Below, one piece after another: positions 1-64,000 of a DNA stretch of 64,000 bases (position 1 is the stretch's first letter; each line of letters opens with the position of its first letter). The stretch is taken from sequence record NC_048048.2, one strand, 5' to 3'. The notes beneath the pieces are model-generated. The model was not told the origin of the DNA, ran no database searches, and was given only the letters and a program-made list of their open reading frames with translations. The position numbers and the translations under genes were made by a program.

Positions 1-471
1 CTTCTCAAGGTCGCGCAGGTCCCCCTTCTTAGGGGCGCCGCCGGCCAGGATCGTACGGCAGAGGTCACGGGCGTCCTTGGTGGCCTTGAGCGCCGTCGCC
101 GCATCCTCCGCGATCGCCTGCGAAGCCAGATTGGCGGCGTCTTCCTTGGCGCTCGTCGGCGGCTCGGCCATGCCGACATACTTGCCGTCGCCCACCCAGC
201 GACGCTGGATCGTGCAGGGCACGCCCATGGTGCCCACGCCGGTGATCAGTTGCGCGAACTGCACTTCGGAGAACGCGATCTTGAGGATTTCCTTGTGCCC
301 GAAGAAACGCTGCTCGACGCCGCGCGTGAAGCGCTCAGCCTCCACGACCGTCAGGGTCATGTAGTGGCCCGTGGGCCAGTCGCAGCCGACGAGATTGCGT
401 TCGCCCGAGGTGCGCAGGATTTGCACCATCCCGTAGGACTCGTGGGCTTCCCTGATTTCGTCGTCGGCCAT
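1..471 (-). CDS. phage hypothetical protein (3'-truncated by window edge)
   Basis: Translated by hand: MADDEIREAHESYGMVQILRTSG...FSEVQFAQLITG...GVPCTIQ, open to position 1; GGAGA RBS and promoter upstream. Confidence 0.75.
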   Translation of the reverse strand, partial: MADDEIREAHESYGMVQILRTSGERNLVGCDWPTGHYMTLTVVEAERFTRGVEQRFFGHKEILKIAFSEVQFAQLITGVGTMGVPCTIQRRWVGDGKYVGMAEPPTSAKEDAANLASQAIAEDAATALKATKDARDLCRTILAGGAPKKGDLRDLEK

Positions 472-496
472 GGGGTCTCCTTTTCCGTTCGGGAGA

Positions 497-534
497 GGTT
501 TAGGACACCCCGCAAAGGGTGTCAACAGTTTTCT
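497..534 (-). promoter_or_regulatory. class A promoter (AGAAAACTGTTGACA-N17-TAAACC) within stem-loop
   Basis: Repeated motif; GACACCC/GGGTGTC inverted repeat in the spacer. Confidence 0.8.
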
Positions 535-565
535 AGCGTGTCCTTTGTCCTGGGATCAAGGACGC

Positions 566-973
566 CTAGTAGTGGTTGGACAGCAATCCGCGCTGGTCCC
601 AGATGTTGGGGCGGGGCTGGATGTAGGGATTGCGCGGATCGTCCCAGGCCAGGGTGTACTCCAGACCGATCATCTTGGCGCAGTCGGCGCCGATCAGGAA
701 CCAACCCATGTCCGAACCGTGGCGAGGCCAGCCGTCATGCGGCTCAGGATAGGGCTCGACCTGGGCGAAGAGATCAGTATCGTCCGGGTGCAGCGCATAG
801 GGACCGCCGCCGACTGTGTGGACCACCCGGCGCGGCTGACCTTCCTTCAGGTCCTTCTGGCAGCGGCAGCAGAAGTGGTTGGACTTCGGATCACGGCGGT
901 AGTCTGGCTCCATCCACACCGCCCGGTACGGGACGCCGGGCATGAACTCCTGCACGAAGGTCGCCTTAGCCAC
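566..973 (-). CDS. hypothetical protein, Cys-containing (CCRC...GADC), possible Zn-binding
   Basis: ORF track 135 aa, overlaps upstream neighbour. Confidence 0.7.
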   Translation of the reverse strand: MAKATFVQEFMPGVPYRAVWMEPDYRRDPKSNHFCCRCQKDLKEGQPRRVVHTVGGGPYALHPDDTDLFAQVEPYPEPHDGWPRHGSDMGWFLIGADCAKMIGLEYTLAWDDPRNPYIQPRPNIWDQRGLLSNHY

Positions 974-1271
974 GCTGGTGGGCCTTCCAACGCGCGTCGA
1001 GGTCTTCCTTGGTCACGAAGGTGCGCGAGGCCTCTTCGCCGCCATAGGGACGCTCGCAGATGAACACCGTCCCCGGCGTCGCCAGCGCAATTTCGGCGCC
1101 TTTGCTGCCTCCCGCCTCCGAGCCGTACTGGCTCATGTGGTAGGCGGAGACCTCGAAGGCTTCGGCGGCCTTGGCCTTAGAGGTGGTGGCCACATAGGCG
1201 TCGCCCTGGCGAGAATTACCGGGGATCGCCGGGTGATAGAAGACGATGCTGAAGACTTTGAGCTTGGCCAT
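966..1271 (-). CDS. hypothetical protein
   Basis: Start moved to MAKLKV (1271), coupled to upstream stop. Confidence 0.7.
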   Translation of the reverse strand: MAKLKVFSIVFYHPAIPGNSRQGDAYVATTSKAKAAEAFEVSAYHMSQYGSEAGGSKGAEIALATPGTVFICERPYGGEEASRTFVTKEDLDARWKAHQRG

Positions 1272-1552
1272 CAGTCGATCACCGCGATGAAGTCGCTTCG
1301 ACGCCGCTTCCAGATGGCCGGACGCCCCGAGGCTTCCAGTTCGGCAGCCACCTCGGCGGTCACCGGCAGGTAGCCGATCTTGTCGTAGGTGGTGTATTCG
1401 AGGGGCGTCGGGCCAGTCTGCGAGGCAGCGTAGTCTTTCAGCCACGCTTCGGCCGTCGCTTCGGTCCGGGTCAGCATGAAGCCGTCGGGGCGCTGGCCCC
1501 AGCCGCTTTCATGTTCGGTCCCAACGAGAACGAAGAGGAAGGTGTGGGTCAT
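1271..1552 (-). CDS. hypothetical protein
   Basis: Start MTHTFLF after AGGAGA RBS, downstream of promoter. Confidence 0.7.
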   Translation of the reverse strand: MTHTFLFVLVGTEHESGWGQRPDGFMLTRTEATAEAWLKDYAASQTGPTPLEYTTYDKIGYLPVTAEVAAELEASGRPAIWKRRRSDFIAVID

Positions 1553-1579
1553 CGGTCTCTTTCTCCTGGTTGTGACACC

Positions 1580-1617
1580 ATCTAGGCGCACGCCAGGAAC
1601 GATGTCAACCGTTTTCT
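1580..1617 (-). promoter_or_regulatory. class A promoter (AGAAAACGGTTGACA-N17-CTAGAT) within stem-loop
   Basis: Repeated motif, intergenic. Confidence 0.8.
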
Positions 1618-1621
1618 CGCA

Positions 1622-1918
1622 CTAGGGACGGAACTCGATCTCGTCCCAGTGCTCGTGGATGTAGGCGGCCAGTTCCCGCCCCAGGGGCGTGATCACGTGC
1701 CAGCGCTTACCTTCGACCGCTTCGGCCACGCCCAGCGCCTTGAGGTGATTTTCAACACCGATCGCGGCGAGCGTGGTCCACTTGCCGCAGCCCGTGAAGA
1801 TGCGAGTATCACCCCACGGGCAGTCAGGATTAAGCACGCCAGGGTGGGTAATGAAACGCCGCAGATTGATGGCGCCGTTGAGCGTCAGGCGCGCGGCCAG
1901 GGCGGCAAGGTCAGCCAT
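1622..1918 (-). CDS. hypothetical protein
   Basis: Start MADLAAL, overlaps upstream gene end. Confidence 0.65.
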   Translation of the reverse strand: MADLAALAARLTLNGAINLRRFITHPGVLNPDCPWGDTRIFTGCGKWTTLAAIGVENHLKALGVAEAVEGKRWHVITPLGRELAAYIHEHWDEIEFRP

Positions 1919-2243
1919 CTTCGCGCACTCGCCGTTCGATGTAGGCGCGCATCGCCTCTGAAGAGGCATAGCGCCACGTCCAGGGGGCCTTGTCAGGATC
2001 GACGCCGTTGAACCGGCATAGCCACAGATAGCCGGCCTCGGTGTGCGGAAACTGCTCGGCGGCGGCCGGAAAACCGGTCAGCCGAAAGCATGCAGCGACC
2101 TCGGCGGGCGTCAGATTGGGCGGCCGGACGTGGGTCAGCTTGACCTTCACCTCCTCGGGCGGGGCCGGTGGCGGAGGCTCGACTTCGTAGCCGGCCTTGC
2201 GCAGCAACTTGATCGCCGCCGCGATCTCAGGCGACGGCTTCAT
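1911..2243 (-). CDS. hypothetical protein
   Basis: Start MKPSPE, ATGA coupling. Confidence 0.65.
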   Translation of the reverse strand: MKPSPEIAAAIKLLRKAGYEVEPPPPAPPEEVKVKLTHVRPPNLTPAEVAACFRLTGFPAAAEQFPHTEAGYLWLCRFNGVDPDKAPWTWRYASSEAMRAYIERRVREDG

Positions 2244-2374
2244 CCCTGGACACTCTTTTGGAAGTCCCACCCATCCAGCCACGACCAGCGATCCAGGCTC
2301 AGCAGCCCGTAGGGGCAGGCCGAACGCGGCTTGCCTTGCACGAACGCCAGTTGGCCTTGCTGATAGGGGTCCAT
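2240..2374 (-). CDS. ribosome modulation factor (Rmf)-like small protein
   Basis: 44 aa MDPYQQGQLAFVQGKPRSACPYGLLSLDRWSWLDGW matches the Rmf pattern Y..G..A...G.....CPY......WL.GW. Confidence 0.6.
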   Translation of the reverse strand: MDPYQQGQLAFVQGKPRSACPYGLLSLDRWSWLDGWDFQKSVQG

Positions 2375-2784
2375 TACTTCCTCTTCTGGTTCAGGTGCTT
2401 TTGCAGGGCCTCCTCGTAACCCGACAGGGTGTAGTTGGCCTCGGCAAAGACGCGAGCGTATATCACGGCGCAGCGGTCCGTACAGAACAGACCATCCTTG
2501 TAGCTTTCGCCATCCCACACCGTGACCTTGTCGATGTAGTCGCCGCCCGTCTCTCGCCGATAGACGTCGTGGAACGAGTTGTTCGGATCGTACCGGCGCC
2601 AGGAGACCGACACGATAATGCCGTTGACGAGGCCTTGGACCTCGGCCTTGCTGCGCGGATAGGTGGAGCCGAACCGTCGGCTGTCACCGCTCGCCATCTG
2701 GCCGAAGTAGTAGTAGTCGGTGGCCTTGCCGATCGGCTTGAAGCAGCAGCGGCACAGCGGGGCGACGGCGGACTTGAACGACAT
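2374..2784 (-). CDS. hypothetical protein with CxCC and CxxxC (Zn-binding?)
   Basis: ORF track 136 aa, coupled. Confidence 0.7.
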   Translation of the reverse strand: MSFKSAVAPLCRCCFKPIGKATDYYYFGQMASGDSRRFGSTYPRSKAEVQGLVNGIIVSVSWRRYDPNNSFHDVYRRETGGDYIDKVTVWDGESYKDGLFCTDRCAVIYARVFAEANYTLSGYEEALQKHLNQKRK

Positions 2785-3551
2785 TAGGTGCGAGCCTCTT
2801 TGACGATCGCGATGGCCTTCATCAGGCTGTCGACCTCGTAGTTGGTCAGATCGATAGCCTTGGCCTCGGCCTTGGCGCGGATGCCTTCGAGCGCCTCGAT
2901 CAGGTCGGCCTTGTCCTGGGCCGCCTTCTCCTCCGACAGGCGCCAGCGCTCGGCGCGCTCAGCGGCGGCCTTCTTGGCGTTTTCGGCGGATTCTCTCGCC
3001 TGGGTCAAGGAAGGTAGCTTGCCAGCCAGGAATTGCTTGTAGGCCTGGAAGAGGGCCATTTCCTTGGAGTGGGCCGTGTCGACATAGGTGCGATTGGCCT
3101 GCTTGTCGACGCCGTCGACCGTGACCGTGTAGGGCTCGACGGCGGGATCGGGCTTCTGGCCCACCAGCGTCTCGCCCGTGGTTTGATCGACGTGCAGGCT
3201 GCGGATCATCCACTTGCCGCCGTAGCCGGTGTCGAAGAGGATGTGCGCGAACGGCTCGCCGTTCAGCGTGGCGTAGTTGGCGCTTTTCCAGCCCTTTTTT
3301 CGGGGATTGGTGTCTTCCCACGGCACGATCTTCAGGTCCGCGCCGGCCTCGGCCAACTTCAGCTTGCCGGCATACCGGGCGCAGCCAGGGCAGGAAGCAC
3401 GCATGGGGTCTTCGGTGGAGCGGTCAACGCGCGTCGTGTCCCGCTCACCGCAGTAGAAGACGTACTCGACCCGAGGGGTCGTGGTCCCGGCATAGAAGCC
3501 CAGGTCATTCTTCTCTTTGATGAGATGGGTGTGCTGAGCGCGTCGGGCCAT
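2784..3551 (-). CDS. hypothetical protein
   Basis: ORF track 255 aa, AAGGAG RBS, directly after promoter. Confidence 0.75.
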   Translation of the reverse strand: MARRAQHTHLIKEKNDLGFYAGTTTPRVEYVFYCGERDTTRVDRSTEDPMRASCPGCARYAGKLKLAEAGADLKIVPWEDTNPRKKGWKSANYATLNGEPFAHILFDTGYGGKWMIRSLHVDQTTGETLVGQKPDPAVEPYTVTVDGVDKQANRTYVDTAHSKEMALFQAYKQFLAGKLPSLTQARESAENAKKAAAERAERWRLSEEKAAQDKADLIEALEGIRAKAEAKAIDLTNYEVDSLMKAIAIVKEART

Positions 3552-3575
3552 GCTGATCTCCTTGCTGTTCGAGAC

Positions 3576-4061
3576 CTAGATAGGAGCCCAATGGTCGCTT
3601 GTCAACCGTTTTATCGCAGGATGGATATGCCAGCGCCACCAGCGGCTCGCCACGACCAGACCGCCAGCGATCGTTAGGGACAGAAGCTGCGCGGCGTAGA
3701 GAACGTTGATCACCAGCACATAGCCACGACTGGAGACGTGGACGCCGAGTACGGCCTTCAGGTACCAGAAGACAAGATGCGAGGCCATCTGCGCATAGAG
3801 GGACAGGGTGACCGCGCGGCTCCACCATGTAGGTCGCGTGAAACAGATCAGGCCGGCCAAGGCGCCCTGGACGCCATCGATCCAGGTATAGACGATCAAA
3901 GAGGAGGAATCGACGTAGAAGTAGACGCGCATCAGGTTGCAGACGATCCAACTGATGCAAAACATCGTGGCGACCGACTGCATGGCCGGGCGCCAGGAAA
4001 GCAGCGCAACCACTCCGGTAAGGAGGGTCGCGCCAGCAAAGATTTGCCCCCAGAACCCCAT
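3576..4061 (-). CDS. multi-pass membrane protein
   Basis: 161 aa with about 5 hydrophobic segments. Confidence 0.7.
   Translation of the reverse strand: MGFWGQIFAGATLLTGVVALLSWRPAMQSVATMFCISWIVCNLMRVYFYVDSSSLIVYTWIDGVQGALAGLICFTRPTWWSRAVTLSLYAQMASHLVFWYLKAVLGVHVSSRGYVLVINVLYAAQLLSLTIAGGLVVASRWWRWHIHPAIKRLTSDHWAPI
3577..3614 (-). promoter_or_regulatory. class A promoter (ATAAAACGGTTGACA-N17-TATCTA)
   Basis: Repeated motif, overlaps 3' end of upstream gene. Confidence 0.75.
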
Positions 4062-4064
4062 GCG

Positions 4065-4304
4065 TTACGGGATCGTCGGTTCGTCTTCGGGCGGCTTGTC
4101 ATTGCCGCCCGAACGCTCGACCGCGACGTCCTTGATGCGCGGGCCAAAGACCCCGGCCGCATAGTTGAGGATGACGTTCAGTCGGTTGTGGATGCGATCC
4201 ACGGTGGCCTTGATCTCCGGCTGATCGGCGACCTGCTGGTGCAGGATCACGAAGTCCTCGGCGATGGCGCCCACGAAGGTAATGGCCTTGTCGATGATGC
4301 TCAC
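4065..4304 (-). CDS. hypothetical protein
   Basis: 79 aa, GGGAGG RBS. Confidence 0.65.
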   Translation of the reverse strand: MSIIDKAITFVGAIAEDFVILHQQVADQPEIKATVDRIHNRLNVILNYAAGVFGPRIKDVAVERSGGNDKPPEDEPTIP

Positions 4305-4369
4305 TGGAGCCTCCCTTTACTCAGAACGAGGTTCTGCCTAGCAGCCGCGCTGCGGGGACGCGAGAGAAA

Positions 4370-4759
4370 TCATTGTGACGCGGCGGCTTTCGCAGCCTTG
4401 CGGGCCTTTACCTCTGCCGTCCTGGCTGCCATGAAGGCCTCGCCTTCTTCGCGATCGCGCCAGATTTCACGATGCTCCAGCAGGAAGGCGAAGCCGGCGG
4501 CCGACAACCGGTACTGCTTGGAGCCGCGCCGGTTCTTGAACTGCTTGTTGTGCAGTTCGGGCATGTTGCCGTGCCCGCGCTGGCAGAAATCGACCAGACC
4601 GCGCTTGGCGAGCTTCGCCAGCGTGCCCGAGTGGTGCGAGCCGTTCGAGGCGCCGATCTCGTAGGGCGTGTGCCATTTGATCGGGTCGTCCCGCCACAGC
4701 GGCGCCAGTTCGTTGAGCGTGGCGATGTCGCGCTCGGTCAGGGGCTTGAGGCCGGCCAT
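4370..4759 (-). CDS. hypothetical protein, possible winged-helix DNA-binding
   Basis: Start MAGLKP; TLAKLAKRGLV...YRLSAAG pattern. Confidence 0.6.
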   Translation of the reverse strand: MAGLKPLTERDIATLNELAPLWRDDPIKWHTPYEIGASNGSHHSGTLAKLAKRGLVDFCQRGHGNMPELHNKQFKNRRGSKQYRLSAAGFAFLLEHREIWRDREEGEAFMAARTAEVKARKAAKAAASQ

Positions 4760-5010
4760 CAGAAGTCCATGTCCAGAACGATGGTATGGGTGAAGCTGCC
4801 GTCGGTCAGGGTTTCCTTGACGATCCGCAGGCCATTCACCACGCGACCGCTTTGGTCCTGGACGTAGAACGACAGGCCCTCTTCTTCCTTTTCGGCTTCT
4901 TCGCACTGGTGCTGGGCCGTGCTCAGCGCCTCGATCAGATCGTAGGCGTAGGTAAGGCCCAGGCCATCGTCGCCCGAGGTTTCGAAGATCACTTCCTTGG
5001 TCATGGTCAC
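4759..5010 (-). CDS. acidic hypothetical protein
   Basis: ORF track 83 aa, coupled. Confidence 0.65.
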   Translation of the reverse strand: MTMTKEVIFETSGDDGLGLTYAYDLIEALSTAQHQCEEAEKEEEGLSFYVQDQSGRVVNGLRIVKETLTDGSFTHTIVLDMDF

Positions 5011-5594
5011 TCCTTTCTGGCCAAGGCGTCCGCCTCGGCTTCGAGTTTACGGGCCTTGTCGATCAGCGTACTGTGACCGGGCGTGTTCACGAGGTTGCGG
5101 GCCACGTCACGCAGTTCCTGAGCCGACCGGCGCAACGCGGCGATCTCGATGTCGACCTCGTTCGACGGGTCCTTCGGGATGAAGACCACCGACGGCCGCC
5201 GCGTATAATCCCGCGACTGCTTGCGCTTTTTCGTGCGGATCGCCTTGCGTTTGGCCGCGCCGTAGCCCTCGTGATAGTAGGTGTAGACCAGCGTGCTCCT
5301 CCCCGGCGTCTGGCTGGGGACCAGCATGCTTTCGCGTTTCAGCGGAAACACCGGAGCCTCGATCCGCGTCCAGCGGTCATCGAACGGTATGGCGGGCTCG
5401 AAAGTCTTCGGGCCACCCTCGGCGGGGCTTTCACGGCCAACCTTGACACCATCGGGGTCATAGTAGACGACGTCCATCAGGACCTCGTCGCCGCAGGCGT
5501 ACGATTGGCGCACGCGCCCGACGACGATCCGGCCGTCGTGATTTTCGGCGACCCAGTCGCCCTGGACGATGGGAAGGATGCGCTCGTCGCTCAC
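5007..5594 (-). CDS. hypothetical protein
   Basis: GTG start overlapping upstream stop. Confidence 0.7.
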   Translation of the reverse strand: MSDERILPIVQGDWVAENHDGRIVVGRVRQSYACGDEVLMDVVYYDPDGVKVGRESPAEGGPKTFEPAIPFDDRWTRIEAPVFPLKRESMLVPSQTPGRSTLVYTYYHEGYGAAKRKAIRTKKRKQSRDYTRRPSVVFIPKDPSNEVDIEIAALRRSAQELRDVARNLVNTPGHSTLIDKARKLEAEADALARKE

Positions 5595-5758
5595 AGGCCG
5601 TAGGCCTCCATGACCAGCAGGATGGCCCACGGGGCGAACGCGAAGGCCCCCGCCAAGGCAAGCGCCAGCGATCCGCCCACCATGCCGCTGATCATCAGCG
5701 AAGCACCAGCGACGGTGAAGATGCTGTAGCCGACCAATCGGTGCTTGCGGCGCGACAT
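5591..5758 (-). CDS. small membrane protein (55 aa)
   Basis: Hand-translated MSRRKHRLVGYSIFTVAGASLMISG...; GGAGG RBS; below ORF-track cutoff. Confidence 0.65.
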   Translation of the reverse strand: MSRRKHRLVGYSIFTVAGASLMISGMVGGSLALALAGAFAFAPWAILLVMEAYGL

Positions 5759-5788
5759 GATGCCTCCGGGTTGCTGAAGTTGAGAGGA

Positions 5789-5826
5789 CTTCTATGACGC
5801 GAATGGCGTCGAGTCAACTCATTTCT
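5789..5826 (-). promoter_or_regulatory. class A-variant promoter whose 17-bp spacer is exactly a class B operator (5795-5811)
   Basis: AGAAATGAGTTGACT-[CGACGCCATTCGCGTCA]-TAGAAG on minus strand. Confidence 0.7.
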
Positions 5827-5980
5827 TGTAGAAGTGCGAAGCTGCCCAAATAAGGGCGCCAACACCTGCTAGGCCCCAGATCAGGGTCGACCCATGCAGG
5901 ACGATGCGCGCATGCGAGACATAGTAGACCAGTCCTGCGCCGACGATGACGGCAATGGCGATGCCGAATTTGGAATTCAT
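5819..5980 (-). CDS. small two-helix membrane protein
   Basis: Start MNSKFGIA after GAGGA RBS. Confidence 0.65.
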   Translation of the reverse strand: MNSKFGIAIAVIVGAGLVYYVSHARIVLHGSTLIWGLAGVGALIWAASHFYKK

Positions 5981-6058
5981 GTCGATCCTCTGAAACCGAT
6001 GCGGCATAGGCCCGTTGAGGGCCTTGTTACCGCCGGCGGAGCTTCCACCGGAAAATCT

Positions 6059-6109
6059 TCTGTGACGTCGATCGTGACACTTGTCAACCACGGCGTCGTG
6101 TGTCTAGGT
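6059..6109. promoter_or_regulatory. back-to-back divergent promoters plus class B operator (6063-6079) at the strand switch
   Basis: TTGTCAA at 6081-6087 reads TTGACA leftward and TTGTCA-N17-CTAGGT rightward; TGACGTCGATCGTGACA adjacent. Confidence 0.65.
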
Positions 6110-6135
6110 AGAGGGACGAGTGCATGAGGACGGCG

Positions 6136-6588
6136 ATGGGGCGCTATACCAGCTTGTTCGAGGAGGCGGCCCAGGCTGTGGACGCAAGGTCCCAGTATCC
6201 AGGGCAGACCATCCCCGGACTGTGGGAGACCTCCGATACGGCTTCCTGGTCGGTCCTGATGGGCGTGATTATGGGCGATGCCCTGGCTGTCGTCTGTCGT
6301 CGACGAGACGATTGTGTGCTCGAACATGCCCTGGAGCGCTTGATCCAGATCACGGCGGGCGTGGAGGTTGAACTAAAGGGCGACCCCGCGCAGATTGCGT
6401 CGCGCAGGCTTAGGCTGGCGGCCCAAATCAACGCCGAACGTGTGGAGACTGCCGTCGAGCGCCTTAGTCGACTCGCGGCCGAGGCAGCCACCCACCTCGA
6501 AGGCGAGAATGATCCTCGTCTCAAGCAACTGGTCATCGACATACGCGCCGCCATTGGCGACGCCAAGGAAGCAGGAAAGATCGAGTGA
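6136..6588 (+). CDS. hypothetical protein
   Basis: Start MGRYTS after GAGGA; first rightward gene. Confidence 0.7.
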   Translation: MGRYTSLFEEAAQAVDARSQYPGQTIPGLWETSDTASWSVLMGVIMGDALAVVCRRRDDCVLEHALERLIQITAGVEVELKGDPAQIASRRLRLAAQINAERVETAVERLSRLAAEAATHLEGENDPRLKQLVIDIRAAIGDAKEAGKIE

Positions 6589-7139
6589 CGACGCCGACCA
6601 AGACCAAGATCAAGGGTTCCAAACGCTTGGCCCGCCGCGCGGCGGCCCGCGCCCTCTATGGCGTCAAGCCTCCCGCTGGCGGCTACAAGGTCAAGCCCTC
6701 GACCCGCTTCTTCTCCAAGCCCGCGCTACCCTCGGAGAGGGAGACACGGATAGAGACCCTCACGGGCATCCTGGAGAAGGCGACCAAGGTCAAGCAAAAC
6801 CAACCGCCCTTCTATCAGAACATCTATTGGACCGACCGCTCGGGTACGACCCAGCGGCTGGTTGAAATGCCCATGATGCACCTGAAGTCGGCGATCCATC
6901 TGGTCCGGCTCAATCGCATCGAGGCCATGAAGGCGGCGGCCAAGGTCAAGGGGCAGGCTGAGCGCAGTGCGCTCAATTCCCGCGCGGCCCTGGCCTGCGC
7001 GTGGCTGGTCTGCATGGAAGCCGAGGCCGAGCGCCGCGATCCGACCTATGCCGCCCTGCGCAAGCTGCAAGGCCACACCAAGGCCACGCCGACCCCGGTC
7101 GAGATCGCGGCCCTCCCTGGCACCTTCATCGGCGCCTAA
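6585..7139 (+). CDS. basic hypothetical protein
   Basis: ORF track 184 aa, GTGA coupling. Confidence 0.7.
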   Translation: MTTPTKTKIKGSKRLARRAAARALYGVKPPAGGYKVKPSTRFFSKPALPSERETRIETLTGILEKATKVKQNQPPFYQNIYWTDRSGTTQRLVEMPMMHLKSAIHLVRLNRIEAMKAAAKVKGQAERSALNSRAALACAWLVCMEAEAERRDPTYAALRKLQGHTKATPTPVEIAALPGTFIGA

Positions 7140-7143
7140 CCCC

Positions 7144-8232
7144 ATGGTCTACTACGCCACGCGCTACGGCCTCCCTAACGGTTCGATCCAGATCACCCAG
7201 TGCTATGCCGAGTCCGAAGAACACCTCAAAGAGGTGATGGCGGCGCGTGGCATGGGCGAGGTCCACCATCCGACCGGCTACGCCATCGCCAAGCCCACCA
7301 TGCCCTCCGCATGGCTTGAGAAGCGCGACTACGCCAAGGCCATCCATGCCTTGACCTGGGCGGCGATGATCGCCGTCAAGTCGGGCGTGGACGCCTGGAC
7401 CCTGCTTCACGACAGGGGCCTGATGCACGAGTTGGCGCACCTCAACGAGTACAACACCGAGGTCACCGCCCACCGGCCGATGGATGCTTGGTTGAACGCC
7501 TTCGGCCACCCAAGCGGGCTGGGCGCTGAACCGATCGATCTCAGGGCGCGTCGGCTGAAGCTCGTCGACGATCTCAAGGCCTTCGAGGCGACGGTCCCTG
7601 GACTGGCGCCCACACCGCCGAAGATCACGACCGCCGACTATAGCGAACTCGAAAAGCGCGTCATGGCCTACGCCTACGACTACCTGCTCGAAGACAGCGC
7701 CATCGAGTTCAAGACCGCGCCCAAGAAGGGCGAGAAGATCGAGGTCTTCTACGACTATGCTGCCGAGGACGTCACCCCGCCTCCGCCTCGGATGCGCGAG
7801 GGCTCCCGCGACTTCGACAAGCAGCGCCTGGAGCAATCCAAGGCCGCCAAGATGCAGCGCACCCAGGCTCTGGTGGCCAAGCTGAAGGCGTCCACCGACA
7901 AGGTCAAGGAAGCCGCTGAAAAGGCCAACGCCATCTTGGCGCCGCCCTCGGAGGCAAGGGAGTCTGCGTTCAGTTCGCTCCTGCGCGAGTACGCCGACAA
8001 GGTGATGAGCGCCCCGATGCGCAAGGACGCTGTCATTCCCAACGTGTTCTTGACGGGCAGGTCCTTCCGAGCCTCAAAAGTCGAGCCGGAAGTGCAGAAT
8101 TTCGATCCCAAGGAACAGAAGTTCAAGTACGAGTACATCTTCGAGGTGCCCAGCAAGACCCTAGATCAGAAAATCCTCGAAAACCTGACGCACAAGCAAG
8201 ACTTGGCGTTCAAGCTCGGAAGTCCTCTGTGA
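7144..8232 (+). CDS. HExxH-motif family protein, paralog 1, with long C-terminal extension
   Basis: Start MVYYATRYG; LLHDRGLMHELAHL; alignable to 9987-10487 and 35798-36400. Confidence 0.75.
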   Translation: MVYYATRYGLPNGSIQITQCYAESEEHLKEVMAARGMGEVHHPTGYAIAKPTMPSAWLEKRDYAKAIHALTWAAMIAVKSGVDAWTLLHDRGLMHELAHLNEYNTEVTAHRPMDAWLNAFGHPSGLGAEPIDLRARRLKLVDDLKAFEATVPGLAPTPPKITTADYSELEKRVMAYAYDYLLEDSAIEFKTAPKKGEKIEVFYDYAAEDVTPPPPRMREGSRDFDKQRLEQSKAAKMQRTQALVAKLKASTDKVKEAAEKANAILAPPSEARESAFSSLLREYADKVMSAPMRKDAVIPNVFLTGRSFRASKVEPEVQNFDPKEQKFKYEYIFEVPSKTLDQKILENLTHKQDLAFKLGSPL

Positions 8233-8732
8233 TGATTACTCCTGCCCGCCTGCCGGAACTGGACGACCGTTGCGCCTGCTATGGCCAATGGCTCGACGAA
8301 GACATGTGGGTCACCGGCACGATCGTCGCGATCAGCGGCAACGGGGCCACGATCAAGACCGATCAGGGCAAGGAACTGAAGGTTCCCCACCGGCGCCTGA
8401 CCTGGAAGAAGGCCCGCTCGGAGTGGGCAGTCTGGTCGCCTCAGGTCGATCATGAGGTCGAGAAGATTCGCACCCAACGGGGCGGAGACGGCCGATCGAA
8501 GTACAATCGCAGGCTCGTGCCCGGCGAGTACATTCGCTGCCAGATGGGTTCGAAGTTCGTCGGCGGGTTCGTCTGCCGCGTGCTGCTCGAAGGTTTCATG
8601 ATCACCATCCCCAAGGAGAAATCCCTGGTGCCCGACGCTGGCGTCGGCAACTTCGTGATCTCCGCCGACATGCTCTCCTACGACCAGGATCGTCAATGCT
8701 GGCAGGCCCGCTACACGCGGGTCAAGCCGTGA
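8229..8732 (+). CDS. hypothetical protein
   Basis: ORF track 167 aa, coupled. Confidence 0.7.
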   Translation: MMITPARLPELDDRCACYGQWLDEDMWVTGTIVAISGNGATIKTDQGKELKVPHRRLTWKKARSEWAVWSPQVDHEVEKIRTQRGGDGRSKYNRRLVPGEYIRCQMGSKFVGGFVCRVLLEGFMITIPKEKSLVPDAGVGNFVISADMLSYDQDRQCWQARYTRVKP

Positions 8733-8908
8733 CCAAGGACGACGCGCTCAAGGTCGCCGAGGCCGTGAACGCCATCGGAGACGTGGGCTTCTATCGGACC
8801 GAGACCCTGGCGCGTCTGCGTCGGGCTTTCCCCGAGGTCGCCGATGTCCTGGTCATTGACTATCCGTCCAGCCGCCAGGAAAGGGAGGCTCGCCGTGCAT
8901 CTGCCTGA
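8729..8908 (+). CDS. small hypothetical protein
   Basis: GTGA-coupled start VTKDDALK. Confidence 0.55.
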   Translation: MTKDDALKVAEAVNAIGDVGFYRTETLARLRRAFPEVADVLVIDYPSSRQEREARRASA

Positions 8909-9482
8909 CGACGCCATTCGCTGGAAGGTCAAGGCACCGCGCCTGCTGCCGCTGATCCCTCGGCCCTGGCTTCAGGAGGCGGCTGAAACGGTTCGCGCCG
9001 AATGGTCGGGGCTGCGTCGAGGTCATCATGAGCCGTCGATCACCTCCTATCAGCCGTTCGTCCGCGATGTGCCGGCGCATCAGAAGCTCAATCCTGGGCT
9101 CTCGTTCATCTATACCAACGGCGTGGCCCAGTACCACACCGACGGCAACTACCCGCGCTTCTTCTACCTGCTGATCCTTCACTCGCGGTCCTACTGCGTG
9201 GACGGCGGTGCGTGGCCCGAGCCCTTCGCCGCCGATCGCCCAGGCGATTTGATCTGCCTGGACAGCCACCTTGAGCACGGCCTGCGCGCCAAGTGGCTCG
9301 ACGGGCCAGAAGACCTCGATCCTGAGGAGATGAACGTCAACCGCTGCCTGCCGAATTTTTGGCTGGCCTTGTCGATGGACTCCTGGGCGCTCTTGACACC
9401 GGAGCAGACGATCATGGCCTATAGCCGCGCTTTGGAGCACAACAACAAGAACATGCCGGCGCAAGCCCTGGAGATCGCATGA
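8895..9482 (+). CDS. 2OG-Fe(II) oxygenase/cupin-fold protein
   Basis: HTD...GDLICLDSHLEHG = HxD...H facial triad; GGGAGG RBS before GTG 8895. Confidence 0.6.
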   Translation: MHLPDDAIRWKVKAPRLLPLIPRPWLQEAAETVRAEWSGLRRGHHEPSITSYQPFVRDVPAHQKLNPGLSFIYTNGVAQYHTDGNYPRFFYLLILHSRSYCVDGGAWPEPFAADRPGDLICLDSHLEHGLRAKWLDGPEDLDPEEMNVNRCLPNFWLALSMDSWALLTPEQTIMAYSRALEHNNKNMPAQALEIA

Positions 9483-9976
9483 AGACCCACTTCCATCGTA
9501 TCCAGCCGTCCACGGTCCAGGACGCCATCGAGCTTCTGCACTCGTGGATGGACGAGAACGACAAGCTGGAGTTCATCATGGAGGGCCAGTCGGGCCGTCT
9601 GCATCATGGTTTCATGCGCCACGTGCGCAACGAATGGAACCTGTGGGACACCTCCACGCCGATCGTCCGCAACACCAAGGCCGTCTACGGCGTCGACCAC
9701 GCCGACGACATCTCGGGCCTCATCGAAGGCGGTCTGCTCGCCAAGCTGAACGGCGATGAGTTCAATTTCGACGCCGAGGCGCGGCGCTACAAGGACCACT
9801 GGGCGCGCGAGGCCGCCAGCAAGGTCAAGGCTGTGCCGATCGAGCCCTATGCCTTCGCCAACAACACCGGACGGGCCGACCACCTCGTGCCCAACCCGAC
9901 TGCTCGTCCAGGCACATTGGAAGCGCCGCGTAAGCGGGGAATCCTTGACCGCCTGTTTTCCCACTTCAGCCAATAG
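9479..9976 (+). CDS. hypothetical protein (DUF6794-like)
   Basis: HHGFMRHVRNEWNLW...YGVDHADDISGLI motif recalled from memory. Confidence 0.55.
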   Translation: MKTHFHRIQPSTVQDAIELLHSWMDENDKLEFIMEGQSGRLHHGFMRHVRNEWNLWDTSTPIVRNTKAVYGVDHADDISGLIEGGLLAKLNGDEFNFDAEARRYKDHWAREAASKVKAVPIEPYAFANNTGRADHLVPNPTARPGTLEAPRKRGILDRLFSHFSQ

Positions 9977-9986
9977 GAGGCCTGAC

Positions 9987-10487
9987 ATGGCCAAGACCGA
10001 CCCCAACCTGCCGTTCCTGTTCCACACCACCTACGGCGAGGGCGCCCGCCGCCATGGCACCGTGATCGAGGCCGACAGCATCGAGCATGCCCGCGCCCTG
10101 GCCGTGCAGCGCGGCCTCAACGAGACCATCGAGAGCCTGGGCTGGCAAGGCGGCGATCCGGGCCTGGGCCACTTCGGCGCCTACCTGCTGAACGAGCAGT
10201 ACGTCGACGCCCTGCACGAAGCCACCTTCCTGGGCTTCATCGCCATGCAGTCGGGCGTGGCCACCGCCCGCGAGGTCCTGGGCGATCGCGGCCTGCTTCA
10301 CGAGATCGTCCATCTCATGCAGATGGGCAACGATCTCGACGACGAACATCCCGATAGCCGCCTGATCCGCATCCGCGAGCGGGCCAAGGACATCGCCATG
10401 CGCGTCCCCGGCTGGCCCAACGCCCACATCAACCACTTCTATCGCAACGCCGGCTTCGTGCCGAAGAAAGAAGTGGTCGAGGCCTGA
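9987..10487 (+). CDS. HExxH-motif family protein, paralog 2
   Basis: AGGAGG RBS; VLGDRGLLHEIVHL...RVPGW. Confidence 0.75.
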   Translation: MAKTDPNLPFLFHTTYGEGARRHGTVIEADSIEHARALAVQRGLNETIESLGWQGGDPGLGHFGAYLLNEQYVDALHEATFLGFIAMQSGVATAREVLGDRGLLHEIVHLMQMGNDLDDEHPDSRLIRIRERAKDIAMRVPGWPNAHINHFYRNAGFVPKKEVVEA

Positions 10488-10678
10488 TGACCGAGGTGCG
10501 CCAGGAGGCTTTCGTCCACGCCTCCACCGACCAACGCTGCGTCCGCCTGGACAATGTCCATGGCGGATGGGCGGCGCGCAACGCCGGCGGGGTGGAGAAG
10601 CAATTCCCCACCTACGAGGCGGCGTGCCGCTATGCGGGCCTGACACCCCGTGTCCAGGTTCCGACCCATGATCAGTGA
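10487..10678 (+). CDS. small hypothetical protein
   Basis: ORF track 63 aa, TGATG coupling. Confidence 0.6.
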   Translation: MTEVRQEAFVHASTDQRCVRLDNVHGGWAARNAGGVEKQFPTYEAACRYAGLTPRVQVPTHDQ

Positions 10679-10925
10679 CGACCTCGATCTCGTCGACCCA
10701 GAAGTCGAGGCCCTGGCTCGTGCCATCACTGATGAGGACTATCGCTACGGCGGCCACGTGGTCCTGCTTTATGAGCCTGACCTAGATAAGGTCGAGGCCC
10801 ATGTGGCGGCCAAGGTCGAGTCGCGCTGGCCCGAGCGCATTGAGCAGGCGCAGTCTCTGCTTGCGACCTTGCGGCGATACAACTTCACGGTCACACGCCT
10901 TCAGGGCAGTCTCGGCCTGGAGTGA
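10668..10925 (+). CDS. hypothetical protein
   Basis: Start MISDDL. Confidence 0.6.
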   Translation: MISDDLDLVDPEVEALARAITDEDYRYGGHVVLLYEPDLDKVEAHVAAKVESRWPERIEQAQSLLATLRRYNFTVTRLQGSLGLE

Positions 10926-10989
10926 AAGGCGCGACCGGAGAGCGGCGGCGAAGCCGGCGTGAAACGGGATGCGATCGTGCTCTAATTCG

Positions 10990-11015
10990 TTGACACCGTG
11001 ACGCGACTCGTGGCA
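10990..11015 (+). promoter_or_regulatory. TTGACA promoter with class B operator (10999-11015)
   Basis: TTGACACCG-TGACGCGACTCGTGGCA, intergenic. Confidence 0.65.
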
Positions 11016-11025
11016 CGAACAGTGC

Positions 11026-11940
11026 ATGCAGCAGATCACCGACAGCGCGCCGCATCTTCGTCCCTATGGCTGGGCGCCGGGTGATTACCTGTCTACCTGC
11101 CTTGCCTGTCAGCAGACGTTCATCGGCGACAAGCGCGCCATCTCCTGCCATCCGTGCGCCCTCAGGCGCTTTGAGAAAGCACATCCCGAGACCATGACCG
11201 ACGATCGCAGGCGCGTGCGCCAATCCTTCGCCGTCTATTTGGATCAGGACGGCGTGGTGTTCGATTTCGACGAAGGCCTGCGCCGCCTCGGCTTCCAACC
11301 CGATCCCGAGTATAACAAGTCGTCACACGCGATGAACGACGAAGCCAACCTCTGGAAGCAGGGCATGTACGAGGTGATCAAGGGCACCGACTTCTTCGCC
11401 CGTCTGCCGCTCATGGAGGGGGCTGTCGACCTCTATGCGGCTGTCGAGGACGCCGACCCGATCTTCCTGACGGCCTCGCCGAAGTTCGGCTCGACCGAGG
11501 ACGATTTCCTGACCCACCCCTTCTTCCTGGGCGCGGCCTATCACAAACGCCGTGCGGTCGAGGAAGTGCTGCTGCCGCAAGTCGCGCGACTGCGTATCCA
11601 CCAGTTGACGGGCAAGGAACCGCAAGCGGCTGTACCGCGTGTTCGGATCGAAGACGATCGGTTTATCTGCACGACCTCCGCTCGCAAGCAGGAGTATATG
11701 CACCGCAAGCACTCGCCCTACCAAGTGCTGATCGATGACCGCATCGCCAATTGCGAGGCCTGGGCCGCGTCGGGCGGGATCGCCATCCTTCACACCTCGG
11801 CCCGTAGCTCGATCACGATCTTCGAGCGTCTAGTCGACAAGGTCCTCGCGGGCGAGACCCTGGAGGCGGGCGTGCTGCGCACCGATTTCCCGCAGAGCAA
11901 GCAGCCGAAGGTTAATCTCGCGGAGGTCCTGGGTCGGTGA
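11026..11940 (+). CDS. HAD-family 5'(3')-deoxyribonucleotidase-like protein with N-terminal Zn-finger
   Basis: YLDQDGVVFDF (DxDGV) and LIDDRIAN motifs; CLAC...CHPC N-terminus. Confidence 0.8.
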   Translation: MQQITDSAPHLRPYGWAPGDYLSTCLACQQTFIGDKRAISCHPCALRRFEKAHPETMTDDRRRVRQSFAVYLDQDGVVFDFDEGLRRLGFQPDPEYNKSSHAMNDEANLWKQGMYEVIKGTDFFARLPLMEGAVDLYAAVEDADPIFLTASPKFGSTEDDFLTHPFFLGAAYHKRRAVEEVLLPQVARLRIHQLTGKEPQAAVPRVRIEDDRFICTTSARKQEYMHRKHSPYQVLIDDRIANCEAWAASGGIAILHTSARSSITIFERLVDKVLAGETLEAGVLRTDFPQSKQPKVNLAEVLGR

Positions 11941-12221
11941 AGGAAGCGCTCCTGGCCATCTACGCTGTCGTGGCGGCGACGGCCATGGGCGTCGCGCCGC
12001 TGATTCCGCTGATGTGCATGGTGGTGGTCGCCGTGGAGAACCCCAAGCCGGAGGTGGAGAGAAAGGCCTGGAGCCAAGCCGTCAGGTTCGGCCTCGCCTG
12101 TTTCTTCGCCGGCTTCTTTATGCTGCTGGTGGCCTACGGCCTGGGGTGGATGGCGCCGACCTATCGGGGCATGCCGCTCTGGGAACAGAAAAACTACATA
12201 GCCGAGCACACTCGGCGATAG
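11937..12221 (+). CDS. membrane protein
   Basis: 94 aa, two hydrophobic segments. Confidence 0.65.
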   Translation: MKEALLAIYAVVAATAMGVAPLIPLMCMVVVAVENPKPEVERKAWSQAVRFGLACFFAGFFMLLVAYGLGWMAPTYRGMPLWEQKNYIAEHTRR

Positions 12222-12230
12222 GAGGAAGCG

Positions 12231-12482
12231 ATGGCTGTTCAACTGGACCTCGTCTGGCTCGTGGCCTGGGCCGTTTTTGCCGGCACTGGCCTGACCCTCG
12301 CGCTCCTGGCTGAAAACCCGTACGTTCGCCTTTGGGGAGGCCTCGCGGGCGGGGCGGCGATCGCGCTGTTCTTCTGGAAGCTGTTCCTGACCGCCCTTTT
12401 GGTCTTCTACGTCTTCGGCGCCGTTCTGTGGGGCCTGGGCGCCCTGCACAATTTTTCGGTCGCGAAAGGATGGCTTCGCTGA
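12231..12482 (+). CDS. membrane protein
   Basis: 83 aa, mostly hydrophobic; AGGAGG RBS. Confidence 0.7.
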   Translation: MAVQLDLVWLVAWAVFAGTGLTLALLAENPYVRLWGGLAGGAAIALFFWKLFLTALLVFYVFGAVLWGLGALHNFSVAKGWLR

Positions 12483-12814
12483 TGTCCCGCATCGTTCACT
12501 GGTACGCCATCAAGCCCTGGACCGGACCAGACGCCGACTACCAGATCGCCGAGGACCTCGCCGCCGGCACCAAGGTGCTGACCGCCTGCATGCGTGACGG
12601 CAAGCCGACGCTCTATGTCGAGAAGGTCACCGGCAAGGGCCGGCCGCTGGAGATGTTCAAGAACCGCGTTGACGCCTTCTACGTCATGACCGGCGAGGAG
12701 TTCGAGGAGGTCCTGGCGCCGGGCGATCCGTTCCGCTACGTCGCCACCCTCCAGATCGACAGACCCTCAGGACTCTATTTCTATCATGTCTACGCACGGG
12801 TCCTGGGTCTGTGA
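12482..12814 (+). CDS. conserved phage hypothetical protein
   Basis: TGATG start MSRIVHWY; TGEEF...YVATLQ...YHVY pattern. Confidence 0.7.
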   Translation: MSRIVHWYAIKPWTGPDADYQIAEDLAAGTKVLTACMRDGKPTLYVEKVTGKGRPLEMFKNRVDAFYVMTGEEFEEVLAPGDPFRYVATLQIDRPSGLYFYHVYARVLGL

Positions 12815-13079
12815 GGTTCTAAATCGCCGAGACTTCGGCGGTAAAGTTCCTCGTGGCGCTAAGTCTATCGACAGAAACACGCCATACGGGAACCCTTTCC
12901 ATATCTCGCGTAAGATGACGCGAACACAGGCGATAGCAGCTTTCAGTGTCTGGCTTCCGACACAACCTGCATTGATCGCTCGCGCCCGTCGCGAACTCTA
13001 TGGCTACAATCTCGCCTGCTGGTGCGATCCCTTGCCTTGTCATGGGCATGTCTGGAGGAAAATCCTCATTTCCCCGTGA
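12786..13079 (+). CDS. DUF4326 family protein
   Basis: IDRNTPYGNPF...LYGYNLACWCDPLPCHGHV; start uncertain; visibly AT-richer. Confidence 0.8.
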   Translation: MSTHGSWVCEVLNRRDFGGKVPRGAKSIDRNTPYGNPFHISRKMTRTQAIAAFSVWLPTQPALIARARRELYGYNLACWCDPLPCHGHVWRKILISP

Positions 13080-13093
13080 CGCCATCCTTGACA
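13077..13093. promoter_or_regulatory. class B operator (degenerate)
   Basis: TGACGCCATCCTTGACA upstream of HD-domain gene. Confidence 0.45.
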
Positions 13094-13123
13094 GGGATCA
13101 TGAAAACAAGGACACATTGTCAC

Positions 13124-13924
13124 ATGCTCTCGACCCCTGCGATCAAAGAGGCCTTCGAATTCGCCTGTCAGGCGCATGCGGGGCAGATGTACGGCGACCA
13201 GACCTACGACGTCCATTTCCTGTCCGTCGCCCAGACCCTGGTCGATCACGGCTACGACACCGATGACTGGATCATCATGGGCCTGACCCATGACGTGATC
13301 GAGGACACCTCGGTCACCAAGGGTCAATTGGCCGACCGATATGGCGACAATGTGGCCGAAGGTGTCTGGACGGTCTCGGGGTTTGGCGCGACGCGCGCGA
13401 TTCGCAATGGCTGCATCGCCCTGAAGCTCCTGCGCCGGCCGCAGTACGCGCCGCTGAAGTGCGCAGACCGCATCAGGAACGTTCGCTCCTCCGCCGAGAA
13501 CAAGTCGATCCGTCACGCCGAACTCTACTTGAGCGAGGCCGGCGAGTTCGATCCCCTGGTCAAGGGTCACGTCCTGGGCTCGATGTTCCGCGACTTGCAG
13601 GACGCCTACCTCGAAGCCGAACTCATGCTCCAGGCCGAGGGCGTCTCGCGCAAGGATTCGCCGGTGTCGAAGGTCTATTCGGATGCGGCGTTCGACGACA
13701 ACGCCATCGACGCCTTCGCTGAGTCGCTGAAGGCCAAGATGGCCCTGTCTCGCGCCAAGGGTCGCGGCGGCTGGAACCGCCCCGAAGAGGTGTCCCAGGC
13801 CGCCTTGGTCGAGGCGCTGCACCACCACGTCGCCAAGGGCGATCCCCGCGATGTGGCCCTCTTCGCCATGATGCTCAACTACCACGGCTGGTCGACGGCC
13901 CTGACGCTTCCCGAGGCCGCATGA
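13124..13924 (+). CDS. HD-domain RelA/SpoT-type (p)ppGpp hydrolase-like protein fused to a C-terminal alpha-helical phage domain
   Basis: FACQAHAGQ, Y..H, LTHDVIEDT, KCADRIRN; C-terminus KGRGGW...HVAKGDPRDVALFAMML. Confidence 0.8.
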   Translation: MLSTPAIKEAFEFACQAHAGQMYGDQTYDVHFLSVAQTLVDHGYDTDDWIIMGLTHDVIEDTSVTKGQLADRYGDNVAEGVWTVSGFGATRAIRNGCIALKLLRRPQYAPLKCADRIRNVRSSAENKSIRHAELYLSEAGEFDPLVKGHVLGSMFRDLQDAYLEAELMLQAEGVSRKDSPVSKVYSDAAFDDNAIDAFAESLKAKMALSRAKGRGGWNRPEEVSQAALVEALHHHVAKGDPRDVALFAMMLNYHGWSTALTLPEAA

Positions 13925-14355
13925 CCTATACGATCAAGCAGGCGCTGATCGCGCTCGAACACCTGACTCCGTCGTTGCCGCGCGAGACAGAGGACGGCGA
14001 ATTCGAGACCAAGCCGCAGGCCGACAAGTCCTGGGGCACCATCTCGCTGGCGCGTCGGCTCCAGACCTCCAAGGAGGCGGCCAAGATCATCGAGGATGAT
14101 CTGGTTGAGGATGGGCTGATGATCAGGACGCCGGGCTACCAAGGCAACCCGCGCTTCAACCTGACCGATGCCGGCCACGCCTATCTGGTGCTGGGCCGCA
14201 AGGGCGGGCTGACAGCCGAACAGATCGTCAAGCGCATCCCCAGGGGACCATGCGCGGCCGATCCGATCTCAATGCGCGGGACCCTCCTGAAGATGGAGTT
14301 CCTGGGCATCGTGTCGTCGGCGGACGGCGGCCAGACCTATTCGTTGGTGTCGTAA
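13921..14355 (+). CDS. hypothetical protein, possible winged-helix
   Basis: ORF track 144 aa, ATGA coupling. Confidence 0.65.
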   Translation: MTYTIKQALIALEHLTPSLPRETEDGEFETKPQADKSWGTISLARRLQTSKEAAKIIEDDLVEDGLMIRTPGYQGNPRFNLTDAGHAYLVLGRKGGLTAEQIVKRIPRGPCAADPISMRGTLLKMEFLGIVSSADGGQTYSLVS

Positions 14356-15143
14356 TGCTGCACGCACGCGACCAGGAGGTCCTGGAGTTCGTCCGCCTGG
14401 GCATCGAAGGCGCCGATTTCATGCGCGGCGATGTGCGCGAGCGCATGTGGAACGCCTATTTCTCGATGGTCGCTACGGCGACCATGGGACAACTCCAAGA
14501 GTTTCGTAAGCGTGGCGTGATGGGTTTTAGTCTACTGGAGTTGACCACAGAAGAAACTCGGAAGATTATTCAGGCGGAGATCGCTTGGATGCTGCCGGGG
14601 ATGGTCACACGTTTCCCGGAACAAATCAGCAGAAGCTTTGGCGGACTGCATGTCAATGCTGGCCTTAGACGCGCCTATGACTTCCATCACACCAAACAGC
14701 ACTTCGAGGACGAGAACCCGACCGCCGAGATCGTCGGACGGAGCGTCGATCGGGACTGGTGGCTCGTGCGGAAGAAGGACCCGATTGGGGTTCTGGAAGA
14801 GGTTCGGGCCTTGGGCGCGCGCAACGCGGTCATGTTCAGCGACCGCCCGCAGGCCTCCAAGGAAGACTTCCTGGACAGCGACGTGGTCGATGCGCCGGCG
14901 CTGTTGCCGGGCGAATACCACATCCTGCTCGACGCCCGCGCCAAGTTCTTCAAGAGGATGCGCCTGGGTTTGATGGGCTCGCGCAAGGAAATCGCCGAGC
15001 CCTTGGTCGGCCTGGGACTGATCAAGTTGGATCGGCCTCAAGACCGTTCACGCTCCGTTCATGCGCTGGAGGTCAGGCTGACGGACCTGGGTTTGCGGTT
15101 CTGCGGCATCAGCGACAAGCAGCGCAGGGCTTTCGAAAGATGA
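14355..15143 (+). CDS. hypothetical protein
   Basis: TAATG start MLHARD. Confidence 0.7.
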   Translation: MLHARDQEVLEFVRLGIEGADFMRGDVRERMWNAYFSMVATATMGQLQEFRKRGVMGFSLLELTTEETRKIIQAEIAWMLPGMVTRFPEQISRSFGGLHVNAGLRRAYDFHHTKQHFEDENPTAEIVGRSVDRDWWLVRKKDPIGVLEEVRALGARNAVMFSDRPQASKEDFLDSDVVDAPALLPGEYHILLDARAKFFKRMRLGLMGSRKEIAEPLVGLGLIKLDRPQDRSRSVHALEVRLTDLGLRFCGISDKQRRAFER

Positions 15144-15409
15144 GCGCCTTCACGCCATCCGAGAAGCAGCGCGGCATGCTGCACAATGCCCTCGGCCTGT
15201 TGTGGGCCAAGGAGCCCTACCGGCGACACTACGTGGTCGGCAAGGGTTCTCCGGCCTATCACGACTGGCAGGAACTGTGCCGGCATGGCTACGGCGAGCA
15301 AGCCACCGACCCCGTGACGGGGGAACTCTATGACGCCGGACCTCAGGTCTGGTTCTATGTAACCGAGAAGGGCGCCGCCCTCTTCGGCAAGTCGCTTCCG
15401 CGCGACTAG
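15140..15409 (+). CDS. hypothetical protein
   Basis: ATGA-coupled start MSAFTP. Confidence 0.7.
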   Translation: MSAFTPSEKQRGMLHNALGLLWAKEPYRRHYVVGKGSPAYHDWQELCRHGYGEQATDPVTGELYDAGPQVWFYVTEKGAALFGKSLPRD

Positions 15410-15431
15410 GCTTAAAGTGTGGGTGGTGTAG

Positions 15432-15827
15432 ATGGACTTCAAGGTTGAAAATACGCTGTGGCCTGGGCGTCGCAGGGTCTGGGTCGAGTTCTTGTTTGGA
15501 GGTCCGTTCAGCACGGCCTTCATCAACGAAAAGCAGACCCACCGCGATGCGGCCATCGAGTTCAAGACGATGACCGTCGAGAAGCTTTGCCATCCATGTG
15601 GCGATGGGTCAAAGTGGACCTTGTCCGACGCCGGCCGGGTTCTTCGCGTCCTCTACATGCTGAGCGACAAGGAAGCCGGTCCCTGGACCTTGACCCAGGT
15701 GCGCCAGTTCGCCGACATGAAGCGCCTGACCGCCGACGAGGTGTTGCACGGGCTCGAAATTCTCGTCGAGGACAAGATCGTCCTCCTTCAACCCTCTTCC
15801 CGAACCCTCAAATGGGACCTGAAATGA
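15432..15827 (+). CDS. hypothetical protein
   Basis: ORF track 131 aa. Confidence 0.65.
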   Translation: MDFKVENTLWPGRRRVWVEFLFGGPFSTAFINEKQTHRDAAIEFKTMTVEKLCHPCGDGSKWTLSDAGRVLRVLYMLSDKEAGPWTLTQVRQFADMKRLTADEVLHGLEILVEDKIVLLQPSSRTLKWDLK

Positions 15828-16060
15828 CCAAGACCTACTTCACCCGAGACGGGCAAGTCTACAAGCTGCAACTCGGGGAAGAAATCCCGATGCCGCTCGG
15901 CGGCGCCAAGCTGCGGCACACCCAGCACCTGACCGACGCCGGCTTCAACAAGGCCGCCTACCCCGAGGTCGCCGAAAAGGAACTGGCCCAGGCCGCCGAA
16001 CTGGCCGAGGCCATCCGTGAGGTCGATCCGACCTTCACCGGTGAAGCGGGCTTCTGCTAG
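15824..16060 (+). CDS. hypothetical protein
   Basis: ATGA-coupled start MTKTYF. Confidence 0.65.
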   Translation: MTKTYFTRDGQVYKLQLGEEIPMPLGGAKLRHTQHLTDAGFNKAAYPEVAEKELAQAAELAEAIREVDPTFTGEAGFC

Positions 16061-16096
16061 AAATCTGTTGACAGGCCTCCTCGCCATCACGTAAGA
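16059..16096 (+). promoter_or_regulatory. class A promoter (AGAAATCTGTTGACA-N17-GTAAGA) within stem-loop
   Basis: Repeated motif. Confidence 0.8.
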
Positions 16097-16124
16097 GAGC
16101 GTGACACCAACGAGGAGGCCCGTC

Positions 16125-16430
16125 TTGAACGAACGCTACGAAGTCCGGTTCATCACGCCCGAGGGCGTACCGAACCCCAAGGGCGCCTACACCTATAGCG
16201 ACGCCCTGTTCGTCCGGGACTCGGCGGCCAAGATGGACCCGCCCTACGCCCTGGCCAATCCCGACATCGTGCGCTTCACCGAGACGGTGATTCCCGCCTC
16301 CGCCTATCCGCGCCTGCTGGAGCCGCTGACCGGCCTGGAGATCGCCGAAATCCGCACCGCTCTGCGTCGCGGCTGCGACGAGCGCACCGCGCAACGCGCC
16401 CTGGCCCAGATGGGAATCTTCGACCGATGA
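16125..16430 (+). CDS. hypothetical protein
   Basis: TTG start after GAGGAGG. Confidence 0.65.
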   Translation: MNERYEVRFITPEGVPNPKGAYTYSDALFVRDSAAKMDPPYALANPDIVRFTETVIPASAYPRLLEPLTGLEIAEIRTALRRGCDERTAQRALAQMGIFDR

Positions 16431-16882
16431 AGCTGAAGCGTCCCCTCAAGAGCGCCAGCGACCTCAAGCGCGGCGCCCGGCTCGTCACGCCGGCCCAGCG
16501 CGCCAAGCTGGACCCGCTGGAACTGGCCAATGTGGTCGCCGCCGAGCGCAAGATGAAGGCCTATGAGGACGAACGCGCCGCCGGGCTCGAAGCCGCCAAG
16601 CGATCGCCCCTGGACGCCTACCGCGCCGGCAAGGGCTACACCGGCGACAACATGCCCGACAAGGGCCAGCGCGATGGCTCGTGCAACCGCACGGCCTGCC
16701 AGCTTCCCCTGGCCGGCAACCGCCAGTTCTACATGAAGGACCACTTCACCGGCGGGCGCCTCTACTACTGCCCGGCCTGTGAACGCAAGTTCACCGAGGC
16801 CGATCGGCAGTTCCGCGAGCCGCAGCGCTGCCAGCCGGACGAGGACAACGACAACCGCCCGCGCTGGGAGACCTACGAATGA
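16427..16882 (+). CDS. hypothetical protein with CxxxxC...CxxC (Zn-binding)
   Basis: CNRTAC...YYCPAC. Confidence 0.7.
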   Translation: MKLKRPLKSASDLKRGARLVTPAQRAKLDPLELANVVAAERKMKAYEDERAAGLEAAKRSPLDAYRAGKGYTGDNMPDKGQRDGSCNRTACQLPLAGNRQFYMKDHFTGGRLYYCPACERKFTEADRQFREPQRCQPDEDNDNRPRWETYE

Positions 16883-17334
16883 ACGGGCAACAGCGCCTCG
16901 CCATCTTCCTGGCCTTCGCCGACATCCTGACCGACAGACAGTTCCCCGAAGGGCAGAGGATCAAGGATTTCTCCTTGTCCGATCTGAACGACGCGCAAGA
17001 GCACACGAAGTTCGAGGACTTCCAGCAGGTTCGTCGTGTCCTGCGCGCCATGGAAGGTGACGGCCTAGCCCGGAACACCAACGGGTTCTGGAGCCTGTCG
17101 GCCGCCGGCGCCGTCTACCGCTATCTCTGCCGTAAGGCCGAGACGGCGGTCGACCCTGCCGAGCGCATCTCCTATCGAAAGCTGACCATGCTGGAGGAGT
17201 TCGACGCCTACGCGGCCAAGAACATCAATCACGCCCCGACCGAACTGCGCGAACGCAATCTGGTCGAGGCCGACTTCCGCAACAAGACCGTCTGGCTCTC
17301 GGACGTCTTCTACCCACTCTCCCTCCTGGCCTAG
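16879..17334 (+). CDS. hypothetical protein
   Basis: ORF track 151 aa, ATGA coupling. Confidence 0.7.
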   Translation: MNGQQRLAIFLAFADILTDRQFPEGQRIKDFSLSDLNDAQEHTKFEDFQQVRRVLRAMEGDGLARNTNGFWSLSAAGAVYRYLCRKAETAVDPAERISYRKLTMLEEFDAYAAKNINHAPTELRERNLVEADFRNKTVWLSDVFYPLSLLA

Positions 17335-17342
17335 GAGCATCC

Positions 17343-18200
17343 ATGACGACGTTCGAGATCGTTGACCGCGAGAACACCCCTGGAAGCCAAGGCGGCGTCG
17401 ACTACGGCTCCACGCCCTTGACCGTCCTGGCGCGCTCGCCGGTCGCGGCCCTGCTCTGGATGCCGGGCGGAACCTATCATTCCGGGATTGGTCAACGCTC
17501 CTACGCCTCGGCCTATATGATGGTGATCAAGGGCCGCAGCCTGAGCGTCTGGGAGCGCAACAAGAAGCATGACTTCGAGCGCAAGCTGCATGAGCCGGCC
17601 AAGCGCCTATCGTCGGCGATGATCATGGAGCGGGCTGAGAAGATCAACGAGTTCTTCGAGGCCGACATCGCCGTCGAACTGGCCAAGGCCGTCAAGCAGC
17701 GCAAGACGCTGCTGGTCGATGGCGGTGGCGAGCCGTTCAAGGTGGACGCCAGGGTCGAGCGCAAGAAAAAGGAGGCCACGGCCGCCAAGATCGCGGCGGA
17801 AGCTGGCGTGGTGCGCTGGATCGAGCCGATCGACGTCGCCCACTGCCGCCAGTGCGGGACCAAGCTGGTCCCGGCCCTGGAAAAGCACTACGTCGACCCG
17901 AAGGTCTTCCAGCCGACCTCGCTGGAGGATGTTCAGCGTCAGTTCAACCACCTCCAGGTCGTTGCGACCGAGGGCTATTTCGGCAACGATCCTGAAGAGG
18001 CCCACCTGATCGGCGCCTACAAGACCTGGAACGGCCGGTCCTACATGCGTGGGCCGTACTTCTGCCACAACGATTGCGCGAAGGACTATGCGGTCCGCGC
18101 CGTCGAGACCCTTGAGGCCCTCCCGATCATCCCGCCGCTTAGCGACGAGGAACTGGAGGCCCAGGAACGCGCCGAACGGGACGCTGTCTGGGGTTTGTGA
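17343..18200 (+). CDS. hypothetical protein with CxxC...CxxxC
   Basis: ORF track 285 aa, AGGAG RBS. Confidence 0.75.
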   Translation: MTTFEIVDRENTPGSQGGVDYGSTPLTVLARSPVAALLWMPGGTYHSGIGQRSYASAYMMVIKGRSLSVWERNKKHDFERKLHEPAKRLSSAMIMERAEKINEFFEADIAVELAKAVKQRKTLLVDGGGEPFKVDARVERKKKEATAAKIAAEAGVVRWIEPIDVAHCRQCGTKLVPALEKHYVDPKVFQPTSLEDVQRQFNHLQVVATEGYFGNDPEEAHLIGAYKTWNGRSYMRGPYFCHNDCAKDYAVRAVETLEALPIIPPLSDEELEAQERAERDAVWGL

Positions 18201-18248
18201 GAAAACTGTTGACTTGACGTGGTTGCTTGCACTATGTCACGGTCAACA
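18200..18248 (+). promoter_or_regulatory. class A promoter within 42-nt stem-loop
   Basis: AGAAAACTGTTGACT-N17-CTATGT; TGTTGAC/GTCAACA arms. Confidence 0.8.
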
Positions 18249-18263
18249 TCACAGGAGACCCGC

Positions 18264-18635
18264 TTGACCGACCAGTCGAAGATCGCTGAACGCCAACTCG
18301 CGCCCAAGCAGATGCTGCACTGGGCGCGGCGTCACGGCCTCGTGCCGATCCGGTACAGCAAGCGCCGCTGGCGGGAATATCCCCTCTTCAAGACCGCCAA
18401 GCTCAAGTTCATCGCCGGCTGCCGCGACCAGAAGCGCTTCGTCCGCGTCCTGCCCCACCTTGACCGGATGGAAATCTGCGACGGCTTCATGGACCGCTGG
18501 GCCAACTCGCACGGCGCCGAGGTGGTCATGCCCAAGACCATGGCCGAGTTTGACGTGGCGATCGAGACCCTCCTGAAGGAGTCTGAGCCCAGAGTCCGAG
18601 ACACCCACCCCGTCGAGGAGAACGCCAATGGCTAG
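18264..18635 (+). CDS. hypothetical protein
   Basis: TTG start after AGGAGA. Confidence 0.7.
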   Translation: MTDQSKIAERQLAPKQMLHWARRHGLVPIRYSKRRWREYPLFKTAKLKFIAGCRDQKRFVRVLPHLDRMEICDGFMDRWANSHGAEVVMPKTMAEFDVAIETLLKESEPRVRDTHPVEENANG

Positions 18636-19029
18636 CGCCGCCGCGATCGCGGGCATCAGCACCTATGGCCTCAAGTGGCGTTGGGTCTGCTCCATCGGCC
18701 TGCGCAACAACGCCGCGCGGCTGGTCGCCATGATCGATCATGTCGAAAACCCGCTCCAGGCCCAGGTCCTCCATCCGATGTGGTTCGACGACATCGTCGA
18801 GCCCGTGCGCGTGTATGTCGAGAAGATCGAGGCCAAAGGCGTCCGTGACGACCACGAACGCGCTCTGGTGAGGGCGCTCAACGATTGGGTCTATGAGGCC
18901 AAGACCGTTCTGGTCTCCGACATCGACACGGTCTATGACGGCGACCCCAACGCTTGGATCGAATCCAGGATCGAGGACCTGCACGAACTCTACGACGTCT
19001 TCGACTACTACCGCGTGTGCTGCTACTGA
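18628..19029 (+). CDS. hypothetical protein
   Basis: ORF track 133 aa. Confidence 0.7.
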   Translation: MASAAAIAGISTYGLKWRWVCSIGLRNNAARLVAMIDHVENPLQAQVLHPMWFDDIVEPVRVYVEKIEAKGVRDDHERALVRALNDWVYEAKTVLVSDIDTVYDGDPNAWIESRIEDLHELYDVFDYYRVCCY

Positions 19030-19304
19030 TGGCTGATCCTGGCCTCCTGGTTCGCGACGAGCACTACGACGTCGACGTCAGTCACGACACCGTCTGGGTC
19101 AACGACGCCGTTGGCATGTGCATTGGCCGTTTCGGTCCGCGCGGCATCGACGTCCACGCCACCGCCCAGGATCAGCTAGAGGGAGCACACTGCTTGGCCT
19201 GCGCCAAGCGCTCCGCCGACGCCGATCGGGACTGGGCCTTCTTCGTCGACAACATGCTCGCCCATCACCGTGTTCAACTCACCGACCAGGACCGTCCCGG
19301 ATGA
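19029..19304 (+). CDS. hypothetical protein
   Basis: TGATG start MADPGL. Confidence 0.65.
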   Translation: MADPGLLVRDEHYDVDVSHDTVWVNDAVGMCIGRFGPRGIDVHATAQDQLEGAHCLACAKRSADADRDWAFFVDNMLAHHRVQLTDQDRPG

Positions 19305-19675
19305 ACCTGCATCAGAACATCGCCGACACGGTCGGCGCCAACGTTTCGACCCTGCTGCTGCGCACCGAATTCGAGAGCGCGGCCAACGACATCCTAGCCC
19401 TGCTGGGACCGCACGCTGAACTGGCCTGGGCCATTCATGCGGTCGAGCAGACCTTGCCCGGATGGGGCTGGTTGACGCGCAACGACGACGAGCAGGGCTA
19501 CTTCGCCAACATCATGACGCCGGATTTCGCCGGCGGGGTGGAGATCATCAACGGCTACGTCCTCGACTTCTCCGTCGGCGAGCGGTTCTACGCCTACGCC
19601 AAGACCCCAGGTGAGGCCCTGTTGAACGCTTTGGGTCAGGTCACCGTACGCCTGAAGAAGACTGCCGATGCCTAG
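19301..19675 (+). CDS. hypothetical protein
   Basis: ATGA start MNLHQN. Confidence 0.7.
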   Translation: MNLHQNIADTVGANVSTLLLRTEFESAANDILALLGPHAELAWAIHAVEQTLPGWGWLTRNDDEQGYFANIMTPDFAGGVEIINGYVLDFSVGERFYAYAKTPGEALLNALGQVTVRLKKTADA

Positions 19676-20852
19676 TCGTATCCTGATCCCGGCCGACCTG
19701 CTGCGCCTGCGCCAGGGCTTCCAGAGCATCGACCGCGACATTCGCTTCGTCGGCGGCTGCGTGCGCGACACCTTGTTCGGCCTCGTGCCCAAGGACATCG
19801 ACCTCTGCACCGACGCCTCGATCAACGAGATGATCCTGCTCGCCAGTCGTCTGGGGATCACGGTGATCCCGACCGGCGCCGAGCATGGCACCCTGACCTT
19901 CAAGCTCGACAGTGGCCTCTACGAGATCACCTGCCTGCGCGAGGAGACCAAGCACGACGGCCGCCGCGCCGAGTGCCGCTTCGGCCGAGACTGGGACAAG
20001 GACCTCTCGCGACGAGACCTGACCATCAACGCCATGGCCATGGATTTCGACGGCGTGATCTACGATCCGTTCGGCGGGCGGAAGGACCTGGAGCACGGTG
20101 TCGTCCGCTTCGTGGGCGACACCACCGATCGCATGCGCGAGGATTACCTGCGCATCCTGCGCTGGCTGCGCTTCCATGGTCGCTATGGTCGGGCGCCGAT
20201 CGACTTCCACGCCATGCTCGCCGCCCAGGACGTCCGCGAGGGGCTGTCGAAGCGGGACGTCGACGGATCGTTCCTGATCTCGCGTGAACGGGTCTGGGCC
20301 GAGATGGCCAAAATCTTCGCCGGCCCCCGCGTCGGCTACATCCTCCACTACCTCGTCCACATGCGCCTGGACGAGCACATCGACATGGTCGGCCCCTATA
20401 ACGTCAACCGTCTGGAGTGGGTGGCCAAGAAGACCGACGACTACATCGTCCGTCTCGTGGCGTTCATGACGTCGGTCGCCCAGGTCGAGGCGCTGGCCGA
20501 GGCCTGGAAGTGGAGCGTCGACGAGCGCAAGCGCGCCGTCTTCTTAGCAAAAGAGGTCTATGGCAGCCGTACACGCCTGGACTGGTTGGTGCTGATGGGG
20601 ATGGCGTCCAAGGCCTGGGCCGAGGACATCGCCCTCATTCGCGAGGATGAGGAGGCTTTCGAGACCCTGCGTGCATGGAATCCGCCCACCTTCCCGCTGC
20701 GGGGCCAAGACTTGCTGGACATAGGCTTCGCGCCCGGCCCGGCGATCGGCTACCATCTGGATGAACTGCGGGTCGCCTGGGCGCATGCCGACGGCCTCCT
20801 CACCAAAGAGCAACTGCTTCAAGGCCTCACGCCGGAGACCAACTATGGCTGA
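19668..20852 (+). CDS. cca: CCA-adding tRNA nucleotidyltransferase (class II, poly(A) polymerase superfamily)
   Basis: FVGGCVRD, DIDL, RRDLTINAM, EDYLRILRWLRFHGR, SRERVWAEM, FPLRGQDL. Confidence 0.9.
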   Translation: MPSRILIPADLLRLRQGFQSIDRDIRFVGGCVRDTLFGLVPKDIDLCTDASINEMILLASRLGITVIPTGAEHGTLTFKLDSGLYEITCLREETKHDGRRAECRFGRDWDKDLSRRDLTINAMAMDFDGVIYDPFGGRKDLEHGVVRFVGDTTDRMREDYLRILRWLRFHGRYGRAPIDFHAMLAAQDVREGLSKRDVDGSFLISRERVWAEMAKIFAGPRVGYILHYLVHMRLDEHIDMVGPYNVNRLEWVAKKTDDYIVRLVAFMTSVAQVEALAEAWKWSVDERKRAVFLAKEVYGSRTRLDWLVLMGMASKAWAEDIALIREDEEAFETLRAWNPPTFPLRGQDLLDIGFAPGPAIGYHLDELRVAWAHADGLLTKEQLLQGLTPETNYG

Positions 20853-21171
20853 TCTGAGCCCCATCCTGGTCCAGGAGATCACCCGGATCATCAACAGCAA
20901 GTCGCCCCTGTCGGACAAGCCGCAAGGCGCCAGCGGGGTTTCGTTCGTCGGCGGCACCCTGCCAGACCGGATCACCCACATCATCGCCTTCCACGTCGAA
21001 GGCTGGGGCCTGCATCGCTGGGCCTCCTTCGCCTACGTGATCGCCGGTCCCGATCCTCTCAACATGGAGGTCCGAAACATCACCTATCGCGAGGACCTGA
21101 CCATGCCCGGCGTCGCGCCTTGGGACGACGAGGACCTCACCGCCCTGGCCGCCAAGCTCCTCTATGTCTGA
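20845..21171 (+). CDS. hypothetical protein
   Basis: Start MADLSP. Confidence 0.65.
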   Translation: MADLSPILVQEITRIINSKSPLSDKPQGASGVSFVGGTLPDRITHIIAFHVEGWGLHRWASFAYVIAGPDPLNMEVRNITYREDLTMPGVAPWDDEDLTALAAKLLYV

Positions 21172-21409
21172 ACGCGTCCTGGTCGCCGCCATCAATGGCG
21201 ACCGCAATCGCTACTATGCCGAGCCCTGGTGCGATCCTTGGAACACCTGGGCCTTCCGGTGGAAGGTCTATCGCCACGATCGTCTCCCATGTGAGGGCCG
21301 TATGAGCCAATACATAGGCGAGGCCGCGTCGCTCATGGAAGCCCGGAAGGTCATCGCCCGGAACATCCGCAATATGCGGCGCCGCTCCAGGTTGCGAGAA
21401 AACAGTTGA
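21164..21409 (+). CDS. hypothetical protein
   Basis: 81 aa; stop is the TGA of the promoter TTGACA. Confidence 0.65.
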   Translation: MSERVLVAAINGDRNRYYAEPWCDPWNTWAFRWKVYRHDRLPCEGRMSQYIGEAASLMEARKVIARNIRNMRRRSRLRENS

Positions 21410-21444
21410 CAAACGCCAGCATCTCCCCAAGGATGCTGGCGTTT
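21397..21444 (+). promoter_or_regulatory. class A promoter overlapping a 13-bp-stem hairpin followed by a T-rich tract (terminator-like)
   Basis: AAACGCCAGCATC/GATGCTGGCGTTT then TCATTT. Confidence 0.75.
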
Positions 21445-21460
21445 TCATTTGGAGGATCGC

Positions 21461-21718
21461 ATGACCCGCACGCCGCCGCCGCTGAATGGCGAAAAGACCC
21501 ATCCGCTGTCGGCCGTTGCCCTGAGCACGCTGCGGAGCATCAGCCGCTTCCCCTGCCCGACCCAGGAGATCAATCACGGCCTGATCAACCGCTACCAGCG
21601 CGAGGGCCTGATCGAACTCTACGAGGACGTCAGTCCCTACAAGACCCACAAGGGCAAGAAGATCAGTTTCGTGCGCATCTCGCCGGCCGGCGAGGCCATT
21701 CTGCAAGAAATCGGTTGA
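21461..21718 (+). CDS. hypothetical protein, possible winged-helix
   Basis: GGAGG RBS; ends inside next promoter motif. Confidence 0.65.
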   Translation: MTRTPPPLNGEKTHPLSAVALSTLRSISRFPCPTQEINHGLINRYQREGLIELYEDVSPYKTHKGKKISFVRISPAGEAILQEIG

Positions 21719-21755
21719 CACTTGATCGATAGGCGTCCTAGATATCGATCATCAG
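21706..21755 (+). promoter_or_regulatory. class A promoter within stem-loop
   Basis: AGAAATCGGTTGACA-N17-CTAGAT; TGATCGATA/TATCGATCA arms. Confidence 0.8.
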
Positions 21756-21769
21756 CAGAGGAGAGCCCT

Positions 21770-22201
21770 GTGGAAGTCAACGCCAGCAACCTGCGCAACG
21801 CCCTGATCGTCCTCAAAGAGGAAGACCCCAATCTGGCCCACCTCCTGGACCCGCTCATCGACGACCGCGTCACCCTGCGCCAGTTCGCCGACATCCTGAA
21901 GACGGTCTACGAGACGGGCTATAACCGCCCGTCCCTGTCAAGCTTCACCGTCACCGGCTCCAAGCACATCGGCTTCCCGATGGACATGCTGCGCAAGGGC
22001 GACTGCTGGCCGGCCACAACCGACGACGCCAACCTGATCGAGAAGCTGATCGAACGCAACGACGGCTACATCGCCCGTCTGCCCAAGAACGTCACGATCC
22101 GCCTGACCACCTGCGCCAGCGAGTACGCCCAGGACAACGCCGCCGCCCGCTGGGCCTCGTTCGGCTGGACCGTCGCGACCCTGGAACAGGACGCGGCCTG
22201 A
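21770..22201 (+). CDS. hypothetical protein
   Basis: GTG start after GAGGAG; FPMDMLRKGDCWP motif. Confidence 0.7.
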   Translation: MEVNASNLRNALIVLKEEDPNLAHLLDPLIDDRVTLRQFADILKTVYETGYNRPSLSSFTVTGSKHIGFPMDMLRKGDCWPATTDDANLIEKLIERNDGYIARLPKNVTIRLTTCASEYAQDNAAARWASFGWTVATLEQDAA

Positions 22202-22620
22202 TGCGCAAAGCCCTGACCAGGGCCGTGACGATCGCCGGCCGCCGCTGCAACCTGATCGACGTCTTCGTCAAGCGCTACGACCTGTCGATGCTGCACGATC
22301 GCCTCACGGTCGACACGTCGGTCGGCGTGCGCATCCTGGGCCTGGGCTTCAACATCCAGGCCTATCAGAGCACGCGGACCTGGACCCTGGCCCTGGGCCA
22401 CTCCTGGCTGCTGGATGTTCAAATCGGCGGGACGGCGGAAGCCGTCTCGTCGCCGCTGAACACGGGCGCGCCCGACTTCAATCCGCCGGGCTTCCGCTTC
22501 TGCATGACCATCCTGGGCTCGATCACCAAGTCGCGCTGGACCTGGGAGGGCTTTGAGGTCACCAACGTCCTCTTCCCCGGCCATGGTCGCGTGATGCGCT
22601 GGAGCCATCAGTTTGGCTAA
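22201..22620 (+). CDS. hypothetical protein
   Basis: ORF track 139 aa. Confidence 0.65.
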   Translation: MRKALTRAVTIAGRRCNLIDVFVKRYDLSMLHDRLTVDTSVGVRILGLGFNIQAYQSTRTWTLALGHSWLLDVQIGGTAEAVSSPLNTGAPDFNPPGFRFCMTILGSITKSRWTWEGFEVTNVLFPGHGRVMRWSHQFG

Positions 22621-23818
22621 CCTGGACCTCCTCAACGAGTTCTGGACCCGCACCGAACGCGAAGACGAGTTCTCCGGCTACCGTGATTTCGTGCGCCGGG
22701 CGCGCGCCTTCACGCTCGATGACGACATGGCCTCGACGGTCAGCCGCTTGGCGGTCCGCGCCGATGACAAGATGCTCCTGCGGTACAAGCAGGCGGCCCG
22801 TCTCCCGTACCCGGAGATGTGGGTCGAGATGGACTATGAGCAGGGCTTTGCCGAGAACGCGTCAAACCGCCATCTTTTTGGCCGTCCCGAGCGCGTCGGC
22901 TGGATGCTGTCTCAAGGTCACCCCAACTACGGCCCGGATGCGATCAAGGTGATCCGCGTCGCCAAGACCGATGGCGGCGGTCCGCTTGCCGGCGGCGATC
23001 AACTGGCGTCGGTCTACCCGATGCAGATGATCTGGCTGCCAGAGGGCAGGATCAGCTATGTGCGCCAGGACGTTCGACGGGGCTTGCCGGCCAACGCCGA
23101 GGCCTGGATCGAGGCGTGGCACACCGCCGAGGAGAAGTTCAACAACCAGTCCGCCTCCTTGCGGCTGGCCTGGACTCCGAACGATCCCGGCGTCCCACGC
23201 GACGCTCAAGGCGACGCTGACGAATTGCTACGCCGCGCCAGCGCCGAGACCGACAAGCTGCCTCTGGCCGGCCATGTCATCGTGACCCTGGAAGGGCGCG
23301 CCTTGACCGCCTTGGCCCGGCGCCGTGATCCCAAGGAGATGTTCACGGGCGTCAGCGAACTGATGGGCGCGGCGCTCTACGATCAGACGGGCGACGCCGG
23401 TTTCCTGGTCGCGGCCCTGTCCCTGATCAACGAAATACCCGTCCGTTTCGTCGAGCATCAGCCGCGCGGGTCGCTACGGGCCGGCGGACGGCTGCGGCCG
23501 TACATGCGCTCCTCGATCGTCTCGATCGAAGTGCCCGCCACCCGTCGCCGGATCAAGGACATCGAAAAGACCATCAAGCAGCGCGTCGAGGCCGCCAAGC
23601 GCGCCCGCCACGAGGTGCGCGGCCATTGGATGACCGCCGACAAGCCGCCGCGTGTCGAGCAGACCCGCGAGACCAAGCGCTGGGAGACCTACTTCGACCG
23701 CGATGGCCGTATTCGCTGGCGGACCTGGATCGACAACCACATGCGCGGCAGCGCCGAGGTGGGCTACGTCCAGCAGGTCTACGAGGTGACCGAGAACCCG
23801 CGCCGTTCGAACTACTAG
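22613..23818 (+). CDS. conserved phage hypothetical protein
   Basis: 401 aa; C-terminal RHEVRGHW...WIDNHMRG motif. Confidence 0.75.
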   Translation: MANLDLLNEFWTRTEREDEFSGYRDFVRRARAFTLDDDMASTVSRLAVRADDKMLLRYKQAARLPYPEMWVEMDYEQGFAENASNRHLFGRPERVGWMLSQGHPNYGPDAIKVIRVAKTDGGGPLAGGDQLASVYPMQMIWLPEGRISYVRQDVRRGLPANAEAWIEAWHTAEEKFNNQSASLRLAWTPNDPGVPRDAQGDADELLRRASAETDKLPLAGHVIVTLEGRALTALARRRDPKEMFTGVSELMGAALYDQTGDAGFLVAALSLINEIPVRFVEHQPRGSLRAGGRLRPYMRSSIVSIEVPATRRRIKDIEKTIKQRVEAAKRARHEVRGHWMTADKPPRVEQTRETKRWETYFDRDGRIRWRTWIDNHMRGSAEVGYVQQVYEVTENPRRSNY

Positions 23819-23854
23819 AAAACGGTTGACACAGTTGGTAGGCGTCTCTATGAG
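23817..23854 (+). promoter_or_regulatory. class A promoter within stem-loop
   Basis: AGAAAACGGTTGACA-N16-CTATGA. Confidence 0.8.
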
Positions 23855-23884
23855 GGGGCGACTGAAACCAGGAAAGGATTTGCT

Positions 23885-24412
23885 TTGACCGACGAGACCG
23901 AAACCGAGCACGCCCTGTATTACGCCCTCGTCGCTGGCGCGGCCGAGTTCGACGGGCTGCCGGCTGTGCTCCTGGCGGTCTGGTCCGAGAACGACAAGAC
24001 CGTCACCGGCCGGGTCGTCGAGCAGATCTACACTTACAACAACAACATCACCCACGTGACCAAGCCCGATCCGAAGAACGCGATCTTTCGGGGCCGCCTG
24101 GGCACCAACCTCTTCCGCGCCTCCAAGAACCGCCTGCTGGCCACGTTCGCCGATAAGGCGACGGCCGAGGAGGCGACCTTCAAGGCCAATACCATCGCTT
24201 CGGTCCAGGTCGACGAGTTCGGCGAGAGCGAGAAGATCAAGGAGATGCGTCAACGCGCCTTTGATCTGGAGCAGCAGGCCCGCAAGCTGCGCGAAGAGAT
24301 CAGGCCTCTACGCGCCGCTGCCTGGGAAGACCGCTTCCAGCAAATCCTCGGCACGCTGCGCGACTCCGGCGCCACTCACGTCTGGTCGCCGCCCGAGGAC
24401 GTCACGGCATGA
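23885..24412 (+). CDS. hypothetical protein
   Basis: ORF track 175 aa. Confidence 0.7.
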   Translation: MTDETETEHALYYALVAGAAEFDGLPAVLLAVWSENDKTVTGRVVEQIYTYNNNITHVTKPDPKNAIFRGRLGTNLFRASKNRLLATFADKATAEEATFKANTIASVQVDEFGESEKIKEMRQRAFDLEQQARKLREEIRPLRAAAWEDRFQQILGTLRDSGATHVWSPPEDVTA

Positions 24413-24600
24413 CGCTCCTCGACGTCTGGATCATCGGCCTCGTACCGTCGATGCTGATCATCCTCTACTGGAACACCTACGAACTGCGTGGGTGGAACAT
24501 CCTCTACGTCCTGATCGCGGCGTTCATCGCCGCTGGCCTTTGGCCGATCTTCTGGCCGTGGCACCTGATCATGACCGTCAAACAAGACCAAGAAAGCTGA
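24409..24600 (+). CDS. small membrane protein
   Basis: 63 aa hydrophobic. Confidence 0.65.
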   Translation: MTLLDVWIIGLVPSMLIILYWNTYELRGWNILYVLIAAFIAAGLWPIFWPWHLIMTVKQDQES

Positions 24601-24602
24601 GC

Positions 24603-25238
24603 ATGAACCAACCCGTCAAGCACCTCATCCTCCACGCCGTCGAAGACGCCGGCATCCAGGGCATGGTCCGCGCCGTCCTCGGCCCGGATTTCTCCTCGAT
24701 CCTGGTTCCGGCCGAGATGATCCACGAGGAATGGGACAACCCCGAGCCTGTCGCCGTTCTGCTTCAGCCGGTCTATAACGAAGACACCGGGCGCCTGGGC
24801 GTCGTGCTGGGTCGACGCGCGGTCGCGCCCAAGGTGGGCGAATGGGCGTTCCCCGGCGGCTTCATGCAACGCGGCGAGACGCCCGAGGAGGGCGCAGTGC
24901 GCGAGACCCAGGAAGAATGGGGCATCGCCGGCCTCTATGGCCACACCGCCCGTATCTGGAAGGTCTATCCCTCGACCGGCGCCAAGCCGCGTCTGCTGAT
25001 CTTCTGCGTCAACGGCCATACCTTGAAGGCTTCGGAAGTTCGCGAAATCCTCGGCGCCCAGAAGGGCGACGGCGAGATGAGCGAGTTCCAGGTCTTCTAT
25101 GACCCGATCGAGACGGCCTTCCCGATCCACACCACCGTCCTGGCGAAGTTCTTCGCCGAGGCCGGCGTGGGCGCGAAGGAATTCCCGATGAGCGGCTACG
25201 GGCTGATCGCCTCCCGCAGCCATCCCCCGCAACGCTAG
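24603..25238 (+). CDS. Nudix hydrolase
   Basis: WAFPGGFMQRGETPEEGAVRETQEEWGI Nudix box. Confidence 0.9.
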   Translation: MNQPVKHLILHAVEDAGIQGMVRAVLGPDFSSILVPAEMIHEEWDNPEPVAVLLQPVYNEDTGRLGVVLGRRAVAPKVGEWAFPGGFMQRGETPEEGAVRETQEEWGIAGLYGHTARIWKVYPSTGAKPRLLIFCVNGHTLKASEVREILGAQKGDGEMSEFQVFYDPIETAFPIHTTVLAKFFAEAGVGAKEFPMSGYGLIASRSHPPQR

Positions 25239-25248
25239 GAGCCCGGCC

Positions 25249-25416
25249 ATGCCCGCAACCCGTCTGCGTGACCCCAAGTCGGTGGCCAAGATCATCAAGA
25301 CCTTCGACGAAACCAAAAGCCTGGACAAGACCGCCAAGAAGATGAAGGCCTCGGTGTCGGGCATCCGGGCGGTGCTGCGCGTCCACGCACCGCACCTGCT
25401 CGAACCCGGCACCTGA
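25249..25416 (+). CDS. small basic protein, possible HTH (55 aa)
   Basis: Hand-translated MPATRLRDPKSVAKIIKTFDETKSLDKTAKKMKASVSGIRAVLR...; AGGAG RBS. Confidence 0.6.
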   Translation: MPATRLRDPKSVAKIIKTFDETKSLDKTAKKMKASVSGIRAVLRVHAPHLLEPGT

Positions 25417-25420
25417 GCCG

Positions 25421-25448
25421 CCGCCTAGGGCGCATGCGCCCTAGGCGG
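25421..25448. repeat. perfect 28-bp palindrome
   Basis: CCGCCTAGGGCGCATGCGCCCTAGGCGG equals its reverse complement. Confidence 0.9.
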
Positions 25449-25458
25449 AAATTCTACA

Positions 25459-25496
25459 AGAAATCTGTTGACACCCTCTTTGAGCGTAGCCTATGG
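25459..25496 (+). promoter_or_regulatory. class A promoter
   Basis: AGAAATCTGTTGACA-N17-CTATGG. Confidence 0.8.
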
Positions 25497-25525
25497 TGCG
25501 TACATAGCCGCTTGAGGAGAGCCCC

Positions 25526-26359
25526 GTGTCGATCACCATGCCCGCCCAGAAAGACGCCGACGGCAACTGGCCCGAGACGGCGTACACGCCGGTCGAACCC
25601 TTCACCGAGGGCTCCTACCCGACCACGCAGCGTTATGACCACGAGGCCAAAAAGAGCGTCCTGGTCTACGACGAGTTCGACCCGGCCACCGGACGCTACG
25701 TCCAGGTCACGCCGATGTTCGGCCCCTACCGTCGCAATCACCTCGTTGGCTATCGGCCGACCGAACACTTCGAGTGCGTCATGGCCGAGACCTACAAGGG
25801 CCGGGTCCTGAGCCTGGGCGAAGTCAACGGCTATCACGACAGCGACTTCTACGCGATCGCCTGGAACCCTGAGAAGCCCGGCTACGATCGCATCGAGTAC
25901 GCCTCGACGCGCGGCTACACCTACCATTGCAGCGCCTATGTCGACGCCACCGACGAGGTTCGCGCCGCCGCCCAGGCCTATGACGAGGAGCAGACCCGGC
26001 TGCGGATCGAGGCGCGGGCCAAGGCCGTGGAAGACGCGCGCGCCGATTACGCCAAGACGCTGGAGGTCGACACCTCGGTGATCTCACGCCTGGAGCAGGC
26101 CTATGGGCAAATCGACCCGCGCCCCATCTCGACCTACGGACGCTATGGCGGCCATTATACCTCCCTGTCGCGGGCCTATGGCTTCACGCGGGAGTCCAAC
26201 GCCCTCGACGCTGTCCTGGCGCTGATCATCAGCGCCAAGAAGGGTCGCCTGCGCAGCGAATTCAAGAAGAATCTCGCTGCCCAGGTCATGGCTTGGCTGG
26301 CCGATCCGGCGCCCAAGTACCCGACCCCGCTGTCCACCAAGCAACTCCAATACATCTAA
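25526..26359 (+). CDS. hypothetical protein
   Basis: 277 aa, GAGGAG RBS. Confidence 0.75.
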   Translation: MSITMPAQKDADGNWPETAYTPVEPFTEGSYPTTQRYDHEAKKSVLVYDEFDPATGRYVQVTPMFGPYRRNHLVGYRPTEHFECVMAETYKGRVLSLGEVNGYHDSDFYAIAWNPEKPGYDRIEYASTRGYTYHCSAYVDATDEVRAAAQAYDEEQTRLRIEARAKAVEDARADYAKTLEVDTSVISRLEQAYGQIDPRPISTYGRYGGHYTSLSRAYGFTRESNALDAVLALIISAKKGRLRSEFKKNLAAQVMAWLADPAPKYPTPLSTKQLQYI

Positions 26360-26371
26360 GGGAGGACCCCC

Positions 26372-27325
26372 TTGAGCTTCATTGACAACACCCAGCCGGT
26401 CGAAAGCGGCAGCTACGCCATCATGTGGAGCGGCGGCGCCTTCGAAGTCTTCGAACTGCGCTCGCAATTCCGCGAGAAGCAAGGTGACGGCACGATCCTT
26501 CGCTTCAACGCGTTCGAGGTCACCGATCCCTATCCGATCATCCTGAACGCACGCGAGATCACCGCCCGCTACGACGACAAGGACGAGGCCCTTCTGTGCG
26601 CCGACGCCGCCAGGGCGGCCTGGAAGGGCGGCGACGACGCGCTGAAGGAACTGCAAGACGAGTTCGACCGCAAGAAGAAGCTCCTCACCGAGCGCCGCGA
26701 CCGCTATGCCCGCGATCTGGCCATCGCCGGCCGCGAGAAGATCGACGCCGGCGTCATCAAGCCGATGACGATCCCGCTAAGCGATCGAGAGATCGACCGC
26801 GAGATGGAAGCTTCCTACCGCCAGGATGCGGCCGTCGAAAGCGCGCTTCGCAACATCACCGAGGTCTCCGCGCCGCTCGGTGACTTTCCTGGCCTGCCGG
26901 ACTCGTGGTATGAAAAGCCGGTGTGCTTCGTCGAATGGGACAGCGACGACGGAGACCCGTCAGTCGGCATTTCCGGCTGGCACGGCCTCTTCCTCAAGCC
27001 CGACCAGACCGGCTCGATCCTAGGCGACATCCTCGCCGATCTGGCCATGGACCCCAAGGACGCCGTCGAGACCGTCACGCTACCCGAGACGACCCACGAG
27101 AAGCTCTACACCCGCCTGCGCGCCGCCGAGGCCGTGATCGCTATCCTGACCGACGTCATGGAGGATCAGACCTCGACGAACATGCGCTTCGAGGCCAATC
27201 GCGACGCCTTCCGCGCCCGTGTTGACGCCCTGATGTCCTATATCAAAGTCAACACCGAAAAGCTGCTCGACGCCATGGCCGAATGGGACGAGGCCGTCGC
27301 CGCGCACGAGGAAGCCGACGCATGA
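26372..27325 (+). CDS. hypothetical protein
   Basis: 317 aa, GGGAGG RBS, TTG start. Confidence 0.75.
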   Translation: MSFIDNTQPVESGSYAIMWSGGAFEVFELRSQFREKQGDGTILRFNAFEVTDPYPIILNAREITARYDDKDEALLCADAARAAWKGGDDALKELQDEFDRKKKLLTERRDRYARDLAIAGREKIDAGVIKPMTIPLSDREIDREMEASYRQDAAVESALRNITEVSAPLGDFPGLPDSWYEKPVCFVEWDSDDGDPSVGISGWHGLFLKPDQTGSILGDILADLAMDPKDAVETVTLPETTHEKLYTRLRAAEAVIAILTDVMEDQTSTNMRFEANRDAFRARVDALMSYIKVNTEKLLDAMAEWDEAVAAHEEADA

Positions 27326-27819
27326 CCGCCATCTTCGACAAGCCCACCGTGCTCCAGCGCGTCCGTTTCGCCCAGAAGCTGATCCGCGCCATCCCGGACG
27401 ACGGCGACGCCATGCTGCCCGACACCAACGCCGCCATGGCCCAGGACGCGATCATCAACCTGATCGTGGCCTACAACCTGATCAGCGACGAGCAGGACTT
27501 CAAGTCGGTTCGCGTAGCGGTCACGTCGGACACCAGCCGCAAGCAGCCGCCGGTCCTGCTGGACCCGATCGCGCTGCGCGTGCCGGACGGTCCGCTGACG
27601 ATCGACATGCGCGCCATCCGCAACTACGACATGCTCGCCGCCGCCCGTTTCGAGGCGATCATCGGGCTGCTCTCCATGCCGGGCTTCCTCAATCCCGGCC
27701 GCAAGTACGCCGCCCTGTCGTTCGACGACATGAAGGACCTCGATCGCCTGGACCGCGTGCGCCTGTCGTACCTGCTGCTGGACCTGATTGAAGTCTACAC
27801 CTACGGTTTCATCGCCTAA
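27322..27819 (+). CDS. hypothetical protein
   Basis: ATGA start MTAIFD. Confidence 0.7.
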   Translation: MTAIFDKPTVLQRVRFAQKLIRAIPDDGDAMLPDTNAAMAQDAIINLIVAYNLISDEQDFKSVRVAVTSDTSRKQPPVLLDPIALRVPDGPLTIDMRAIRNYDMLAAARFEAIIGLLSMPGFLNPGRKYAALSFDDMKDLDRLDRVRLSYLLLDLIEVYTYGFIA

Positions 27820-27824
27820 CTGCA

Positions 27825-27862
27825 AGAAAACTGTTGACACCCGTCAAAGGGGTCTCTAAAAG
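27825..27862 (+). promoter_or_regulatory. class A promoter
   Basis: AGAAAACTGTTGACA-N16-CTAAAA; TTGAC/GTCAA inverted repeat. Confidence 0.8.
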
Positions 27863-27891
27863 ACGCTCATCCGCCGCTAGAGGAGACCCCG

Positions 27892-28260
27892 ATGACCACC
27901 GAAGCCGCCATCCGCGCCAAGCCCTTCATTCTCACCAACGATGGTGGTGGCCAGATGCGCATCTGGGAGATCAAGGGCCTGCGCCCGCGCGGTGAACGCG
28001 AGCCGGGCGTCTACGAGATCGAAATCGCCGACACCGAGGAGAACAACTCCACGACGATCCGCAGCGACGACTTCGATACGATCTTCGCCACGGCGCCGAC
28101 GCTGGTCCAGGCGCAGATCGCCCGCCGTACGGCGCGGTTCGCCTGGGATAGCCACCAGCAGACGATCGCCGCGATCGAGATGGCGCTTCAAAACGCCAAG
28201 AACAACCAATGGATGGAAGTCAAAAGCGTCACTCGCCTCGTGGCCGAGGCGGTTATCTAG
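27892..28260 (+). CDS. hypothetical protein
   Basis: 122 aa, GAGGAG RBS. Confidence 0.7.
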   Translation: MTTEAAIRAKPFILTNDGGGQMRIWEIKGLRPRGEREPGVYEIEIADTEENNSTTIRSDDFDTIFATAPTLVQAQIARRTARFAWDSHQQTIAAIEMALQNAKNNQWMEVKSVTRLVAEAVI

Positions 28261-28262
28261 CC

Positions 28263-28634
28263 ATGACCGACCATCCGCTCGTCATCCGCCGCGATGCCAT
28301 CAAGAAGCTGCACGACGCCGTCGTGCCTCTGAAGGGCTTGGGCCGCCAGAGCTATCATCTGGGCGCCAACGCCCTGCGGATCGCCCTGGAGCGCGCCATG
28401 TCGACGGAAGACGACGGCAAGTGGCGCTACGAGGCCCTGGGCTTCGTGGAAGGCACCCGCCAAGCCCTGGAAGGCATGTCGGACAGCTACTGCGACATCG
28501 CTCGCGACCCGCTCTACGCCGCCCTCTCCCATGCGCGGGACCTCCTGCGCTGGGAGCAGCCCAAGCACTACGACGCCGTCATGGCCGAGATCGCCCCGAC
28601 CGTCAAAGCCCTGGAGGACCTCGCCCGTGGTTGA
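28263..28634 (+). CDS. hypothetical protein, tandem paralog A
   Basis: WRYEALGFVEGTRQAL. Confidence 0.7.
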   Translation: MTDHPLVIRRDAIKKLHDAVVPLKGLGRQSYHLGANALRIALERAMSTEDDGKWRYEALGFVEGTRQALEGMSDSYCDIARDPLYAALSHARDLLRWEQPKHYDAVMAEIAPTVKALEDLARG

Positions 28635-29013
28635 GTTCACCGCCGTCGACATCGACGATCGCCGCCAGCAGGTCCTGCGCGTCATCCGTGACGCCGTCCT
28701 GCGCCATCGCTCCGACAAGAAGCCCTGGACCCATCCGACCTTCGAGGCCATCCGCGACGCGGCCGACGCCGGCGCCAAGGATCGAATCTGGCGCATGGAG
28801 GCCGCCGGCTATGTCGATGGCACCCGCAACACCCTGCTGCGCCTGCGCAGCAGCTTCGTCCTGCCCCAGGGCCTGGACATGCAGCCCATGCTCGACGCCC
28901 TCATCCAGGTCTATCAGGTCCTAGAGGTCGAGGACCTCGCCGCCCTGAAACTGGAGGAGACCGGTGTCCACCGGGTCCTCGACGTTCTGGAAAGGACCCG
29001 CCCCCGTGACTGA
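28627..29013 (+). CDS. hypothetical protein, tandem paralog B
   Basis: WRMEAAGYVDGTRNTL. Confidence 0.7.
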   Translation: MVEFTAVDIDDRRQQVLRVIRDAVLRHRSDKKPWTHPTFEAIRDAADAGAKDRIWRMEAAGYVDGTRNTLLRLRSSFVLPQGLDMQPMLDALIQVYQVLEVEDLAALKLEETGVHRVLDVLERTRPRD

Positions 29014-29440
29014 TCCGATCCCCGATCGCCTGAGCCGCAACGCCCAAGACGGCGTCTGGCGCCTCTATGACTGCGAGCAGAACCGCCTGCTGACCGACGC
29101 CGATTTCGCCCATGCCGGCGTCACGGTCGCCGAGGTCGGCTGCGCGCTCGACTCGGGCAACTACAAGTTCCACAGTCTGGGCGAGCCGGGCGACTGGTCG
29201 CGACGCGATGTGATCCGCGCCGGCACCCTGGACTTCCCGGTGCGCGGCGTGACGATCGAACTGGCCGCCATCCGCACCTGGATGGACACCGAATGGGTGA
29301 AGCGCGAGGCGGACAAAGCGGCTGCGGAGTTCGTCGACGCGATCAAGGCCCAGATCGCTGCCGCCGCCATCACGCAGGAAGACATCACCCTGCACCTCAA
29401 TCCTGCCCAGCAGCAGATGCTGAAGGAGTACCTGAAGTGA
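29006..29440 (+). CDS. hypothetical protein
   Basis: GTG start after AAAGGA. Confidence 0.7.
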   Translation: MTDPIPDRLSRNAQDGVWRLYDCEQNRLLTDADFAHAGVTVAEVGCALDSGNYKFHSLGEPGDWSRRDVIRAGTLDFPVRGVTIELAAIRTWMDTEWVKREADKAAAEFVDAIKAQIAAAAITQEDITLHLNPAQQQMLKEYLK

Positions 29441-29802
29441 CCGACATCCACGCCTTCTCCAACGCCATCTACGAAACGCGCGACACCATGCGCGGCGTGG
29501 CGGGCGGTCTGGATCACCTCGCCAGCGCCTTCCTGACGACCGGCAACGCCAAGGTCGCCCAGGAACTCTATGACCTGTGCGAGGCCCTGGACAAGCAGGT
29601 CGACCGCCTGATGTCGGCCTACAGCCAGAAGGTCACCGACGACGTGCGCGCCTCCGAGCAGGCGACCGCGACCATGCTGCTGGGCATCGCCGGCGGCATG
29701 AAGGTCGCCGGCGGCCTCTCCCAAGAGGGCGAGGGCGTCATGCTCGCCCTGGCCGAATCCGTCTCACCGGGCGTCACCATTCCGATCCGCGAGGCCGTCT
29801 AG
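29437..29802 (+). CDS. hypothetical protein
   Basis: GTGA coupling. Confidence 0.7.
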   Translation: MTDIHAFSNAIYETRDTMRGVAGGLDHLASAFLTTGNAKVAQELYDLCEALDKQVDRLMSAYSQKVTDDVRASEQATATMLLGIAGGMKVAGGLSQEGEGVMLALAESVSPGVTIPIREAV

Positions 29803-29804
29803 CC

Positions 29805-30221
29805 TTGAACGACACCACCAATCCGTCGATGCTCCGGGCGGGCCAGATCAAGGCGATCTCGACCAGCCTGGATAAGTTCGTCGCCCGCTTCGACACGCCG
29901 ACCAAGCGCCGGGTGATGCCGTTCTATCTCCAGCCGGCGGCCGAGTTGATCCGAGAATCCCTCTCGGCTGCGCGCGCCGACAGTCTCCTGGCCCGTAAGG
30001 ACGTGGGCCTGCGGCTGGTCGGCGCCCGCACGCTGATGGCCTCGCATCCCAAAGACTCGGTCGCCATCGTGGTCACCCAGGCCCTGGATCACGCCTCCTA
30101 CGTGATGATGGCCGAGAGCGCCAATCGCCTGAAGGAGCGCTGGGACCCCATCAACGCCCTCGTCGCCAAGGTGGCGGCGATCAAGATCGACCCGCCGGCC
30201 TCGACGCCCGTCAAGGCCTAG
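29805..30221 (+). CDS. hypothetical protein
   Basis: TTG start after upstream stop. Confidence 0.65.
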   Translation: MNDTTNPSMLRAGQIKAISTSLDKFVARFDTPTKRRVMPFYLQPAAELIRESLSAARADSLLARKDVGLRLVGARTLMASHPKDSVAIVVTQALDHASYVMMAESANRLKERWDPINALVAKVAAIKIDPPASTPVKA

Positions 30222-30236
30222 CCGAAGGAGCTATCC

Positions 30237-30473
30237 ATGAGCCAGTCTACGACTCCGACCCATCGCCTCCAGATCACCGTACGGGGCTACCTGATGTTCG
30301 AGGTCTTCGGGTCCTCGCCCGACGATGTCATGGCCCAGTTCGCCGAGGCGGTCCGCCGCAAGGCCAAGATCGGCGGCTGGAGCGATCAGGCCCAGCACGA
30401 GATCGACTCCATCAAGCCCGAATGGATCGAGACCATCAGCCACGGCGTCACCATCGACGGCGAGCCGTTCTGA
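30237..30473 (+). CDS. hypothetical protein
   Basis: 78 aa, AAGGAG RBS. Confidence 0.7.
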   Translation: MSQSTTPTHRLQITVRGYLMFEVFGSSPDDVMAQFAEAVRRKAKIGGWSDQAQHEIDSIKPEWIETISHGVTIDGEPF

Positions 30474-30480
30474 TCCTACG

Positions 30481-30527
30481 AGAAAGCTGTTGACAGGCCT
30501 CTTGCCGCCCCTTAGAAGGGGTTCAAC
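30481..30527 (+). promoter_or_regulatory. class A promoter within stem-loop
   Basis: AGAAAGCTGTTGACA-N17-TAGAAG; GTTGA/TCAAC outer arms. Confidence 0.8.
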
Positions 30528-30541
30528 GAAAGGAGGCCCTC

Positions 30542-30787
30542 ATGGCTGGTTTTCACGTCATCTGCCGCCGCGAAGGCCGCGAGCGCGATCATTCCGATTT
30601 CCCGACCCTGGCCCAGGCCAAGTCGCGGGCGCTGCGCTACGCTGAGCGTGAGGCGATGATCGCCGGCATCTACCATGAGCCGGCCTTCCAGGACATCAAG
30701 GCGCAGATCGAGGCGTTCAAGCCCGGCTGCTTCAAGGGCGTCCAGGTCGGCGAGGTCTCGGTCGTTCGCATCGAGGATCGCTCGTGA
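30542..30787 (+). CDS. hypothetical protein
   Basis: 81 aa, AGGAGG RBS. Confidence 0.7.
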   Translation: MAGFHVICRREGRERDHSDFPTLAQAKSRALRYAEREAMIAGIYHEPAFQDIKAQIEAFKPGCFKGVQVGEVSVVRIEDRS

Positions 30788-31077
30788 GGGCGTTCATCTG
30801 GCAGGGCGGTGATGTCCTGCGCAACTATCGCAGCGGCCTTGTCGTTGTCCTGGCGCCGGATGAGCCGGCAGCCTGGGAGAAGCTGCGCCAGCAAAACCTC
30901 GCCGCCTTCGTCCAGCTTCTGACCGGCCACAAGTTCAGTCTCGATGAGCCGGGCGACCTCGACTTCTACTGGGGCGACCTGGACGAAGACGAGAAGGTCA
31001 AGCCCGGCTATCCGATCTTGCCTCAGGTCTACGACGTCGGCGCCGCACCTGTGGCGGTCTGCTGGGGAGGCGATTGA
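30784..31077 (+). CDS. hypothetical protein
   Basis: 97 aa, coupled. Confidence 0.7.
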   Translation: MRAFIWQGGDVLRNYRSGLVVVLAPDEPAAWEKLRQQNLAAFVQLLTGHKFSLDEPGDLDFYWGDLDEDEKVKPGYPILPQVYDVGAAPVAVCWGGD

Positions 31078-31448
31078 TGGCCATTCCGACCTACACGATC
31101 GAGCGGGACATCGACGACACCCATCAGCGGGAGTTGATGTCCCTGGCCTACGAGTGGTTCGACAACGCCACGGGCAAGGCCATGTTCAAGTTCGCCTGCG
31201 GGCAGCCGTGCGATGGCCGAAAGCTGCTCGCCGAGGCCAAGATCGCCTATGCCCAGGCCCAGGTGACCAGCCATGCGGACCTGCCGCGCCTGAAGGCCCT
31301 GATCGACTACGCCGCCGCGCAGGTGGCCTATGCCCGTCTGCGCATCAAGACCCGTGTGCTTCTGATCGAGGCGGCCAAAGCCGGCGTCGACAAGTACGAT
31401 GTGAGAACCTGGATGGAGGAAGCCTATGCTGACCAACCGCGTGCCTGA
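31077..31448 (+). CDS. hypothetical protein
   Basis: TGATG start MAIPTY. Confidence 0.7.
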   Translation: MAIPTYTIERDIDDTHQRELMSLAYEWFDNATGKAMFKFACGQPCDGRKLLAEAKIAYAQAQVTSHADLPRLKALIDYAAAQVAYARLRIKTRVLLIEAAKAGVDKYDVRTWMEEAYADQPRA

Positions 31449-31689
31449 CTTCATGCTCGATCCAGTGACCGGCGTGGGGCCGACCATCAAGCAGCGTATG
31501 GCCGAGCGCCTGCGCATCCGCCAGGACCTCGAACGGGAACACCCCGGATGGAAGGTTCAGAGCACTGTCGAATCGCGCTCGGGCGGGATCGAGGCCGTCA
31601 TGTTCAAGGACGGCGAGACCTTCCCCAAGCGCGTTCACTGGGACCGAGCGGCCTATCTGGGCCGCCAGTTCCTGCTGCCCTTCAACTAG
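31426..31689 (+). CDS. hypothetical protein
   Basis: 87 aa, GGAGG RBS. Confidence 0.65.
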   Translation: MLTNRVPDFMLDPVTGVGPTIKQRMAERLRIRQDLEREHPGWKVQSTVESRSGGIEAVMFKDGETFPKRVHWDRAAYLGRQFLLPFN

Positions 31690-31698
31690 GAGCCCCCG

Positions 31699-31938
31699 AT
31701 GGGCGTTAAATCCACCGTCCGCCTCTCACGCCAGGAAGCCGAAGAACGCTATGTGCGTTTGAAGCTCGAAGACCAAGCCCTGGCTCGGTCCTTTCGCGCC
31801 GAGGCGGTCATGATGACCGACACGCAACTCGAAGATGTGCTGGAACGACTGAACGATGATCGCTACCGAGACGAATACGGCTCCAGCAGCGGCTACGACA
31901 ACTACCTCATCACAAAATACCCCCACGCCGAGGACTAA
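31699..31938 (+). CDS. hypothetical protein
   Basis: 79 aa, AGGAG RBS. Confidence 0.65.
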   Translation: MGVKSTVRLSRQEAEERYVRLKLEDQALARSFRAEAVMMTDTQLEDVLERLNDDRYRDEYGSSSGYDNYLITKYPHAED

Positions 31939-31990
31939 GTTCGTCCTGATGCTGGGACAGCCACGTCAGGCGCTCTGGCGGCGGGCTGCA

Positions 31991-32041
31991 AGAAAACTGT
32001 TGACACGCCTGCTCTAGGTCGCCTAGAACGGGCGTGTCAAC
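31991..32041 (+). promoter_or_regulatory. class A promoter within near-perfect 43-nt stem-loop
   Basis: GTTGACACGCC/GGCGTGTCAAC plus inner TCTAGG/CCTAGA. Confidence 0.85.
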
Positions 32042-32058
32042 GAAAGAGGAGACACCCC

Positions 32059-32916
32059 GTGGCCCAGGCCGAGAACGTGAGCGTCGTGCTCATCATCTAC
32101 AAGCTCTACGAGACCGACAGCGCCATCGCCGTCAACGCCGGTGAGCTTCAGATGCAGCGGGACAACCCACGCGGCCTCGCCTACCTGCCCAAGAGCCAGA
32201 TCATCATCGGCAATACGCTGGCCTCCCATGAAGGCAAGGTGCGTTCCAGGGGCGTGCCGGCCAAGGTCGCCGAGCGTCTTGGCATTTCCAAGACCGGCTA
32301 TTACGCCGTCTCGGGAGGCGAGGCAGTCATCTCGCGTGTCGAGTGGTGCCCGGTTACCATGCCCAAGTGGCTGGCGGACAAGAACGGCTGGACCCATCAG
32401 TCGCCAGAGGACATGGTCGCGGTCTGCAAGACTTGGGCCTACACCGACATCACCGTTCAGCAGGCCCTGGACGCGATCGCCTCGCCGGGCGATCTGGCCC
32501 TGGCCCGCAAGGCCGAACGTGACGCTGCCGATCCGGTCCAGAGCCGTCTGGCCTCCTCGCTGAACTTCCTGATGAACATGAAGGAGGAACCTAAGGTCGC
32601 CTGGGAAGCCACGGAGAGCGGCTACTACTGGATCGCGCTCAACGACCACATCGATTTCTATCCCGAGGGCCGGCCGCGCCCATTCCTGGTCAAGGTCGAG
32701 GTGGATGAAGCCTACGCCATGGTCACCGAAGTGAACGGCGCCTTCCATTTCGAATTCGACATGAAGGTCAAGGATCGTCCTCGCAACCAATACAAGATCG
32801 CGTTCATGGGCAACGTCGCCGGCATCCCGACGACCAATTGGGAATGGCTGGGCGTGACCTGGATCAACGAGGTCCATCCGCCGGCCATGCCCAAGGAGAT
32901 CGCCCTGTGCGAGTGA
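32059..32916 (+). CDS. hypothetical protein
   Basis: 285 aa, GAGGAG RBS. Confidence 0.75.
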   Translation: MAQAENVSVVLIIYKLYETDSAIAVNAGELQMQRDNPRGLAYLPKSQIIIGNTLASHEGKVRSRGVPAKVAERLGISKTGYYAVSGGEAVISRVEWCPVTMPKWLADKNGWTHQSPEDMVAVCKTWAYTDITVQQALDAIASPGDLALARKAERDAADPVQSRLASSLNFLMNMKEEPKVAWEATESGYYWIALNDHIDFYPEGRPRPFLVKVEVDEAYAMVTEVNGAFHFEFDMKVKDRPRNQYKIAFMGNVAGIPTTNWEWLGVTWINEVHPPAMPKEIALCE

Positions 32917-33170
32917 ACCAGCGCAAACCGTCAATCCTGCGCTGGGTTGAAGACCGTAGCGGCGCCATGGGGTATCTCGGCGACATCTACGTCGCCCACG
33001 TCGCCGACTACGGGACGGGCAAGCGCTATTGGCGTACCGAGTTCGCTGCGCCGGGCTTCAATAGGTCGGGCAAGGGCATCGGCGAGGCCTACTGCCGCCG
33101 CCAAGCCGAAAAAGCGATTCAGAACTGGCTGAACGCGGCCGGTCTTGCCATCAAGCCGGCGGTAGAGTAA
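32913..33170 (+). CDS. hypothetical protein
   Basis: GTGA coupling. Confidence 0.65.
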   Translation: MNQRKPSILRWVEDRSGAMGYLGDIYVAHVADYGTGKRYWRTEFAAPGFNRSGKGIGEAYCRRQAEKAIQNWLNAAGLAIKPAVE

Positions 33171-33223
33171 GCCAGAACGTCACCACGAAAGGGGCAGCGT
33201 CACACGCTGCGCAGATACCCGCT

Positions 33224-33460
33224 ATGCCGCATGTCGTCACCGTCGAGGAAGCTATGGCGATCCTCGCCACGATGCCCAAGAAGGCCGTCCTGGTGATCGG
33301 TGGCGAGTGCGTCGCCGGACTGACCTTGCAACGCGGACGGGTCCGTGATGGGTACTACAATCAGCACTTCAAGCCGCACGAGGATGGGCGCATCCAGGCC
33401 GTTCGCTTCACGACCGTCACCGAACTCTCCACCGGCGAAGTCACCGAGGTGCCCCTGTGA
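33224..33460 (+). CDS. hypothetical protein
   Basis: 78 aa. Confidence 0.65.
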   Translation: MPHVVTVEEAMAILATMPKKAVLVIGGECVAGLTLQRGRVRDGYYNQHFKPHEDGRIQAVRFTTVTELSTGEVTEVPL

Positions 33461-34098
33461 TCGGCGCGCTTGATCTGCTGCTACGCAAAGCCGGCGCCGT
33501 GCGCTTCTCGGTCAACGAGAACCGCAGCTTCTATGAGACAGCCGCGATCGACTTCCATAAGCACATGATGCTGCCGGAAGAATGGTCGAACACGATCGAG
33601 AAGACCATGGTCGAAACCCTGGGCGCCCAGAAGGATTCGCCCATCACGACGACCAAGATTTTCCTGCGCGACGAGGTTCAGGGCAAGGAGCGCGCCTTCA
33701 CCGCCGGCGTCAATCCCGCGCTCGTGATCGCCAGGGCTCTTGACCGCTGGCGTATCGAATCAGGCTGCCTCGATCCGATCACCGACTTCTCGGCCGACGA
33801 GACGCTGGAGTTGGAGCAGGCGATGATCTACCTGACGGTCGAGTCCGTCTCCTGGTACATCGACGGCAACGAGCATCTGCGAGACGGTGCGCGGACCTAC
33901 GCCGAGATCGTTCGGGACTACCCGGTCTCGTTTCCAACCTGGGTCGGAGCGCCCGTCGCCGACGACTACGCCGGCGACATCGTGATCCTGACCATCTATC
34001 CCGACACGCCGATCGGCTCCTATCGGATGGCGGCGGCGACGCTGCCCGAAGTCCTCCGGGCCGCCAACACCTTGATGAGAGACCTGCGCGGACAATGA
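33457..34098 (+). CDS. hypothetical protein
   Basis: 213 aa, coupled. Confidence 0.7.
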   Translation: MIGALDLLLRKAGAVRFSVNENRSFYETAAIDFHKHMMLPEEWSNTIEKTMVETLGAQKDSPITTTKIFLRDEVQGKERAFTAGVNPALVIARALDRWRIESGCLDPITDFSADETLELEQAMIYLTVESVSWYIDGNEHLRDGARTYAEIVRDYPVSFPTWVGAPVADDYAGDIVILTIYPDTPIGSYRMAAATLPEVLRAANTLMRDLRGQ

Positions 34099-34943
34099 GC
34101 CTCTTCGAAACCAAGGACGCATTTGGCGACCGCATGAAGGCCTATGAGAAGGTCGAGACCGGCCGCCGGTTCATGCCCGGCCTGCCGCTCTATGTCCGCC
34201 TGGATGGTCGCGGGTTTTCGCGCTTCACCAAGGGCATGGACAAGCCCTTCGACACCCGCATGACCGAGGCGATGGCCGAGACCACCCGCACCCTGGTCGC
34301 CAAGACTCACGCCTCCCTGGGCTACTGCCAGTCCGACGAGATCAGCTTGGTCTTCATGCCCAAGGACCAGATCAACGACTACTTCTTCGCCGGCAAGGTG
34401 CAGAAGATCGTTTCGGTCCTGGCCGGCCTGTGCTCGACGGTCTTCTACCGCGAGTTCGCCGTGCAATGCGAAGACCACGTCGCCAAACGTGGCGTCGAAC
34501 ATGCCGACCAGTTTCTGAAGCGGCTGCCGCATTTCGACGCGCGCGCCTTCCAGGTGCCGGTCCTCTACGAGGTCGCCAACGCTGTTCTCTGGCGCGTCAA
34601 GGACGCCGAACGCAACGCCGTGCAGATGGCGGCCCAGGCGGCCTATTCGCAGCGTGACCTTCACAAGCAATCGACCCGCAAGCTGCGCGAGATGATCGCC
34701 GAGGCCGGCATCGACTTCGAGGCCTATCCCAGGGCGGTGAAGTCAGGACGCTTCTATGCGCGCGTCACCGAGGAGCGGCAGACGCCCCCGGACATCCTGG
34801 CCAAGATGAAGGAGAAGGACCGCGCCAAGAACGCGACCATCACCCGCAGCGAGGTCCAGGAAATCATCCCCGAAGGGCCGATCACCTACCAGACGATCGC
34901 CGACCTCCTGAAGTTCGACCAGCCGCCGGCGGTGGCCCCGTGA
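34095..34943 (+). CDS. thg1: tRNA-His guanylyltransferase Thg1-like protein (3'-5' polymerase)
   Basis: DRMKAYE, VRLDGRGFSRFT, KPFD, YCQSDEISL, FDARAF, WRVKDAERN. Confidence 0.92.
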   Translation: MSLFETKDAFGDRMKAYEKVETGRRFMPGLPLYVRLDGRGFSRFTKGMDKPFDTRMTEAMAETTRTLVAKTHASLGYCQSDEISLVFMPKDQINDYFFAGKVQKIVSVLAGLCSTVFYREFAVQCEDHVAKRGVEHADQFLKRLPHFDARAFQVPVLYEVANAVLWRVKDAERNAVQMAAQAAYSQRDLHKQSTRKLREMIAEAGIDFEAYPRAVKSGRFYARVTEERQTPPDILAKMKEKDRAKNATITRSEVQEIIPEGPITYQTIADLLKFDQPPAVAP

Positions 34944-35200
34944 GCCGTGTCGTTGTCCACGAGCGCAACGACCGCTCGATCTTCTACATGGTCGCCCTTG
35001 ATGGTGCCGGCCCGCCCACGCGTCTGCATGCCGACCCCGACAAGGCCCTCAAGGAGGCCAAGCGTCTGGTCAAGCACTTCAAGCGCCCCGCCCGCATCCT
35101 GATGCAGATCGGCATGGTCTTTCCGAGCGCCCATCAGGACGCGGTCATCGTCGCCAACTTCACCGTGGGCCAGTGGTACACCGAGCATGATGACACCTGA
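34940..35200 (+). CDS. hypothetical protein
   Basis: 86 aa, GTGA coupling. Confidence 0.65.
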   Translation: MSRVVVHERNDRSIFYMVALDGAGPPTRLHADPDKALKEAKRLVKHFKRPARILMQIGMVFPSAHQDAVIVANFTVGQWYTEHDDT

Positions 35201-35798
35201 CGAATTCGCCGTCGCCTATCCAGGCTGGAAAATGGTGCTGTCCTTCCCCCATCCGCCTATCGATCTGGGCCTGCACGGCAAGGCGCCAGATCAGGTGCGG
35301 GGGTGGCTTGTCTCACGCCACTATTGCTGCACGCTCCAGCGCCTGAACCCCACGCAGGTCAAGAAGAAGCCCGACGAGCGGGATGACGTCCTGGAAGGGG
35401 TGGGCGGGGAGAGCTTGACCAGCATGCAGGAGGCCTACGACGAGGCCATCCGCCAATTCACCCACTGGCGCCGCGACAAGCTCGACTTCTATCGCTGGCG
35501 CTATGCCAAGCACCTGCTCGAACGAGCCCTTCCAGGCGTGCGTGAACGGCTAAAGCAGCCCCGCTGGTTCCGGCATAGCTGGCAGGACGAATACCCCGAC
35601 CAGAAGCCGCCCAAGAACCTTGACGGCGCTCGGGAGTCGCTATGGTTTCCCGAGCGGTTCATCAACGAGACCTATGAGGCCGCCTGGGGCGACGGCGAGA
35701 CCGTCCTGACCGTCGTGGCCGCCCGTTTCGGATGGACGCGAGGGCAGGCCTATCAGGCAACCGAGGACTGGTTCCGCGATCCGGTGAACTACAACTGA
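35187..35798 (+). CDS. hypothetical protein
   Basis: 203 aa. Confidence 0.7.
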   Translation: MMTPDEFAVAYPGWKMVLSFPHPPIDLGLHGKAPDQVRGWLVSRHYCCTLQRLNPTQVKKKPDERDDVLEGVGGESLTSMQEAYDEAIRQFTHWRRDKLDFYRWRYAKHLLERALPGVRERLKQPRWFRHSWQDEYPDQKPPKNLDGARESLWFPERFINETYEAAWGDGETVLTVVAARFGWTRGQAYQATEDWFRDPVNYN

Positions 35799-36400
35799 TG
35801 CCGCTCTACTTCAGCACCTACAAGTTTAAGTCGACCAAATATCCGGGTCGGTGGGCCGAAGCCGCGACGCAGTTCTATGCGCGCAACTATGGTCATGCCC
35901 TGCAAACCCTGAAGATGCGCAACCTTGATGAGCACGTCTGCCGGCCGCCGCTGGCTCGGCCCGGTATTGTCACGGGCGTTGAAGGTCCACCGGAGATGCC
36001 CTCGGATTTGCTGCGGCAAGGACGGCTGGCTGAAGCCATGCACGCGGCGATCTACATGGGTTTCTTGGCGCACGCCTGTGAGGCTACGGAAGGCTACGAT
36101 CTCCTTCATGACATAGGCGTCCTGCATGAGGTTGGGCATCTGCTCCTGTTCGACGCCTGGGAAAAAGCAGGGTCTCTGCGAAACCACTACAAGGCCACCG
36201 GACGGGACAAGGAGATCATTGCCGAAGTCGAAGCCCTAGAACGCCGCATCCCAGGCTTTCACCCTTCCTGGTCAGGCGTGGAAGAACATCCTGCGGTCCC
36301 CTTCCCGCAGCGTCTCGCCTGGGCCAGGGATCGCATCGCTGAGCCGGACTGGTACGCCCAAGACATCCCCGAGGACGCGCCTAGGGTCTTCTTCGGATAG
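35798..36400 (+). CDS. HExxH-motif family protein, paralog 3
   Basis: LLHDIGVLHEVGHLL...RIPGF; TGATG start. Confidence 0.75.
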   Translation: MPLYFSTYKFKSTKYPGRWAEAATQFYARNYGHALQTLKMRNLDEHVCRPPLARPGIVTGVEGPPEMPSDLLRQGRLAEAMHAAIYMGFLAHACEATEGYDLLHDIGVLHEVGHLLLFDAWEKAGSLRNHYKATGRDKEIIAEVEALERRIPGFHPSWSGVEEHPAVPFPQRLAWARDRIAEPDWYAQDIPEDAPRVFFG

Positions 36401-36406
36401 CCTGCA

Positions 36407-36455
36407 AGATAACTGTTGACACCTTAGTCGGCGCCGACTACCCATGACGCAACAG
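36407..36455 (+). promoter_or_regulatory. class A promoter within stem-loop, heading the NAD operon
   Basis: AGATAACTGTTGACA; CTGTTG/CAACAG arms; inner palindrome TAGTCGGCGCCGACTA. Confidence 0.8.
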
Positions 36456-36475
36456 CTTTCACCAGGGGAGTCCAC

Positions 36476-37075
36476 GTGACCTACGAATCCAAACTGAACC
36501 CGCCGGGCTTCGTCACCGAGGAGGGCGGTTTCCGCGACTACCTCCACGTCTGGATCAAGGGTGACGCCGACACCGAATTGGCCCTGGGCGTCAGCCTGGG
36601 CACGGACGAGGCCGACGAGCCGCCCTGCCTGCGCGAAGCCATCGCGGTGATCTCCGCCTTCGCGGCCGGCGTGATCATGAAGCAGCCGGGCTTTGCCTCC
36701 ATGAACGAGGAGCAGCGCGAATACGCTGTCCAGGGCGGCGTCTCCCAGCTTCTGATGGCGGCGATCCAATCGGCTGCTCCGACCTTCAGCCCCCACCCGC
36801 ACCTACTGCCGCCGCCAGAGCCGATCGAGGACGACCCCGATGCGGTCCAGGCCGTGGGTATCTGGGCCACACCCGGCGCCGAGGGCGGCTTCTACGCCGC
36901 GTTCGTCGACCATCCCGACACGATGCCGGTAGGCGCCATTCTGGCCGCCGCCGCGCTGGAAGCCGCCGCCGAAGGTTCGGACGAGGACGCCTACGACACC
37001 GCCCTGGTGCGTGCCGTCCAGGCCGACTTCAACAAGACGATCGACACCGCGCTGATGGTGGGCACCGTCCAGTGA
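36476..37075 (+). CDS. acidic hypothetical protein
   Basis: 199 aa, GGGGAG RBS. Confidence 0.7.
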   Translation: MTYESKLNPPGFVTEEGGFRDYLHVWIKGDADTELALGVSLGTDEADEPPCLREAIAVISAFAAGVIMKQPGFASMNEEQREYAVQGGVSQLLMAAIQSAAPTFSPHPHLLPPPEPIEDDPDAVQAVGIWATPGAEGGFYAAFVDHPDTMPVGAILAAAALEAAAEGSDEDAYDTALVRAVQADFNKTIDTALMVGTVQ

Positions 37076-37761
37076 TCCGCAGCATCGCCCTTCGCATCCC
37101 GACGCTGGCCCTCCTGGCCAGCGCCATCGTCTCGACCGCCCAGGCTGGTGATCTCGCCGGCTCGGTCAGCCTGACCAGTGCCTACATCTCGCGAGGCACC
37201 GACCAGAACGTCCTGAACGGTGCGGCGCTCCAGGGCTTCGTGACCTACAGCCACGGACCGTTCTACGTCAGCGCCTTCGCCTCGTCCATGAACTATGGCG
37301 AGGGCACGACCAAGGAACTCGACTTCTTCGGCGGGGTGCGCAAGAGCGCCGGCCCCTGGACCGTCGACCTCGGGTTCGCCAACATCAACTACCCCGACAA
37401 CCACACGCCGCTGAACTTCGTCGAGTACGACCTGAAGGTCGACCGCGCGATCGGCAAGGGCAATGTCGGGGTCTGGCTCGGCTACACCGACGCCTATTTC
37501 AACACCTATGGCCAGGGCGTCTGGACCGAGGCCCACGCCAGCTATCCGATCACACAGTCGGTATCGATCAGCGGCGCGGTCGCCAACCAGGACCTGCCCA
37601 ACAACTTCGACTACCGTACCTGGAACATCGGCCTGACCAAGGCCTTTGCCGGCGGTGTCAGTGCCGATCTGCGGTATAGCGACACCGATCGGCACGACCT
37701 GGACCCGCGCTGGAACACCTACGGCGCGCGGACCTCGCTGACCCTGACCAAGAGCTTCTAA
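37072..37761 (+). CDS. outer-membrane beta-barrel protein, TorF/TIGR02001 (Gcw_chp)-like putative porin
   Basis: Signal peptide (..STAQA-), GSVSLTSAYISRGTDQ...ALQG, ELDFFGG, alternating beta strands, C-terminal Phe (LTLTKSF). Confidence 0.8.
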   Translation: MIRSIALRIPTLALLASAIVSTAQAGDLAGSVSLTSAYISRGTDQNVLNGAALQGFVTYSHGPFYVSAFASSMNYGEGTTKELDFFGGVRKSAGPWTVDLGFANINYPDNHTPLNFVEYDLKVDRAIGKGNVGVWLGYTDAYFNTYGQGVWTEAHASYPITQSVSISGAVANQDLPNNFDYRTWNIGLTKAFAGGVSADLRYSDTDRHDLDPRWNTYGARTSLTLTKSF

Positions 37762-37771
37762 GGGGGACCCT

Positions 37772-38407
37772 ATGAGCCTGCTCGAAATCCTCGCCACCGC
37801 CGTCACGGTCGCCTGCGTCCTGCTGGCGGTCAAGCGTTCGACGTGGCAGTACCCTGTCGGGATCATCGGCACGATCCTGTTCTTCTTCGTCTTCTGGGGC
37901 GCCAAGCTCTACGCCAGCGCCGCGCTCCAGGTCTTCTTCACCTTCGTCCAGGTCTATGGCTGGTGGTACTGGACGCGCGGCGATCGCGGCAAGGCCCCGC
38001 CGATCACCACCTTCCCCCGAGACATCCTGGCCGCCGTCATCGTCGGCGGGGTCCTGCTCGCGTTCGCCCTAAGCGCGATCCTCAATCAGTTCGTCACGCC
38101 CAAGGTGCTGTTCTGGGATACGGCGATCTTCGGCCTGTCGATGGCCGCCCAGTTCCTGCTCGACCGCAAGAAGATCGAGAACTGGATCGTCTGGGGCGCC
38201 GTCAACGCCATCTCGGTCATCGTCTATTCCAACCAGGGCTTGAAGGTCGCCGCCATCCTCTACGCGGCCCTCTTCGTCAACGTCTTCTGGGGCTACTACG
38301 AATGGGCCAAGGCCAAGCGCGCCCAGAAGATCGTCTGGGACGCCGAGGCCAGGAAGTATCCGCCGGCGCCGCAGCATGAGCCCCAGACGGGAGACCTGCT
38401 GCCGTGA
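37772..38407 (+). CDS. pnuC: nicotinamide riboside transporter PnuC
   Basis: YPVGIIG...LYASAALQVFF...YGWWYW, AQFLLDRKKIENWIVWGAVN, GYYEW. Confidence 0.92.
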   Translation: MSLLEILATAVTVACVLLAVKRSTWQYPVGIIGTILFFFVFWGAKLYASAALQVFFTFVQVYGWWYWTRGDRGKAPPITTFPRDILAAVIVGGVLLAFALSAILNQFVTPKVLFWDTAIFGLSMAAQFLLDRKKIENWIVWGAVNAISVIVYSNQGLKVAAILYAALFVNVFWGYYEWAKAKRAQKIVWDAEARKYPPAPQHEPQTGDLLP

Positions 38408-39444
38408 GGTTCACCCAGATCGTTCCCGCCCACCCGTTCGAGGCCAAGCCCGAGAAGGGCTTCGTGCTGGGCAAGTTCATGCCGCCGACCGAGGGCCATC
38501 GCTTCCTCTGCGAGTTCGCGCGTGAATACTGCCAGAAGCTGACCATCCTGGTCTGCTCTCTGCCCGATGAGCCCATCGACGGCTTCCTGCGCTTCCAGTG
38601 GATGCGCGAGATGTTCCCCGACTGCCATGTCGTCTGGTGCCAGGAGGTCCTGCCGCAGGAACCGGTGGGCGAGGACCCCCAGTTCTGGGAGACCTGGGCC
38701 GGCGTCATCCAGAAGTACGGCAGCCGCTATGGCGAGCCCTACAAGCCCGACGTCGTCTTCGCCTCGGAGCCCTACGGCCACAAACTGGCCGCCAGCGTCG
38801 GCGCCCGGTTCGTACCATGCGATATCTCGCGGACGGCGCGCGACATCTCGGCGACCCGCATCCGCGCCCAGCCCCTGGCCAACTGGTCCTATATCCCCAA
38901 CGTCGTGCGTCCCCACTTCGTCAAGCGGGTGACCATGTTCGGCCCGGAAAGCAGCGGCAAGTCGACCCTGGCCTGCGCGCTGGCCAAGCTCTACGACACC
39001 CTCGTCGTGCCTGAGTACGGCCGCACCTACACCGAGCAGTTCGGAACCGACGTCGGCGCCGAGGACCTGATCCGCATCGTCCAGGGCCACCGCGCCAGCG
39101 TGACGGCCGCCAAGCGGCAGGCCAACCGCATCCTCTTCGAGGACACCGACCCGATCATGAGCGCGGTCTGGTCGGACATGCTGGGCGTGGCGCGCGACCC
39201 CTGGTTCGACAGCTTCGACGACAAGGCCGACCTCTATCTGCTCTGCGGCGTCGACATCCCCTGGGAAGACGACGGCACCCGCTACTTCCCGTCCCAGTCC
39301 GCCAGGGAGCGCTTCTATGGCCTCTGCAAGCTGGAACTGGAGCGTCGGGGATGCAATTACGTCGAGATCAAGGGGTCCATGCTGGAGCGCCGCGTGGACG
39401 CCATGAACGCCATCCAGAAGGCCTTTGGGATCGAGCCGTCATGA
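38404..39444 (+). CDS. nadR: NadR-like bifunctional NMN adenylyltransferase / ribosylnicotinamide kinase
   Basis: GKFMPPTEGH (T/HxGH), FASEPYG, ISATRIR, GPESSGKSTL (Walker A), EYGR, DTD, WEDDGTR; no HTH. Confidence 0.92.
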   Translation: MRFTQIVPAHPFEAKPEKGFVLGKFMPPTEGHRFLCEFAREYCQKLTILVCSLPDEPIDGFLRFQWMREMFPDCHVVWCQEVLPQEPVGEDPQFWETWAGVIQKYGSRYGEPYKPDVVFASEPYGHKLAASVGARFVPCDISRTARDISATRIRAQPLANWSYIPNVVRPHFVKRVTMFGPESSGKSTLACALAKLYDTLVVPEYGRTYTEQFGTDVGAEDLIRIVQGHRASVTAAKRQANRILFEDTDPIMSAVWSDMLGVARDPWFDSFDDKADLYLLCGVDIPWEDDGTRYFPSQSARERFYGLCKLELERRGCNYVEIKGSMLERRVDAMNAIQKAFGIEPS

Positions 39445-39830
39445 ACTTCACCTACTTGGGCATCCCCTACACCTCCAAGAACCCCGATCCGGTCGAGGCC
39501 GCCGCTGAGCGTGCCCGGCGAATGGAAGGGTTCTGGCAGGCCTGCGCCATGCTGATCGATCAGGGCGAAGAGGTCGTCTCGCCGATGACCCTGGAGCCGG
39601 CCCTGACGGTCGTCCCGGACCTGCCCTATGAGTGGCCGTTCTGGCAGCACTATTCGCGTCGGATGCTGGCCATCTGCAACAAGCTGGTGGTCCTCCAGTT
39701 GGACGGCTGGGACGTCTCGTCGGGCATCGCCGGCGAGGTCGAGGAAGCCAAGCGCCTGGGCCTGGAGATCGTCTACCTGCATCCGCAGGACGTCGAGACG
39801 TGGAAGCAGGAACGATCCCGTGGCGAGTAA
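39441..39830 (+). CDS. DUF1937 / nucleoside-2-deoxyribosyltransferase-like protein
   Basis: YLGIPYT...V.SP...LAICNKLVVLQLDGWDVSSGIAGEVEEAKRLGL. Confidence 0.7.
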   Translation: MNFTYLGIPYTSKNPDPVEAAAERARRMEGFWQACAMLIDQGEEVVSPMTLEPALTVVPDLPYEWPFWQHYSRRMLAICNKLVVLQLDGWDVSSGIAGEVEEAKRLGLEIVYLHPQDVETWKQERSRGE

Positions 39831-40068
39831 GCTACCCGCGACGAAGGCCGGGCGCGCGGCCTTCTCGATCATCCAAGGCGCGCTGGAGCCCCTGGGTTTC
39901 GGCATCGAGTTCGAGACCAACTCCAAGCACAACTTCGTCGTGGCCTCCCGACGCGGGCGGCGATGGACGTTCGGCATCTCCAAGGGCGGCAACGCGCGCG
40001 CCGACCACTATACCAACTACGCCAGGAAGTTCGCGCGCAGGGTCCTGGCCGAGGCCGCCGCGACCTAG
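39820..40068 (+). CDS. small basic protein, possible HicA-like fold
   Basis: LGFGIEFETNSKHNFVV...TFGISKG. Confidence 0.5.
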   Translation: MASKLPATKAGRAAFSIIQGALEPLGFGIEFETNSKHNFVVASRRGRRWTFGISKGGNARADHYTNYARKFARRVLAEAAAT

Positions 40069-40077
40069 ACTTTCCGC

Positions 40078-40122
40078 TTGCACCGTGTCACGAAGCGTGT
40101 ACTGATGACGCGACAAGTGACA
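40078..40122 (+). promoter_or_regulatory. promoter with tandem class B operators (40086-40102, 40106-40122)
   Basis: TTGCAC; TGTCACGAAGCGTGTAC; TGACGCGACAAGTGACA, 20 bp apart. Confidence 0.6.
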
Positions 40123-40133
40123 CGGGGTATCTG

Positions 40134-40718
40134 ATGGGCGACACCACCGACGATCCGTTCGGCGGCGACGAAGGGTTCTTGAGCTACGTCGAGTCGCACT
40201 CCAAGACCGAACGCGCGCTGTTTGCCGTCGACCATATCGAACGCTTCGCCAAGCTCGCAGGACCGCCGTGGAAGTTCGATCCGTCGAACTATATCGGCAA
40301 GGCCTTCCTGCCGATGCCGTACGACCATATCGCCGGCGCCGTGAAGGCGGCGTGGAACCGGCACAAGAACAAGCGCCGGCCGCCGGTCATTCTCGATCCC
40401 GGCACCTATGGCGGCAGCAAGGCCTTCCATAGGCTCACCGAGGACCTGACCAAGGCCCAGGACCCCAAGCTCACCCGGCTGATCTCCCGGCACTTGACGG
40501 ACCTGCGAAAAGGCCTCAAGGACCTGGAGAGCCTGTCGATCAGCAATCACCGGCGCATGGGCCTGCTCTGGCTTCGAGAGCACGAGCGGACCGCCGAGGA
40601 AGCGATCATCCCTCGCCTCCACGCCATCGGGACCAACGCGTCCCTCTACCGCAACCTGATGAAAGCCTGCTACCGCGACTCGCTGAGACGCGCGGCCGGC
40701 GTGAAGAAGAAGTTCTGA
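40134..40718 (+). CDS. hypothetical protein
   Basis: Start MGDTTD. Confidence 0.7.
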   Translation: MGDTTDDPFGGDEGFLSYVESHSKTERALFAVDHIERFAKLAGPPWKFDPSNYIGKAFLPMPYDHIAGAVKAAWNRHKNKRRPPVILDPGTYGGSKAFHRLTEDLTKAQDPKLTRLISRHLTDLRKGLKDLESLSISNHRRMGLLWLREHERTAEEAIIPRLHAIGTNASLYRNLMKACYRDSLRRAAGVKKKF

Positions 40719-40918
40719 TGTCCCACCGTGACGCGACGCCCTCCGACTTCGAGGGCAAGAAGATCATCCTGGCCGAGGTCGACGCCATCAACGTCTGGCG
40801 CCTGCATTTCGACGATGGCACCAACGTCACGGTCGAACTGACCTACTTCGGGCCGGAGGTTGGCTATGGCATGGCCGTCTGCGAGTGCGATCAACCCGTG
40901 CCGGAACTGGCGGCCTGA
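40718..40918 (+). CDS. small hypothetical protein
   Basis: 66 aa, TGATG. Confidence 0.65.
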   Translation: MSHRDATPSDFEGKKIILAEVDAINVWRLHFDDGTNVTVELTYFGPEVGYGMAVCECDQPVPELAA

Positions 40919-40919
40919 C

Positions 40920-41276
40920 ATGCGCCGGCATCTTCCCAATCGTGGTTGGCTGACCCGTTATGGCCTCTGCGTCTACGGCGGTGAGGTGGACGATCCCAGT
41001 CTTCCACTCCCCGACGACGCGTCATTGATCACGCCCAAGAGCTTCCGTCCAGGCACCTTCGAGGTGATCGGCATCTACAAGACCGAGAAAGAGGCGATCG
41101 ACGCCTGGAAGGCCAAGGCATGGCAGACCGTCGACAACGCCCATGCCCGGTACCGGATCGCTGAAGCCTTTCTCGAAGACTTGCCGCCTGTCCATATGGA
41201 CCACGGCTTCTTGCCGGGAACCCTGCGCGAAAAGTTCCTCGGGGCGATGGGTCTCCAGGAGATCAAGAATGGCTGA
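40920..41276 (+). CDS. DUF4170 domain protein (host-like)
   Basis: VYGGEV...VIGIY...AIDAWKAKAWQTVDNAHARYRI. Confidence 0.7.
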   Translation: MRRHLPNRGWLTRYGLCVYGGEVDDPSLPLPDDASLITPKSFRPGTFEVIGIYKTEKEAIDAWKAKAWQTVDNAHARYRIAEAFLEDLPPVHMDHGFLPGTLREKFLGAMGLQEIKNG

Positions 41277-41613
41277 TCCTGTCCGCACCCTGCGGATCAT
41301 CGTCGAAGAGACGGTCACCAGAGCCTACGACCTTTCGGTTGACGCCGATCCCTCTCACTTCGCCTATGTCGACGCGTTGAGCTACAACGTGTCCGACCCG
41401 GACGTGCGCTACATCCCAGCCGCCCTCAAGGGTTATCTGAGCAAGGGCGGCGAACCGGTCGAGCTTCCCGTCGGCCTGCGCCCATCCTCGGAACTCACCA
41501 GGATCACCAAGGTCACGCAATTGGCCTGTGATGACGGCGAGCCCTTCCACAAGATCGTCCGCACCCCGTCCACCATCTCGGCCGGTCCCGTCCGCGCCAA
41601 GCGCAAACGCTGA
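41269..41613 (+). CDS. hypothetical protein
   Basis: Start MADPVR. Confidence 0.65.
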   Translation: MADPVRTLRIIVEETVTRAYDLSVDADPSHFAYVDALSYNVSDPDVRYIPAALKGYLSKGGEPVELPVGLRPSSELTRITKVTQLACDDGEPFHKIVRTPSTISAGPVRAKRKR

Positions 41614-41629
41614 TCCTGGAGACGCCATC

Positions 41630-42370
41630 ATGGCCATCATCTTCTCGCCCGCCTTTCTCGACAAGGTCGAAGACCTGCTCAACGATCGCCTGGAAGGCAA
41701 TCTCAGCCCGTTCCTCCTCCAGACTATCAATGGCAGCCTGGACTACCTGCTCAACGGCAACCTGAAGTACACCTACACCCGCAACTACCTGGGCAACGCC
41801 AGCGACATGGGCACGCTGTTGCGCACGCTCCTGCCGGGCGCGGCGATCGTCACCCAGGTCAAGAAGGGCTTCCTGACCATCGGCGCCGGCACCGAGGTCA
41901 CCATCGAGTACGACGGCGAGACCTACACCGACTTCGTGGCCACCACCGACGAGGTCCTGGCCACCGTGATCGCCGCCCTCGCGCCGCTGCGCTTCAAGCT
42001 GGCCAAGGACGAAACCGAGCGCGCCGAAAAGGCGCTCAAGGCCGAGGCCCGTAAGGCGGCCAAGAAGGCGGCTGCCGCCAAGCCCGCCGACACCGGCCTT
42101 TCGGTGACCAAGGAAGCCGACAAGCCCGCGCCCAAGAAGAAGGCCCCCGCCAAGAAGCCCAAGCACGAGGTGCTGGACGCCGGCGCCGAGGTCATCGAGC
42201 GCCCAGTTCCCAACGAACCGACGGGCAAGAAGACCGGCGAGGTCCCGGCCAAATCGTCGGGCTCGTTCCGCCCAGCGGGCTTCAAGGCTCCTGTCGCCGG
42301 CCGCAACACCTCTTCGACCAGCGGATCGGTTGGCCATCGCCAGATCGTCCGCGACCCGTCCAAGCGCTAG
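41630..42370 (+). CDS. hypothetical protein with Lys/Ala/Pro-rich histone-H1-like segment
   Basis: KAEARKAAKKAAAAKPA...KPAPKKKAPAKKPK. Confidence 0.7.
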   Translation: MAIIFSPAFLDKVEDLLNDRLEGNLSPFLLQTINGSLDYLLNGNLKYTYTRNYLGNASDMGTLLRTLLPGAAIVTQVKKGFLTIGAGTEVTIEYDGETYTDFVATTDEVLATVIAALAPLRFKLAKDETERAEKALKAEARKAAKKAAAAKPADTGLSVTKEADKPAPKKKAPAKKPKHEVLDAGAEVIERPVPNEPTGKKTGEVPAKSSGSFRPAGFKAPVAGRNTSSTSGSVGHRQIVRDPSKR

Positions 42371-42373
42371 TCC

Positions 42374-42847
42374 ATGACCTGCATCGTCTACCGCGACGGC
42401 GTCCTGGTGGCCGATAGCTGGGTGCTCGACGTCTGGACCAAGATCGGTCGCTTTCCCAAGATCGCTAAGCGCGAAGGGGTGAACGGCACGATCTTGCTGG
42501 CCGCGTCGGGCGACTCCGGCTACTCCAAGAACTTCCTGGACTGGGGCCGAGGCCCTGGCCTGAAGGACTGGATCAAGAAGGGCGACGAGGTTCACGAGGG
42601 CATCCCGAACCTGGGCGAGGGCGATCGCACCGCCAACGGCATGCTGATCATGCCCGACGGCTCGTGCATCCGCTTTGATCCAGGCTCGCTGCCCTACGTG
42701 ATCAAGGCGCCGTTCTATGCCATGGGATCGGGCTGCTGGGTGGCGCTGGGCGCCCTGGAAGCCGGAGCCACCGCCGAGGAAGCCGTCCTGGCCGCCGAGA
42801 AGTGGGACGTTGGCACCAACGGTCCGCTCATCACCTTGAGGCACTGA
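42374..42847 (+). CDS. HslV/proteasome-beta-like Ntn-hydrolase (Thr peptidase)
   Basis: M-T-CIVYRDGVLVADS, AASGD, AMGSG, AVLAAEKWDVGTNG. Confidence 0.75.
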   Translation: MTCIVYRDGVLVADSWVLDVWTKIGRFPKIAKREGVNGTILLAASGDSGYSKNFLDWGRGPGLKDWIKKGDEVHEGIPNLGEGDRTANGMLIMPDGSCIRFDPGSLPYVIKAPFYAMGSGCWVALGALEAGATAEEAVLAAEKWDVGTNGPLITLRH

Positions 42848-43125
42848 TGATCAATCTCACCATCACCGAAACCGTCACCAGGACCTATGTTCTGCTCGAA
42901 AATGAGGAGAACTTGGCCCTGCTCGCCGACCTACGCGAGACGATGCTGAAAGCCAACGAGCAGCCCAGCGTCATGGTCTTTGGGCAATTGCCCAGGCCCA
43001 AGGCGGGTATCCCCGCCGCGTTGCGAGGCCAGGAGCAGAACGCCGTGTTTGAGATGAGCAGCTATCGCTACTCCACCTCCCAGCGACGCGAGTCCGGCGA
43101 GCACGGGCACGTCTTCACGCCATGA
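42847..43125 (+). CDS. hypothetical protein
   Basis: TGATG start MINLTI. Confidence 0.6.
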   Translation: MINLTITETVTRTYVLLENEENLALLADLRETMLKANEQPSVMVFGQLPRPKAGIPAALRGQEQNAVFEMSSYRYSTSQRRESGEHGHVFTP

Positions 43126-43634
43126 GAACCGCCGAAGAGATCAAGGAACTGCCGCGCCTGGAACCCCGCTACGGCGGGACCTTCGTGTTGCTCAACGACG
43201 AGCGCATGCTGATCCGCCGCGACGTGCCCGACTTCCAGATGGGCGGCGAGATGAAGCAGCTTGCCTCCCAGGGTCGGGCGATCCTGGTCTTCAAGGAGGT
43301 CCACCACGACTGCCGCCACTGCCGGGCGCGCCGCGAGGCTTTCGCCAGGGAGCATCCCAACCTGACGCGGCCCACCTTGATCGAGCGCCTTCGCGCCGCC
43401 AAGGACCGTGACGCCTACTGGTGCAATACCTGTCAGGCCACCGGCTGGGTCGTTGAGCCGATCGAGGACCTGATCAAGCGTCTGGACATCGTGACCTGGG
43501 AGAAGAAGGCCGCCGCCCTCTCCAACGAGGAACTGAAGGTGGAAATGGCCCAGGCCAGTGACCTCAACTTCCGCCTCCACAAAAAGGGCTTCCCGCCCGA
43601 CGTTCTGGCCGCCGAAGCGGCCCGCAGGCTCTAG
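43122..43634 (+). CDS. hypothetical protein with CxxC...CxxC
   Basis: 170 aa, CRHC...CNTC. Confidence 0.7.
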   Translation: MRTAEEIKELPRLEPRYGGTFVLLNDERMLIRRDVPDFQMGGEMKQLASQGRAILVFKEVHHDCRHCRARREAFAREHPNLTRPTLIERLRAAKDRDAYWCNTCQATGWVVEPIEDLIKRLDIVTWEKKAAALSNEELKVEMAQASDLNFRLHKKGFPPDVLAAEAARRL

Positions 43635-43644
43635 GAGACACCCC

Positions 43645-43833
43645 ATGCTGCCGCAACTCGTAACCGTCTTCTATCACCTCGATGGCGCCGTCACCCGGCA
43701 CCTGGACGTCGACGAGGCCGTCGCCCTGCGCGCCGATGAAACCGGCAAGGCCGAGTTCGAGGGTCAGACCTACAACGCCGATGTCTACTGGGACACCTAC
43801 GGCCGCGTCGACATCTACCTGAAGGCGGCCTGA
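43645..43833 (+). CDS. small hypothetical protein
   Basis: AGGAGA RBS, MLPQLV. Confidence 0.65.
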   Translation: MLPQLVTVFYHLDGAVTRHLDVDEAVALRADETGKAEFEGQTYNADVYWDTYGRVDIYLKAA

Positions 43834-43835
43834 CC

Positions 43836-44234
43836 ATGGCGCAGATCGTCTGGCTGGCCATCCTCTTCCAGGTCAAGCACTTCGTCTTCGACTGGGCGTA
43901 TCAGCCGCCCTACATGTGGAAGAACAAGGGCACCTTTGGTCACTGGGGCGGCATCGTCCACTCGGGCATCCACGCCATATGGACAGCGCTGATCCTGGCG
44001 TTGTTCGCCGCGATCACCCTTAAGTCCGATGACGCCGTGCGCGCCATCCCGCTGATCGCCCTGGCCGAGTTCGTCGCCCACTACCTGATCGACTGGGCCA
44101 AGATGAACATCAACAGGAAGATGGGATGGACGGCCACGACCCATCACGCCTTCTGGGTTCTGACGGGCTTTGACCAGCTACTCCATCAACTCACCTATGT
44201 GGCGATCATCGCCTATTGGGTCAGCCTCTGGTAA
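43836..44234 (+). CDS. DUF3307 family membrane protein
   Basis: KHFVFDW..QP...H..IH...HYLIDWAK...GFDQLLH. Confidence 0.8.
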   Translation: MAQIVWLAILFQVKHFVFDWAYQPPYMWKNKGTFGHWGGIVHSGIHAIWTALILALFAAITLKSDDAVRAIPLIALAEFVAHYLIDWAKMNINRKMGWTATTHHAFWVLTGFDQLLHQLTYVAIIAYWVSLW

Positions 44235-44238
44235 CCAC

Positions 44239-44964
44239 ATGGCCGATCACTTCCAACCGATCCTGTTCTGGGGCGCCGACTACCAGGGCTGGACGACGCC
44301 CAGGTCCGAAGGCGGCCTAGGTCCCGAGAACGCCCGTGAAAGCCTCGGGATCGAGGTCTATCACCACTATGGGGTGACGACGCACGAGGCGGTCGCCGGG
44401 ACGGCGGGCGGTGAAGTGGTCTACAACCTGACCCGGACCCTGTGGCACAAGCCGCGAGAGGATGGCGGCGGGCTTCATGACGATGATCACACCTGGGACT
44501 TCGAGCCGCCTAAATCCTTCGGCGGGCGCGGCCGGGTCCAAATCTACAAGACCGAGAAGGCCGGCTACTGGCCCTTCAACCCCTACGGCGTCCAGGACGG
44601 TCCAGGCGCGCGATGGTTCCACGAGGAGTACCGCGAGCCTATTGTCGGCGAACTCCTGGCCGAGGCCGCTTACTGCGAAACGACCATCCTTGACCATGCT
44701 GGCGAGCTAGTCGACTGCCGCGACACCGTGCGTGGTCGAAAGAAGGCCAGGGACCTCAAGAGCCTGATCGAGAACCGAGAGTGGCTGCGCAAGATGATCC
44801 TCAAGCGCTGGCCGCAGACGGAGGTCTATCTGGCCACGCCGCTGATCGCGCCGGCGCACCTACCGGCCGATCGCCTCAACATTACCAAGTTCTCGGCCCA
44901 GCGCCTGGAGAGCTACCCCATCGTTCGCGCTCTCCTGGGAGACCACCCGTGCGCTACTACCTAG
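44239..44964 (+). CDS. hypothetical protein
   Basis: Start MADHFQ. Confidence 0.7.
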   Translation: MADHFQPILFWGADYQGWTTPRSEGGLGPENARESLGIEVYHHYGVTTHEAVAGTAGGEVVYNLTRTLWHKPREDGGGLHDDDHTWDFEPPKSFGGRGRVQIYKTEKAGYWPFNPYGVQDGPGARWFHEEYREPIVGELLAEAAYCETTILDHAGELVDCRDTVRGRKKARDLKSLIENREWLRKMILKRWPQTEVYLATPLIAPAHLPADRLNITKFSAQRLESYPIVRALLGDHPCATT

Positions 44965-45401
44965 ACTGCGAATTCGACGGCCACGGCGGCGCGCTGCTCT
45001 CGATGGCGCTCTATCGCAAGGACGCCCGCGCCCTCTACATGGTTCGCGACGATGCCGAGCAGATCGCCAACAATGCCTGGGTCTGTGAGCACGTCCTGCC
45101 GGTCCTGCGCAAGTCGCCGAGCAATATCGGCATCGAGACCATTCCGATCACCGAGTTCGGACCGACCCTGGCCAAGTTCTTCGAGGGTGAGCAACCCTTC
45201 ATCGTCGCCGATTGGCCGGCGGACATCATCCACTTCTGCCAGCAGTTGATGATCCAGCCCGACAAGATGGCGGCGGTCCCAAACTTCGTCACCCAGGTCA
45301 TCCGCATCCCCGACGCCTACGCCGACACGCCCTTCAAGAGCGCTGTGCGGCACAACGCCATGTGGGACGCGATCGTCCTCTGCGACGCCATCGAACCGTG
45401 A
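44949..45401 (+). CDS. DEDDh 3'-5' exo(ribo)nuclease (Rv2179c-like)
   Basis: YYLDCEF, DWPAD, HNAMWDA. Confidence 0.8.
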   Translation: MRYYLDCEFDGHGGALLSMALYRKDARALYMVRDDAEQIANNAWVCEHVLPVLRKSPSNIGIETIPITEFGPTLAKFFEGEQPFIVADWPADIIHFCQQLMIQPDKMAAVPNFVTQVIRIPDAYADTPFKSAVRHNAMWDAIVLCDAIEP

Positions 45402-45425
45402 TCCCCAGAAAGGTCACGTGACACC

Positions 45426-45443
45426 TTGACGCGATCAGTGTCA
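45426..45443. promoter_or_regulatory. class B operator (perfect consensus) overlapping TTGACG
   Basis: TGACGCGATCAGTGTCA at 45427-45443, intergenic. Confidence 0.7.
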
Positions 45444-45482
45444 TGGAGGATGAAAGGTTAAGCAAGAAACCGAGGTTCTCCC

Positions 45483-45815
45483 GTGACCGCCCCGCCCACC
45501 TGGGACTTCTACCCGACGCCTCCGGGCTCCCTCGAACGCATGCGATACCACGTCGACTCGGCCGGATCGCATCTGCACTTCGAAATTCACAACGCCGACG
45601 GCTCGGACGACGCGCCGTTGATCGATGGCGATGCCCGCATCTTTGGGACGGTCAACTGGGAAGGCTGCATCAACTGGCGCACCCACAAGTACATGAATTG
45701 CCACTTCTGCTCGCCGGCCGATTCGCTGCGCCTGCATGAGCTATTCAAGGGCCTCTGGCGCCTCGCTAGCCTGACCTTGCCGCATTGGTGCGGGGACGTG
45801 GAGGAAAAGGCGTGA
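45483..45815 (+). CDS. hypothetical protein
   Basis: 110 aa. Confidence 0.65.
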   Translation: MTAPPTWDFYPTPPGSLERMRYHVDSAGSHLHFEIHNADGSDDAPLIDGDARIFGTVNWEGCINWRTHKYMNCHFCSPADSLRLHELFKGLWRLASLTLPHWCGDVEEKA

Positions 45816-46366
45816 ACCGAGCCGACATCGACTTCACCCAGGCGTGGTGGAGCAACAAGCTGGGCGACCCGCCGGCCCTCCTGCGCTTCCTGGAGAAGCT
45901 GCACTACACCGAGTTCAGCGGCTACAAGGACAACATCGACGCGGCCTATCGGTGGGCGCCGCTCAATCCGGCCGCCCACCATATCTTCTGCCAGACGGCC
46001 GAGGACGAGATGCGTCATGCTGAGCTTCTCGTACCCCTGGTCCTTGATCGTGGCGGACGCTGCGACGGGATCGATGCGCCCCCGCCGTCCTTTTACTGGG
46101 ACGAGATGGACAAGGCGATCGTCAGCCTGGACACATGCGCCGCCGTCTTCCATCTCGGAGAAAAGCTCGCCGCCGAGCGCTTCGAGGTGATGCTGGACAA
46201 CGCCGGCAACCCCGAGGACATTCGGGCCTTCCTGGAAGCGGTCATTCCCGACGAGCAGCACCACGCCCGCATCTTCGGAAAACTGGCCGGTCCCGAAGCG
46301 ATCGCCGCGATGCAGGCCCATCACGACAAGACCGTCATCCAGTTGAAGGACGCAGGCGGAAGCTGA
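45812..46366 (+). CDS. ferritin-like di-iron carboxylate protein
   Basis: TEFSG...EDEMRH...GEKLA...DEQHH (E/ExxH/E/ExxH). Confidence 0.8.
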   Translation: MNRADIDFTQAWWSNKLGDPPALLRFLEKLHYTEFSGYKDNIDAAYRWAPLNPAAHHIFCQTAEDEMRHAELLVPLVLDRGGRCDGIDAPPPSFYWDEMDKAIVSLDTCAAVFHLGEKLAAERFEVMLDNAGNPEDIRAFLEAVIPDEQHHARIFGKLAGPEAIAAMQAHHDKTVIQLKDAGGS

Positions 46367-46770
46367 TGAACACCTACATGATGCCAACCAGCGCCTACGA
46401 GGCGCTGGACTACCCGCGCCGGGCGTCCTCCAATTGGGTCAGGGACCTGCCCGACTGGACCTTCATCACCCTTGCGCCGGGCGACGCGCCGCCTGACGGG
46501 GCCGTACCGATCAGTTTCATCCGCATGGCCATTGATCAGGCCTACAACGCCTATCATCGCAACGGCTGGATCAACTGGGAAGGCGGCCCTATGCCCGTCC
46601 CCCATGGCACGCTTGTCGACGTCAAGCACCGCGACGGCGAGACCCATACCGAGCAGTATGCCGGCTCGATCGAGGGAGCCGCCGCAGAGTGGCACCACGG
46701 TGACAATCTAGGCTCGCCAACCGACCCGGCCGACATCATCGCCTATCGCCGGACGCCCCGGCGTGGATGA
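46366..46770 (+). CDS. hypothetical protein
   Basis: TGATG start; WEGGPMPVP..TLVDVKHRDG...DIIAYR phage motif. Confidence 0.7.
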   Translation: MNTYMMPTSAYEALDYPRRASSNWVRDLPDWTFITLAPGDAPPDGAVPISFIRMAIDQAYNAYHRNGWINWEGGPMPVPHGTLVDVKHRDGETHTEQYAGSIEGAAAEWHHGDNLGSPTDPADIIAYRRTPRRG

Positions 46771-47008
46771 CGCCAAGACGGTCCAGACTGTTCTGGAGGT
46801 GGCGCGGCGCTTGGCGGCACAGGGATTGGAGCCCTGGCCGTCGATCGCTCCGAAACTGACCGGCGCCTATGAGGAGCCTCAGTTCGTCTTCATGGTGGGC
46901 AAGGCCGAACTGCGGATTGATGAGGCCATCCATCTCGTCCACCCGCCGACGCAGGCCAACGTCGTGATCCTCAGTCAGATCGAGAAGGTCTACCGCGCGC
47001 GTGGCTAG
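46763..47008 (+). CDS. hypothetical protein
   Basis: 81 aa. Confidence 0.6.
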   Translation: MDDAKTVQTVLEVARRLAAQGLEPWPSIAPKLTGAYEEPQFVFMVGKAELRIDEAIHLVHPPTQANVVILSQIEKVYRARG

Positions 47009-47240
47009 TCGCACCTGCCTCAACCCGTCCTGTCGCGTGCGCTTCAAGCCGGCGCATCGGGGTCATTTCTGGTGCGACGCCCTTTGTCGCCAGAGTCATT
47101 TCAAGGCCGACACCGGGCAGGACCTGGGCGGGGGCTTTGGGAGTCTGTCCGATCCCAAGATGGTTCGAGCCTTCGACAACAAGTGGATCACCGCCGCCGG
47201 GCGCCGCACGCGGCCAACCAAGAAGAAAGCTCCGTCATGA
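47001..47240 (+). CDS. small basic Cys-containing protein
   Basis: CLNPSC...WCDALC. Confidence 0.65.
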   Translation: MASRTCLNPSCRVRFKPAHRGHFWCDALCRQSHFKADTGQDLGGGFGSLSDPKMVRAFDNKWITAAGRRTRPTKKKAPS

Positions 47241-47446
47241 CGATCATGACCGTCACCTCGACCGTCTCGTTTCGCTACTTCATGCAGAAGTCGAAGGACT
47301 GGCTGGCCTCCCACATCCAGACCCTGGAAGGGCTCCTGGACCGCCCCAGGACGCCGTACAGCGCCCTGATGACGCTGCTGCGCTACGACCTAGCCAAGAT
47401 GGCTCTCGCCCTCCACAGCGAGCTTCCTGAGGACGACAATGACTGA
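47237..47446 (+). CDS. small hypothetical protein
   Basis: ATGA coupling. Confidence 0.6.
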   Translation: MTIMTVTSTVSFRYFMQKSKDWLASHIQTLEGLLDRPRTPYSALMTLLRYDLAKMALALHSELPEDDND

Positions 47447-48209
47447 CCTCGCCGACGCCTTCGTAGAGCGCTATGGCGCCGACCTCTTCGACGAACTGTG
47501 CGAAGGCGTCCTGTCACCTGAAGCCTATCCCCACGTCCGGGTCACCGAGACCGAAAGGCACAATGCCTGCAACCACACCTATCGTGGCGAGATCGTCCGC
47601 GAGGGCCAGGAGACGGTGTATTTCTCCCTCGATAGTGGGGATTGGAACGGAACCTGCCTGCGCTACTTCAGCGAGGAGACTTCCGAAGACTACGAGCGAG
47701 GTCATCGGGCCTATGTCTTTGATCTTAATCCCGCCCGCTTGGCCGTCCCCGTCGCCGAGGTCCGCCTGAAGGTGTCGATCTGGCTCAACAACTACCTGTC
47801 GGTCACCATGACCAACGGCGAATTCAAGGACAAGGAGCGCGGCTACGGCTATGACTCCACCTTCGCCCCTGGCGTGGTCACCGACAGACACTATCGCGCC
47901 TACGCCGCCTCCCGCGATCTGATCCCGACCTCGACCTGGATTCCTGAGACCATCGAGCGGGTTTCCACGGCCGAGTTCAACAACGCCAGGATCGAATACG
48001 AGAAGGCCTCCGATATCCGCTTCCGCAAGCAGTTTCGCGACAAGGTCGAGCCGCAGCACGAGGAGGCCCTGAGCCTGCGCGCTGGCGAGTTCTTCCGGCT
48101 GCTGTCGATCCGCTTCGCCAGTGAGGGGCGCGAGAACGCCGCCGCCCTGGCGAGGGACGTTTCCCAAGCGTGGCTTGACACGAAGAACGATTCACCAAGT
48201 TCTGCTTGA
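47439..48209 (+). CDS. hypothetical protein
   Basis: 256 aa. Confidence 0.7.
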   Translation: MTDLADAFVERYGADLFDELCEGVLSPEAYPHVRVTETERHNACNHTYRGEIVREGQETVYFSLDSGDWNGTCLRYFSEETSEDYERGHRAYVFDLNPARLAVPVAEVRLKVSIWLNNYLSVTMTNGEFKDKERGYGYDSTFAPGVVTDRHYRAYAASRDLIPTSTWIPETIERVSTAEFNNARIEYEKASDIRFRKQFRDKVEPQHEEALSLRAGEFFRLLSIRFASEGRENAAALARDVSQAWLDTKNDSPSSA

Positions 48210-48234
48210 AGTCTGTCACGAATGGCGTCATGAT
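48206..48234 (+). promoter_or_regulatory. promoter (TTGAAG-N17-CATGAT) with class B operator 48214-48230
   Basis: TGTCACGAATGGCGTCA in spacer. Confidence 0.65.
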
Positions 48235-48268
48235 GCTGCAAATACTGACGCAGAAAGGGCCAGTGCCC

Positions 48269-48523
48269 GTGAACAAGACCAACCCGGATAGACGCTCATT
48301 CCTGGCCATTCTGGGCCTCGGCGTCGGCGGCTTTGGCGCCGGTTTGGGTGGAGGGCTCCTGGCGATCAAGCCGCCCGAGCCCAAGGTGATCGTGGCCAAC
48401 TTGCCTGCTATCGACACCGGCAACGCCGGGAAGTATCTGGCCTACGACGGTGAGAATATGGCCTGGATCAAGGTCAATCCCCAGGCCCGTCGAATCCTTC
48501 AAGACATTGAGAGCCATCTGTGA
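48269..48523 (+). CDS. small protein with twin-arginine (Tat) signal
   Basis: NPDRRSFLAILGLGVGGFGAGLGGG; AAAGGG RBS. Confidence 0.65.
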   Translation: MNKTNPDRRSFLAILGLGVGGFGAGLGGGLLAIKPPEPKVIVANLPAIDTGNAGKYLAYDGENMAWIKVNPQARRILQDIESHL

Positions 48524-48927
48524 ACGCCTCCGACCTCGTCCCGCTGCGTGACGGCGACCTTCTGACCCTCAAGGGCGTTTTCCGCCTTCAGGATGAGAAG
48601 CCCCACGTCGATTTTCGCTGCGCGGGCGCCCCGTGGCTGCCGCTGCTCGAAGGCGTGATGCAGCAGGTCGTCAGTATCGACCATCTGCTGCACAAGGGCG
48701 ACTATGTTTCGGCCTCTGGGCAATACGGGCACGTTCGTCAGGCGCTGATGGCCAACGGCGAGATCGCCGAACCGGGGCAGCGCCCCGATGCCTACTTGGT
48801 CGACATCGAGCGCGACTCCTATGGCGCGTTCGGCGACAAGCCCAGGCCCAGCGGCCTGACCCTGGTCGAGGCCAGTAAGGTTCATCTTCGTAAGCGTACC
48901 GTCGCGCTCCCCGCCGACAAGGATTGA
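48520..48927 (+). CDS. hypothetical protein
   Basis: 135 aa, GTGA coupling. Confidence 0.65.
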   Translation: MNASDLVPLRDGDLLTLKGVFRLQDEKPHVDFRCAGAPWLPLLEGVMQQVVSIDHLLHKGDYVSASGQYGHVRQALMANGEIAEPGQRPDAYLVDIERDSYGAFGDKPRPSGLTLVEASKVHLRKRTVALPADKD

Positions 48928-48928
48928 C

Positions 48929-49354
48929 ATGACCTCCAACATCCAGACCGTTCGCCCTGGCTCCGTCACCGAAATCTCTCTGGTAAAGGCGGGCCTTCTG
49001 AAGCTGGCGGTCTACGGGATCGAACCGGCCAGCGAGCACGAGCCGATCGAGTATCAGGCCCACTACATCGTTGGCGACACAGTCGGCGCCATCCTGCCGC
49101 TCCCGCTGCTGCGGATGCTGAAGGCCAATCGCGACTACATCGCCACCATGGTCCAGGGCCTTGCCGAGTACGACGGGCTGGTCGACGAGGTCGATGGCGC
49201 CGGGCTCGTAGTCCAGCGCTATGAGGACAGCAACGGCGAGACCCAGATCAGGACCATCCTGTCCTGGCAGGGCATGACCGTCGGCGTCTTGGGCGACGGG
49301 ATCGGCGAGATCGACCTGATCCTGACCGCGCTCGAACACATTCCGTCCACCTAA
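48929..49354 (+). CDS. hypothetical protein
   Basis: 141 aa. Confidence 0.7.
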   Translation: MTSNIQTVRPGSVTEISLVKAGLLKLAVYGIEPASEHEPIEYQAHYIVGDTVGAILPLPLLRMLKANRDYIATMVQGLAEYDGLVDEVDGAGLVVQRYEDSNGETQIRTILSWQGMTVGVLGDGIGEIDLILTALEHIPST

Positions 49355-49370
49355 GCCAAGGAGACACCCG

Positions 49371-49826
49371 ATGGCCAACGACCAGAACCGCGATTTCACC
49401 TGCTGCTACCTGCTGATGCGCGTCGACCTCAAGTCGCTGTGCGTCGGCAAGGCGATCGCCCAGGCCCACCACGCCGGCTTGCAACTGGAGCATGACTCCA
49501 AGGAATGGACGTCCGAGCAGCAAGCGATCTTCGCCCGTTACCGCAAGGAAGCTCGGGGCTTCGGCACGACCATCACCCTGGCCGTCACCGAGCAGGAGAT
49601 GCGCGCGGCGATGATCCGCGCCCGTGACCTGGGCTACCTGCACGGCGTGGTCCACGATCCCGAATACCCGTTGGTGGACGGTGGCTTCATGCACCACATC
49701 CCGCTGGATACCTGCGCCTACGTCTTCGGCGAGAAGCGCTTCGTCGAGAACGCGGTGATCGGCCTGGACCTGCTGCGCCGCGCGAGCCTGTGGCAGCCGG
49801 TGCCCAAAGTGCCGGCCGATGGCTGA
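49371..49826 (+). CDS. peptidyl-tRNA hydrolase type 2 (Pth2)-like protein, divergent
   Basis: YLLMRVDL...VGKAIAQAHHA, TTITLAV, GVVHD. Confidence 0.65.
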   Translation: MANDQNRDFTCCYLLMRVDLKSLCVGKAIAQAHHAGLQLEHDSKEWTSEQQAIFARYRKEARGFGTTITLAVTEQEMRAAMIRARDLGYLHGVVHDPEYPLVDGGFMHHIPLDTCAYVFGEKRFVENAVIGLDLLRRASLWQPVPKVPADG

Positions 49827-50250
49827 TCGCGAACACAATTATGCCCAACTGCGCATGGCCCTGAGCCGCGAGTTCAAGGGCCATGCCGAGATCAGGAAGC
49901 TGATCAAAGGCCAGCGCCTGCGCGACAACCTGGACGCGGCCGAGGACCTCGCCGGCGTCAAGGCCGTGGTCCATGACTTGATCACCAGCGTCTACGGCGA
50001 CCATCCCTGGCTCCGCGACCCGCCTCCCGTCTACACGGGCGAGATCAAGAAGGGCATGGAGTTCTTGATGACGGTGGACCTCGATCATGAACGCCAAATC
50101 AAGATCGTCGAAGTCCATGAAAGCGATCACGGCCAGCGTAGCTACTCCTATCGCTACATGAGTGGCGTCGGTAAAGGCCACATCGAGTCGCTCGCCGATG
50201 ACATGCTGCGCGGCGTCATTGAGCCGCTCGACGATGAAATCCCCTTCTAA
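49819..50250 (+). CDS. hypothetical protein
   Basis: 143 aa. Confidence 0.65.
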   Translation: MADREHNYAQLRMALSREFKGHAEIRKLIKGQRLRDNLDAAEDLAGVKAVVHDLITSVYGDHPWLRDPPPVYTGEIKKGMEFLMTVDLDHERQIKIVEVHESDHGQRSYSYRYMSGVGKGHIESLADDMLRGVIEPLDDEIPF

Positions 50251-50264
50251 CCGAGAGACCTTCC

Positions 50265-50537
50265 ATGGCCTTCATCCGCCTGTCGGCGAACGACATCCTG
50301 CACCACTTCGATCTGAACAAGGTCACCGTTGGAAACATCCGCGTCAGCGACGGCGCCGGCATCACCATCGGGATGGGTGAAGAAGATTTCGATCTGGAGA
50401 TCGATATCGAACACCCCGACTTGCCCAAGGGCCGTGTCGAGGTTCACGCCGACTTCAAGTACCACGATGACGGCGGCATTACGCTGCTTCGCATCAACGA
50501 CGTCGACCTCCAGGATGTCGAAGGCGAGGACGACTGA
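50265..50537 (+). CDS. acidic hypothetical protein
   Basis: 90 aa. Confidence 0.65.
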   Translation: MAFIRLSANDILHHFDLNKVTVGNIRVSDGAGITIGMGEEDFDLEIDIEHPDLPKGRVEVHADFKYHDDGGITLLRINDVDLQDVEGEDD

Positions 50538-50541
50538 CCTC

Positions 50542-50567
50542 TTGACGCCGTGACGTCGATCGTGTCA
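50542..50567 (+). promoter_or_regulatory. TTGACG promoter with class B operator 50551-50567
   Basis: TTGACGCCG-TGACGTCGATCGTGTCA; same offset as 10990 site. Confidence 0.7.
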
Positions 50568-50600
50568 TCTGGTCACCAATCACAGCAAGAAGCGTGCCAG

Positions 50601-50828
50601 ATGGCTCTCCTCCAGCATTACCAGATCGGCCAACAGGTCCGCGTCCGTCTTCTCGCAGAGGAGCCCTGGACCCAGGATTGGCAGGATTACGCTGACCTGT
50701 GGGTCGCCGGTGTCGAGTACGAGATCGGCAAGGGCACGCCCTCCTACACCCTCGCTGACCACTGGCCGCCGCGCACGCGGGGCGACATGACCAGCGAGTT
50801 CTCCGAACACCACATCGAGGCCGTCTGA
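50601..50828 (+). CDS. hypothetical protein (SH3/KOW-like beta barrel possible)
   Basis: Start MALLQHYQIGQQVRV. Confidence 0.6.
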   Translation: MALLQHYQIGQQVRVRLLAEEPWTQDWQDYADLWVAGVEYEIGKGTPSYTLADHWPPRTRGDMTSEFSEHHIEAV

Positions 50829-51118
50829 TGCTCAGCCGTCAAACCCGCACCCAGCACATCGTCCTCGTGACCGTCGATCCGGCCAAGTTCACGCCGGAGT
50901 TCATGGAAGAGTTCCGTGAGCACTTCTTCGACTATGACACGATCGAGGAGCACATCGAGCACCTGGGCAGCCTCTACGGGCGCGGTGTGATCGAGGGCTT
51001 TCCCAACGAGTTCATCGAAGGCTATGGCGTGGCCAAGGAGATGGGCATCGCCTTCAAGACCCTCGTCGAGCAGACCGAACTGCTCTACGACTACGAGGAA
51101 GTGGAAATCCGCCCGTGA
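50828..51118 (+). CDS. acidic hypothetical protein
   Basis: 96 aa, TGATG. Confidence 0.7.
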   Translation: MLSRQTRTQHIVLVTVDPAKFTPEFMEEFREHFFDYDTIEEHIEHLGSLYGRGVIEGFPNEFIEGYGVAKEMGIAFKTLVEQTELLYDYEEVEIRP

Positions 51119-51648
51119 TCTTCCTCAACGAGAGCTATCGGCCCGAGCCGGAGAAGGCTCCAGCGCTGGACAACCTCTGTCTGGAGGTTCCGGTACCGCC
51201 ACTGCTGTCCGAGGAAGAAAAGGACGCGCGCTTCCGCGCCGCGATCGCCGAGGCCAAGAAGGCTTGGTATCCGAAGTCTAACGAGAAGGCCCTGCACGAC
51301 TTCAGTCTGCCGGCCATCGTCCGGGGCTTCCTGGCCCTGCATCAAGGACCGGCGACCGAGGTCCTGGCGATCGAAGAGGCGGGATTCATGCCGCGTCTGT
51401 TCGCCAAGCACGGCGAGCGGCACTGCCAAGTCACCCTGGTCTCGGCCATGGACGACATCGGCATTTCCTACACCTACCAGCCTGACGGCTACGGCTACAC
51501 CGAGCGCCTGTCGATCTACGACCTGACCGACTTCACCCTGACCAATCCTTTCCGCCAGTTCGGAGAGACGGGCGAGGTCGAATACGTCCAGTACGAGAGC
51601 GGCCGGATCGGGCGCCGCAAGAAGCGTCGTCTTCGGAGCCGCCTGTGA
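51115..51648 (+). CDS. hypothetical protein
   Basis: 177 aa. Confidence 0.7.
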   Translation: MIFLNESYRPEPEKAPALDNLCLEVPVPPLLSEEEKDARFRAAIAEAKKAWYPKSNEKALHDFSLPAIVRGFLALHQGPATEVLAIEEAGFMPRLFAKHGERHCQVTLVSAMDDIGISYTYQPDGYGYTERLSIYDLTDFTLTNPFRQFGETGEVEYVQYESGRIGRRKKRRLRSRL

Positions 51649-52694
51649 TCGCGCATCTGGTCTTCTTCGCCGACGGCGACGTCGTCTTCGACGGCAAGAT
51701 GTACCATTTCGAGGACTGCTACGGCGGCGTCGGCGGAAGCTACGACGCGGCTGTCCAGGTGGCCTTTAACGAAGGCTGGGAGGTCCTCGTCTATTTCGTC
51801 GAGCGGTTCGACGAGGTCAAGACGATCGAAGAAACCGAACGCCTGATCAACCTTTGCTACGAGACGGGCGAGCGCCGTGTCTGGTTGCTCAAGACCAACT
51901 CCAAAAGAACGCGACCTCTCCACATGAGCAAGTCCTTCAGCCTGGACGATCACATCAGCAGCCAGCCGCTTTCGGTCGATAAGCCTAAATTGGTCGACCC
52001 CGACGCGCTGCATTACAATGTCTGGACGTCGTCAGGCCATTACTTTGCTGGTGACGCCGAGGCCTACGTTAAACGCTTCAACCCGCGTCACGTCGAACCC
52101 ACGCTCCAAAGCATCGTGGCGCACGCTCAGCGCAGCGACTACGATCTCGTCATCACCAAGGGCGCGGCGTCGCCGCGTATGATCCAGCGCTTCGGCGCCT
52201 TGGTCTATGACCTCAACGACGTCTTCATCGTTGATCCGAACAATCCCGACCAACTCAAGGAAGTCGATCTCACCAAGCCCGATTGGGAAAAGGTGGTGCG
52301 CGGGCAGGCTGTCCTGACGCCCGCCAAGGAGCCCTTCGTCCTGCCGCCGGCCATGGGCAAATGGATCGCCTTTGGTCTGCCGGCTCTGCTGTTCCTGGCG
52401 GTCCTCACCATCACCGGAGCCTGGACGCCGATCTTCGATGTCCTGGGCGCTTGGGGCATTGGTTTCGTCCACGTCTGCATAGCGATCGGTCACTGGTTCG
52501 CCGTCTATTGGTGGGTGCCGCTGATCCCCATCGTCCTGATCCTGCTGGTGACCGATGGCGGTATCCTCCTGATCTTGGGCGTCCTGGCCCTCCTCGGCCT
52601 GCTCTGGGGTCTCTGGAGCGGCACCGTGGGGCTCTACCACTACGGCAAGGAAATCCAGGCCAGGGAACGGGCGGCCATCCATGCTCCTCGCTAA
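51645..52694 (+). CDS. hypothetical protein with C-terminal transmembrane helices
   Basis: 349 aa; hydrophobic C-terminal ~100 aa. Confidence 0.7.
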   Translation: MIAHLVFFADGDVVFDGKMYHFEDCYGGVGGSYDAAVQVAFNEGWEVLVYFVERFDEVKTIEETERLINLCYETGERRVWLLKTNSKRTRPLHMSKSFSLDDHISSQPLSVDKPKLVDPDALHYNVWTSSGHYFAGDAEAYVKRFNPRHVEPTLQSIVAHAQRSDYDLVITKGAASPRMIQRFGALVYDLNDVFIVDPNNPDQLKEVDLTKPDWEKVVRGQAVLTPAKEPFVLPPAMGKWIAFGLPALLFLAVLTITGAWTPIFDVLGAWGIGFVHVCIAIGHWFAVYWWVPLIPIVLILLVTDGGILLILGVLALLGLLWGLWSGTVGLYHYGKEIQARERAAIHAPR

Positions 52695-52917
52695 CTGGCC
52701 CGGCCGCCGGCCCGTCCTTCCTGGGGACCTGATCTTCCAGTTGGAATGGCGCGACGAGCCGGGCGTCTGGAAGGACGTCGAGCCCGTCAATCCCGCCCTC
52801 TCGTCAAGCTTCCAGCTTGCAAGCCTCGTTGAGGAAGGCATGGTCTCGGTGCGCCGGTACGGCGACCTCAAATACCTGCCCAACTTCCGCATCGCATCCT
52901 ACGAGCCACCCAGATGA
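52681..52917 (+). CDS. hypothetical protein
   Basis: 78 aa. Confidence 0.6.
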   Translation: MLLANWPGRRPVLPGDLIFQLEWRDEPGVWKDVEPVNPALSSSFQLASLVEEGMVSVRRYGDLKYLPNFRIASYEPPR

Positions 52918-53135
52918 CCTACGCCAGCTTCAGCAAACGTGAGAAGGTCAACCAGACCTATCAGTCGGCGCGCGCCGTCGAGGCCGCCATCAACAACCTC
53001 GACTTCTCCGCCCTGGACGATGGCGGCGCGCGGCTGATCGCCACCCTGGAGACGGCCTTGGGCAAGCATCGCCTCGCCGCTGAGAAGCGCGCCGAGGAGA
53101 CGCGGATCGACGGCATCCTCAAGGGAGATCGGTGA
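52914..53135 (+). CDS. hypothetical protein
   Basis: 73 aa, ATGA coupling. Confidence 0.65.
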   Translation: MTYASFSKREKVNQTYQSARAVEAAINNLDFSALDDGGARLIATLETALGKHRLAAEKRAEETRIDGILKGDR

Positions 53136-53863
53136 TGGGATGGGCTGACTGCGGCGACGACAGCAAGGGCCGGCCGATCGGCTATGGCCATGCCGCGATC
53201 TGCGATCAGGAAGGCTGCACCGCCGAAATCCATCGCGGGTTGGCCTATGCCTGTGGAGGCATGCACGGCTCATCGCCGGGTTGCGAGGGCTACTTCTGCG
53301 ACGAGCACATGGGCTCGGCCTGGGACCCTGGCGAGCAGCAGCATATCCAGGTTTGCGCCAAGTGCGAGGCCGACCTGGAGAACGCCAAGGCCGAGGCCTA
53401 CAAGGATGTCCTTCTCTCGGCCGTGCGCGTGGCCGCTCCGGCGCCCGACTTCAAGCCGATCGACAGCAAGCGCATCGACGTCTTCCTGCAAGGCCACTTC
53501 GTCGGATCGCTCAAGGCGCGCGCCAGCGGCTCTTGGGAGTTCGTCGACGAAGGGTTCACCATGACGATGGGTCAGGATGCGCCCTCGGCGGTGTCCCGCT
53601 GCATCGAGCACTTCACCCAGCCGCCACTGACCCATCGCCAGCTACGCGCCCGGATCATGGCGCTGATGGTCGAATGGGACGACGAGGACCTCCACCTGCT
53701 GCCGACTGGGTCGGGCTTGGTGTCGGAGGCCGATGAGAAGGCGATCGTCGCGGCCAAGGAGCGCCACGCCCGCTGGACGGTCAAGATCGAGCCCAACCAC
53801 GACGTCATGGACCGTCTGAAGGACATGGCCCGTGAACGCAACGCCCAAGTCAGGATGATCTGA
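53135..53863 (+). CDS. hypothetical protein with Cys/His-rich N-terminal metal-binding domain
   Basis: GRPIGY...CDQEGC...ACGGMHG...CEGYFCDEH. Confidence 0.75.
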   Translation: MGWADCGDDSKGRPIGYGHAAICDQEGCTAEIHRGLAYACGGMHGSSPGCEGYFCDEHMGSAWDPGEQQHIQVCAKCEADLENAKAEAYKDVLLSAVRVAAPAPDFKPIDSKRIDVFLQGHFVGSLKARASGSWEFVDEGFTMTMGQDAPSAVSRCIEHFTQPPLTHRQLRARIMALMVEWDDEDLHLLPTGSGLVSEADEKAIVAAKERHARWTVKIEPNHDVMDRLKDMARERNAQVRMI

Positions 53864-54324
53864 TGGCCACCGACTACACGCCCGGAGCCGGCATCGGCAT
53901 CCTGCTGGACCTCAAGCGTCTGGACAAGCCCGGCGGCATCCAACAATCCTGCGAACACGAGCAGCGCATTGGGCAGCGCTTCTGCCCGGTCTGCGGCAAG
54001 TCGGTCTACAAGGATCGACCGGCGATTGATTCGACCGCACGCTGGGCCGTGTCCGAGCAGTTCCACGAACGCCCCCAGTTCCACACACCGTCTGAGTCCA
54101 ACATCCTGCTGGCCTATGCCGACTATCACGAAGACGTCTGGTTCCTGGGCTGGGGCAAGACCTTCGACCGCGACGATCGCCTCGGGCCGTACGCTCTCCC
54201 GGACCTGGAGGACCTGGATCGCAAGATCGACGACTTTCTGAAGTCGCTCAAGGGCCTGGACGACCCGGACGTTATCGTGGTGCCAAAGTCGTTCGGCTTT
54301 CACGTCTTCATGCCAGGGTGGTGA
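53863..54324 (+). CDS. hypothetical protein with CxxC
   Basis: 153 aa, FCPVCG. Confidence 0.7.
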   Translation: MATDYTPGAGIGILLDLKRLDKPGGIQQSCEHEQRIGQRFCPVCGKSVYKDRPAIDSTARWAVSEQFHERPQFHTPSESNILLAYADYHEDVWFLGWGKTFDRDDRLGPYALPDLEDLDRKIDDFLKSLKGLDDPDVIVVPKSFGFHVFMPGW

Positions 54325-54326
54325 TC

Positions 54327-54608
54327 ATGTGCGGCTGCGTCGATGTTGAGATGGGCTCCTACGCCAACCAGGAGGAGCGCTGGGCGCCCACCGGACGTTT
54401 GGTGGGCATCGACCGCTGCTTGCTCGATGAGATCGAAGGGCTTTGGCGTCTGGGGATCGTGACGATCGAAAGCTGCTGTGGCCACAACCAGACCAGCGGC
54501 TACATCGCCGTAGCGTCCGGGCACGAGCCAATCATGCGTGCGCTGGGCTATAAGCCCGATCCCTTGATGCCCGATCGCGTTGAACTCTTCAGCCCCAAGA
54601 GCCTATGA
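54327..54608 (+). CDS. hypothetical protein, weak Tyw3-like N-terminal motif
   Basis: IDRCLLDEIEGLWRLGIVTIESCCGH. Confidence 0.55.
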   Translation: MCGCVDVEMGSYANQEERWAPTGRLVGIDRCLLDEIEGLWRLGIVTIESCCGHNQTSGYIAVASGHEPIMRALGYKPDPLMPDRVELFSPKSL

Positions 54609-54910
54609 CCAAGCTGCGCATCATCCCGTCGAGCCTCTTCCAGGCGCTGAAGGAGCAGCTTCCCCTGTCGCGGCTACTGCGCAACTTCTTCGTTACGCGC
54701 AACGCCTGGGGCATGTTCCACGTCAACAGCCACATCGTCGGTGCAACGGGAAAGGCCAAGGTCACCTATTCGTCTAAGGCCAGCGCCGAGAAGGCCGCCA
54801 CGTCCATGGCCAGGAAGCATGGCGGGGTCTTCAGGCCCTACAAGTGCGTCTACTGCGCCGGCTACCATATCGGCAAGAACCGGCCGACGGAGCCGCCCAA
54901 GGATGAGTGA
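54605..54910 (+). CDS. Zn-ribbon small protein (paralog of 55859-56071)
   Basis: KVTYSSKASA...YKCVYCAGYH. Confidence 0.7.
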   Translation: MTKLRIIPSSLFQALKEQLPLSRLLRNFFVTRNAWGMFHVNSHIVGATGKAKVTYSSKASAEKAATSMARKHGGVFRPYKCVYCAGYHIGKNRPTEPPKDE

Positions 54911-55154
54911 GCCCGAAGAAGACATCGGCAATGAGATCGGCGACGATCCATGGATAATCGATGCTAAGACCTGGAGCGACCAGGACATTCTGGAACTCAA
55001 AGATCGGCAATATACCGACGAAGAGTTCAAGCGCCTCTACATGCAGGAATGGGAATATGAGCCAAGACCACCTGAACCTGTTCAGTCACCGCCCGATCCT
55101 CGACCACGGCGAAGAACCTCCCCTTTCCGAAATCATCGAGACCTACTACGCTAA
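54903..55154 (+). CDS. hypothetical protein
   Basis: Start MSEPEE; overlaps next gene by about 98 nt. Confidence 0.5.
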   Translation: MSEPEEDIGNEIGDDPWIIDAKTWSDQDILELKDRQYTDEEFKRLYMQEWEYEPRPPEPVQSPPDPRPRRRTSPFRNHRDLLR

Positions 55155-55443
55155 GCATGGAATGGCGGCGGACAAGGCCGCCCAGGTTGCCTACGCCTAT
55201 ATGTCCAAGCTTTCCTCGGACATCCAGGCTGCGACCGCCCCCGACCCTCGCGACGACAACGGCCACCAACTGGCGCATCTGTCGGTCAAGGTCGCTGCGC
55301 TCCTGAAGCTGCCCACCCAGTTGATCGCGGGCGACCGGGCGCACATTGCCGCCGTCAAGCTCTACAACGCCATCCAGAGTGGCGACCAGGACGAAATCTT
55401 CGCGGTCCTGCGCGAGATCAAGCAAGCGTTCCCAACCCTCTGA
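55057..55443 (+). CDS. hypothetical protein
   Basis: Start MSQDHL. Confidence 0.6.
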   Translation: MSQDHLNLFSHRPILDHGEEPPLSEIIETYYAKHGMAADKAAQVAYAYMSKLSSDIQAATAPDPRDDNGHQLAHLSVKVAALLKLPTQLIAGDRAHIAAVKLYNAIQSGDQDEIFAVLREIKQAFPTL

Positions 55444-55462
55444 CCGTTAACCACAACGCGTG

Positions 55463-55513
55463 AGAACGCTGTTGACAACCTAAGATCATGCGCCTATATG
55501 CCGCATCCTTGAC
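55463..55513 (+). promoter_or_regulatory. class A promoter within stem-loop
   Basis: AGAACGCTGTTGACA-N16-CTATAT; ATGCG/CGCAT arms. Confidence 0.75.
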
Positions 55514-55540
55514 GCGGATGCTTTCATGGAGGCGCCAATC

Positions 55541-55663
55541 ATGTTACGACATATCTGGTGCGACATGTTCCACTGGCTCCGCTGGGAACTGATCGACGCC
55601 CCCGACAAGGCCAATCGCCGCTGGCGGTGCAAGGAGTGCGGTCACTTCCATCATGTCGACTAG
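55541..55663 (+). CDS. 40-aa Cys/His zinc-finger-like peptide
   Basis: Hand-translated MLRHIWCDMFHW...WRCKECGHFH; GGAGG RBS. Confidence 0.65.
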   Translation: MLRHIWCDMFHWLRWELIDAPDKANRRWRCKECGHFHHVD

Positions 55664-55859
55664 GCTTCCCCTGTCCTACCACGCCGACGTCTTGCTGCGC
55701 GAGATCGTGCTGAGCAACGGCCGGCATTGGGATAACCTCTCTCGCCAGCAGAAGCTGATGGTCCACGCCATGCGTCGGCGCGGGTATGTGATGTTCATTC
55801 ACGTCGCCGACGGCATATGGGTCGAGCCTTTGTACGAAGGCCGGAAGGCGGTGGCCTGA
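55653..55859 (+). CDS. small hypothetical protein
   Basis: 68 aa. Confidence 0.6.
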   Translation: MSTRLPLSYHADVLLREIVLSNGRHWDNLSRQQKLMVHAMRRRGYVMFIHVADGIWVEPLYEGRKAVA

Positions 55860-56071
55860 TGCCCTGGGACCGGATGGAGCGTCACAAGACCCGTAGCTGC
55901 ACCTCCAAGGTCCGCTATGGCTCCGAGGCCCTGGCTCGCGACGGCGCCCAGGACATGCTCAAGCGCACAGGCCGCAAGCGCGCCGGTGTCTATCCGTGCG
56001 AGTTCTGTGGCCTTTGGCACGTCTCCAGCGACGGCGTCGGGCGCTTCATCGTCCTGCGAGAAAACTGTTGA
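55859..56071 (+). CDS. Zn-ribbon small protein (paralog of 54605-54910)
   Basis: CTSKVRYGSEALA...VYPCEFCGLWH; ends inside promoter motif. Confidence 0.7.
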   Translation: MPWDRMERHKTRSCTSKVRYGSEALARDGAQDMLKRTGRKRAGVYPCEFCGLWHVSSDGVGRFIVLRENC

Positions 56072-56096
56072 CAAGACCCTCGTAAGGCCCGATAAC
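56059..56096 (+). promoter_or_regulatory. class A promoter within stem-loop
   Basis: AGAAAACTGTTGACA-N17-GATAAC. Confidence 0.8.
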
Positions 56097-56130
56097 GCGA
56101 GCCTCGACGACGAAGAAAGGCCCGCCGCCC

Positions 56131-58299
56131 ATGATGGAAGACAGCCCCCTTTGGAAAGCCATTGGTCTCTGGGAAGAGATCACCGGCGTGGCTGTGCCCA
56201 ATGCCGACGGCTCGTTCAAGGGCACGCTGGGCCAATACGACATTCGCCAGACCTACATCGAACTGCGCGAGACCCTGGAGCTTGATCCCACCGAGGTCAC
56301 GACGAACCTGATCTTCAATACGTTCGTCAAGCAGTGGATGGCCAAGCAGCAAAACAGCCTGCTCGACCTCTTCAACGACCCGGTCAAGTACGAGCAGATG
56401 CTGGAAAAGCCGCGTCTGCTGATGAGCATCCTCAACCGCCCCGAGATCATCGAGGCGCGCGATGCGTTCCTGGCGTCGTTGAACGAACTGACCGTCCGCT
56501 ACGGCGCCGATCAGCGCAGCGATCTCCAGAAGACCCTGGGTCAACACGACCTGCTCGCCTTCCTGCGCCGCGATGCGCTGCGGGCCTCGGCGCGTCTGCG
56601 CATCCACCAGTTCACCTCGGGCGCCCCCGAGGCCGCCGACTACAAGCCCGTCTTCGTCAAGACCGTCCACCAGTGGTGGAACATCAATTCGCTGCTCGAA
56701 GCGGCCCTTCGCATGCCGTCGGGCATCTCGCTGAACCTGATCCGCGCCCCGGACATGTATGAGTCGTTCTTCTGTTTTTGCATCCGCAACGGCGGCAACC
56801 TTTTCATTCTCACCGACGCGCCCGAAAACGCCCATCCGCTGCAAGGCCTGTTTCGTCGCAAGCCCGAGCGCGCCTATGAGGCCCGCGTCAGCAAGTCGTG
56901 GTTCCCCTACGACCTGATGAACCTGGAGTGGGACGAGGAGGCCGAGCAGTATTTCCAGGCCGAGTCCAAGGTCACCGCCGTGGCGACCTATCAAAACCAG
57001 CACCTGCCGCTGAAGCCGATCAACGAGCTTGATCCGCCCGAATTCCTGTGGTGCTCGATGATGCTCGACCTGATCGTCGAGAAGTTCTGGCGACAGAACT
57101 ACCAGCACCCGACCCTGTCCTACACCGGCGAGATGCTGGTCATCGAAAACCGTCTGGAGGCCAGTGCCGCGAGCGCCGGCCTGCCCGTGGCCGCCTACCA
57201 GCCGCTGAACCTGCCGGCCTTGACCGCAGCAGATATGAAGACCGACCTCCTGGACGAGGCCGCGATCGGCCGATCCTATCACAAGCCCAACCTGTGGCTG
57301 GAGGAGCGCTATGGCCACAAGGTCCAGGACGCGGCCCTCAACCTCGTCGCCAACGCCGACCAGTTGGTCCTGATGGACAAGGCCTCCGGCGAGATCACCA
57401 CCGAAGGTCGCGACTTCATCAAGAAGTACGAGGCCATCCCCTCGGTGTTCACCGATCAGAAGGCGCAGATGATGGCCGGCCGCGTCAAGATGGAGGTCAT
57501 CAACCCCACGCGGTTTGGCACGCGTGAGGAACTGGACAACGATCGCAAGTTCATCGCCCGCTACAATTACGCCACCGAGATCGGGCGCATGGCCAAGGAA
57601 GAGTTCCAGCAGCGCTCCGACGAAATCATCAAGTGGTGGGAAAAGGCCGTCCGCAAGAATCGCGACAACCTGCTGGCCTACGCCGCCGCCGAGAACGTCT
57701 GGGTCTGGTCGGACATGAAGGGCTCGGGCGACACCTTCGACCACATGCGCTCGGGCGCCGGCCCGCGCTACCGCGTCGACCTGGGCCAAGGTCGCGACAG
57801 CGACGGCTATTTTAACCGTCGCTACAAGGACGCCCACAAGTTCACCCACCGCGTGTCGATGGACGACTTCGACTACAGCACCCTGGGTTTCAAGTGGATC
57901 AACCTTGGCGACTATGAGCACAAGCGTCGCTATCTCTGCGCGATCAACGACACCAAGGCCTCGTTCATGCAGTGCTTCCATCCGACCAACGCCGCCGAAC
58001 TGGCGGTCCTGGCCGGCTGCGCGGTCGAGGAGCTTCCCGACGTGCTCCAGCACTGGACCCTGGCCGATCCCTACGACGGCAATCACCTCTTGAGCCGCAT
58101 CGACCCGCTCAACTGGCAGGTCAAGAACCCCTGGCTGAGCCTGAGCTTCCGGGTCGGCATCCCGCTGTCGGTTCGAGGCGCGGCCAAGATCGCGCCCTTG
58201 GCCCGCAAGCCGGCGATCCCTGACCTGATACCCGACGAACTGATCGTCGACGATCGTCCCTCCTTCCCGTCTCCTTTCAGGACCGATCCCGCCGCATGA
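56131..58299 (+). CDS. large hypothetical protein (722 aa)
   Basis: Longest ORF, strong GC3 bias, own promoter. Confidence 0.8.
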   Translation: MMEDSPLWKAIGLWEEITGVAVPNADGSFKGTLGQYDIRQTYIELRETLELDPTEVTTNLIFNTFVKQWMAKQQNSLLDLFNDPVKYEQMLEKPRLLMSILNRPEIIEARDAFLASLNELTVRYGADQRSDLQKTLGQHDLLAFLRRDALRASARLRIHQFTSGAPEAADYKPVFVKTVHQWWNINSLLEAALRMPSGISLNLIRAPDMYESFFCFCIRNGGNLFILTDAPENAHPLQGLFRRKPERAYEARVSKSWFPYDLMNLEWDEEAEQYFQAESKVTAVATYQNQHLPLKPINELDPPEFLWCSMMLDLIVEKFWRQNYQHPTLSYTGEMLVIENRLEASAASAGLPVAAYQPLNLPALTAADMKTDLLDEAAIGRSYHKPNLWLEERYGHKVQDAALNLVANADQLVLMDKASGEITTEGRDFIKKYEAIPSVFTDQKAQMMAGRVKMEVINPTRFGTREELDNDRKFIARYNYATEIGRMAKEEFQQRSDEIIKWWEKAVRKNRDNLLAYAAAENVWVWSDMKGSGDTFDHMRSGAGPRYRVDLGQGRDSDGYFNRRYKDAHKFTHRVSMDDFDYSTLGFKWINLGDYEHKRRYLCAINDTKASFMQCFHPTNAAELAVLAGCAVEELPDVLQHWTLADPYDGNHLLSRIDPLNWQVKNPWLSLSFRVGIPLSVRGAAKIAPLARKPAIPDLIPDELIVDDRPSFPSPFRTDPAA

Positions 58300-58706
58300 G
58301 CGACGAACTCGTCATCTATTCGATCATCAGCCAAGCCGCCCTAGACGCCATGAAGGGCAATCGAGGCAAGCTGAACGCCCAGGCTGGGCATGCCTACCTC
58401 CACGCATGGTGGGACGCCGACGAGCGCTTCCCCAAGGTCGCCAAGGCCTACCGCTATTCGGACGCCGCCGTGAAGGTGGCTCTCAGGATGGTCCAGGACC
58501 TGGATGTCGAGGACATCCAAGTCGCCGGCACGGCGGAAGACCTTTCGGCCCTGTACGACGTCTTCCACGGCGTCTGCGGCATCACCCTGGTCCGGGACGC
58601 CGCGCGGACCGTGTTCAAGAAGCCCACGATCACCTTCCTGGGTGTTGGGCCGATCACCAAGGCGCGGTTCAACGAACTGGCGCCGGGCTTGCGTCCGCTT
58701 CTGTAG
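58296..58706 (+). CDS. peptidyl-tRNA hydrolase type 2 (Pth2)
   Basis: GKLNAQAGHA, VKVAL, LVRDAARTVF..PTITFLGVGP. Confidence 0.85.
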   Translation: MSDELVIYSIISQAALDAMKGNRGKLNAQAGHAYLHAWWDADERFPKVAKAYRYSDAAVKVALRMVQDLDVEDIQVAGTAEDLSALYDVFHGVCGITLVRDAARTVFKKPTITFLGVGPITKARFNELAPGLRPLL

Positions 58707-58715
58707 CGGTGTGCG

Positions 58716-58764
58716 AGAAAACTGTTGACAGCTTTCTGGGAACATCCTAGAAGACTGTCAACAG
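58716..58764 (+). promoter_or_regulatory. class A promoter within 43-nt stem-loop
   Basis: CTGTTGACAG/CTGTCAACAG plus TTCTGGGA/TCCTAGAA. Confidence 0.85.
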
Positions 58765-58783
58765 CCGCCGCAAGGAGACAGCC

Positions 58784-59185
58784 ATGACCGCCCCGACCGT
58801 GACCCGCAACCTGATCGTCGTCGACAAGGACGTGGTCAATCCGAACCACGATCGCCGCGTCAAGCATGGCGAGGACAGTCTGGCCAAGCTCACCGTCGGC
58901 GAACGCCTCGTCGTTACCACGGCCGACTATGGCACCCACAAGGAAGTCAGCCTGCGCCGCATCGGCGCCAACACCAGCCTCTGGAAGCGCGCCTTCGTCG
59001 AGGCGATCCTGGCCAATGCCTCGCCGGCCGAGCCGGTGAGCTTCGTCGAATGGGCGGCGCTGACCGGCGACGAGGGCGAGGGCATCAACCGCCGCATGCT
59101 GGAAATCCTTTTCCAGACCAAGCCCGACATCGTCAAGAAGGCCCACGCTTCGGCCGTGGCGCGCTATGACGAGTTCGAGGACTGA
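58784..59185 (+). CDS. hypothetical protein
   Basis: 133 aa, AAGGAG RBS. Confidence 0.7.
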   Translation: MTAPTVTRNLIVVDKDVVNPNHDRRVKHGEDSLAKLTVGERLVVTTADYGTHKEVSLRRIGANTSLWKRAFVEAILANASPAEPVSFVEWAALTGDEGEGINRRMLEILFQTKPDIVKKAHASAVARYDEFED

Positions 59186-59187
59186 TC

Positions 59188-59541
59188 ATGAAACAACGGA
59201 GGATCAAGGATCGCTACGGCGATAGCCGCCGCGCGCCCATGACGATCAACGACGCCATCGTGGTCATCCTGGAGCACATGCAGTCCTCGGTCGCGAGCAT
59301 GGCTCGCATGCCCGAGTACCAGAACCCCCGCAATCCCAACCGCCTGCCCGAGAAGTCGCTATCGTCTTCCAAGGTCCACCCGGCCCGCTATTGGCAGGCC
59401 GCCGCGCGCCTGATCAAGGAAGGCGCCGTGGTCGCCACTTGTGGCAGCCCCGACGTCCGCGACGACTTCAATAACCCGCTGTTCATGGTCGCTGGGCCAA
59501 ACTACGACAAGGCCATCCGCACCTACCTGGGAGACGTCTGA
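59188..59541 (+). CDS. hypothetical protein
   Basis: 117 aa. Confidence 0.65.
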   Translation: MKQRRIKDRYGDSRRAPMTINDAIVVILEHMQSSVASMARMPEYQNPRNPNRLPEKSLSSSKVHPARYWQAAARLIKEGAVVATCGSPDVRDDFNNPLFMVAGPNYDKAIRTYLGDV

Positions 59542-59660
59542 TGGGCGGGCAGTTCTGGGTCGGGATTGCGGTCTGGTCTGGCGGTCTGGTTTGGGTCCTG
59601 TCCGTGATTCGACATCTGAGGTACCGGGCGCTGGAAAAGCGCCTACAAGAAAACTGTTGA
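59541..59660 (+). CDS. 39-aa single-pass membrane peptide
   Basis: TGATG start MGGQFWVGIAVWSGGLVWVLSVIRHLRYRALEKRLQENC; stop in promoter TTGA. Confidence 0.5.
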   Translation: MGGQFWVGIAVWSGGLVWVLSVIRHLRYRALEKRLQENC

Positions 59661-59685
59661 CTCACGGCTCTCGTCGGTCTAGGTA
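59648..59685 (+). promoter_or_regulatory. class A promoter
   Basis: AGAAAACTGTTGACT-N16-CTAGGT. Confidence 0.8.
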
Positions 59686-59710
59686 AGGGCTACGCAACGA
59701 GGAGGCCCTG

Positions 59711-60757
59711 ATGACGAAGCAACGGTTCGAGGTCCTGGACGCCCTGCGCGGCGTCGCCGCCGTACTGGTGATGCTCTATCACGTGGGCAACACCTTCTCG
59801 GCCGAGGCCGGCATTGACCATCTGGCGATCTTCGCCAAGCATGGCTGGGTGGCGGTCGACTTCTTCTTCATGCTGAGTGGCTTCATCATCGCCCATGCCT
59901 ACGACGCAAAGCTGGCGGCAGGGCTGGGCGTCACTTCGTTCATGCGAGCACGCATCAAGCGACTCTATCCCCTGTACTTGGTTGGAGCGCTCCTGGGAGC
60001 GATCGCGACAGTCTCGCTGACCATGGCCAAGGGCCAGCCCGTCGGTCCTGCCGAGGTGGTCCTGGTCCTGACCACCACGCTGCTATTCTGCCCCATCCTG
60101 CATGCCGCGCCCGCCTTCATTTTCAACGTCCCGGCTTGGTCCCTGTTCTTCGAGATCGTCGCCAATCTCGCCTATGCCGCCGGTTTCAAGTGGTCGTCCA
60201 AGCGCGCCCTGCTGCTCGCCTCACTGCTGGGGTTGGTCGGGCTCTGCGCCAGCCACCTTGCCTACGGTACGCTGGACGTGGGCTGGGCCGGCAACAATTT
60301 CATGGGTGGACTGGCGCGCATCACCTTTGCCTTCCCCCTAGGCGCACTGCTTTATCGCCTGCACGTTGAAGGCCGCTTCTCCTGGGTACCGCGCGTCAGC
60401 CCGGCCACGCTGATCGCCCTGCTGGTGGTGTTGACCTGCCTGCCGGCGCCGCGCGATACCCTGATCGATCTGCCGATCATCGCCGTGATCTTCCCCTTGT
60501 TCCTGATCGTCGCGGCCCAGGCGCGTTTCGCCAAGCCAGCTAAACTGCTTCTGCAAGGCGGCGACCTCTCCTACGCGCTCTATGCGACCCACACGCCGGT
60601 TCTCGTCCTGGTGTCAGCAGTGCAGTTCGCCACGCATGCCTCGCCCCTGATGCTGCTCGCCGCAGCACCCCTGGCCATCCTTCTAGCGATGGTCGCCCAG
60701 CGTCTGACGACTCAATCGCACAAGAAAGCTGTTGACACCCATCTGGTGGTGGCCTAA
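59711..60757 (+). CDS. acyltransferase-3 family (OafA/YrhL-like) membrane O-acyltransferase
   Basis: LDALRGVAAVLVMLYH, AVDFFFMLSGF, RIKRLYP, WSLFFE, GDLSYALYATH; about 10 TM helices. Confidence 0.9.
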   Translation: MTKQRFEVLDALRGVAAVLVMLYHVGNTFSAEAGIDHLAIFAKHGWVAVDFFFMLSGFIIAHAYDAKLAAGLGVTSFMRARIKRLYPLYLVGALLGAIATVSLTMAKGQPVGPAEVVLVLTTTLLFCPILHAAPAFIFNVPAWSLFFEIVANLAYAAGFKWSSKRALLLASLLGLVGLCASHLAYGTLDVGWAGNNFMGGLARITFAFPLGALLYRLHVEGRFSWVPRVSPATLIALLVVLTCLPAPRDTLIDLPIIAVIFPLFLIVAAQARFAKPAKLLLQGGDLSYALYATHTPVLVLVSAVQFATHASPLMLLAAAPLAILLAMVAQRLTTQSHKKAVDTHLVVA

Positions 60758-60770
60758 GACTAGGCCATCA
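60723..60770 (+). promoter_or_regulatory. class A promoter within stem-loop
   Basis: AGAAAGCTGTTGACA-N16-CTAAGA; TGGTGGCCTA/TAGGCCATCA arms. Confidence 0.8.
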
Positions 60771-60792
60771 ACCGCGAAGGGAGCCCCAGCGC

Positions 60793-61308
60793 ATGCCGAA
60801 GAAAATCCACACCGTGACTTTCGCCGATGGCGCGACCGCCACCCGCGAGTCCGAGAATCGGACCTACAGCCACGTGGTGGTCGGCAAGCACGACAAGCGG
60901 GTCGATATCGACTACGCCCGCAAGCGCGCCCGTAGCGATCGCAGCAACTACGACTACTACAAGAACATGGCCAACGCCCAGCCGGGCGTCCCCTCGACCT
61001 ACACCTCGCACTCGGACGACCGTCCCTTCACCTTCACCTATACCGCCGCTGAGATCGCCAAAGGCCAGGAAGAAATCGCCGGCCGCGACCCCGAAACCTA
61101 CTGCAAGGACAAGCTGGCCGAGCGTCTCGACGAGATCGAGAAGAAGGCGGCCGAGGGCTATTACGACCGCTGGAACGCCCTGACCTGGGCCTCCCGCGCC
61201 GATCTGGCGGCCAAGCAGGTGAACAACTGGTCCAAGACCTTCACCGAGGTCACCATCCTGCCGGTCGAGCACCGCGAGGCCGCCCCGCGCAAGAAGAAGG
61301 AGGCCTAG
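60793..61308 (+). CDS. hypothetical protein
   Basis: 171 aa, GGGAG RBS. Confidence 0.75.
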   Translation: MPKKIHTVTFADGATATRESENRTYSHVVVGKHDKRVDIDYARKRARSDRSNYDYYKNMANAQPGVPSTYTSHSDDRPFTFTYTAAEIAKGQEEIAGRDPETYCKDKLAERLDEIEKKAAEGYYDRWNALTWASRADLAAKQVNNWSKTFTEVTILPVEHREAAPRKKKEA

Positions 61309-61311
61309 CCC

Positions 61312-61512
61312 ATGGCCGAGCCCTATCTGGCCCCACTGAACGAAGAAAACCTCGCCCTGGTCGTCAAGGCCCTGGAGCGCTACGGCATGGACTGCCGCGC
61401 CGAGGTCTTCAACGAAAGCCTGTCCCTGGCTGACCGAGCCGCCGCCAGCGCCAGGGCCGACAAGGCCCGCGACCTGCGCATGGACCTCATGAACCGCACG
61501 GTGACGCCCTGA
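61312..61512 (+). CDS. small hypothetical protein
   Basis: 66 aa, AGGAGG RBS. Confidence 0.65.
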   Translation: MAEPYLAPLNEENLALVVKALERYGMDCRAEVFNESLSLADRAAASARADKARDLRMDLMNRTVTP

Positions 61513-61736
61513 TGGCCTGGACCTGGGAAGCCCGCAACTCCAAGACCAAGGAGGCCCTGTCGGGCACCGCCGCCACCCAAGGCGAGGCCCGCCAGATGGC
61601 CGAGCAGGGCAAGGACCGGCTGGGCTTCAAGAACACCGGGGCCTATGTCACCTCGCCCAAAGGCGTGGTCTGGCACTACGGCCTGCGTAACGACAACCGT
61701 TCCGGCTCCGTCTGGCGCCGCCTGGACAAGGACTGA
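61512..61736 (+). CDS. small hypothetical protein
   Basis: 74 aa, TGATG. Confidence 0.65.
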   Translation: MAWTWEARNSKTKEALSGTAATQGEARQMAEQGKDRLGFKNTGAYVTSPKGVVWHYGLRNDNRSGSVWRRLDKD

Positions 61737-61739
61737 CCC

Positions 61740-61931
61740 ATGACCTTCGAACTGATCCTTCGGGCCATCGCCGTGACGCTCGCCTTCCAGCAGGTCGTCT
61801 CGGGCTTTGGCGCTACGGTCGAGCGCACCGAGACTGGCTACGTGATCGGGGCGACCTACGCCTGGGCCAACCTCTTCTTCGCCGGCGCCTTGGTCGCCTT
61901 CGCCGTCTACGGCTTCAGCCTCTTCCGCTAG
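61740..61931 (+). CDS. small membrane protein
   Basis: 63 aa hydrophobic. Confidence 0.65.
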   Translation: MTFELILRAIAVTLAFQQVVSGFGATVERTETGYVIGATYAWANLFFAGALVAFAVYGFSLFR

Positions 61932-61941
61932 GAGAAACAGC

Positions 61942-62121
61942 ATGGCTCGCCGAGCCCCCTTCGACTTCGTCCAGCGCACCGCCCTGGCCCGCACCTACCT
62001 CGACGATGGCGCGCCGTTCTCGGCCGCGCGCATCCTCGAAGAACTGGCCAAGGACATTCGCGAGGCCGGCGAGGAGCGTAACCGCGCTCTGGAAGCGGCC
62101 CTGGAGGGCAAGACCAAATGA
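61942..62121 (+). CDS. small hypothetical protein (59 aa)
   Basis: Hand-translated MARRAPFDFVQRTALAR...; AGGAGA RBS; ATGA coupling to next gene. Confidence 0.65.
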   Translation: MARRAPFDFVQRTALARTYLDDGAPFSAARILEELAKDIREAGEERNRALEAALEGKTK

Positions 62122-62471
62122 TCCATCCTCCCGGCTTGATCCAGGCCGTGCGCGGCCTGAAGGGCACCTTCCTCGCCGAGGGCGGCGGCCGATTGGCGAC
62201 CCCCGACGACACCGTCGCGGCGATCGACAGCGTCTGTCGCTACATCGAGGCGACGCTGCCGCTGGGCCTGTCCGCCGCGATCGGCTACCAGATCGTCCAG
62301 AACGGTAAGACCATCCAGGTCAACGACGCCACCTGGGAGCAACTGGCCCAGGCCGTCGTCGAACTGCTCGACTTCCTGGAGCACGCCGACAATCTCACCG
62401 AGCACCTGACCAGGGCCGTGAACGCCGCCCGCGATGGTAAGGAGCTTCCGATCCTGATCGAGGCTGGCTGA
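62118..62471 (+). CDS. hypothetical protein
   Basis: 117 aa. Confidence 0.7.
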   Translation: MIHPPGLIQAVRGLKGTFLAEGGGRLATPDDTVAAIDSVCRYIEATLPLGLSAAIGYQIVQNGKTIQVNDATWEQLAQAVVELLDFLEHADNLTEHLTRAVNAARDGKELPILIEAG

Positions 62472-62686
62472 TGGCCCTGCGTCTTCGCAAGACCAAGCCG
62501 ACCCTCTGGAACGGCAACGGCTTTGGCACGTCCGCCGCCGAGTGGACGCTGGCCGACTATCCAGGCTGGTCGATCTATAAGAGCGCCGGCGACTGGTACG
62601 CTCGGAAGGGCGACCTGGAGGTCTATGCCTTCCACCGCAAGGACCTCCTGGCCAAGCTCGAACCCATCGTCAAGGCAACCGCATGA
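62471..62686 (+). CDS. small hypothetical protein
   Basis: 71 aa. Confidence 0.7.
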   Translation: MALRLRKTKPTLWNGNGFGTSAAEWTLADYPGWSIYKSAGDWYARKGDLEVYAFHRKDLLAKLEPIVKATA

Positions 62687-62976
62687 ACTACCTCCAGCAC
62701 CCAGTTCGCTTCATGGGCCAGCCGATCGGTAAGACCGCCACCTCCAAGCTCCAGGCCGCCCTGGCGGTCCTGACGTGGCTCAAGCCTGGGCAGGTCCCGG
62801 CCGAATACTGCCCGGTCGAGCGTAAGGTCCGGTCCAAGGGTCTGGACGCCGGCAAGGTCAGCAACATCCACCTCTACCCCACCATCGGCAGGCTGGTGAA
62901 GAACACCGCCTATGATGGCCAGGGCTTCAATGTCGGGATCGGCCTGCCGGATCGGCGCCTCAGTCGCAAATCCTAG
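62683..62976 (+). CDS. hypothetical protein
   Basis: 97 aa. Confidence 0.65.
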   Translation: MNYLQHPVRFMGQPIGKTATSKLQAALAVLTWLKPGQVPAEYCPVERKVRSKGLDAGKVSNIHLYPTIGRLVKNTAYDGQGFNVGIGLPDRRLSRKS

Positions 62977-62987
62977 CTCGTGACGTG

Positions 62988-63018
62988 AAAAAGGCCCGGA
63001 GTCACCTCCGGGCCTTTT
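62988..63018. terminator. bidirectional rho-independent terminator
   Basis: AAAAAGGCCCGGAG-TCAC-CTCCGGGCCTTTT between convergent units. Confidence 0.85.
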
Positions 63019-63072
63019 GCATGATGTATCAGTCATATTGGGCGAATGTGCATGATATGTCATGCAAAAAGG

Positions 63073-63150
63073 TGGCGGCCCCGGCGGGAATCGAACCCGC
63101 GACCTCTGCTTTCGGAAAACAGCGCTCTTGTTCCGCTGAGCTACGGGGCC
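63073..63150 (-). tRNA. tRNA-Arg(CCG)
   Basis: Cloverleaf GGCCCCG...CGGGGCC-G-CCA; anticodon loop TTCCGAA; T-loop TTCGATT. Confidence 0.92.
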
Positions 63151-63151
63151 A

Positions 63152-63226
63152 TGGCGTGCCCGGCCGGAATCAAACCGGCATCCGGCGCTTAGAAGGCGCT
63201 TGCTCTCTTCGTTGAGCTACGGGCAC
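63152..63226 (-). tRNA. tRNA-Arg(TCT)
   Basis: Cloverleaf GTGCCCG...CGGGCAC-G-CCA; anticodon loop CTTCTAA; atypical T-loop TTTGATT and A-C pair at top of anticodon stem. Confidence 0.85.
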
Positions 63227-63298
63227 GAGGGGTCAAGGGTCGGCTTAGCGCCGCCGCCTGGAGACCGTTCTGATCGTGACCGTGGAAATCATATCCAA

Positions 63299-63327
63299 TC
63301 CCTAGCCCATATTTCCTGGGCTGTAAA
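63299..63327 (-). promoter_or_regulatory. putative promoter for the tRNA pair (TTTACA-N17-TAGGGA)
   Basis: Correct spacing and orientation upstream of tRNAs; AGCCCA/TGGGCT hairpin in spacer. Confidence 0.55.
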
Positions 63328-63348
63328 GAAACGTGATTCGTGACACGA

Positions 63349-63365
63349 TGACATCTTGCGCGTCA
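63349..63365. promoter_or_regulatory. class B operator
   Basis: TGACATCTTGCGCGTCA in divergent intergenic region. Confidence 0.6.
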
Positions 63366-63391
63366 CAGCGAACCCAGGGTATCAAAGACCC

Positions 63392-63577
63392 ATGTCCGAC
63401 GAGGCCTTCATCGACCTGCTGCTGAGCGACCCGCGCAATGCGGGCCTGACGCGCGGCTGGCTGGAATATGCCCTTGGACTCCTGGGACGCCACACGCTGA
63501 GCGCCATCCTCTCGCCGGGAAAACTGACCGCCGAGGAACTTCGGGCCGTTTCGGCACGCCCCCGCGAGGCCGCCTGA
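63392..63577 (+). CDS. small hypothetical protein
   Basis: Start MSDEAF. Confidence 0.6.
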   Translation: MSDEAFIDLLLSDPRNAGLTRGWLEYALGLLGRHTLSAILSPGKLTAEELRAVSARPREAA

Positions 63578-63578
63578 C

Positions 63579-63776
63579 ATGCCCCAGAAGATGTTGAGCG
63601 TCTGCACCTGCCGCCAATGCAAGCGCGCCCGCCGGCGTGGACGCATCCTGGGCGCGCGGCTCCTCAAGCACCTGGGCAGCAAGGCCCATTTCCAATCCGG
63701 GATCGTGCCGTTCGCTCGATACGCCAAAGGCAAGCGCATCCGCCGCCCTCAAAACCAGAAGGACCTCGACGAGTGA
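63579..63776 (+). CDS. small basic protein with CxCxxC
   Basis: 65 aa, CTCRQC. Confidence 0.65.
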   Translation: MPQKMLSVCTCRQCKRARRRGRILGARLLKHLGSKAHFQSGIVPFARYAKGKRIRRPQNQKDLDE

Positions 63777-64000
63777 ACCGAGCCCTGCCGCTCCTGGCGC
63801 TTTGCGCCCTGGGCCTGACCGCTTGCCTGGACCCCAAGACCAAGGCCGCCATCAAGGCCAATCAAGAGGCCCAGGCGCGCGAGTACGAGGCCCAGCAAGC
63901 CCGGTACCAGCGCGATGTCGACTACCTCTACCGCACCAAGGTCGTGCGCGTCTGCACCGCCAAGTCCACCTACATCGTCCAGGGCGCTGACGGCCGGCGT
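63773..64000 (+). CDS. putative lipoprotein (truncated by window edge)
   Basis: GTGA start VNRALPLLALCALGLTAC (lipobox LTAC). Confidence 0.65.
   Translation, partial: MNRALPLLALCALGLTACLDPKTKAAIKANQEAQAREYEAQQARYQRDVDYLYRTKVVRVCTAKSTYIVQGADGRR

Follow-up and report, generated by a model that had tools for sequence, protein, structure and literature searches.

Depletion of NAD+ is a common antiphage strategy. At present, three ways are known in which phages rebuild NAD+, and the import-based one, NARP3, needs external nicotinamide riboside (NR) in the periplasm. This supply can be taken for granted in E. coli, but not in porin-poor bacteria. Caulobacter phage CcrSC, a Bertelyvirus with a genome of 317 kb (NC_048048.2 / MH588547.2), carries a gene for a predicted outer-membrane barrel before pnuC and nadR. 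Is this barrel a part of the NAD+ pathway or only its neighbour? The window analysed here is a stretch of 64,000 nucleotides of this record, which it matched at 100% identity, and a window position equals the record position minus 186000.

Gene content and limits of the locus

The locus includes five tightly coupled genes (Table 1), all of which are kept in every sequenced Bertelyvirus. Read directly from the DNA, the four junctions are, in order, GTGA, a 10-nt gap, GTGA and ATGA. This agrees with the coupling described in the initial annotation, including the overlap of the DUF1937 gene with nadR, and the gene identities given there hold.

Table 1. Features of the NAD+ locus of CcrSC (window positions)
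Feature	Position	Strand	Remarks
Promoter-like element	36416-36442	+	TTGACA 36416-36421, 16-nt spacer, CTACC block 36438-36442
Shine-Dalgarno-like AGGGGAG	36464-36470	+	
Acidic 199-aa protein	36476-37075	+	pI 4.06
TorF/Gcw_chp outer-membrane barrel, 229 aa	37072-37761	+	PF09694, TIGR02001
PnuC, 211 aa	37772-38407	+	PF04973, TIGR01528
HTH-less NadR, 346 aa	38404-39444	+	TIGR01526, AAA_28
DUF1937 protein, 129 aa	39441-39830	+	PF09152, DUF4406

A promoter had also been proposed ahead of the first gene. A scan for E. coli-type sigma-70 promoters called none at this position. However, TTGACA, the CTACC block and the ribosome-binding site are invariant, with a variable spacer, in four diverged Bertelyvirus-like genomes (CcrSC, CcrBL9, RB23 and the metagenome contig L008), and the motif occurs only once within the window. 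From this cross-genome invariance, we infer a putative promoter. Meanwhile, the operon had been taken to end at 39830. This end has to be given up, because the DUF1937 gene shares its last 11 nt with the next gene (39820-40068), and no convincing terminator was seen after 39830.

PnuC and NadR

PnuC matched PF04973 (3.5e-47) and the equivalog model TIGR01528 (94.1 bits; cutoff 42.45). A profile of the phage PnuCs found a single match in the PDB, the PnuC of N. mucosa (4QTN, 3e-18). The protein is thus a predicted PnuC-type inner-membrane NR transporter, and its residues Q60, Q127 and N145 would correspond, by alignment, to three of the four NR-coordinating residues of 4QTN (PMC13464706).

The nadR gene is adjacent to pnuC in the same orientation, with a 4-nt overlap (GTGA, 38404-38407). 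Its product matched TIGR01526 (3.5e-71) with 240 bits, under the 341-bit cutoff, and AAA_28 (4.5e-28), and it includes both the TEGH and the GPESSGKST motifs. It aligned end to end with H. influenzae NadR 1LW7 (2.2e-34; residues 18-340 against 4-344), and its residues 17-312 aligned with 9x6f (2.3e-32). The motifs TxGH, ISATxIR, GxESSGK, xDTD/N and WxDDGxR are all intact. Meanwhile, the HTH region is missing, and the match to the full-length model PRK08099 begins at position 62 of 411. Judged by its sequence, this protein is a NadR of the bifunctional type, with NMN adenylyltransferase and ribosylnicotinamide kinase domains and without the HTH regulator domain. The alignments and conserved catalytic motifs thus uphold the two domains that had been assigned to it, and the assumed order of reactions (NR to NMN to NAD+) fits the identities and intact motifs of the pair. 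RefSeq already names both proteins, and the closest relative of this NadR comes from a Caulobacter chromosomal pnuC-nadR pair.

The locus had been put forward as a candidate third anti-NADase strategy. However, this strategy is already in print. A PnuC-like transporter and an HTH-less NadR were published in August 2026 as NARP3, which rebuilds NAD+ against Sir2-HerA and DSR1, with NR-binding and rescue experiments (PMC13464706). Such a PnuC/NadR pathway had also been anticipated by Osterman et al. (bioRxiv 10.1101/2024.02.11.579819). The PnuC and NadR of Escherichia phage TrudiRoth (Bas30_87 and Bas30_86) rescued plating 10^3- to 10^4-fold against both defences (PMC13464706). As in NARP3, the transporter gene of CcrSC adjoins a gene for a NadR with NMNAT and RNK domains. 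The two systems share a variant of TxGH (TEGH in CcrSC, TRGH in 9x6f), the Walker A motif, WxDDGxR and the same predicted chemistry. They differ in that the CcrSC NadR has about 29% identity to the NadR proteins of T5-like phages, the gene order is pnuC then nadR, and a third, predicted outer-membrane component joins the module. NARP3 was described as largely restricted to Enterobacteriaceae phages, and its paper makes no mention of a porin, the outer membrane or Caulobacter (PMC13464706).

The outer-membrane barrel

The barrel protein matched Gcw_chp (PF09694, 71.5 bits; cutoff 24) and TIGR02001, "TorF family putative porin" (109.2 bits; cutoff 47.15). Its N-terminus resembles a signal peptide, with a hydrophobic segment and AQA followed by GD, and its C-terminus ends in TKSF. 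The AF2 model (pLDDT 89.1) has 12 strands, and hydrophobicity alternates in every one of them. The TorF/TIGR02001-like beta-barrel with signal peptide and C-terminal Phe of the initial annotation is therefore sound. Over 1,700 TorF/TIGR02001 relatives were recovered, and our literature search for the TorF family found no paper and no characterised member.

The best TM-scores of the model were obtained with KdgM (4fqe, 0.62/0.81, rmsd 3.4 A), NanC (2wjr, 0.57/0.63) and VhGalP (8xua, 0.62/0.67). KdgM and NanC are 12-stranded solute-specific channels, but their solutes are acidic sugars. Membership in the KdgM/NanC family was rejected, because the identity to the structural matches was 9-12% and the Pfam KdgM match was absent. 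The modelled likeness is thus one of fold only. Beyond Gcw_chp, the Pfam search of the barrel gave only a sub-threshold match to Porin_4.

In the phylogenetic tree, 17 phage barrels formed one clade, separated by a single split (SH-aLRT 100) and a long branch from their closest relatives, the chromosomal TorF porins of Caulobacterales. The chromosomal proteins have the same length, signal peptide and C-terminal Phe and share many barrel residues with the phage protein. However, the identity is 30-37%, the phage clade has about 27 fixed residues of its own, and the gene neighbours are different: the chromosomal genes have an SDR gene on one side and an MFS/TonB-receptor/GntR cluster on the other, and they never lie near pnuC. 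The clade-fixed residues are mostly lumen-facing or in loops (13 lumen-facing vs 4 lipid-facing, against a background of 66 vs 67; binomial p = 0.025). The net charge of the phage clade showed no distinction pointing to a cationic substrate. The dN/dS of the barrel gene (0.20-0.37) is close to those of pnuC and nadR and indicates purifying selection. In addition, the host genus has chromosomal TorF porins of its own, so the phage copy is not obviously needed.

Conservation of the porin-pnuC-nadR order

In all eight metagenomic contexts of the phage-clade porin that were read, pnuC and nadR come after the porin, with at most two small genes inserted in between, and pnuC-nadR lies immediately downstream of the porin in 11 of 11 cultured Bertelyvirus records. 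No phage-clade porin was seen in any other context. Meanwhile, PnuC or NadR was found near none of 71 bacterial-type TorF loci, and the porin at none of 58 bacterial nadR loci, although pnuC adjoins nadR in 48 of them. The association in the eight contexts, compared with the 44 bacterial-type TorF loci of at least 4 kb, was significant (Fisher p = 1.3e-9), with the reservation that the contexts are few and phylogenetically related. Thus, of the porin-pnuC-nadR-DUF1937 synteny that had been proposed as a check across phages, the first three genes are borne out, whereas DUF1937 is missing from seven uncultured islands. The adjacency is kept across a GC content of 52-64%, despite inserted homing endonucleases and small ORFs, and despite disagreeing gene trees of PnuC, NadR and porin among the uncultured islands.

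These results bear on another reading, in which the barrel remodels the outer membrane, excludes superinfecting phages or is a moron taken from the host, and stands beside pnuC by accident. Phages do encode outer-membrane barrels that belong to other families (BFVD), such as the "outer membrane protein" of Aeromonas phage phiAS5, and the present barrel goes back to a chromosomal gene of Caulobacterales that stands alone, without a link to NAD. However, an adjacency that holds in eight diverged islands and 11 phage genomes in spite of incongruent trees and insertions, the lack of any clade member elsewhere, and a purifying selection of similar strength to that acting on pnuC and nadR make this reading quite improbable. 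The barrel appears to be functionally tied to PnuC-NadR.

The closest TorF and NadR proteins are chromosomal proteins of Caulobacterales and Caulobacter, respectively; thus, the triad looks to have been assembled by phages from parts of the host lineage, in which both the porin and the pnuC-nadR half likely originated. Elsewhere, 741 other phage records have NadR without any TorF homologue, and therefore the two-gene module suffices there.

The substrate of the barrel could also be another pyridine precursor (nicotinamide, nicotinate, NMN or NAD+) or a broader set of small solutes, with the specificity for NR lying in PnuC only. Related uncultured islands carry the whole Preiss-Handler set (PncA, PncB and NadE), and their porin gene comes right after pncA or nadE and before pnuC, which might suggest uptake of nicotinamide or nicotinate. 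In addition, the acidic-sugar channels KdgM and NanC indicate that varied specificities are possible in small barrels. However, CcrSC has no PncA, PncB or NadE and still keeps the barrel with pnuC-nadR alone. Furthermore, the islands encode no periplasmic nucleotidase or pyrophosphatase; the His_Phos_1 protein of one of them (L004) has no signal peptide. We regard this alternative as unlikely.

Proposed import route

In the mechanism that we infer, the barrel would be exported by Sec, inserted by BAM into the Caulobacter outer membrane during infection, and admit external NR, possibly NMN too, to the periplasm. PnuC would then move NR across the inner membrane, and NadR would trap it by phosphorylation to NMN and adenylate NMN to NAD+. 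In this way, NAD+ could be maintained or rebuilt in the infected cell, which might counter NAD+-depleting defences, as the two-gene NARP3 of an E. coli phage does, and/or support phage metabolism.

The same two-membrane logic is seen in the H. influenzae route (OmpP2, NadN, e(P4), PnuC and NadR). However, its genes are scattered, and NAD and NMN must be processed by periplasmic enzymes, whereas the CcrSC genes are viral and clustered and encode no secreted enzyme. OmpP2 is of the general-porin type and is not known to be related to TorF. It admits NAD, NMN and NR, which are then processed in the periplasm, and this favours the broader channel considered above.

Returning to a barrel that admits NR, a rationale may be found in the host. 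According to one published account (PMC4659666), C. crescentus has 67 TonB-dependent receptors, and OmpF/C-type or substrate-specific porins are not predicted. A host reported to have no OmpF/C-type general porins would give a reason for a phage barrel. We think it fairly probable that the core of the locus is a three-gene, two-membrane import-and-salvage module of a TorF-family channel, PnuC and HTH-less NadR. We propose more tentatively, as a view that could about as easily fail as hold, that the barrel is a dedicated third part of NR-based NAD+ reconstitution, in which phages joined a host-lineage channel to host-lineage pnuC-nadR, and that it evolved because hosts such as Caulobacter have no general diffusion porins. 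The locus is a known pathway with a plausibly new, predicted outer-membrane component, for which the synteny gives strong support.

Should the barrel indeed provide the outer-membrane step, phages could bring along a complete uptake system, encoded by the virus itself, for both membranes of a Gram-negative cell, and the permeability of the envelope would become a trait under selection in the arms race over metabolism. The TorF/TIGR02001 proteins that NCBI names putative porins would then gain a first substrate and a first functional handle.

The two flanking genes

The added outer-membrane channel of the initial annotation is thus tied to pnuC-nadR by synteny, but the acidic and DUF1937 proteins fall outside the module. 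The DUF1937 gene is missing from seven of seven uncultured islands (an eighth context, the Bertelyvirus-like L008, carries it) and occurs in phiCbK-type phages without pnuC or nadR; therefore, it does not belong to the conserved NAD module in which it had been placed.

Its product is a member of the DUF1937 family, with an HMM match above the cutoff (PF09152, 1.2e-11, 45.7 bits; cutoff 23), a further match to DUF4406 (8.9e-06) and the fold of the family structure 1T1J, its top PDB match (TM 0.75-0.80, rmsd 1.9 A; profile match 1.1e-20). The AF2 model (pLDDT 96.6) has an NDT/TIR-like flavodoxin fold. S93, G95 and E99 of its S-x-G-x3-E motif are invariant across 58 homologues, and both motif and fold are common to NDTs. 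Matches to NDT, DNPH1, MilB and TIR structures were weak (Foldseek E-values of 0.02-0.15 for the first three). The RefSeq name of NDT was rejected as a family identity, since Pfam gave DUF1937/DUF4406 only and 7M5H matched with E = 0.11. The NDT fold claimed earlier therefore holds as a likeness of fold, but not as sequence membership.

The acidic protein had no match in Pfam and NCBIfam searches and has no signal peptide. Its sole homologue among 5.8 billion proteins was that of CcrBL9. In BLASTP, it matched the L008 homologue (1e-8), which itself matches DUF5076 (1.4e-7). The dN/dS was 0.32-1.0, and the protein is missing from the uncultured islands. By these matches, it is a putative fast-evolving tandem DUF5076-like protein of Bertelyviruses only, and it probably lies outside the NAD module. 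Both flanking proteins may be co-transcribed neighbours rather than module members.

A probable second NAD+ route in CcrSC

The initial annotation contrasted the locus with NARP2 (Nampt/NadV and Nmnat, as in Vibrio phage KVP40), which recycles intracellular nicotinamide without NR import. However, CcrSC itself also has a putative NARP2-type pair, a NadV-like gene adjoining a NadM-Nudix gene (record 168499-171101), 51 kb upstream on the other strand and outside the window. CcrSC would then combine two NAD+ routes that complement each other, one recycling nicotinamide and the other importing NR.

This putative second route also bears on whether the module is general auxiliary metabolism, which raises NAD+ to cover the high nucleotide and redox needs of a large phage, rather than counter-defence. 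Besides the putative NadV and NadM-Nudix, CcrSC encodes ribonucleotide reductase, thymidylate synthase and many tRNAs; NAD synthesis clusters including pnuC are common in jumbo phages (PMC11662467); and the PncA, PncB and NadE set of the uncultured islands resembles biosynthetic capacity, not a minimal antidote. However, the rescue of plating by the TrudiRoth genes (PMC13464706) counts against a purely metabolic role, and the two roles are not mutually exclusive. A role in metabolism instead of defence is possible, but we hold it to be rather doubtful.

Within the NARP2-type pair, gp232c matched PRK09198 (1.3e-119) with 399.9 bits, slightly under the 405-bit cutoff, and gp234c matched NadM-Nudix models (1e-68), also under the cutoff. 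GenBank names the two proteins nicotinamide phosphoribosyltransferase and NadM/ADP-ribose pyrophosphatase.

The barrel-pnuC-nadR gene cluster

The window is 100% identical to Caulobacter phage CcrSC (NC_048048.2/MH588547.2), a Bertelyvirus with a genome of 317,489 bp that infects C. vibrioides CB15; a window position equals the record position minus 186000. All five plus-strand ORFs of the initial annotation were present in the window (see table), and their junctions are, in order, GTGA, a 10-nt gap, GTGA, and ATGA. In RefSeq, three of the five genes are named (PnuC-like transporter, nicotinamide-nucleotide adenylyltransferase, and nucleoside 2-deoxyribosyltransferase), and the barrel is labeled only as 'Conserved hypothetical protein 2001'. 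The proposed end of the cluster at 39830 is not a boundary, because the next gene overlaps the DUF1937 gene by 11 nt. In addition, terminator matches were no better than chance.

An E. coli-type scan found no promoter. In an alignment of CcrSC, the related phages CcrBL9 and RB23, and a 114-kb metagenomic relative, the blocks GTTGAC and CTACC and a GGAG ribosome-binding site are invariant, and the spacer between GTTGAC and CTACC is different in each of the four genomes. We infer that these blocks form a conserved Caulobacter-type promoter. The promoter spacer contains a perfect 14-bp palindrome, AGTCGGCGCCGACT, that occurs only once in the window. It is probably not an operator, as it is not conserved in CcrBL9, RB23, or the Bertelyvirus-like metagenome contig L008.

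Positions of the genes and sites discussed in the text (L083, region of the CcrSC record outside the window; L011, L085, and L086, uncultured NAD islands)
Feature	Sequence	Position	Strand	Length and matches
Acidic protein	Window	36476-37075	+	199 aa, pI 4.06; no Pfam/NCBIfam match
Barrel	Window	37072-37761	+	229 aa; TIGR02001 'TorF family putative porin' 109 bits (cutoff 47); PF09694 71.5 bits (cutoff 24)
PnuC	Window	37772-38407	+	211 aa; PF04973 3.5e-47; TIGR01528 equivalog above cutoff
NadR	Window	38404-39444	+	346 aa; TIGR01526 3.5e-71 (below cutoff); AAA_28 4.5e-28
DUF1937 protein	Window	39441-39830	+	129 aa; PF09152 1.2e-11
14-bp palindrome	Window	36426-36439		
tRNA nucleotidyltransferase	Window	19668-20852		
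Stand-alone MutT/NUDIX hydrolase	Window	24603-25238		
Thg1-like tRNA-His guanylyltransferase	Window	34095-34943		PF04446 1.6e-30
HslV-family peptidase	Window	42374-42847		
HslV-family peptidase	Record	764-1204		
HslV-family peptidase	Record	47538-47969		
NadV/Nampt-like and NadM-Nudix genes	Record	168499-171101 (L083:18499-21101)	-	NadV/Nampt-like: PRK09198 399.9 bits
TerD/tellurite-resistance-like cluster	Record	177060-180595		
Second NDT-fold gene	Record	about 182206-182634 (L083:32206-32634)	-	
pnuC-nadR intergenic ORF	L085	6178-6399		73-77 aa in the three islands
pnuC-nadR intergenic ORF	L086	3659-3892		
pnuC-nadR intergenic ORF	L011	7568-7798		

Linkage of the barrel to pnuC and nadR

Every member of the barrel clade with a contig long enough to show neighbors was examined (n = 8). 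We found that the porin gene was followed by pnuC and nadR in all eight, with nothing or one to two small unrelated genes between them. One contig is the Bertelyvirus relative L008. The other seven (L004, L006, L007, L009, L011, L085, and L086) carry a larger NAD island with NadM-Nudix, PncB, PncA, NadE, porin, PnuC, and NadR, and some of them add a histidine phosphatase or a Macro-domain protein. These seven contigs (GC 52 to 62%) are phage-like, with a tail-fibre gene, homing endonucleases, inserted between the island genes, and a protein in common with jumbo phages. Of the suggested porin-pnuC-nadR-DUF1937 synteny, the first three genes hold in these contexts and in the 11 Bertelyvirus records, and the DUF1937 gene is absent from the seven islands.

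None of 71 metagenomic TorF loci of bacterial type (407 kb) contained a match to the PnuC or NadR HMMs, which recover all eight positives. Compared with the 44 TorF loci of at least 4 kb, the porin-NAD linkage was significant (Fisher P = 1.3e-9). Furthermore, three chromosomal TorF genes lie in a conserved chromosomal setting without NAD genes. Among 58 bacterial loci of NadR relatives, pnuC is directly upstream in 48, no porin HMM match was found within about 6 kb, and no TonB receptor was found next to pnuC; the flanks are housekeeping genes (GlnD, PGK, and aldolase, or clpP-clpX-lon in the Caulobacter MAG contig L016). The sole matches in IMG/VR were CcrSC and CcrBL9, so no independent viral contigs came from there.

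The trees of the three genes were significantly congruent over all 11 loci, a signal that the split of the Bertelyviruses from the rest drives; among the seven uncultured islands alone, the congruence was not significant. In the uncultured islands, the three trees disagree, with two PnuC types that match neither the grouping of the porins nor that of NadR, and the adjacency is retained.

Overall, the link of the TorF-family barrel to pnuC-nadR is exclusive, specific to this clade, and maintained by selection. Within the literature and databases covered, it is new, and it yields a clear prediction that can be tested.

In several islands, small ORFs separate the porin gene from pnuC, and these ORFs are unrelated to one another. 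In the same gap of L004, a His_Phos_1 protein was considered as a periplasmic NMN phosphatase like e(P4) and rejected, since its sequence begins directly at the RHG motif and lacks a signal peptide. Three islands have a small ORF between pnuC and nadR, which is absent from CcrSC; its start is clearly similar in L085 and L086 and less alike, by eye, in L011.

The barrel and its proposed role

At the N-terminus of the barrel, a segment resembling a signal peptide ends in AQA, and the last residue of the protein is Phe. Its AlphaFold2 model (18-sequence alignment; pLDDT 89.1, pTM 0.79) has 12 strands after the signal peptide, and the best TM-scores against this predicted model were those of the small solute-specific channels KdgM, NanC, and VhGalP. 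Some other phages also encode beta-barrel outer-membrane proteins, namely BFVD E1A206 ('Outer membrane protein' of Aeromonas phage phiAS5) and several porin-like proteins of uncultured Caudovirales, with TM up to 0.58 against the model.

Among cultured phages, the barrel was found only in the 11 Bertelyvirus records, and a collection of 5.8 billion proteins held 16 close relatives at 52-82% identity. The 17 phage-clade barrels formed one split (SH-aLRT 100). The next relatives in the profile search were chromosomal TorF porins of Caulobacter, Brevundimonas, Phenylobacterium, and Asticcacaulis (30-37% identity), which scored at most 215 bits versus at least 343 inside the phage clade. At about 27 positions, the phage clade is fixed for a residue that differs from the Caulobacterales proteins. 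According to strand periodicity, 13 of these positions point into the lumen and 4 toward the lipid (P = 0.025). The dN/dS of the barrel (0.20-0.37) is comparable to that of pnuC and nadR. Net charge of the mature barrel did not indicate cation selectivity, with a mean of -7.6 in the phage clade and of -15 in the bacterial proteins. Only noise came from searching the literature for TorF, TIGR02001, and Gcw_chp.

According to PMC4659666, the C. crescentus genome has no OmpF/C-type general porins or substrate-specific porins, and the bacterium relies on 67 TonB-dependent receptors. In such a host, an import-based NAD+ route would be limited by the outer membrane, and the predicted channel would relieve this limit. 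This rationale is weakened because Caulobacter species own chromosomal TorF proteins, and because bacterial pnuC-nadR pairs of the same order have no linked channel.

Origin of the three genes

A bacterial origin of the complete porin-pnuC-nadR unit was rejected on two results: patterns of the porin clade gave no relative in 185,579 species genomes, and the 58 bacterial nadR loci are free of nearby porins. The closest bacterial NadR (61% identity) is in L016 (CAZRPD010000237.1), where a chromosomal pnuC-nadR pair lies with a HAD hydrolase between clpP and clpX-lon. The lineage of this pair is a likely source of the phage genes. Since the nearest porins are chromosomal proteins of Caulobacterales and the nearest NadR is from Caulobacter, both halves seem to be of host-lineage origin and to have come together in phages.

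PnuC-NadR as a known module

The full length of NadR aligned with H. influenzae NadR 1LW7 (2.2e-34), and the protein also matched 9x6f, deposited as nicotinamide-nucleotide adenylyltransferase (2.3e-32). Its start falls past the HTH region of full-length NadR. The nucleotidyltransferase motif has the TxGH form (TEGH in CcrSC, TRGH in 9x6f), and the ISATxIR, Walker A, xDTD/N, and WxDDGxR motifs are retained. Single-sequence PDB searches with PnuC and with the DUF1937 protein gave no match, and profile searches succeeded for both; the phage PnuC profile had one match only, the N. mucosa NR transporter 4QTN (3e-18). Q60, Q127, and N145 of PnuC are invariant across the phage family and, in our own mapping (numbering offset 25), appear to correspond to three of the four residues that PMC13464706 gives as NR-coordinating in 4QTN.

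The initial annotation had presented an operon of porin, PnuC, NadR, and DUF1937 as a candidate third anti-NADase strategy. The observation is confirmed, and the interpretation is supported in part. In phage TrudiRoth, a pair of PnuC-like protein and HTH-less NadR was described as 'NARP3' (PMC13464706, Sci Adv, 12 Aug 2026): the transporter binds NR, the enzyme converts NR to NAD+, and the pair restored NAD+ and rescued plating 10^3- to 10^4-fold against Sir2-HerA and substantially counteracted DSR1. Such a pathway had been suggested before by Osterman et al. (bioRxiv 10.1101/2024.02.11.579819), and NadR homologues are found in 752 of 50,697 phage records. Thus, the third strategy is established rather than new, and PnuC-NadR is already known as a module for salvage and counter-defence.

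The acidic and DUF1937 proteins

The acidic protein is homologous to a DUF5076-containing protein of L008 and seems to consist of tandem copies of this domain. It evolves fast, has a single homologue in the 5.8-billion-protein collection, and is missing from the non-Bertelyvirus islands. The 'DUF1937/NDT-fold' assignment is borne out for DUF1937, and the model (pLDDT 96.6) matches 1T1J, the structural-genomics entry of the family; the resemblance to NDT, DNPH1, MilB, and TIR domains is weak. S93, G95, and E99 are invariant in 58 homologues and resemble the motif that holds the catalytic Glu in NDT and DNPH1. In addition, phiCbK-type phages have the DUF1937 gene without pnuC or nadR. On these grounds, we treated both proteins as neighbors, not pathway parts. 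A contrary hint is that Sinorhizobium phage Phosso carries an NDT-like gene within its NAD island. CcrSC itself has a second NDT-fold gene, the product of which is 36% identical to the Nuc_deoxyri_tr2 protein of the Phosso island.

Other genes of CcrSC

Outside the window, a NadV/Nampt-like gene adjoins a NadM-Nudix gene, and the two are a putative NARP2-type pair. CcrSC would therefore combine nicotinamide recycling with NR import and have two NAD+ routes. No PncA, PncB, or NadE was found in CcrSC by tblastn. The stand-alone MutT/NUDIX hydrolase weakly matched, by tblastn, the Nudix portion of an island NadM-Nudix protein.

Two genes upstream of the cluster lies the Thg1-like gene, which is conserved in CcrBL9, RB23, and L008. 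The window also encodes a tRNA nucleotidyltransferase, and the CcrSC genome has about 30 tRNAs. Furthermore, CcrSC carries three HslV-family peptidase genes and, outside the window, a TerD/tellurite-resistance-like cluster with an integral membrane protein.
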